This document shows positions 1 through 30,030 of a stretch of DNA of 30,030 bases, in pieces. Below the pieces are notes generated by a model. It did no database searches. It was not told the origin of the DNA and saw nothing but the letters and a program-made list of their open reading frames with translations. This DNA is from a virus. Taxonomy: Duplodnaviria > Heunggongvirae > Uroviricota > Caudoviricetes. Location: IMG/VR virus record IMGVR_UViG_2778261231_000012; one strand, written 5' to 3'. The translations under genes and the position numbers were made by a program. The stretch's first letter is position 1. The number at the start of each line of letters is the position of its first letter.

Positions 1-6
1 GCTGCG

Positions 7-462
7 ATGGAAATTGATGATGACTTTGACAGCGCGTTTGAACACGGAAAAGCTGTCGGCTGGAACGCCTATCGCGCAGCAATGCTTCAGGGTGCCAAAC
101 CTGTAACGACGGCTTACAAGTTGCGCGATGCGGTGGAAACCATTCGCAACTCCGGCATTGAAATCGACGCTGAGAAAATCTTTGCAGAGCGCGATGCTCT
201 CAACGCTCCTGATTGCTGGTGCCGCACCTGCCGCCCGGTGACCATTTCCGACATGCGCTTCGTCGTTTGCCCTGAATGCGGTAACAAGCGCTGCCCTCAT
301 GCCAATGACCACCGTAATGCATGCACCGGAAGCAATGAACCAGGTCAGGAAGGTAGCGCGTATCCAGCAGCACCGCAGCAGGAGGTTACTCAGGCGCTTG
401 CCAAAGGCATGGAACGTTATGGCGATGCCATGCGGGAGCTGGCGAAGAAGGAGGAGAAGTGA
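7..462 (+). CDS. hypothetical Cys-rich protein (zinc-ribbon-like); frame is open to the window edge, so the true start may lie upstream
   Basis: 151-codon ORF in track; cysteine cluster CWCRTCRP...CPECGNKRCPH; stop overlaps next start (GTGATGG); lies upstream of a tR2-like hairpin and ninB as in a lambdoid early-right operon. Confidence 0.45.
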   Translation: MEIDDDFDSAFEHGKAVGWNAYRAAMLQGAKPVTTAYKLRDAVETIRNSGIEIDAEKIFAERDALNAPDCWCRTCRPVTISDMRFVVCPECGNKRCPHANDHRNACTGSNEPGQEGSAYPAAPQQEVTQALAKGMERYGDAMRELAKKEEK

Positions 463-707
463 TGGAAATCATCCAGGGTACATGCAGCTGCGGCGAGCCA
501 ATCAGCATCGAGTTAAACGCCCATCCGAAGTCATGCGGACGCACCGACAGGAAGAGGCCGTTTTATCCGGATGAGAATGTAGAGCCCGAGGTGATAGGTC
601 AGTTTATTTATTCGCAGGATGGTGTAACGGTTTTTCGGTGCAGGAAGTGCTCCGGTTGGATTGCTGACACCGTTCCTGAAGCTGCGCTAAAGGTGCCGGA
701 TGCCTAA
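459..707 (+). CDS. hypothetical small zinc-ribbon protein
   Basis: 82-aa ORF with C-x-C ... C-x2-C pairs (CSCG ... CRKCSG); coupled to the upstream ORF by overlapping stop/start. Confidence 0.45.
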   Translation: MMEIIQGTCSCGEPISIELNAHPKSCGRTDRKRPFYPDENVEPEVIGQFIYSQDGVTVFRCRKCSGWIADTVPEAALKVPDA

Positions 708-726
708 CCCATCCGACGCATAAGAA

Positions 727-755
727 ACAGGCCTTTTCGGAGGCCTTTCTCTTGC
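727..755 (+). terminator. tR2-like intrinsic terminator candidate upstream of the nin region
   Basis: aggcc-N8-ggcct hairpin followed by T-rich tract tttctctt; same relative position as lambda tR2 (before ninB). Confidence 0.35.
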
Positions 756-935
756 GTTGATTTTGTTGAATCAACCGTCCATACTATCTGTACTGACGGC
801 CTGAACACCCGTCAGTGACTTCTGCGCATTTAAGGGGACTTAAATGCGACCACAATATGAACTTCTCACCTTGTCACAGATGCAGAAATGCACCTGCGAT
901 TTTCTGCATTCTGCGTTACCTCTCGGAGGTGGCGT

Positions 936-1373
936 ATGAAACAGCCTGTTTTCTACCTCCGCGACGAACGCGTTCGCGATAACCTCATCGACTACATCAG
1001 GAAGCTGCCTGTTAACGACGCTCTGCCGCTCGTGGTGAAGTTTTCTGAGGCTGACCGCACTCTCGCCCAAAACGACCTCTTCCACGCTCTCTGTGGCGAT
1101 ACAGCGAAGCAATTGCAATGGGCTGGCAAGTCGCGCGACCTCGCTTCATGGAAAGTCCTGTATGTCTCAGGCCATGCCATTGCCACCGGTAAGCCTGGTG
1201 AAGTGGTGCCGGGTCTGGAAGGGGAGTTCTGCGCCATCCGGGAAAGCACTGCGAAGATGGGCATCCGTCGCATGACCAGTCTCATCGAATACAGCCAGGC
1301 ATTTGCTGTGCAAAACGGCGTGCAACTCCGTGAAGTTCGCTACTCAGGTGATTACTTCGGGAGGGTTGCGTAA
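936..1373 (+). CDS. ninB: NinB-family recombination protein
   Basis: Translation resembles recalled lambda NinB (LAQNDLFHALCGD, WKVLYVS..., SLIEYSQAFAVQNGV); ATG 936 preceded by GGAGGTGG SD; the track start at 888 is an unsupported extension. Confidence 0.85.
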   Translation: MKQPVFYLRDERVRDNLIDYIRKLPVNDALPLVVKFSEADRTLAQNDLFHALCGDTAKQLQWAGKSRDLASWKVLYVSGHAIATGKPGEVVPGLEGEFCAIRESTAKMGIRRMTSLIEYSQAFAVQNGVQLREVRYSGDYFGRVA

Positions 1374-1543
1374 TGGCTAGCCCTCTCGCTCGCATCATCA
1401 CCAACGAAATCTACCGGGTCCGGACACGCACTAAGCGCAAGCCTGAACTCAAGCCATCCGAAATCCCATCACTGCTCGGCTACACCGCGCGACTGACCCA
1501 GGTGAAATGGGATCGCCTGAAAGCGCGGAGGTCACATGGCTAA
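1373..1543 (+). CDS. ninE: NinE-like small protein (56 aa; below the 60-aa cutoff of the ORF track)
   Basis: ATG overlaps the ninB stop (TAATGG); translation [56 protein letters not shown] matches the recalled lambda NinE pattern (RTRNKPKPIPKESDV...YTAHLWDIRWLRRRARK). Confidence 0.7.
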   Translation: MASPLARIITNEIYRVRTRTKRKPELKPSEIPSLLGYTARLTQVKWDRLKARRSHG

Positions 1544-1826
1544 TTTATGCAAAGCGGCACGCGGCCGCGATTGTCAGGTGCGGATCCCCGGCGTATGCAA
1601 CGGCAATCCTGAAACCTCAGTACTGGCTCACATACGTCTTGCTGGTCTATGCGGGACCGGAATCAAGCCGCCTGACCTGATCGCCACCATCGCATGCAGC
1701 AGTTGCCACGACGAGATTGATCGCCGCACCCGTCTGGTCGATGCGGAATTTGCAAAGGAGTGCGCGCTGGAAGGCATGGCTCGCACGCAGGTCATCTGGC
1801 TTAAAGAGGGGCTCGTGAAAGCATGA
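1536..1826 (+). CDS. DUF1364-family phage protein (YbcO/NinX-like)
   Basis: 96-aa [29 protein letters not shown]... with multiple Cys; overlaps ninE end and precedes rusA, as in the DLP12-type order ninE-ybcO-rusA. Confidence 0.6.
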
Positions 1827-2185
1827 ATGAATACCGCATTAGCCTCCCGTGGCCGCCGAGCAACAACCGCTACTACCGGCATAACCGCGGGCGCACGCAC
1901 ATCAGCACAGAGGGGCAGGCGTACCGCGACAGTGTCGCCAGAATCATCAAAGACTCAATGCTGGATATCGGCCTGGCTACACCCGTGAAAATACGCATTG
2001 AGTGCCATATGCCGGATCGCCGCCGCCGCGACCTGGACAATCTGCAAAAGGCCGCGTTCGACGCCCTGACGAAATCCGGGTTCTGGCTCGATGACCAACA
2101 AGTCGACTACTACAGCGTGAAGAGAATGCCGGTCGTCAAAGGCGGCAGACTTGAACTGACCATTACTGAACTGGAGTCCGCATGA
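1823..2185 (+). CDS. rusA: crossover junction endodeoxyribonuclease RusA (Holliday junction resolvase)
   Basis: 120-aa translation is near-identical over its length to recalled E. coli RusA ([21 protein letters not shown]...[28 protein letters not shown]...[10 protein letters not shown]). Confidence 0.9.
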
Positions 2186-2328
2186 CATTCGAATCCTACT
2201 TTGCTGATCATCTTCGTCTGCGATGGACTCGGTTACGCATCTATCGTCACCCGGGTTCATTTGCTACGGACTACCGAATTTTACGCAATTACATCAGCCG
2301 CTATAAACCATCAGGAGCAGAAGCATGA
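2182..2328 (+). CDS. small basic protein (48 aa), position-equivalent to DLP12 ylcG
   Basis: ATG overlaps the rusA stop (ATGA) and its stop overlaps the next gene's start (ATGA), i.e. translational coupling at both ends; translation [48 protein letters not shown]; below the ORF-track size cutoff. Confidence 0.5.
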
Positions 2329-3089
2329 ATCTCGAAAACACAGTGAAATACCACTTCGCGAAGTCAACGATGATTAGCGACGCTCCACGTGCAACCGCAT
2401 CTGACTCATTAACCGGCACTGACATTATGGCGGCGATCGGAATGACACAGAGCCGGGCTGATCTCGGGTTCAGTGCATTCCTCGGTAAGATGGATATCAG
2501 CGATTACGATCGCGAGCGAGCAATTGACCTGCTGACCAAATATGCAATTGAGCACTGCGATAAGGTTGCCGCCTTACGCAAGCTTGAGAGCGATGTTAAG
2601 CCAAAGGTAATGCAAGTTCTCGCAACTTTCGCCTTTGCTGATTACTCCCGGAGCGCCGCCAGTACCAGAACGTGCGACTGCTGCAATGGAAATAAGTTTG
2701 TCGAAGCTGAAGTAATGACGATGAAGCATATCGGACAGCCACACCTTAGCGAAAAAAGAGAGATGGTTAAGGTGCTTTGCCACAAATGCAAAGGGAAGGG
2801 TGCTCTGACCAACGCATGCCAGTGCAATGGCAAAGGAACAGTATTAGACAAAGAGAAAACTATTCTACAGCGCGGCGTTCCTGCATATAAAACCTGTACG
2901 CGCTGCAATGGGCGTGGTTATGCCAGATTGCTACCTGATAGCGTCCGTAAATACATCTGCGTAACGGTGATGGATATACCTGAAACCACGTGGCGCAGGT
3001 CTTACAAGGATTTTTTCGAAAGTCTGGTAGGTGAGTGCATCAAGCAGGAAGAGTACGCAAACCAGATGTTGAACAAAGTCACGCGATAG
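2325..3089 (+). CDS. putative late-gene antiterminator (Q-like) with DnaJ-type CxxCxGxG zinc-finger repeats
   Basis: 254-aa ORF with AGGAG SD; four Cys motifs CDCCNGNK, CHKCKGKG, CQCNGKG, CTRCNGRG; sits between the nin/rusA block and a promoter/terminator pair preceding the lysis cassette, the canonical Q position. Confidence 0.45.
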   Translation: MNLENTVKYHFAKSTMISDAPRATASDSLTGTDIMAAIGMTQSRADLGFSAFLGKMDISDYDRERAIDLLTKYAIEHCDKVAALRKLESDVKPKVMQVLATFAFADYSRSAASTRTCDCCNGNKFVEAEVMTMKHIGQPHLSEKREMVKVLCHKCKGKGALTNACQCNGKGTVLDKEKTILQRGVPAYKTCTRCNGRGYARLLPDSVRKYICVTVMDIPETTWRRSYKDFFESLVGECIKQEEYANQMLNKVTR

Positions 3090-3131
3090 TGAATGTTTTC
3101 TATGAAATAGGATTTATCTAGAAAACTACAC

Positions 3132-3160
3132 TTTACAAAGTGGCGATTTTTGTTTAATCT
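3132..3160 (+). promoter_or_regulatory. sigma70-type promoter candidate in the pR' position (late promoter)
   Basis: TTTACA (3132-3137), 17-bp spacer, TAATCT (3155-3160), about 45 bp after the Q-like stop. Confidence 0.35.
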
Positions 3161-3194
3161 GAAATCAATGATGGAGTAGTGCATTCATTCGATG

Positions 3195-3224
3195 GCCCTG
3201 AGTTAATAGCTCGGGGCTTTTTTG
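3195..3224 (+). terminator. intrinsic terminator (tR'-like) about 30-55 nt downstream of the predicted late transcription start
   Basis: 8-bp stem gccctgag/ctcggggc (one G-U), 7-nt loop, then TTTTTTG. Confidence 0.6.
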
Positions 3225-3240
3225 TATCTGCACAACAGAT

Positions 3241-3478
3241 AATTGCATTGGGGTGACCGGTTAATCCCGTTACGCTAACCGAAACAGGCGCAGTGCAATT
3301 ATCGTTGTGGTGAATGCGCAGGCTGATGCGCTAACTTATCAGCTAGATGGTGAGGTAAAGGCTCACCATGGCGACGACGGGTAGTTCATTTACATGCCGG
3401 AAAACACAGCACCGGTCACCACACACCAAATACCTACCAGGACCATAAGAGCAAAAGCTCAACGCACTACCCTCTATT
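3241..3478 (+). ncRNA. candidate structured non-coding RNA region between Q and the holin
   Basis: No ORF longer than a few codons on the + strand; hairpins at 3316-3331 and 3347-3369; 10-nt long-range complement 3252-3261 (ggtgaccggt) / 3411-3420 (accggtcacc); ends at a strong intrinsic terminator. Confidence 0.25.
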
Positions 3479-3505
3479 GCCCACCGCGCCGTGGGCTTTT
3501 TTATT
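3479..3505 (+). terminator. intrinsic terminator immediately upstream of the lysis cassette
   Basis: gcccac-cgcgcc-gtgggc hairpin followed by TTTTTTATT. Confidence 0.65.
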
Positions 3506-3609
3506 GCAGGCCGCAGATATCATTTTCAGATGCCATGTAGCAATCAGAGTCTGACGGCCTTTCCCCTACAAACACACACAGCGCCATCCGAAAAATCGGA
3601 GGTGAGGCT

Positions 3610-3888
3610 ATGACCAGAATGAGCACTATTTACAGCAGACTTTCATATGGAACAGGAACCACGCTGACCGGCTGCGGTGTATCAGCGAAGGCATATGCCG
3701 AAACAGCTAAAACAGCAAAAGAGGTGTCCTGGATGTTGGCCGACAGAATTGCAGGGTTAAGCCTGAGCGACTGGGCAATTATTGTCGGTATCGCATGCAC
3801 GGTAATCACCTGTGCAGTGAACTGGTATTTCCGCTGGAAAGAACGGGAGGATCGGCGCAATGGCTATGTCTCTAAAGCTGAAGAATAA
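3610..3888 (+). CDS. holin, S21-like pinholin class with dual-start motif (MTRM)
   Basis: 92 aa; GGAGG SD; Met1/Met4 separated by Arg (holin/antiholin dual start); weakly hydrophobic Gly/Ala/Thr-rich first TMD, second TMD WAIIVGIACTVITCAVNWYF, charged C-terminus REDRR as in recalled phage 21 S. Confidence 0.8.
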   Translation: MTRMSTIYSRLSYGTGTTLTGCGVSAKAYAETAKTAKEVSWMLADRIAGLSLSDWAIIVGIACTVITCAVNWYFRWKEREDRRNGYVSKAEE

Positions 3889-4408
3889 ATTGAGCGCAGC
3901 GGTCGTTGGTTTGATTCTTGCCGGGGCTTCCGCACCCGTGATTCTCGATCAGTTTCTGGATGAGAAAGAGGGTAACAGCTTGACAGCATATCGCGACGGC
4001 GGCGGACTCTGGACCATTTGCCGTGGTGCAACAATGGTTGATGGCAAGCCAGTAGTACAGGGCATGAAGCTGTCAGCTGAGAAATGCGCCCAGGTAAACG
4101 CCATTGAACGCGACAAGGCGCTGGCGTGGGTTGACCGAAATATCAAAGTACCACTGACCGAACCACAGAAAGCGGGTATCGCTTCTTTCTGCCCATATAA
4201 CATCGGCCCCGGAAAATGTTTCCCGTCTACGTTCTATAAGCGAATTAATGCTGGCGATACGAAAGGAGCCTGTGAAGCTATCCGCTGGTGGATTAAAGAC
4301 GGTGGCCGCGATTGCCGCCTGACCAAGGGCCAGAAGGATGGATGTTATGGGCAGGTAGAACGGCGGGACCAGGAAAGCGCACTGACGTGCTGGGGGATAG
4401 ACCAGTGA
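3860..4408 (+). CDS. SAR endolysin (T4-lysozyme-like, GH24) with N-terminal signal-anchor-release domain
   Basis: N-terminal Gly/Ala-rich TMD LSAAVVGLILAGASAPVIL; catalytic spacing E-x8-D-x5-T in EGNSLTAYRDGGGLWT; overlaps holin 3' end; start may be 3860 or 3866. Confidence 0.85.
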   Translation: MAMSLKLKNKLSAAVVGLILAGASAPVILDQFLDEKEGNSLTAYRDGGGLWTICRGATMVDGKPVVQGMKLSAEKCAQVNAIERDKALAWVDRNIKVPLTEPQKAGIASFCPYNIGPGKCFPSTFYKRINAGDTKGACEAIRWWIKDGGRDCRLTKGQKDGCYGQVERRDQESALTCWGIDQ

Positions 4409-4908
4409 AGCCGGGTGGCATCTGCATCATTGTGATTGTTGCGTTGGTAGGTTCGTTTCTCGCTGGCAGTGAGTGGACGAACCGCAGCTGGAAAATAAAG
4501 TGGGCTGACCGGGATAGCGCGGAATCTTCACAGGAAGCGAATGCACAGACCGCAGCTCGTATGATTGAACAAGGGCGAACAATCGCCCGGGATGAGGCCG
4601 TTAAAGATGCTCAAGCTCAAGCAGCGAGCGCTGCCGTTACTTCTGCTGGCCTGGCTACCACTGTTAAGCAGCTGCGCGCCGAAGCAACAAAACTCGCTAC
4701 CCACATGGACGCCGCAAAGCACACCGCAGATCTCGCCACTTCCGTCAGAAGCAAAACAGCCGGAGCCAACGCAGCAATGCTTGCCGACATGCTCGGAAGC
4801 CTTGCAGAAGCAGCTCGATATTATGCTGGACGATCTGACGAAAGCTACCGGGCAGGAATGACGTGTGAGCGGATTTACGAATCAGTGCGACTGTCGAATA
4901 ACCAATAG
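4405..4908 (+). CDS. Rz: i-spanin Rz
   Basis: GTG start overlapping the endolysin stop (GTGA); N-terminal TMD ICIIVIVALVGSFLAGS; Ala/Gln-rich coiled-coil-like periplasmic domain; contains Rz1 embedded in the +1 frame. Confidence 0.8.
   Translation: MKPGGICIIVIVALVGSFLAGSEWTNRSWKIKWADRDSAESSQEANAQTAARMIEQGRTIARDEAVKDAQAQAASAAVTSAGLATTVKQLRAEATKLATHMDAAKHTADLATSVRSKTAGANAAMLADMLGSLAEAARYYAGRSDESYRAGMTCERIYESVRLSNNQ
4592..4861 (+). CDS. Rz1: o-spanin Rz1 (lipoprotein) fully embedded in Rz
   Basis: Signal peptide with lipobox LSSC (LLLLAWLPLLSSC); proline-rich mature part; alternative start at ATG 4607. Confidence 0.75.
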   Translation: MRPLKMLKLKQRALPLLLLAWLPLLSSCAPKQQNSLPTWTPQSTPQISPLPSEAKQPEPTQQCLPTCSEALQKQLDIMLDDLTKATGQE

Positions 4909-4915
4909 GCGATTC

Positions 4916-5164
4916 ATGCTGCTAGTTTTCGTCCTCTTGTCGATATGGCTCTGTCGGCAACATGAGGAACGCCGCTGGCCTTCGGTCGGCTTTAATGTCT
5001 CATCGCTGATGCTCATCACCGAGCAACCGGCACAATTCCTGAATTTGAAGCTGATAATGGTGAGATTATCCCCGGTTATACCGGACTTATCGCCTATTCA
5101 GAATCACTGGATCACGGTGTGTTGCAACTCGACGACTAGCGGCATTACAGCAGGCATTCACTGA
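4916..5164 (+). CDS. possible small membrane protein (uncertain)
   Basis: ORF beginning MLLVFVLLSIWLC (one predicted TMD) right after Rz; no convincing SD; followed by the hairpin at 5183-5201. Confidence 0.2.
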   Translation: MLLVFVLLSIWLCRQHEERRWPSVGFNVSSLMLITEQPAQFLNLKLIMVRLSPVIPDLSPIQNHWITVCCNSTTSGITAGIH

Positions 5165-5182
5165 GTGCCTGTGATAATGCAA

Positions 5183-5201
5183 CAGCCCGTACAAAACGGG
5201 C
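5183..5201. terminator. hairpin between convergent genes (candidate bidirectional terminator)
   Basis: agcccgt-acaaa-acgggct perfect 7-bp stem between the stop of the + strand ORF (5164) and the stop of the - strand gene (5208). Confidence 0.4.
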
Positions 5202-5207
5202 TTGGAT

Positions 5208-5822
5208 TTATCTCTTTGTTGCGTTCATGGTCACATGGTAAACGAATTGGCTAAATTGGTTATCCCAGCGCCCATTATGATTAGCTGCAACTAATTGCAT
5301 TAACGCCTGCATTAACTTGCTGAACAGCAAGATTAACTTAAGTCTGTTTTTTGAACTGTCACTATCTAAGGAAACTTCTTCGGTTAATTGATTCTCGGCG
5401 TTAAAAATACCCAGTTTTGATTCTTCCATGCTGGGTTCCGTTGGATGCTGTTTAAAGTATTCAGTCAGAGTATCCTTCAGGCTCTGGATCCTTGAATCAG
5501 CAATGCTTTGTATTGATGGATTGTGTGCAAGGTCATTACGCATTGAGTTGATGGTTTTAAGTGATTTCATAAGTTCCGGGGGGATTCCCAGGTTTCCCGC
5601 CATGGATATTTTAGTATTACATTCGATTAAAAGTTTGTTTTTATCTCTTCCAAAGAGATCTTGGCAGTCACAGCATGCGCATATCCATGCTTCGACCATG
5701 CGCTCACAAAGTAGGTGAATGCGCAATGTAGTACCCACATCGTCATCGCTTTCCACTGCTCTCGCGAATAAAGATGGAAAATCAATCTCATGGTAATAGT
5801 CCATGAAAATCCTTGCATTCAT
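5208..5822 (-). CDS. hypothetical protein with HEPN-like R-N-x-x-A-H motif; candidate abortive-infection/defence moron in the lambda bor position
   Basis: 204-aa antisense ORF with GGAGG SD 4 nt before ATG; motif SMRNDLAHN at residues 94-101; locally A+T-rich DNA; transcribed against the late operon with a hairpin after its stop. Confidence 0.6.
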   Translation of the reverse strand: MNARIFMDYYHEIDFPSLFARAVESDDDVGTTLRIHLLCERMVEAWICACCDCQDLFGRDKNKLLIECNTKISMAGNLGIPPELMKSLKTINSMRNDLAHNPSIQSIADSRIQSLKDTLTEYFKQHPTEPSMEESKLGIFNAENQLTEEVSLDSDSSKNRLKLILLFSKLMQALMQLVAANHNGRWDNQFSQFVYHVTMNATKR

Positions 5823-5841
5823 AAATCCTCCAGGTAGCTAT

Positions 5842-6033
5842 ATGCAAATTGAAACAAAAGAGATGGTGATCTTTCTAAGAGATGATGGAATCTCCCTTCA
5901 GTATCCCGATGGTCAATGCGCTGGATATGGGATAGATGGGAATATGCTGATTTTTATGGGACAGAGTTGCGAACTGTTCCCAACTAAAATCATTTTGCAC
6001 GATCAGCGCACTACGAACTTTACCCACAAATAG
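5842..6033 (+). CDS. possible small ORF (63 aa from ATG) in the divergent intergenic region; doubtful
   Basis: Track ORF 5803-6033; weak SD; no recognisable motif; may simply be promoter/leader DNA for the flanking divergent genes. Confidence 0.15.
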   Translation: MQIETKEMVIFLRDDGISLQYPDGQCAGYGIDGNMLIFMGQSCELFPTKIILHDQRTTNFTHK

Positions 6034-6121
6034 TCAGGTAATGAATCCTGATATAAAGACAGGTTGATAAATCAGTCTTCTACGCGCATCGCACGCGCAC
6101 ATCAAAGAGAGTCTTTCAGTA

Positions 6122-6188
6122 GTGAGCCTGGGTGATGCCGTTAGGTTGCGTTTACCTCTCGGGCGGCATTGCCGTGCGACAGGCTCAC
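6122..6188 (+). promoter_or_regulatory. long nested stem-loop in the 5' leader of the 6208 gene
   Basis: gtgagcctg (6122-6130) pairs with caggctcac (6180-6188); inner atgccg (6135-6140) with cggcat (6164-6169); innermost aggt/acct; ends 5 nt before the AAGGA SD. Confidence 0.4.
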
Positions 6189-6207
6189 GCCTAAAAGGAA
6201 ATATTCC

Positions 6208-6936
6208 ATGAGTAACAAAATCATTACGCTATCTGGCGCTGCTAATGAAGTGCTTTATGCGCTGTTTTTCCGTGGCGCGTTGCTGTCTGGTGATCTGCCT
6301 TCTAAATCTGGCACAGCCGAATTGCGCGAGCTTGGTTTTGCTGAAACCAGACACACAGCAACTGAATACCAGAAAGAAAATCACTTTACCTTTCTGACAT
6401 CAGAAGGGCAGAAATTTGCCGTTGAACACCTGGTCAATACGCGTTTTGGTGAGCAGCAATATTGCGCTTCGATGACGCTTGGCGTTGAGATTGATACCTC
6501 TGCTGCACAAAAGGCAATCGACGAGCTGGACCAGCGCATTCGTGACACCGTCTCCTTCGAACTTATTCGCAATGGAGTGTCATTCATCAAGGACGCCGCT
6601 ATCGCAAATGGTGCTATCCACGCAGCGGCAATCGAAACACCTCAGCCGGTGACCAATATCTACAACATCAGCCTTGGTATCCAGCGTGATGAGCCAGCGC
6701 AGAACAAGGTAACCGTCAGTGCCGATAAGTTCAAAGTTAAACCTGGTGTTGATACCAACATTGAAACGTTGATCGAAAACGCGCTGAAAAACGCTGCTGA
6801 ATGTGCGGCGCTGGATGTCACAAAGCAAATGGCAGCAGACAAGAAAGCGATGGATGAACTGGCTTCCTATGTCCGCACGGCCATCATGATGGAATGTTTC
6901 CCCGGTGGTGTTATCTGGCAGCAGTGCCGTCGATAG
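6208..6936 (+). CDS. hypothetical protein (242 aa), unknown function, immediately upstream of cos
   Basis: ORF with AAGGA SD 7 nt upstream of ATG 6208; no motif I can recognise. Confidence 0.65.
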   Translation: MSNKIITLSGAANEVLYALFFRGALLSGDLPSKSGTAELRELGFAETRHTATEYQKENHFTFLTSEGQKFAVEHLVNTRFGEQQYCASMTLGVEIDTSAAQKAIDELDQRIRDTVSFELIRNGVSFIKDAAIANGAIHAAAIETPQPVTNIYNISLGIQRDEPAQNKVTVSADKFKVKPGVDTNIETLIENALKNAAECAALDVTKQMAADKKAMDELASYVRTAIMMECFPGGVIWQQCRR

Positions 6937-6949
6937 TGTGCAATTGATA

Positions 6950-7181
6950 ATTATTATCGTTTGCGGGTCCTTTCCGGCGATCCGCCTTGTTACGGGGCGG
7001 CGTCCGCGCAGATTCTCGCTATTTATGAAAATTTTCTGGTTTATGCCATTTCCGTTCTTCTTCTTGTTTACTCATTGTTTTTGTTAAAAACGTCCTCTCT
7101 CCAGAAAGGAAATGCTGAGCAAGGAAAACGGAAGTTTACCGTTGATTGTTTCCTTTCTCTGTTTTTTGCCAGGAGTAAGCC
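6950..7181 (+). other. cos site (cosQ-cosN-cosB) of lambda type; predicted 12-nt cohesive end GGGCGGCGTCCG at 6995-7006
   Basis: Strong resemblance to the recalled lambda left end: ACG/GGGCGGCG(T)CC(G)CGC...TTCTCGCTATTTATGAAAATTTTC.GGTTTA...TTTCCGTTCTTCTTC...TTTCCTTTCTCTGTTTTT, immediately upstream of Nu1. Confidence 0.8.
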
Positions 7182-7727
7182 ATGGAGGTTAACAAAAAAC
7201 GCTTATCCGAAATTTTCGGGGTAAGCGTCCGAACGATTCAGAACTGGCAGGAGCAAGGTATGCCGGTTGTCCGCGGTGGTGGCAAAGGTAATGAGGTTCT
7301 CTTTGAATCTGCTGCTGCAATCGAATGGTACAGTGCGCGCGATGCAGCTATAGAAAATGAAAAGTTGCGGAAGGAAGTTGAAGATCTCCGTATCGCTTCT
7401 GAGTCCGATCTTCAACCTGGCACGATTGAATATGAGCGACACCGACTTACGCGAGCTCAGGCTGACGCTCAGGAATTAAAAAATGCAAAAGAGTCCGCTG
7501 AAGTGGTGGAGACCGCATTCTGCACGTTCGTGCTGTCGCGGGTAGCCGGAGAAATCGCCAGCATTCTCGATGGAATACCTCTGTCGGTTCAGCGGCGCTT
7601 CCCGGAGCTGGAGAACCGACATATTGATTTCCTCAAGAAGGACATCATTAAGGCCATGAACAAGGCAGCTGCGCTGGATGAAATGATACCGGGGTTGCTG
7701 AGTGAATATATCGAACAGTCAGGTTAA
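7182..7727 (+). CDS. nu1: terminase small subunit Nu1
   Basis: Close match over its full length to recalled lambda Nu1 (MEVNKK...IRTIQNWQEQGMPV.RGGGKGNEV...[10 protein letters not shown]). Confidence 0.95.
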   Translation: MEVNKKRLSEIFGVSVRTIQNWQEQGMPVVRGGGKGNEVLFESAAAIEWYSARDAAIENEKLRKEVEDLRIASESDLQPGTIEYERHRLTRAQADAQELKNAKESAEVVETAFCTFVLSRVAGEIASILDGIPLSVQRRFPELENRHIDFLKKDIIKAMNKAAALDEMIPGLLSEYIEQSG

Positions 7728-9624
7728 GGGGCTGCAGCACTCTGCGCGGGCGGGGTTACGTTCGCTGTACCGGCCGCAACCGCAAACAGCAGTTGAATGG
7801 GCAGATGAGAATTATTATCTCCCGAAAGAGTCTGCCTACCAGGAAGGGCGCTGGGAAACACTGCCATTTCAGCGTGCAATTATGAATGCGATGGGTAATG
7901 ACTATATTCGCGAGGTGAATGTCGTTAAATCGGCTCGTGTCGGCTACTCAAAAATGTTGCTCGGCGTTTACGCATATTTCATCCAACATAAACAGCGTAA
8001 CTCCCTAATATGGTTACCAACCGACGGTGATGCTGAAAACTTCATGAAGTCTCATGTAGAACCGACCATTCGTGATATTCCGACGTTGCTGGCGCTTGCT
8101 CCCTGGTACGGTAAAAAACACCGGGACAATACGCTGAGCATGAAGCGTTTCTCGAATGGTCGTGGTTTCTGGTGCCTGGGCGGTAAGGCTGCAAAAAACT
8201 ACCGTGAAAAATCAGTTGATGTGGCTGGCTACGACGAGCTCGCCGCTTTCGATGATGACATCGAGAAAGAAGGTTCTCCCACCTTTCTGGGTGATAAGCG
8301 TATTGAGGGTTCTGTATGGCCGAAATCCATTCGCGGATCTACACCGAAAGTCAAAGGTACGTGCCAGATAGAAAGAGCTGCTAAGGAGTCTGAACATTTT
8401 CTTCGGTTCCATGTTCCATGCCCACACTGTGGGGAAGAGCAGTATCTGAAATTCGGTGATAAAGAGACACCATTTGGCTTCAAATGGTCTCCGGGAGAAC
8501 CTGCCAGCGTTTACTACCTCTGTGAACACAATGCCTGTGTGATTAAACAACAGGAGCTGGAATTTCTGGAGGCCAGGTATATTTGTGATGAAACAGGTAT
8601 CTGGACACGAGACGGCCTTAACTGGTTTTCTTCATCCGGTACCGAAATTGAACCTCCTGACAGCGTTACATTCCACATCTGGACCGCATATAGCCCGTTC
8701 ACAACCTGGGTGCAGATCGTCAAGGACTGGATAAAAACAAAAGGTGATACGGGTAAGCGAAAAACTTTCGTTAACACGACCCTGGGCGAAACGTGGGAAC
8801 CGAAAATAGGTGAACGACCCGATGCTGAAGTTTTAGCGGAACGAAAAGAGCACTTTGAAGCGTCTGTGCCGGAGCGAGTGGCATATCTGACAGCGGGTAT
8901 TGACTCCCAGCTTGACCGTTACGAAATGCGTGTTTGGGGATGGGGGCCGGGAGAGGAAAGCTGGCTTATCGACAAAATTATCATTATGGGTCGTCATGAT
9001 GATGAGTCGACTCTCGCTCGAGTTGATGAAGCGATCAACAGGACGTATAAGCGCCAGAACGGTCTCGAAATGGTTATATCCCGCACTTGCTGGGATATTG
9101 GCGGCATTGATCCCACCATCGTCTACAACCGCTCAAAAAAACACGGTCTGTTTCGTGTGATCCCTATAAAGGGGGCGTCGGTTTATGGAAAGCCAGTGGC
9201 GAACATGCCACGCAAGCGTAACAAGAATGGTGTTTACCTCACAGAGGTAGGAACAGACACCGCAAAAGAGCAGATTTATAACCGTTTCACGCTGGTGGCG
9301 CAAAGAGACGAGCCGCTGGCGGGAGCGGTTCATTTCCCGAATAACCCAGAAATCTACGATCTAACAGAGGCCCAACAACTAACAGCTGAAGAGCAGGTGG
9401 AAAAATGGGTAGACGGAAAGAAAAAGATCGTCTGGGACAGCAAAAAACGACGAAATGAGGCGCTCGATTGCTTTGTTTATGCACTGGCGGCGCTGCGTAT
9501 AAGCATATCCCGCTGGCAGCTAAATCTTGATTCACTTCTGGCCAGCCTGCTGGAGGAAGAAGGCAGCCGTAACAATAACAAGACCCTGGCGGATTACGCG
9601 CGGGCATTATCTGGAGATGAATAA
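7702..9624 (+). CDS. A: terminase large subunit gpA
   Basis: 640 aa; close match to recalled lambda gpA (MNISNSQV...[33 protein letters not shown]...); overlaps Nu1 3' end as in lambda. Confidence 0.95.
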
Positions 9625-9830
9625 TGGCAACACAGACTGAACTGGATGCCGCGCGCGCTGCGTTACATGACCTGATGATGGGAAAGCGCGTGGCGACGGT
9701 ACAGAAAGACGGTCGAAGAGTGGAATTTACAGCCACTTCAGTCAGCGATCTCAAAAAATATATTGCTGACCTTGAATCTCAGGTTGGCACCACATCACGA
9801 CGCCGGGGGCCAGCAGGGTTTTACGTATGA
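9624..9830 (+). CDS. W: head-tail joining protein gpW
   Basis: 68 aa; matches recalled lambda W ([42 protein letters not shown]...[10 protein letters not shown]). Confidence 0.9.
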
Positions 9831-11419
9831 AAATACCATCTTTGGTGGGACCTGACGGGAAAACATCCCTTCGGGAATACGCAGGATATCATGGCGGTGG
9901 AGGCGGGTTTGGTGGGCAGCTGCGAGGCTGGAATCCGCCGAGTGAAAGTGCAGATGCCGCACTCCTACCCAACTATTCTCGCGGAAATGCCCGCGCTGAC
10001 GATCTGGTGCGAAATAATGGCTACGCGGCAAACGCCGTGCAGCTCCACCAGGACCACATCGTCGGGTCATTTTTCAGACTCAGTTATCGACCAAGCTGGC
10101 GTTATCTGGGAATAAATGAGGAGGATTCACGGGCATTCTCGCGGGATGTGGAAGCTGCATGGAATGAGTATGCCGAGGACGACTTTTGCGGGATTGATGC
10201 CGAGCGTAAGCGAACGTTTACGATGATGATCCGAGAAGGTGTGGCCATGCACGCGTTTAACGGTGAATTATGCACGCAGGCGACCTGGGACAGCGATTCA
10301 ACGCGTCTTTTCCGTACTCAGTTCAAAATGGTCAGTCCGAAGCGCGTCAGCAATCCGAATAATATCGGTGATACCCGGAACTGTCGCGCCGGTGTGAAAA
10401 TAAATGATAGCGGTGCTGCGCTGGGATATTACGTCAGCGACGATGGTTATCCCGGCTGGATGGCGCAGAACTGGACCTACATTCCTCGCGAACTACCCGG
10501 CGGTCGACCTTCATTTATCCATGTATTCGAACCGATGGAGGATGGACAGACCCGTGGGGCCAATGCGTTTTACAGCGTGATGGAGCAGATGAAAATGCTC
10601 GATACCCTGCAAAATACCCAGCTCCAGAGCGCGATAGTGAAGGCTATGTATGCCGCTACCATCGAGAGTGAACTGGATACCCAATCGGCGATGGACTTTA
10701 TTCTCGGCGCGGATAATAAAGAGCAGCAGAGCAAACTTACGGGCTGGCTCGGTGAAATGGCGTCCTATTACTCAGCTGCGCCTGTTCGCCTGGGTGGGGC
10801 AAGGGTTCCACACCTGTTGCCGGGTGATTCTCTCAACCTTCAGTCGGCGCAGGATACCGATAACGGCTACTCGACTTTTGAACAGTCCCTGCTGCGTTAT
10901 ATTGCCGCTGGGCTTGGTGTGTCGTATGAGCAGCTTTCGCGAAACTATTCGCAGATGAGCTACTCGACCGCACGCGCAAGTGCTAACGAGTCCTGGGCGT
11001 ACTTTATGGGGCGTCGCAAGTTTGTGGCATCCCGACAGGCCTGTCAGATGTTTCTTTGCTGGCTTGAAGAGGCGATTGTCCGCCGCGTGGTCACGCTTCC
11101 TTCGAAAGCCCGGTTCAGTTTCCAGGAGGCGAGAACAGCCTGGGGGAATGCCAACTGGATTGGCTCTGGTCGAATGGCAATTGACGGGCTGAAAGAGGTA
11201 CAGGAGGCCGTCATGCTCATTGAGGCAGGTCTCAGCACGTATGAAAAAGAGTGCGCCAAACGCGGTGATGATTATCAGGAGATTTTTGCCCAGCAGGTCC
11301 GGGAAACCATGGAGCGTCGTGCTGCGGGTCTGAAACCACCGGCATGGGCCGCTGCAGCTTTTGAGGCCGGAGTGAAAAAATCAAACGAGGAGGAGCAAGA
11401 TGGCGCACGAGCTGCGTAA
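9827..11419 (+). CDS. B: portal protein gpB
   Basis: 530 aa; close match to recalled lambda gpB ([66 protein letters not shown]...). Confidence 0.95.
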
Positions 11420-12743
11420 TCTTCCGCATATTGCCAGTATGGCCTTTAATGAGCCGCTGATGCTTGAACCCGCCTATGCGCGGGTTTTCTTTTGCGCGCT
11501 GGCTGGCCAGTTGGGCATCACCCGGCTGACAGATACCGTCTCTGGCATCACGCTTGATGCCGGACAAATAGCCGAACCGCTGGCGCTGTTTGGTGAGGAT
11601 GATGACATGGATCCCCGTCCATCACGCAGCTATCAGGTGGCAAATGGTATCGCGGTCTTGCCGGTTTCCGGCACGCTGGTCAGTAAAACCCGTGCGCTTC
11701 AGCCTTATTCCGGCATGACGGGTTACAACGGGATCATTGCTCGCCTGCAGCAGGCAATCAGTGACCCCGGCGTTGACGGCATTCTTCTGGATATGGATAC
11801 GCCGGGTGGAATGGTGTCCGGGGCGTTTGACTGCGCCGACATTATAGCCCGTATGCGCGATATCAAACCCATCTGGGCGCTGGCCAATGACATGAACTGC
11901 AGTGCAGGGCAGCTTATAGCCAGTTCGGCATCGCGACGGCTGGTTACACAAACGGCCAGAACCGGCTCCATTGGGGTCATGATGGCGCACAGCAACTATG
12001 GCGCTGCGCTCAAAACTAACGGCGTTGAGGTCACGCTGATTTACAGCGGCGATCGCAAGGTCGACGGCAACCCTTACGAAAAGCTTCCGAAAGATGTGCG
12101 TGCTGATTTCCAGACGCGTATCGATGCCACTCGTCAGATGTTTGCCGAAAAGGTTTCCGCTTATACCGGCATGTCTGTTCAGGACGTGCTGGACACCGAA
12201 GCGGCAGTATTCTCCGGCCAGGAGTCTTTGGATAACGGACTGGCGGATGAACTTGTTAACAATACCGATGCGCTCGGCGTGATGCGCGAAGCACTCGACA
12301 GACGCAAAAAAACAACCCTTGGAGGAACTATGCCATCACCTTCTGCTTCAGCTGTGACCACTAAGCCAGTTGACCAGGCAGCAACTCAGACAACTGCCTC
12401 AGCTGAACAGGTCACTACCGTTGACACGACCATTGCTTCCGTAGCGGCCCCTGTAGATGTCAGTGCGCAGGTTACTGCAGCAGTAGCTGCAGAGAATAGC
12501 CGCATCATGGGCATCCTGAACTGCGATGAGGCTAAAGGGCGTGAGTCACAGGCGCGAGCACTGGCCGAAACGCCGGGTATGACGGTAGAGAGCGCACAGC
12601 GCATTCTGGCTGCTGCACCGCAAAGTGCCCAGGCGCGTACCGATACGGCGCTGGATCGTTTGATGGAAACAGCACCCGGTGCACTCCCAGCAGGTAGCGC
12701 ATCTTCTGATGCCGCTGACGATTTGTTAAACACCCCCGTTTAA
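11400..12743 (+). CDS. C: head maturation protease/scaffold gpC (S49-type), presumably with nested in-frame Nu3 scaffold
   Basis: 447 aa; matches recalled lambda gpC ([37 protein letters not shown]...); Ala/Thr/Gln-rich C-terminal third. Confidence 0.9.
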   Translation: MAHELRNLPHIASMAFNEPLMLEPAYARVFFCALAGQLGITRLTDTVSGITLDAGQIAEPLALFGEDDDMDPRPSRSYQVANGIAVLPVSGTLVSKTRALQPYSGMTGYNGIIARLQQAISDPGVDGILLDMDTPGGMVSGAFDCADIIARMRDIKPIWALANDMNCSAGQLIASSASRRLVTQTARTGSIGVMMAHSNYGAALKTNGVEVTLIYSGDRKVDGNPYEKLPKDVRADFQTRIDATRQMFAEKVSAYTGMSVQDVLDTEAAVFSGQESLDNGLADELVNNTDALGVMREALDRRKKTTLGGTMPSPSASAVTTKPVDQAATQTTASAEQVTTVDTTIASVAAPVDVSAQVTAAVAAENSRIMGILNCDEAKGRESQARALAETPGMTVESAQRILAAAPQSAQARTDTALDRLMETAPGALPAGSASSDAADDLLNTPV

Positions 12744-12752
12744 GAGGCTATC

Positions 12753-13085
12753 ATGGCAATTACTGAAGTTTTCACACATAACCAGCCGCTCGGTAACAGC
12801 GACCCGGCGCACACTGCGTATGGTCCTGGCGAACTGACGGCTTCCACTCCAGCCATGACGCCGCTCATGCTGGATGCCACTTCTGGCAAGCTGACCGTCT
12901 GGGATGGTGCTCATGCTGGCGCGGCAATGGGCATCCTGGCTGTAACCGCAGACCAGAACAGCGCGGAACTGGCATATTACAAATCTGGCTCTTTCCGTAT
13001 TGAAGATGTCCTCTGGCCATCTGCCGTCACCGACGACAACATTAAACGTAACGCGTTCGCCGGTACTGCAATCAGCATCGTTTAA
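12753..13085 (+). CDS. D: head decoration protein gpD
   Basis: 110 aa; matches recalled lambda gpD ([22 protein letters not shown]...GILAV.ADQ......YKSG.FR.EDVLWP...[10 protein letters not shown]). Confidence 0.9.
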
Positions 13086-13115
13086 TCCGCATTTCTACAA
13101 CCATCATCATTCATA

Positions 13116-13139
13116 AAAGCCGCTTGCGCGGCTTTTTTT
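13116..13139 (+). terminator. intercistronic hairpin with U-tract between D and E (terminator-like)
   Basis: aaagccgc-ttgc-gcggcttt stem followed by TTTTTTT. Confidence 0.5.
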
Positions 13140-13152
13140 ACGGGAAAAATCT

Positions 13153-14178
13153 ATGTCCGTTTACACCACTGCCCAACTGCTGGCGGTCAATGAGAAGAAA
13201 TTCAAATTCGATCCGCTTTTCCTGCGTATCTTTTTCCGCGAAACCTATCCCTTCAGTACAGAGAAGGTTTACCTGTCGCAAATTCCTGGCCTGGTCAATA
13301 TGGCGCTTTACGTCTCGCCGATTGTCTCCGGCAAAGTGATCCGCTCCCGTGGCGGCAGCACGTCTGAATTCACGCCGGGTTATGTGAAGCCGAAACACGA
13401 AGTTAACCCACTGATGACTCTCCGCCGCCTGCCGGATGAGGATCCGCAGAATCTCGCTGACCCGGTCTATCGCCGTCGCCGCATTATCCTTCAGAACATG
13501 AAGGATGAAGAGCTGGCGATTGCTCAGGTCGAAGAGAAACAGGCTGTTTCGGCGGTGCTCAGCGGTAAATACACCATGACCGGGGAAGCGTTCGAGCCTG
13601 TTGAAGTCGATATGGGCCGCAGCGCTGGTAACAACATTGTCCAGGCCGGTGCGGCTGCATGGTCAACCCGCGACAAAGAAACGTATGACCCGACCGATGA
13701 CATTGAAGCCTACGCGCTCAACGCCAGCGGTGTGGTCAACATCATTGTGTTCGATCCGAAAGGCTGGGCGCTGTTCCGTTCCTTCAAGGCTGTTGAGAAG
13801 AAGCTGGATACGCGTCGTGGTTCTAACTCTGAGCTGGAAACTGCCGTGAAAGACCTGGGTATGGCTGTTTCATACAAGGGGATGTTTGGCGATGTGGCCA
13901 TCGTGGTGTACTCCGGCCAGTACGTCGAAAACGACGTCAAAAAGAATTATCTGCCGGACCTGACAATGGTGCTGGGGAATACCCAGGCTCGTGGCCTGCG
14001 TACCTATGGCTGCATTCTTGATGCTGATGCCCAGCGCGAAGGTATCAATGCCTCGACACGCTACCCGAAAAACTGGGTGCAGTCGGGGGATCCGGCGCGC
14101 GAATTCACCATGATTCAGTCAGCTCCGCTGATGCTGCTGCCAGACCCTGACGCATTCGTCTCCGTCAAACTGGCATAA
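13153..14178 (+). CDS. E: major capsid protein gpE
   Basis: 341 aa; close match to recalled lambda gpE (YTTAQLLA.NE.KFKFDPLFLR.FFRE.YPF.TEKVYLSQIPGLVNMALYVSPIVSG.VIRSRGGSTSEFTPGYVKPKHEVNP...). Confidence 0.95.
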   Translation: MSVYTTAQLLAVNEKKFKFDPLFLRIFFRETYPFSTEKVYLSQIPGLVNMALYVSPIVSGKVIRSRGGSTSEFTPGYVKPKHEVNPLMTLRRLPDEDPQNLADPVYRRRRIILQNMKDEELAIAQVEEKQAVSAVLSGKYTMTGEAFEPVEVDMGRSAGNNIVQAGAAAWSTRDKETYDPTDDIEAYALNASGVVNIIVFDPKGWALFRSFKAVEKKLDTRRGSNSELETAVKDLGMAVSYKGMFGDVAIVVYSGQYVENDVKKNYLPDLTMVLGNTQARGLRTYGCILDADAQREGINASTRYPKNWVQSGDPAREFTMIQSAPLMLLPDPDAFVSVKLA

Positions 14179-14223
14179 CTTCCCCCAGTGGCCCTGTCGG
14201 GCCACCTTTCTGGAGTATTTCCC

Positions 14224-14640
14224 ATGACAGAAAAAGAAAAGCTGGTCGCCCGCCTGAATGAACTTGGGACCCAGCTTAACCGCGAGGTCAGTACCAGCGG
14301 CACCATTCAGGAACTGACGATGCGTATTGCTGAGCTTGAAGAGGAACTGGATGGCAATGCCGGGTCAGTTGACGGTGAAAACGGCGTGCAGAATGCTTCC
14401 GACAGCACCGACAGCACCGACAGCACCGACAACAATGTTGCTAACGTGGCAAAAGTAAAAACGGAATCGGCCACAACGGGTGACCTGGTATCAGTAGAAA
14501 CGCTGGCCACCCTGCATATTGACGCTCTGCATGCCACGCGTAACGAGCCGGTATCTATCGTAGAGCCTGGTGTGATTATCCGCGTATCTGAACAGGATGC
14601 CGACGACTTGATCGCAAAGGGGCTGGCTTTCGAAGTCTGA
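14224..14640 (+). CDS. FI: head assembly/DNA packaging protein gpFI
   Basis: Start ATG 14224 (MTEKEKL) with GGAG SD; matches recalled lambda FI (L.ARL..LG.QLNR.VS..GT..EL..R.AEL.EELD ... LHTDALHATR.EPV); track start 14188 is an extension. Confidence 0.85.
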   Translation: MTEKEKLVARLNELGTQLNREVSTSGTIQELTMRIAELEEELDGNAGSVDGENGVQNASDSTDSTDSTDNNVANVAKVKTESATTGDLVSVETLATLHIDALHATRNEPVSIVEPGVIIRVSEQDADDLIAKGLAFEV

Positions 14641-14650
14641 AGGGGGCCAC

Positions 14651-15004
14651 ATGGCTGATTTCGATAATCTCTTTGACGAGGCCATGTCGCGAGCTGATAG
14701 CGCTATCCGTGGTGTGATGGGCACAGAGGCAAAGGTGATGTCAGGCGCTTTGTCAGGTGCCACCCTGGTCGGTGTATTCGATGATCCAGAAAATATCGGA
14801 TATGCCGGTGCCGGGATTCGTGTTGAAGGAACCAGCCCGACCCTGTTTGTGGAAACCGCCACTGTCAGGCAGCTGCAGCGTATGGACACGCTGACGATTA
14901 ACGGTCGGCAATTCTGGGTTGAACGTATTGGTCCGGATGACTGTGGCTCCTGTCATATCTGTCTGGGTAACGGCTCTCCACCTGCATCTTCGCGTCGCCG
15001 TTAA
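14651..15004 (+). CDS. FII: head-tail connector protein gpFII
   Basis: 117 aa; matches recalled lambda FII (MADFDNLFD.A..RAD..IRG.MGT ... GVFDDPENI.YAG.G.RVEG.SP.LFV.T..VRQL.R.DTLTI). Confidence 0.9.
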   Translation: MADFDNLFDEAMSRADSAIRGVMGTEAKVMSGALSGATLVGVFDDPENIGYAGAGIRVEGTSPTLFVETATVRQLQRMDTLTINGRQFWVERIGPDDCGSCHICLGNGSPPASSRRR

Positions 15005-15013
15005 GGAGCGCAT

Positions 15014-15568
15014 ATGTCCATAAAAGGCCTTGAACAGGCCATAGAAAACCTTAACAGCATCAGCAAAACGGCTGTTCCGCGGGCATCGGCGCAGGCCGTT
15101 AACCGCGTGGCAAACCGGGCCGTCAGCCGCAGCGTGGCAGTCGTATCAAAAGATACGCGCGTACCGCGAAAACTGGTAAAGCAACGCGCCAGGGTGAAGC
15201 GTGCGACGGTCAATAGACCTCGTGCACTTATCCGGGTAAACCGGGGAAATTTACCGGCCATTAAACTCGGTACCGCAAGCGTGCGACTTTCCCGCAGAAA
15301 ACGGGACAAGAAAGGGGCCAACAGCGTTCTGCGCATAGGGCCATTTCGTTTTCCGGGCGGCTTTATCCAGCAACTTAAAAATGGTCGCTGGCATGTCATG
15401 AGGCGGACTTCAAAACCTCGTTACCCCATTGAAGTGGTCAGCATCCCGCTGGCAGCTCCATTAACTACGGCATTTAAAGAAGAACTGCCGAAGCTCATGG
15501 AGTCAGATATGCCCAAAGAGCTCCGGGCATCCCTTACCAACCAACTCAGGTTAATTCTGACACGATGA
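15014..15568 (+). CDS. Z: minor tail protein gpZ
   Basis: 184 aa; matches recalled lambda Z (MSIKGLE.AIENLNSISKTAVP.A.A.A.NRVA...FIQQLKNGRWHVM.R). Confidence 0.9.
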   Translation: MSIKGLEQAIENLNSISKTAVPRASAQAVNRVANRAVSRSVAVVSKDTRVPRKLVKQRARVKRATVNRPRALIRVNRGNLPAIKLGTASVRLSRRKRDKKGANSVLRIGPFRFPGGFIQQLKNGRWHVMRRTSKPRYPIEVVSIPLAAPLTTAFKEELPKLMESDMPKELRASLTNQLRLILTR

Positions 15569-15963
15569 AACACAGCGATATTCGCAAGGTGATTATTGAC
15601 GCGCTGGAAAGCGCGATTGGTACTGATGTCATTTATTTTGACGGCAGACCTGCAGTGCTCGAAGAGGGTGATTTTCCCGCTGTTGCCGTCTACCTGACAG
15701 ATGCGGAATACACAGGGGAAGAACTGGACGCCGATAGCTGGCAGGCCATTCTGCATATCGAAGTCTTTCTTGAGGCTCAGGTACCTGATTCTGATCTGGA
15801 TGACTGGATGGAGACGAGAGTGTATCCGGTTCTCGCAGAGGTTCCGGGGCTTGAATCTCTTATCACCACAATGGTTCAGCAGGGCTATGACTACCAGCGC
15901 GATGACGATATGGCGCTGTGGAGTTCTGCCGACCTGAAATATTCCATTACTTACGACATGTGA
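15565..15963 (+). CDS. U: tail terminator protein gpU
   Basis: 132 aa; ATGA overlap with Z stop; matches recalled lambda U ([50 protein letters not shown]). Confidence 0.9.
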
Positions 15964-15970
15964 GGACCCT

Positions 15971-16708
15971 ATGGCCACACCAAACCCGCTGGCACCAACA
16001 AAAGGTGCTGGTACCACCCTCTGGGTTTACACCGGAACTGGTGATCCATACGCCAATCCGCTTTCAGACGTTGACTGGCTGCGCCTGGCAAAGATTAAAG
16101 ACCTGCAGCCCGGAGAACTGACAGCTGAATCGGAAGATGACACCTACATCGATGATGAGAATGCCGACTGGACATCAACGATGCAGGGGCAGAAATCAGC
16201 CGGTGAAACAAACCTGACGCTCGCATGGATGCCGGAGGATTCCGGTCAGCAGGACCTGGTGAACTGGTTCGATGAAGGCACCGTGAAGGGGTATAAAATC
16301 AAATATCCGAATGGTGTTGTCGATGTCTTTAAGGGCTGGGTGAGCAGTCTCGGCAAGACCATCTCGTCTAAAGAGGTCATGACCCGCACGGCAAAAATCA
16401 CCAACAATGGCAAACCATCGCTGGCCGAAGACAGTGGTACCGCGCCGATTGCCGTTACGGGGATCAGCCTGGATAAATCCACGGCGGCTGTGGCTGTCGC
16501 GGCCACGACGCAACTGGTTGTTTCTGTCCTGCCAGCAAGTGCTTCAGATAAGTCTTTCCGCGTAGCCAGTTCTGATCCGTCAAAAGCAACGGTCACCGTC
16601 AGCGGCAATACCCTGACTGTTACCGGCGTGGCGGCAGGCACCGTCGAGATCATCGTAATGAGCAATGACGGTAACTTTGTGGCGATCTGCAAAGTCACTG
16701 TTTCCTGA
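15971..16708 (+). CDS. V: major tail tube protein gpV with C-terminal Ig-like domain
   Basis: 245 aa; matches recalled lambda V ([59 protein letters not shown]...). Confidence 0.95.
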
Positions 16709-16744
16709 TAACCGGGGCGAAAGCCCCGTTCCCCCGGAGTAATT

Positions 16745-17167
16745 ATGTTTCTAAAGAGCGAGCTGCTTGAAAGTAACGGCAGCAGCGTCACATTGTTCCA
16801 GCTGTCGGCGCTGCAGCGTATTGAATACCTCGAATACCTGAAACAACTTGAGGCGGTTGAAGCTGGTGATTTTCAGGCTGCCATTACCCTTACCGTGAAG
16901 AGTGGAGCATATCTGGTGGCAATGTCACTCTGGCATGGCCACGCGCTTAAAGGATCGCAGGGAGAAAACGCGGCGGCGGAAGTGGAGCAGATTCAGGATG
17001 AGGTCATGCAGACATGGCCGACCGAACTTGTTGCCGAAGCCGAATATAAGGTGAAACTCCTGTCCGGGATGATTGCGCCGGTCACTGATGACCAGGCTGA
17101 GCCCGGTGAAGAACGTAATGAACCCGCTGAACCTGTTACTGCGGAAAAGCCCTCGCCAGTGAGCTGA
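16745..17167 (+). CDS. G: tail assembly chaperone gpG
   Basis: 140 aa; matches recalled lambda G (MFLK.E...NG..VTL.ELSALQRIE.L ... GA.LVAMSLWH.H ... WPTE). Confidence 0.9.
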   Translation: MFLKSELLESNGSSVTLFQLSALQRIEYLEYLKQLEAVEAGDFQAAITLTVKSGAYLVAMSLWHGHALKGSQGENAAAEVEQIQDEVMQTWPTELVAEAEYKVKLLSGMIAPVTDDQAEPGEERNEPAEPVTAEKPSPVS

Positions 17168-17496
17168 AGTTTGCCATGAAACTGGCGCGTGAGTTCGGTC
17201 GCCCGGACTGGCGTGCCATGCTTGCTGGCATGTCCTCAACGGAATACGGCGACTGGAAAATCTTCTACCAGGACAATTACTTTCATGATGCGCAGCTGGA
17301 TGCTCATTTCTCCGGTTTGCTCTACACCATCTCAACCCTGTTTTTTGCTGATCCGGAATTAACACCGGACAGTTTCAGCATCCTTTCCCCTGTATCGGAA
17401 AGCATCGACGTTGATGAGCCGGATGACGATACGCTGATGGCGAAGGCTGCAGGTATTTCAGGAGGCGTGCGCTATGGCCCAGACGGCAGTGGGTGA
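16745..17496 (+). CDS. T: tail assembly chaperone G-T fusion made by programmed -1 frameshift near 17143-17149
   Basis: T-frame ORF (17176-17496 in track; frame open from 17122) is in the -1 frame relative to G and overlaps its 3' end; T translation matches recalled lambda gpT (MLAGMSSTEY.DW..FY....FHD..LD.HFSGL.YT...LFF.DP). Confidence 0.75.
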
Positions 17497-19990
17497 TCTG
17501 GTCGTTAACCTTGACGTTAACTCGACGAAATTTAACGAGCAGCTTAACTACGTCAAAAAAGAATTAAAGCAGACTGGCAGCGCGGCGAACGACGAAGCGC
17601 TACGGATCCAGCAGTCCTTTAGCCGCCAGGAGAACGCCGCGCGCAAGGCGGGTATTTCAATAGGCCAGTATAACGCAGCAATGCGTATGCTTCCGGCGCA
17701 GTTTACCGATATAGCTACGCAGCTAGCGGGCGGGCAGAACCCATGGCTGATTCTGCTTCAGCAGGGCGGTCAGGTTAAGGACTCCTTTGGCGGGATAATA
17801 CCAACATTCAGGGCCTTACTGGGTACGATCTCACCGTTGATGGTCGGCATCGGTGCACTGTCCGCCGCAACGGGTGCGCTGTTCTATGCCTGGTACCAGG
17901 GCTCATCCACACTATCTGACTTCAACAAAACGCTGGTACTGTCGGGGAACACGGCCGGATTGACTGCCGATCGTATGTTGGCGCTGGCACGAAACGGCCA
18001 GGCAGCGGGGCTGACGTTCAATCAGACCAGCGAAGCCCTGAGCGAGCTTATCAACGCGGGGGTGGGCGCGAGTTCGCGCTTTGATGAAATGAGCCAGGCG
18101 GTGGCGCGATTTACTGATGCCTCCGGCGTGCCGGTGGAAAAAGTCGCAGCCGCATACGGCAAGCTCACTACTGACCCTACATCAGGCCTGATCGCGATGG
18201 CTCAGCAGTTCCACAACGTTACGGCCGAACAGATTGCCCATGTGGCACAGCTGCAGCGTGCCGGTGATGAGGCTGGCGCACTGCAGGCGGCTAATCAGGC
18301 TGCTACTGCCGGATTCAACGATCAGACCAAGGCCATCCGCGACAATATGGGGACGATTGAGTCTTCAGCGGATTCCCTGAAGCGTGCCTTCAAGTCGATG
18401 TGGGATGCTGCACTTGATATTGGCAGACCTGACACCGCCCAGGAGATGGTGGCAAAAGCCCAGGCCGCGTTTAAAAAGGCTGATGAAATCTGGAATCTGC
18501 GTAAAGGCGATCATTATGTGAATGATGAGGCCCGCGCCCGGTTCTGGAATGATCGTGAAACGGCCAGACTGGCACTGGATATGGCGCAGCAGCAGGCTGG
18601 TATTGCCAAAGCGAACGAAGAGAATGCTTCCCGTGAAGCGGTCGCAGAGTCCGATCGTCAGAAATATGCCGCGCAGGCTCAGGCCAACTATGCCAAAACC
18701 CAAACTGCCCTTGAGAAATACACGGCCAGGCAGAGCGAGCTCAACAAGGCGCTGAAAGAGGGGCGGATCCTCCAGGCTGACTACAACATCAACCTGGCTG
18801 CCGCGAAAAAAGAGTACGAAGACACCCTTAAAAAGCCGAAGAAGACCCCGGCAATCAGAACCCCCGCAGGTGCCCGTGCCACCGATACGGCCAGTGCCCA
18901 GACGCTGGAGCTACAGACACAGCTGCGCACCCTGCAGGAGCATAAGAGCATCAATGACACCATCAGCCAGCAGCGTCAGGAGCTGTGGCGTCAGCAGTCC
19001 CGCTTTACGGTTCTGGAAGAGGCCGCGAAGACCCGAACGCTTTCTGCTGAGGAAAAATCCCTGCTGGCCAGTAAAAGTGAGGTGCTTTCCCGTGCGGAGC
19101 TGAATGCGAAGCTCGGCGATCAGATAGTGGCGCAGGAGCGGCTTAATCGCCTGCAGGATACGTCCCAAAAATACGTCACGCAGATCGGCGAGAAAACCCG
19201 AGCCCTTGCGGAAAGTGCTGGTATGAGCAGTCGTGCAGCACAACGTCGCAATGAAGAGGCCCAGCTTCTTCAGGGCTGGAAAAATGGTGGTGGTTCGGAG
19301 AACGATGCTGGTTATCAGAATGAGCTGCAGGCGCTGCAGGCGTATTACGCCGAGCAGGATAAGCTGCGGGACGACTGGCAGTCCGGAGCCAAATCCGCAT
19401 GGGCAGATTATGTTGATTCTGCTTCAGATGCTTATGGCCAGATGAAGTCGGCTGCCACCAGTGCGTTTGATGGCATCGGGCAAAATATGGCTGACATGCT
19501 GACGCGCGGAAAGGCTGACTGGGCTGACTTCACCCGCTCCACGCTCTCCATGCTGACACAGATCCTGCTGAAACAGGCGATGGTAGGCCTGGTGGATTCA
19601 GCGACAACCGCGCTGGGATTTGCAGGTGGCGGTTATACCGGTTCAGGCGGGAAATATGAACCTGCAGGTGTCGTTCACCGTGGTGAATTTGTTTTCACCA
19701 AAGAGGCTACCAGCCGGATCGGCGTCGGCAATCTTTACCGGATGATGAAAGGGTATGCCACGGGTGGGTATGTCGGGGGCGGTGGTACAGGCCCGGCTGC
19801 AGCACCTTTCGGTGTCAGTGTATATGCCCCGGTGACGGTCGAGAATGCTTCCGGTAACGCACAGCAGCAAAACGACGGAGACAGGCTGGGTAAGGCGTAT
19901 CAGCAGGTGATTAACAAATCTGTCAACGATGGTATCGCCAGGGCAATCCAGCCCGGTGGGCTTATCTGGAATGCGAACAATCGCAGGTAA
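17474..19990 (+). CDS. H: tail tape measure protein gpH
   Basis: 838-aa ORF, largely alpha-helical and Ala/Gln-rich with a Gly-rich C-terminal region; follows G-T as in lambda. Confidence 0.95.
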   Translation: MAQTAVGDLVVNLDVNSTKFNEQLNYVKKELKQTGSAANDEALRIQQSFSRQENAARKAGISIGQYNAAMRMLPAQFTDIATQLAGGQNPWLILLQQGGQVKDSFGGIIPTFRALLGTISPLMVGIGALSAATGALFYAWYQGSSTLSDFNKTLVLSGNTAGLTADRMLALARNGQAAGLTFNQTSEALSELINAGVGASSRFDEMSQAVARFTDASGVPVEKVAAAYGKLTTDPTSGLIAMAQQFHNVTAEQIAHVAQLQRAGDEAGALQAANQAATAGFNDQTKAIRDNMGTIESSADSLKRAFKSMWDAALDIGRPDTAQEMVAKAQAAFKKADEIWNLRKGDHYVNDEARARFWNDRETARLALDMAQQQAGIAKANEENASREAVAESDRQKYAAQAQANYAKTQTALEKYTARQSELNKALKEGRILQADYNINLAAAKKEYEDTLKKPKKTPAIRTPAGARATDTASAQTLELQTQLRTLQEHKSINDTISQQRQELWRQQSRFTVLEEAAKTRTLSAEEKSLLASKSEVLSRAELNAKLGDQIVAQERLNRLQDTSQKYVTQIGEKTRALAESAGMSSRAAQRRNEEAQLLQGWKNGGGSENDAGYQNELQALQAYYAEQDKLRDDWQSGAKSAWADYVDSASDAYGQMKSAATSAFDGIGQNMADMLTRGKADWADFTRSTLSMLTQILLKQAMVGLVDSATTALGFAGGGYTGSGGKYEPAGVVHRGEFVFTKEATSRIGVGNLYRMMKGYATGGYVGGGGTGPAAAPFGVSVYAPVTVENASGNAQQQNDGDRLGKAYQQVINKSVNDGIARAIQPGGLIWNANNRR

Positions 19991-19995
19991 CAGTT

Positions 19996-20343
19996 ATGAC
20001 GATAGAAACATTCTCCTGGGGTATTAAGGTCTCCAGCCAGCCCACAGAGGGAAGCAAAGACACCGTCAGGAAGGTCCAGTTCGGCGACGGTTACGCACAG
20101 GTGAGCGGCTCAGGTCTGAATGATGAAATTCGCACCTATGAATTTTCCTTCTCAGGGGATCCGACTACAGCGAATGAAATTCATGCCTTCCTTCGGCGGC
20201 ATAAAGTGAAGTCGTTTATTTTCACTCCGCCTTTCGGCGATACCGCGCTGTGGCGTGTCGAGGCTGACACGCTCAAAAAGGTGGTTAAAAACGTAAAAGT
20301 GATAACCGTAACCGCAACGTTTGAACAGGCATTTGCACCATGA
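19996..20343 (+). CDS. M: minor tail protein gpM
   Basis: 115 aa; contains VRKV.FGDGY.Q as in recalled lambda M; canonical position after H. Confidence 0.9.
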   Translation: MTIETFSWGIKVSSQPTEGSKDTVRKVQFGDGYAQVSGSGLNDEIRTYEFSFSGDPTTANEIHAFLRRHKVKSFIFTPPFGDTALWRVEADTLKKVVKNVKVITVTATFEQAFAP

Positions 20344-21095
20344 GTCTTAATGCTGATTATCAAAAACTTGAGCCGGGCAATGAAGTCCGGCTTTTTTCTG
20401 TCGATGGTACAGCGTTCGGTATGTCAGATGTGCTCCGCTTCCACGCACACAATATCGCACACACCCCGGAAGAGATTGAAGCCGCAGGCGGGGATGAGAA
20501 TAAACTTCCGGCGAAGTCCATATGGTGGCAGGGGGAGGAATATAAAGCCTGGCCATGTCAGGTGGAGGGTATTGAGGCGACCACAGACGGTACCAGCCCA
20601 CAGCCAAAATTGACGGTGGCGAACCTGGACAGCTCGATCTCAGCGCTCTGTCTTGCGTATGACGATCTGCTGCAGGCGAAAGTCAGTATCCACGACACGC
20701 TGGCTAAGTATCTGGACGCCAGAAATTTTCCGCAGGGCAACCCCACCGCAGACCCGTCACAGGAAAAGCTGAAGGTCTTTTATATCGACGCCAGAAGTAC
20801 CGAGACGGATGAAGCTGTTGAATTTACGCTTTCCAGTCCGATGGATTTACAGGGCCGGATGATACCGACGCGGCAGCTGCATTCGCTGTGTTCCTGGTGC
20901 ATCCGGAACAAGTACCGCACCGGCGACGGCTGCGACTATGCCGGAACGCTCTATTTCGATAAACACAATAATCCGGTTGACGATCCTTCGCGGGATGAAT
21001 GCAACGGTACGCTGACGGCCTGCAAACTCCGGCATGGAGACAGCAACGAGCTGCCGTTCGGCGGCTTCCCCGGTACATCCCTTATCAGGAGCTGA
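20340..21095 (+). CDS. L: minor tail protein gpL
   Basis: 251 aa; C-terminal Cys cluster (CSWC...DGCDYAG...DECNGTLTACKLRHG) typical of gpL; ATGA overlap with M. Confidence 0.9.
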   Translation: MSLNADYQKLEPGNEVRLFSVDGTAFGMSDVLRFHAHNIAHTPEEIEAAGGDENKLPAKSIWWQGEEYKAWPCQVEGIEATTDGTSPQPKLTVANLDSSISALCLAYDDLLQAKVSIHDTLAKYLDARNFPQGNPTADPSQEKLKVFYIDARSTETDEAVEFTLSSPMDLQGRMIPTRQLHSLCSWCIRNKYRTGDGCDYAGTLYFDKHNNPVDDPSRDECNGTLTACKLRHGDSNELPFGGFPGTSLIRS

Positions 21096-21096
21096 T

Positions 21097-21831
21097 ATGC
21101 GTCAGAAAACCATTGATGCCATCATGGCACACGCTGCAGCGGAATATCCGCGAGAGTGCTGCGGCGTGGTGGCACAGAAAAGCCGGGTTGAGCGCTATTT
21201 TCCCTGTCGTAATCTCGCAGCAGAGCCGACTGAACATTTTCACCTGTCCCCCGAAGATTACGCAGCGGCAGAAGACTGGGGGACGGTGGTGGCCATTGTT
21301 CACAGCCATCCTGATGCGACGACGCAGGCCAGCGAGCTGGATAAGGCGCAGTGTGATGCAACGCTGCTGCCCTGGCATATTGTGAGCTGGCCAGAGGGGG
21401 ATTTACGTACCATTCAGCCACGCGGGGAGCTGCCATTGCTGGAGCGTCCGTTCGTGCTTGGCCACTTCGATTGCTGGGGTCTGGTAATGAGCTATTTCCG
21501 GCAGACCCACTGTATCGAGCTCCATGATTACCGCGTCGATTATCCCTGGTGGGAGAACAGCTATCCGGACAACTTCTATCAGGACTGCTGGTACGAGTGC
21601 GGATTCAGGGAGTTTGACGGCCCGCCTCAGGAAGGCGATCTGGTCATCATGCAGGTGCAGGCCGATAAGTGGAATCATGCCGGGATTTTACTGGAGGGTA
21701 ACATGCTGCTGCACCATCTTTACGGGCATCTGAGTCAGCGTGTTCCTTATGGCGGATACTGGCAGGAGCGCACGATGAAAATCGTTCGCTATAAAGATTT
21801 AAGGGGGAATGAATCATGCAGGAAGTCATGA
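21097..21831 (+). CDS. K: tail assembly protein gpK (JAB/MPN plus NlpC/P60-like domains)
   Basis: ATG 21097 with AGGAG SD directly after L stop; motif AHAAAEYPRECCGVV and HSHPD typical of gpK; track start 21034 overlaps L and is rejected. Confidence 0.9.
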   Translation: MRQKTIDAIMAHAAAEYPRECCGVVAQKSRVERYFPCRNLAAEPTEHFHLSPEDYAAAEDWGTVVAIVHSHPDATTQASELDKAQCDATLLPWHIVSWPEGDLRTIQPRGELPLLERPFVLGHFDCWGLVMSYFRQTHCIELHDYRVDYPWWENSYPDNFYQDCWYECGFREFDGPPQEGDLVIMQVQADKWNHAGILLEGNMLLHHLYGHLSQRVPYGGYWQERTMKIVRYKDLRGNESCRKS

Positions 21832-22406
21832 GCCGCATTGAGCTTGGCGGCGTGCTCGGCAAAACGTTCGGTAAAGTTCACCACCGCCTGATTTCCCGCG
21901 TTAACGAGGCGAGTGTTGCGCTGGCAAAGACGGTTCCGGGATTTGAGCAGTTTATGATCTCCAGCCAGCGCCGTGGGCTCACTTATTCCGTATTCAAAGG
22001 GAAAAAGAATATTGGTGTTGATGACCTTGGCTTCCCGGTCACCGGCGATGTTATCCGCATTGTCCCGGTCATTATCGGGAGTAAAAAAGCGGGTGTACTA
22101 CAGACTATTTTAGGTGCGGTTCTGGTTGCTGTCGGTGTGGTTCTTAATTTCACGCCCTGGGCTGCGGCTTCACCATTCTTCTACAAACTTGGTGCCGCAG
22201 TCATGCTGGGCGGCGTTGTCCAGATGCTTTCCCCTCAACCAGCAGGTCTGGCCAGCAAACAAAGCTCTGATAACCGCGCCTCCTACGCGTTTGGCGGGGT
22301 CACAAACACCGCTGCGCAGGGCTACCCGGTACCACTTCTTTATGGTCGCCGGCGAATCGGCGGTGCGATTATTTCTGCCGGGATATATGTCGAAGATCAG
22401 CAGTAA
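21816..22406 (+). CDS. I: tail assembly protein gpI
   Basis: 196 aa; GGGGG SD upstream of ATG 21816 (alternative coupled ATG at 21828); hydrophobic Gly/Ala/Val-rich segment and C-terminal LYGRRRIGG as in recalled lambda I (LYGEMRVGS). Confidence 0.85.
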   Translation: MQEVMSRIELGGVLGKTFGKVHHRLISRVNEASVALAKTVPGFEQFMISSQRRGLTYSVFKGKKNIGVDDLGFPVTGDVIRIVPVIIGSKKAGVLQTILGAVLVAVGVVLNFTPWAAASPFFYKLGAAVMLGGVVQMLSPQPAGLASKQSSDNRASYAFGGVTNTAAQGYPVPLLYGRRRIGGAIISAGIYVEDQQ

Positions 22407-22423
22407 ATAAAACCTTCTTTCAG

Positions 22424-22446
22424 GCCACCTCAGGGTGGCTTTTTTT
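22424..22446 (+). terminator. intrinsic terminator-like hairpin between I and J
   Basis: gccacc-tcag-ggtggc stem followed by TTTTTTT. Confidence 0.6.
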
Positions 22447-22457
22447 ATGGGCGCAAT

Positions 22458-25400
22458 ATGGCTACTTCCACTCCGATTAGAGGCCGCAAGGGCGGCAGTT
22501 CCAGTTCCCGTACCCCTACAGAACAGCCAGACGATCTCCAGTCCGTAGCGAAGGCCAAGATTCTTGTTGCGCTGGGAGAAGGGGAATTTGCGGGGCAGTT
22601 AACGGCTAAAGATATCTATCTTGACGGCACGCCACTGGAGAATGCAGACGGATCGCAAAACTTCAGCGGCGTGGCATGGGAGTTCCGCCCGGGGACTCAG
22701 GCTCAAAAGTATATTCAGGGCATCCCCGGTACCGAGAATGAAATCAGCGTAGGTACCGAAGTTTCAAGCGCTACGGCCTGGACGCATACCTTTACCAACA
22801 CCCAGCTGTCAGCCATTCGTCTGCGCCTCAAATGGCCATCACTGTTTAAACAGGAGGACGACGGCGATCTGGTCGGCTATTCGATTAATTACGCTATCGA
22901 TCTGCAGACAGATGGCGGTACCTGGCAGACCGTGCTTAATACCAGCGTCACCGGGAAAACCACGTCAGGCTACGAACGCAGCCACCGTATCGACTTACCG
23001 CAGGCGGGAAGCACCTGGACGGTACGTCTTCGTAAGCTCACCGCAGATGCGAACAGTGCGAAAATTGGCGACACGATGACGCTGCAGAGCTACACGGAGG
23101 TAATCGATGCCAAACTGCGCTATCCAAACACCGCGCTGCTGTACATTGAATTCGATTCAAGCCAGTTTAACGGCTCCATCCCGCAAATTTCCTGTGAACC
23201 GCGCGGGCGCGTTATCCGCGTGCCGGATACTTACGATCCGGAAACCCGGACCTATAGCGGTACCTGGACGGGGGCGTTTAAGTGGGCATGGACGGACAAT
23301 CCGGCGTGGATTTTTTACGATCTGGTGGTGAGCGACCGTTTTGGACTTGGCGACCGCCTGACGGCGGCAAATATTGATAAATGGACGCTTTACCAGGTCG
23401 CACAATATTGCGATCAGCTGGTTCCTGATGGTAAAGGCGGTAGCGGCACCGAGCCTCGCTATACCTGTAACGTGTACGTGCAGGAGAGGAATGACGCCTA
23501 TACCGTGTTACGTGATTTTGCGGCGATATTCCGTGGCATGACGTACTGGGGCGGCAATCAAATCGTTGCACTGGCAGATATGCCCCGCGATGTTGATTAC
23601 AGCTACACCCGCGCTAACGTGGTTGACGGCCGCTTTACCTATTCTGGCAGCACCACTAAAAACCGCTATACCACCGCGCTGGTTTCCTGGTCAGATCCGG
23701 GTAATGCCTACGCAGATGCGATGGAGCCGGTTTTTGAACAGGAGCTCGTCGCTCGCTTTGGCACAAACCAGCTCGAGATGACAGCCATTGGCTGTACCCG
23801 GCAGTCTGAGGCAAACCGTAAGGGGCGCTGGGGGATTCAGACCAATAACAAGGATCGCATCGTATCGTTTGATGTTGGTCTGGACGGCAACATTCCACAG
23901 CCTGGTTATATTATCGCGGTTGCCGATGAGCTGTTATCCGGAAAGGTGATGGGAGGGCGTATCAGCGCGGTTAATGGTCGCGTTATCACGCTTGATCGTG
24001 ATTCCGCTGCCGTTGCCGGAAGCCGTCTTATGGTTAACCTGCCGTCTGGCGCATCGCAGAGCAGGACGATTCAGAGCGTAAACGGCCGGGCTGTCACCGT
24101 GACCACGGCATACAGCGAAACACCGGCAGTCGAATCGGTATGGATTGTCGAATCCGACGAGCTTTATGCACAGCAATATCGTGTTATCAGCGTCTCTGAT
24201 AATAACGACGGCACGTTTTCTATTACTGGTGCTTTTCACGATCCGGATAAGTATGCCCGTATCGATACCGGCGCCATCGTCGACCAGCGGCCAATAAGTG
24301 TAATTCCGCCCGGTAATCAGTCCCCGCCAGCTAATATCGCGATCAGTTCGTTTTCTGTCGTTCAGCAGAATATCAGCGTTGAGACCATGCGCGTCAGCTG
24401 GGACCAGGCGAAAAATGCTATCGCGTATGAGGCACAGTGGCGTCGCAATGACGGGAACTGGGTGAATGTGCCGCGCAGCTCCACCACGTCATTCGATGTT
24501 CCGGGGATTTATGCAGGACGCTACCTGGTTCGCGTGCGTGCCATCAATGCCGCCGAAATTTCATCTGGGTGGGGCTATTCAGAAGAGAAAACGTTGACGG
24601 GTAAAGTGGGAAACCCACCGAAGCCGGTTGGCTTCATCGCTTCTGAAAACGTGGTATTCGGTATTGAGCTGAACTGGGGATTCCCGGCGAATACCGAAGA
24701 CACGCTGAAGACGGAAATTCAGTACAGCCTGACCGGTACTGAAGACGATGCCATGCTGCTGGCCGATGTGCCTTACCCGCAGCGCAAATATCAGCAGATG
24801 GGCCTTAAGGCTGGGCAGATTTTCTGGTACCGCGCGCAGCTGGTGGACCGCAGCGGCAACGAATCAGGGTACACAGAATGGGTGCGAGGACAGGCCAGCA
24901 TCGATGTTTCCGATATCACAGATGTGATTCTGGAGGAAATTAAAGACTCCGATACGTTCAAAGACCTGATCGAGAACGCGGTGGACAGCAATGAAAAAAT
25001 TGCTGGCATGGCTGACGACATCAAACAGGCCAACGATGAACTTGAGCTCCAGGCGCAGGAAATCGCAAAAAACGCGCAGGACATTGGGCAGGTTCAGACC
25101 AGTGTTAATGAGCTTTCGAGCACGGTCGGTGATGTATCTTCCTCTCTATCAGATCTTGAGCAGACCGTCGCAACGGCTGATACCGCGCTGGGCCAGCGAA
25201 TCGACAGCATCAGCGTGTCTATGGACGGCATGACGGGCGGGGTTAAGAACTCAGCCATTGCCATTATCCAGAACGGACTGGCGCAGGTGGCCACACGCAA
25301 AAGGCTTTCCGCGACGGTCGCCGGTAACAGTGCGCAGCTGGATCGTCTCGACGAGGTGATCGTCAGTGAGAAGGAAGCCACAGCACGTTCATTGCTGAGC

Positions 25401-26009
25401 CTGCGGACGGACGTCAACGGCAACAAGGCATCCATCAACAGCCTGAATCAGACGCTCTCCGACTATCAGCAGGCCACCGCCACGCAGATAAACGGCATCA
25501 CGGCGACCGTGAACGGGCATACCTCCGCCATCACCACTAACGCTCAGGCTATAGCCAACGTTAATGGCGAACTCAGCGCGATGTATAACATCAAGGTGGG
25601 GGTGTCCAGTAACGGGCAGTATTACGCTGCCGGGATGGGTATTGGGGTTCAAAATACACCCTCCGGCATGCAGTCACAGGTAATCTTCCTGGCAGACCGT
25701 TTCGCCGTGACTACTATGGTCGGCGGGACTGTAACACTGCCGTTCGTTATCCAGAATGGCCAGGCCATTATCAGGGATACAGTCATTGGCGACGGGACCA
25801 TAAGCAATGCAAAAATTGGCAATTACATCCAGTCGAACAATTATGTTGCCGGCTCTGTTGGCTGGAAACTGGATAAGTCCGGGACGTTTGAGAACTACGG
25901 TTCGACAGCTGGGGAGGGAGCCATGAAGCAGACCAACCAGACAATCAGCGTCAAGGATGGCAACAACGTTCTGAGAGTGCAGGTTGGCCGATTAACGGGG
26001 GTGTTCTGA
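22458..26009 (+). CDS. J: tip attachment / host specificity protein gpJ (central tail fibre)
   Basis: 1183 aa; lambda J-like length, position and internal motifs (YTCNVYV, FN3-like repeats); C-terminal about 300 aa look divergent from lambda J by recall. Confidence 0.95.
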   Translation: MATSTPIRGRKGGSSSSRTPTEQPDDLQSVAKAKILVALGEGEFAGQLTAKDIYLDGTPLENADGSQNFSGVAWEFRPGTQAQKYIQGIPGTENEISVGTEVSSATAWTHTFTNTQLSAIRLRLKWPSLFKQEDDGDLVGYSINYAIDLQTDGGTWQTVLNTSVTGKTTSGYERSHRIDLPQAGSTWTVRLRKLTADANSAKIGDTMTLQSYTEVIDAKLRYPNTALLYIEFDSSQFNGSIPQISCEPRGRVIRVPDTYDPETRTYSGTWTGAFKWAWTDNPAWIFYDLVVSDRFGLGDRLTAANIDKWTLYQVAQYCDQLVPDGKGGSGTEPRYTCNVYVQERNDAYTVLRDFAAIFRGMTYWGGNQIVALADMPRDVDYSYTRANVVDGRFTYSGSTTKNRYTTALVSWSDPGNAYADAMEPVFEQELVARFGTNQLEMTAIGCTRQSEANRKGRWGIQTNNKDRIVSFDVGLDGNIPQPGYIIAVADELLSGKVMGGRISAVNGRVITLDRDSAAVAGSRLMVNLPSGASQSRTIQSVNGRAVTVTTAYSETPAVESVWIVESDELYAQQYRVISVSDNNDGTFSITGAFHDPDKYARIDTGAIVDQRPISVIPPGNQSPPANIAISSFSVVQQNISVETMRVSWDQAKNAIAYEAQWRRNDGNWVNVPRSSTTSFDVPGIYAGRYLVRVRAINAAEISSGWGYSEEKTLTGKVGNPPKPVGFIASENVVFGIELNWGFPANTEDTLKTEIQYSLTGTEDDAMLLADVPYPQRKYQQMGLKAGQIFWYRAQLVDRSGNESGYTEWVRGQASIDVSDITDVILEEIKDSDTFKDLIENAVDSNEKIAGMADDIKQANDELELQAQEIAKNAQDIGQVQTSVNELSSTVGDVSSSLSDLEQTVATADTALGQRIDSISVSMDGMTGGVKNSAIAIIQNGLAQVATRKRLSATVAGNSAQLDRLDEVIVSEKEATARSLLSLRTDVNGNKASINSLNQTLSDYQQATATQINGITATVNGHTSAITTNAQAIANVNGELSAMYNIKVGVSSNGQYYAAGMGIGVQNTPSGMQSQVIFLADRFAVTTMVGGTVTLPFVIQNGQAIIRDTVIGDGTISNAKIGNYIQSNNYVAGSVGWKLDKSGTFENYGSTAGEGAMKQTNQTISVKDGNNVLRVQVGRLTGVF

Positions 26010-26010
26010 T

Positions 26011-26313
26011 ATGGCTTATGGAATACAGACCTGGGATGCTTCGGGAAACCCCAACAACTACGGAATCAAGCCCGTTTCCGTTGTTGGACGTATACAACTT
26101 GCCGCCGGACAAAACTCCGGCAGCTGGTCTTTCACTGTACCCTCAGGAATGAAGGTCGGTTTTGCGCTCTCACTTGATGAAGGAGGTAACAGCGTAGGGA
26201 GGAGCATTGTCGCGTCAGGGAACACAATAACCGTAACCGCAGCCTCTTCTGTGGGCCTGGGTAATTACCCGGCCTCTAAATGTGAGGTGGTCGTTTTCAT
26301 GGAGAAAGCATAA
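26011..26313 (+). CDS. hypothetical protein downstream of J (contains WDASG motif)
   Basis: 100-aa ORF starting 2 nt after the J stop. Confidence 0.55.
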   Translation: MAYGIQTWDASGNPNNYGIKPVSVVGRIQLAAGQNSGSWSFTVPSGMKVGFALSLDEGGNSVGRSIVASGNTITVTAASSVGLGNYPASKCEVVVFMEKA

Positions 26314-26987
26314 TGGCCGAATTTGGCGCGATGATATTAATGGATAACGGGAATCCCTTTGTAACGCCACAATCAACGCCTTTCTGTCTTTACGGGAAGT
26401 ATACCTTCAATTCATCCGCGAATGGCAGTTCTCAGCAGGTTGCTCAAAATATCGCTTTAAACGCTGATTACCCAGTGATGGTTTTTATCAAAACCACCAA
26501 TACAGCACAGCCCACTCCGGTTATGTCTTACAGGAACGGCGGTAATGTGTATGTTGTTGGTGTTAATCCCTACAACCAAAGTTTCACTTTAACGGCGTAC
26601 GTTTTTGCCATATTCCCGCAGATATTACCGAAATGGGGTTTGGCAATATGGGATGCGAGCGGAAAGCTTGTGTTAACTAATGAGTCCCGTGTGCTATCAG
26701 ACCTGCAGACGGTTGGCACGCCTGGTGCAAACGGCGGGATAAATATTGACCAGACGCTGAGCGGGTCATGGGCCGTTGCACCTGCTCAGTTGGGTCAGAC
26801 CATCATTGTGAATAATTCAACCAAGCCTCCGACTATCTACACGATAAATGCTTATTCTTCATGCAGGTTTGACGGGGCCAATACGAGGATAAACGCAGGG
26901 GGGACCTCCACTGGGGCAGGTTCACCTGGAGGGGGAACGAATACTGGCATTTCATTAACCGCCATAAATACAGCGGCCTATGATTGA
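26313..26987 (+). CDS. hypothetical protein (WDASG motif; Gly-rich C-terminus), possibly tail-tip associated
   Basis: 224-aa ORF whose ATG overlaps the preceding stop (TAATG); shares IWDASGK-type motif with the preceding ORF. Confidence 0.55.
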   Translation: MAEFGAMILMDNGNPFVTPQSTPFCLYGKYTFNSSANGSSQQVAQNIALNADYPVMVFIKTTNTAQPTPVMSYRNGGNVYVVGVNPYNQSFTLTAYVFAIFPQILPKWGLAIWDASGKLVLTNESRVLSDLQTVGTPGANGGINIDQTLSGSWAVAPAQLGQTIIVNNSTKPPTIYTINAYSSCRFDGANTRINAGGTSTGAGSPGGGTNTGISLTAINTAAYD

Positions 26988-27098
26988 TTGATCGTTTTTA
27001 GCGATCAATAACATAATATTGATCTATCCAATCAATTATACCCACCAGAATTGTATTGGTATCGTCTAAGATACTGAATTCCTCTGGATACTATCAAA

Positions 27099-27332
27099 AT
27101 GAGAAAACTGATTATCTGCATGGCAGGCGCTGTCATGCTTACAGGATGCGCTGGCGTAATTGAGAAACAGGAACCAGTTTGCAGCGGCACTGCAATCGTT
27201 GGCGGTCAGGAAACTACGGTTCAGATTTACGGTGTGCGTAAACAAAACAACCAGACGCAGTACCGGGCTGGATATCCTTTCAGCTGGCGCTGGGTAAGTG
27301 CGAATACATTTACCGAAACAACCTGCAAATAA
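27099..27332 (+). CDS. small lipoprotein moron (candidate Cor-like superinfection-exclusion lipoprotein)
   Basis: 77 aa; signal peptide with lipobox LTGC (MRKLIICMAGAVMLTGCAG); own upstream AT-rich region and downstream intrinsic terminator; located between J-distal ORFs and the side tail fibre. Confidence 0.6.
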   Translation: MRKLIICMAGAVMLTGCAGVIEKQEPVCSGTAIVGGQETTVQIYGVRKQNNQTQYRAGYPFSWRWVSANTFTETTCK

Positions 27333-27351
27333 CCCACTACGCTTAAACATA

Positions 27352-27376
27352 AACCTCGCTCCGGCGGGGTTTTTTT
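27352..27376 (+). terminator. intrinsic terminator after the lipoprotein gene
   Basis: cctcgc-tccccg-gcgggg hairpin followed by TTTTTTT. Confidence 0.6.
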
Positions 27377-27392
27377 ATTGCCTGGAGAAAAT

Positions 27393-28226
27393 ATGCTTTA
27401 TAACACCGGCACCATCGCCATTAATGGAAATACCGCCACCGGGACGGGTACAAACTGGACGGCACCGGCCAGCCAGGTCCGCGCTGGCCAGACGATTATC
27501 GTGATGTCTAACCCGGTGCAGCTGTTTCATATTTCATCCGTGAACAGCGCCACGTCAATGACGGTTACGCCTGCCGCTTCCCCGGCGCTGAGCGGCCAGA
27601 AATACGCCATTCTGGTGTCAGACATTATCTCCGTGGACGGACTGGCCCAGGCAATGTCGCAGCTCATCAAAGAGTATGACGAGAACATTGGCGCGTGGGA
27701 GACGTTCGCCACTACCTCAGCAAACCAGACCATCACCGTTACCATCAACGGGACCACCGTAACCATCCCTGGCATCGGTAAACTGGCACAGAAAGGGAGC
27801 AACGGTGCGGTTACTGTCGCAGACGGCGGAACCGGCGCAACGAATGCCGCAGACGCTCGCACAAACCTTGGTTTGGGAACAGCGGCGCAGCGAAATGTGG
27901 GAACGGGTGCAAATCAGATCCCAGATATGAATTCATTCACATCTCAAAAGTCATTGACCGGATGGCAAAAATTGCCTGGTGGATTGATTTTACAGTGGGG
28001 GCTGACAACAACCTCTGGGTCAGAGCAAAACGCACTGGTAACATTTCCTGTGGCATTTCCGGGATCAATACTGATGGAATATACGACATATGCAAACATC
28101 TCCGGCGACCCAGCAACCGGATCAACATACATTGGCCAGGTCAGAACAACGAGTAATACACAAATGTATGTTCGCAATCTTGGGCCGACTAATGCTCAAT
28201 ATAACTGGCTAGTAATCGGATATTAA
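27393..28226 (+). CDS. side tail fibre protein (constant N-terminal part plus currently expressed variable C-terminal cassette Sv)
   Basis: ATG 27393 with GGAG SD; N-terminus [19 protein letters not shown] and motif [21 protein letters not shown] typical of phage tail fibres; gix-like crossover site lies inside the gene at 27856-27881. Confidence 0.85.
27856..27881. repeat. left crossover site of the invertible segment (gix/hix-like, 12+2+12 bp)
   Basis: ctcgcacAAACC-TT-GGTTTgggaaca; inner half is a perfect inverted copy of 29397-29408. Confidence 0.7.
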
Positions 28227-28236
28227 GGGAGGGGGT

Positions 28237-28641
28237 ATGTATTACGCTAAATCTACAGGTGGATTTTATACGCCTGAAATTAACGGAAAAAATATTCCTG
28301 ATGATGCTATTGAAATCACGGAAGATGAATACTTGGGATTATTGCAGGCTCAGGCTGACGGGAAAATAATTACCTCAGATGATAAGGGGAATCCGGTTGC
28401 AATCGATCCGCCGCCATTGACGCAAGAAGAACTTGTTGCGCAGGCTGAACGCGAAAAGGCTTCTTTGTTAAAGCAAGCAACGAATTCGATTGCGCCGTTA
28501 CAGGATGCTTCCGACCTTGGTATTGCGACAGATGAAGAAATTAAACAGCTTACTGACTGGAAAAAATATCGGGTGCAGCTGATGCGTGTTGATACATCAA
28601 AAGCACCCGCTTTCGAGTGGCCTACATCTCCGGCTGATTAG
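28237..28641 (+). CDS. tail fibre assembly protein (Tfa)
   Basis: 134 aa; GGGAGGGGG SD; C-terminus [23 protein letters not shown] matches the recalled Tfa family signature. Confidence 0.85.
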
Positions 28642-29056
28642 GCCAAGTAATATCCGGGGCCGCTGAAGTATCGACGGCTTCAATATTATCCAGGTAATCC
28701 AGCCACGCGTTATATCTCGCTTTATCCGTGTCTTTTAAGCGGCCCATAGCCGCTTTCCCTGGCCACTGATTGCTGTTTATGTAGTCGTTTGCAGCATCAG
28801 TTAGGCTCTGCTTTTCAACCTCCGCTTGCGCCACAATTTCTTCATGGGTCGGAGGGGGAATGTCTTCCCATTCAGGTAGTCCATTTGTTCCAGCTACTCT
28901 TTTTTTCCCTTCGGGAGGCTCTCCCGTAAATTCGCTGTATAACTGTTCTGTTACCTCAACTGCATCCTCTGGCCAACCGATGCCATTGATATAATCATCT
29001 TTAAGCTCAAGCGGGAAAAAGCTGTTGTGTTTAGCGCTATAAAAATATGTGTTCAC
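28622..29056 (-). CDS. alternative tail fibre assembly protein (Tfa')
   Basis: Minus-strand ORF with C-terminus [24 protein letters not shown]; likely GTG start at 29056 ([14 protein letters not shown], parallel to the + strand Tfa start [11 protein letters not shown]) preceded by GGGAG SD; track start 29119 is an extension. Confidence 0.7.
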
Positions 29057-29057
29057 G

Positions 29058-29405
29058 TTAGCTCCCAATAGCAAAAAAGTATGCATTGAAACCGCCCGCA
29101 CCGGACATGTACGCCCCAAATCCTGCGCCGTTAACGGTGTTATTCACCACTGCCAGAGTTGGCGATGGGGTTCCACCTGAAAAGTTAATATCAGCAAATG
29201 TAAGCTGAATATTGCTCACCACACTGGGAAAATTGATAGGGAATGGAACTGAAATCTGTGTTTGCCCCACAGGAAAACCCGCTTTTCCCCACTGTAAGAT
29301 TTTCCCACCTGGCAATTTTTGCCACCCACTAGCGTTGGTAAAGCTGGACATATCAGGTATCTGTCCGGCACCGGCTCCTACGTTCTTCGTTGCTGCTGTT
29401 CCCAA
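29058..29405 (-). CDS. alternative tail-fibre C-terminal cassette (Sv'), silent in this orientation
   Basis: Minus-strand ORF whose N-terminal part ([39 protein letters not shown]) is paralogous to the + strand fibre segment after the crossover site; no own start; in-frame fusion to the fibre N-terminal part would result from inversion. Confidence 0.7.
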   Translation of the reverse strand: MGTAATKNVGAGAGQIPDMSSFTNASGWQKLPGGKILQWGKAGFPVGQTQISVPFPINFPSVVSNIQLTFADINFSGGTPSPTLAVVNNTVNGAGFGAYMSGAGGFNAYFFAIGS

Positions 29406-29422
29406 ACCAACCTTTCAAATAT
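29397..29422. repeat. right crossover site of the invertible segment
   Basis: tgttcccAAACC-AA-CCTTTcaaatat; inner half identical (inverted) to the left site; about 60 bp upstream of the invertase gene. Confidence 0.7.
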
Positions 29423-29449
29423 TTTTCTGAATCAGGTGATATTTCGCCT

Positions 29450-29476
29450 CTTCTCCTGTTTTTACAACAGGAGAAG
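29450..29476 (+). promoter_or_regulatory. perfect 11-bp hairpin sequestering the invertase Shine-Dalgarno
   Basis: cttctcctgtt-tttac-aacaggagaag; 3' arm contains AGGAG located 8 nt upstream of the invertase ATG. Confidence 0.45.
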
Positions 29477-29481
29477 CACTC

Positions 29482-30030
29482 ATGATTTACGGTTATGCCC
29501 GAGTATCAACAAACCACCAGGACACTGAATTGCAACTAACGGCGCTCAAGTCAGCGGGTTGTGAGAAAATTTTTGAAGAGCATGCCAGCGGGAGGAAATC
29601 GAATCGGCCGGTTCTAAAACGGCTGATCGCCACTATGCAGCCGGGGGATGAACTGGTGGTCTGGAAGCTGGACAGGATAGGCCGCAACGTTCTGCATGCG
29701 CTGTTGATGTTCCAGCAGTTACAGGAAAAGGGTATCAACTTCCGCAGTATTACCGATGGCGTGGATCTCAAAACAGCCAGCGGCCGCTATAACTTTCGTA
29801 ACATCCTTTCCGCAGCACAATATGAATCTGATCTTAATAGCGAACGTACCTTAGCAGGGCTGGCCGTAGCCAGGGCAAAAGGGCGAGTTGGTGGTCGCAG
29901 GCCTAAGTTCACGGATGAGCAATGGCGGGAAATGGGGGAGCGGATGGCAACCGGTGAATCACGACAAAGCGTATCAAAAACGTATGGAGTAGGGCTCTCA
30001 ACTCTGTATAAAAAGTTTCCAGCTAGCTGA
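29482..30030 (+). CDS. site-specific DNA invertase, serine recombinase of the Hin/Gin/Pin/Cin family
   Basis: 182 aa; N-terminal catalytic motif YARVSTNHQD, VVWKLDRIGRN, C-terminal HTH ending GLSTLYKKFPAS as in recalled Hin/Pin sequences. Confidence 0.9.
   Translation: MIYGYARVSTNHQDTELQLTALKSAGCEKIFEEHASGRKSNRPVLKRLIATMQPGDELVVWKLDRIGRNVLHALLMFQQLQEKGINFRSITDGVDLKTASGRYNFRNILSAAQYESDLNSERTLAGLAVARAKGRVGGRRPKFTDEQWREMGERMATGESRQSVSKTYGVGLSTLYKKFPAS

Follow-up and report, generated by a model that had tools for sequence, protein, structure and literature searches.

The window (the whole 30,030-nt stretch of viral DNA analysed here) ends, as judged from its sequence, in the tail-fibre inversion module of a lambdoid phage. 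Its features, from the tail-fibre gene onwards, are:

27378-28226, + strand: tail-fibre gene with the expressed C-terminus (open reading frame)
27856..27881, + strand: left crossover site, CTCGCACAAACC TT GGTTTGGGAACA, within the tail-fibre gene (repeat comparison)
27870..29409, no strand assigned: invertible tail-fibre segment, carrying alternative fibre C-termini and assembly genes
28237-28641, + strand: tail-fibre assembly gene (open reading frame)
28622-29119 and 29058-29405, - strand: silent alternative fibre/assembly pair (open reading frames)
29397..29422, + strand: right crossover site, TGTTCCCAAACC AA CCTTTCAAATAT, an inverted repeat with 27856-27881
29482..30030, + strand: pinL-like DNA invertase gene, 182 aa (Pfam Resolvase 3.6e-39, HTH_7 1.5e-9)

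The two 26-bp crossover sites are in inverted orientation and have identical inner half-sites, GGTTTGGGAACA, around a 2-bp TT/AA core, and homology with relatives of the window starts exactly at the right-hand site. Gp53-like_C and Caudo_TAP domains are each present in two copies in the region of the invertible segment. The invertase gene, whose stop codon is the final triplet of the window, encodes by its sequence a small serine recombinase of the Hin/Gin/Cin/Pin (Din) family, with an N-terminal resolvase domain and a C-terminal helix-turn-helix. The protein matches the mEp237 invertase at 100% identity and Cin and Gin at about 52%, the range over Cin, Gin and P2-type invertases being 49-55%, and the two domains and this level of identity bear out the Hin/Gin-family assignment made in an earlier note on this DNA. 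At the nucleotide level, the invertase region from 29390 on is 96-99% identical to that of phi80 pinL (99% over 29390-29700), and the window leader was found in 157 of 5426 complete E. coli genomes. In the relatives, attP and int come after the invertase gene.

The leader between the right crossover site and the invertase start codon contains two potential RNA hairpins:

29435..29448, + strand: small upstream hairpin GGTGA-TATT-TCGCC, part of the RNAalifold consensus
29450..29460, + strand: 5' arm (anti-SD) of the main hairpin, CTTCTCCTGTT, non-coding (sequence reading, repeat finder and RNA fold)
29461..29465, + strand: loop of the main hairpin, TTTAC, 5 nt between the arms
29466..29476, + strand: 3' arm of the main hairpin, AACAGGAGAAG, with the Shine-Dalgarno (SD) sequence AGGAG at 29469-29473 (sequence, fold and repeat finder)

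The earlier note had described a perfect 11-bp stem that buries the invertase SD in its 3' arm, and both parts of this description held up. The repeat finder returned arms of 11 nt each, 100% complementary and 5 nt apart, and the minimum-energy structure of the RNA from 29440-29500 is the same 11-bp hairpin, at -17.4 kcal/mol (z = -4.4), with none of 200 shuffles folding as well. AGGAG ends 8 nt upstream of the invertase ATG at 29482, and the hairpin on its own is worth -14.9 kcal/mol, against -7.4 kcal/mol for the SD to anti-SD duplex. No known RNA family could be assigned to the hairpin; Rfam gave two chance-level matches (E = 4.6 and 8.9), far under the gathering scores.

Of all perfect stems of 11 bp or more that close a loop of 3-8 nt, the entire window has just this one, and dinucleotide-preserving shuffles of the window, searched with the same loop range, gave a mean of 0.055 such hairpins per shuffle, with 4.5% of shuffles containing any. 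Nor does it have the form of an intrinsic terminator, as the earlier note had also concluded, because the 8 nt past the stem read CACTCATG on the + strand and AGGCGAAA on the - strand, leaving it without a U-tract either way; a terminator scan of 28600-30030 called no terminator there on either strand. AT-rich leaders often have short hairpins, but a chance palindrome or a terminator of no regulatory role is scarcely credible here, given how rarely perfect stems of this length are expected in shuffled windows, the missing U-tract and terminator call, and the purifying selection on the 5' arm described below. Two shorter perfect local hairpins were seen elsewhere in the window: CGCATTTAAG-GGGA-CTTAAATGCG, with a 10-bp stem, and AAAAGCCGC-TTGC-GCGGCTTTT, with a 9-bp stem and the look of a bidirectional terminator (the sites listed for the two are 825-848 and 13115-13136).

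We expressed the occlusion of a start site as its opening cost, that is, the free energy required to unpair positions -16 to +3 when the RNA from -60 to +40 is folded. For the invertase this cost is 17.4 kcal/mol, which ranks first among the 62 annotated genes of the related complete phage mEp237 (median 7.3-7.4, SD 2.9, second highest 14.5 kcal/mol), so that the occlusion of the invertase SD, tested against the mEp237 gene set, is well above that of ordinary genes. In the window, the cost stays at 16.4-17.4 kcal/mol with 5' ends placed anywhere from -200 to -32, and it falls only on cutting away the 5' arm of the hairpin: in a 5'-end trimming series it dropped to 9.6 kcal/mol at 29454 and to 3.7 kcal/mol at 29461.

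Occlusion of this kind is shared, to a lesser degree, by other DNA invertases. Median opening energies in three phage lineages are 16.2 (the window lineage), 11.0 and 10.4 kcal/mol, as compared with 7.3 kcal/mol for phage control genes and 7.3 kcal/mol for 67 diverse, mostly unrelated small serine recombinases from a GTDB scan, used as a negative control (Mann-Whitney p = 3e-11, 2e-7 and 3e-6 for the three phage lineages, and 0.36 for the 67 serine recombinases; kinship inflates independence within each lineage). General SD occlusion was thus not found in the wider small serine recombinase family, as represented by these 67 GTDB members. The named systems gin (12.2), cin (10.8), pinE (9.1) and hin (9.0 kcal/mol) are all above the control median of 7.3, and occlusion in the other invertase lineages is only moderate, at 8-12 kcal/mol, which lies in the upper range of ordinary genes. 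The window hairpin is the extreme member of a family-wide tendency to occlude the invertase SD.

Conservation of the hairpin was followed in 80 IMG/VR loci encoding close relatives, from which 20 distinct leaders could be aligned. In these, nine of the 11 pairs of the stem are invariant; the outer pair is U:A in 17 and C:G in 3 of them, a compensatory change, and one leader alone (L017) breaks a stem pair, with a C.A mismatch. Only two of the 11 columns of the 5' arm vary, against 30 of the 40 other non-coding columns (Fisher p = 0.001, 20 leaders), and the same alignment shows variation in 14 of 15 columns of the upstream leader, 5 of 5 of the spacer, 2 of 5 of the loop and 7 of 7 third codon positions. 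The loop reads TTTAC, TTCAT, TTTAT or TTCAC among relatives that keep the stem. Because the arm columns are near-invariant while their flanks vary, the alignment indicates purifying selection on the non-coding 5' arm. At the same time, covariation in the window lineage is thin, amounting to one compensatory pair, probably from a single event, and since only that one pair exists, most of the evidence from this lineage is conservation. Constraint at the DNA level would yield the same pattern of conservation as RNA pairing. Directly 5' of the main hairpin, and overlapping the candidate -10 hexamer described below, the small helix at 29435-29448 (GGYGA-N4-TCGCC) has a variable loop and pairs in 98% of its cells, with one pair that is C:G in 13 sequences and U:G in 7.

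The 27-bp palindrome could accordingly act as DNA, either by binding a protein, such as the invertase or some other dimer at an operator, or as a bendable or cruciform-prone spacer that aids looping between crossover site and enhancer over ~100 bp. It does sit between the crossover site (centre ~29409.5) and a Fis-like site I (centre 29510), which would form a loop of ~100 bp; its outer hexamer TTCTCC also forms the outer end of the inner half-site found most often in the relatives, TTCTCCCAAACC; and paired changes, such as C:G to T:A, preserve the symmetry of a palindrome just as they preserve a stem. The GenBank record of phi80 (JX871397) marks both arms of what is the same element, upstream of pinL, merely as a repeat_region, 'IR3', with no function stated there. 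But the likeness to a crossover site ends after 6 nt, the core CCAAACC-AA-GGTTTGG is absent, the spacing is 25 rather than 26 bp, and the small upstream helix, too, has a pair that changes between C:G and U:G. As a pseudo-crossover site, the hairpin was rejected, its half-site similarity being limited to TTCTCC and the CCAAACC-AA core missing.

The leaders of other invertases also bear on this question. The hin, gin, cin and e14 pin leaders belong to the same family and occupy the same position, from crossover site to start codon, as that of the window, and SD-pairing arms recur among invertase leaders of differing sequence. In 42 distinct, aligned leaders of the Eeyore/mEpX1 type, TTCACC(TG) pairs with (G)GGTGAA, which is their SD, and the arms vary as GTCGCT/GGCGAC, TTCATC/GATGAA and AATCAC/GTGATT, so that this lineage has compensatory changes at three stem positions as well as U.G pairs workable in sense RNA only. 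Leaders of the e14/P2 type pair ATCTCC/GGGGGAT, ATCCCC/GGGGAT or TTCCTG/CAGGGA, and in the Salmonella hin leader, taken from the genome sequence, UUCUUCCUU...AAGGAGAA pair across the SD. Arms in these other lineages are 7-23 nt apart and contain U.G pairs and bulges that pair in sense RNA only, and the SD is always involved. All of these helices are weaker than the window stem, which is perfect, longer and, in comparison with the hin, gin, cin and pin leaders, 5-8 kcal/mol stronger. A role at the DNA level fits poorly with these lineages, which differ in loop length, bulges and G.U pairs and have SD pairing alone as the common element, and we consider it quite improbable for the hairpin.

Our preferred reading is that the hairpin is probably an RNA-level brake on translation of the invertase, which would keep the enzyme scarce, because its start is the most occluded of 62 mEp237 genes, its 5' arm is conserved and includes a compensatory pair, and SD-pairing arms recur in other invertase leaders. 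A translational brake was what the earlier note had suggested, and it remains the best-supported reading on these sequence and folding grounds; the brake may act on the gene's own mRNA, on read-through mRNA or on both. Any transcript spanning 29450-29476 would fold the local 11-bp stem-loop and leave the invertase SD double-stranded, so that initiation by the 30S subunit would be rare and very little invertase would be made. On the preferred reading it would act on read-through from the tail-fibre operon, silencing the translation of these abundant transcripts, and probably on the gene's own transcript too: if the weak predicted promoter described below is real, the own mRNA would begin at the base of the stem and include the hairpin, making the brake constitutive, and the 5'-terminal stem-loop may in addition stabilise the invertase mRNA. 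The pairing of the SD, its unusual strength, its conservation and its recurrence in other invertase leaders are direct observations; we infer that the hairpin lowers translation and thereby the frequency of inversion. Counting against this reading, a stem-loop worth -14.9 kcal/mol that covers a 5-nt SD should allow hardly any translation, which sits awkwardly with the need for some enzyme and hints at an opening mechanism that is as yet unrecognised.

Two ways in which the stem might be opened or its effect made conditional were looked for and rejected. For orientation-dependent control, we sought a purine-rich 'anti-anti-SD' in the invertible segment, which might capture the 5' arm when the segment lies one way round; there is no copy of AACAGGAGAAG with two or fewer mismatches in 27870-29409 on either strand. 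A conserved upstream open reading frame that opens the stem by its translation was likewise rejected, as the frame from the GTG at 29437, which crosses the hairpin, is not conserved. An in-frame upstream GTGATG is present in one variant group (for example, L002), and both the GTG frame and the GTGATG are absent in the variants reading GGCGATAC. In the L002-type leaders (variant B), the spacer is shorter by 1 nt, which brings an upstream ATG in GGTGATGCTT into frame with the invertase start codon; this ATG would permit a 15-codon N-terminal extension through the hairpin, and the other variants lack it.

Which transcripts carry the hairpin depends on where transcription starts, and one candidate promoter could be placed in the leader:

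29414..29443, + strand: candidate sigma-70 promoter, -35 TTCAAA at 29414-29419, 18-nt spacer, -10 GATATT at 29438-29443 (prediction only)

Its -35 hexamer overlaps the outer half of the right crossover site. In a crude position-weight scan, this promoter was the top match in the window, L040 and L045, and its equivalent came second or third in L002, L048 and L064; a stricter scan called no + strand promoter near the invertase. The start predicted from this weak consensus match, near 29450, is the first base of the stem, and therefore the invertase's own mRNA would carry the hairpin at its very 5' end. In most variants of the window lineage, a conserved -10-like hexamer (GATATT, GATACT, GATGCT or GACATT) lies 6 nt ahead of the stem. 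In the other lineages, the best -10-like hexamers, also weak consensus matches, adjoin or overlap the 5' arm itself, namely TAAAAT in hin (read by eye from its sequence), TGGCAT(C/G)AT in e14/P2/Mu-type leaders and TAACTT in Eeyore/mEpX1-type leaders, and the predicted start would therefore fall inside or just past the arm. The sequence TGGCAT(C/G)AT is invariant in 31 e14/P2/Mu-type leaders (L176-L255, L083 and L336; alignment A4), where no other non-coding motif is as well conserved; it looks like an extended -10 element, and in a subset it also matches the GG-N10-GC spacing of sigma-54 promoters.

This geometry, together with the collapse of the opening cost from 17 to 9.6 and then 3.7 kcal/mol as the 5' end of the window leader is moved to 29454 and 29461, raises the prospect of insulation against read-through only. 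Here, as in IS10/IS50, the gene's own promoter would fire inside or after the 5' arm and give an mRNA that lacks the anti-SD and is translated normally, while transcripts arriving from the tail-fibre operon or the invertible segment would be blocked. For the window we think this unlikely: in its lineage the predicted start at ~29450 keeps the hairpin, every promoter call involved is a weak consensus match, and the published start table for e14 pinE places its sense starts only at the distal positions -340 and -536, leaving the predicted proximal site without one (Kim et al. 2012, PMC3415461). An antisense start 59 nt inside e14 pinE, listed in that table too, outnumbers the sense starts in reads (PMC3415461). 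In the window, a leftward promoter-like site lies in the 5' coding region of the invertase (TTGATA, 16-nt spacer, AATCAT; 29509-29482, - strand), its -35 being the reverse of the conserved RVST codons, and antisense RNA over the invertase start site is possible.

A stem at the very 5' end of the transcript, as placed by the predicted start at ~29450, would also suit an mRNA-stability element, whether as the 5'-end stem-loop of the invertase mRNA or as a 3' barrier of the upstream late transcript, with the occlusion of the SD incidental. Stem-loops at the 5' terminus are known to stabilise E. coli mRNAs. But an element of this kind needs no SD in its stem, and it leaves unexplained why the SD is the paired partner in four lineages of differing sequence, which makes stability as the main function very improbable. 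A stabilising role is compatible with the translational brake and does not exclude it.

Read-through into the invertase gene is to be expected from the layout of the module. From 28600 up to the invertase gene, the terminator scan found no terminator-like site on the + strand, and transcripts of the late tail-fibre operon should therefore enter the gene. Late transcripts of lambdoid phages are antiterminated by Q; a terminator would not hold them back, whereas a block to translation is effective.

Sequestration of the SD is a textbook mechanism, and the hairpin is a further example of it, in front of a DNA invertase. The classic quantitative case is reportedly the MS2 coat-gene hairpin series of de Smit and van Duin. 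Both the MS2 coat hairpin and that of the window are local stem-loops holding the SD, for which the predicted loss of initiation scales with stability, and at -14.9 kcal/mol the window hairpin is far past the range where expression starts falling. Unlike the MS2 series, it is a natural element ahead of a site-specific recombinase gene, and it has no known opening factor. Closer in function is the 'fold-back inhibition' of the IS10/IS50 transposases, in which an upstream complement of the ribosome-binding site blocks translation of transcripts from outside, while the own transcript of IS10 starts inside the repeat and so escapes. As in the window, an enzyme that rearranges DNA and needs to be rare is preceded by an upstream arm complementary to its ribosome-binding site, but the predicted start in the window keeps the whole hairpin; an IS10-like geometry is predicted instead for the hin, e14/P2 and Eeyore/mEpX1 leaders. 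The mom gene of phage Mu has a translation-inhibition structure that is opened by a dedicated activator, Com. Mom resembles the window gene in being a phage gene with its start region locked in a hairpin, and it adjoins an invertase; unlike Mu, the window has no evident Com-like partner, and attP and int follow the invertase in its relatives.

DNA invertases set the rate of host-range or antigenic switching, and the enzyme must stay very scarce, which has mostly been ascribed to weak promoters and to autoregulation at the crossover site. If the translational brake is real, a conserved lock would add a post-transcriptional layer to this scarcity and would explain how the invertase can lie directly downstream of a highly transcribed late operon without the segment being flipped during lytic growth. 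Inversion rates would then be tunable by point mutations in an 11-nt non-coding arm, with a bearing on the annotation and engineering of invertase-based genetic switches. The literature searched contained no description of translational control of hin, gin, cin or pin (the older hin/gin/cin literature was outside its scope). We offer, as a tentative and rather doubtful generalisation, that enterobacterial DNA-invertase genes at large, including hin, gin, cin, pin and phage relatives, may hide their ribosome-binding site behind an upstream anti-SD arm, a design feature so far undescribed. With the -10 element next to this arm in most lineages, the own transcript would escape there while read-through from strongly transcribed tail-fibre or flagellin-side DNA would be silenced, as in IS10, and the window lineage would be a derived, much stronger variant that masks its own mRNA too. 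Were this so, one would expect in the window lineage either an extremely low switching rate or a factor that opens the hairpin.

The earlier note had also expected a Fis-dependent enhancer within the first ~150 bp of the invertase gene and had proposed a search for pairs of Fis sites; of the two positions concerned, only the proximal one has a recognisable Fis-like motif:

29503..29517, + strand: proximal Fis-like 15-mer GTATCAACAAACCAC, at the family's Fis site I position, homologous to GTGTCAACAATTGAC in Salmonella hin
29552..29566, + strand: position homologous to the distal Fis site, CAGCGGGTTGTGAGA, without G(-7) and C(+7)

Seven other invertases (cin, gin, pinE, P2-type, Eeyore, mEpX1-like and hin) have two 15-mers of the form G-N13-C, 48-49 bp apart, at coding nt 22-36 and 71-85 (25-39 and 74-88 in hin). 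The window retains the proximal, site-I-like 15-mer; at the distal position it has C...A in place of G...C, and the search of its invertase gene for an alternative Fis-like pair 47-49 bp apart returned none above the motif threshold. G(-7) at the distal position is absent in every member of the window lineage (the window and L002-L081), whose enhancer, to judge from these motifs, may be weakened or otherwise organised.

Comparisons among relatives also gave some indication of how the leader and the gene may have been reassorted. The leader and the first ~53 codons behave like an exchangeable module (29390-29642 compared with L055, L066-L081 and mEpX1): genes of the mEpX1 type share 99% identity over the 3' two-thirds of the invertase gene and differ in leader and N-terminus, and 16 loci carry the window leader at 100%, yet their gene is just 79% identical from codon 5 onward. 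In phi80 (L001) and mEp237 (L337), the invertase, the hairpin and a remnant of one crossover site are kept and the invertible segment is lost; all that remains of it is a fragment of a tail-collar pseudogene, a dinI/msgA gene lies upstream, and the invertase has no obvious substrate left there.
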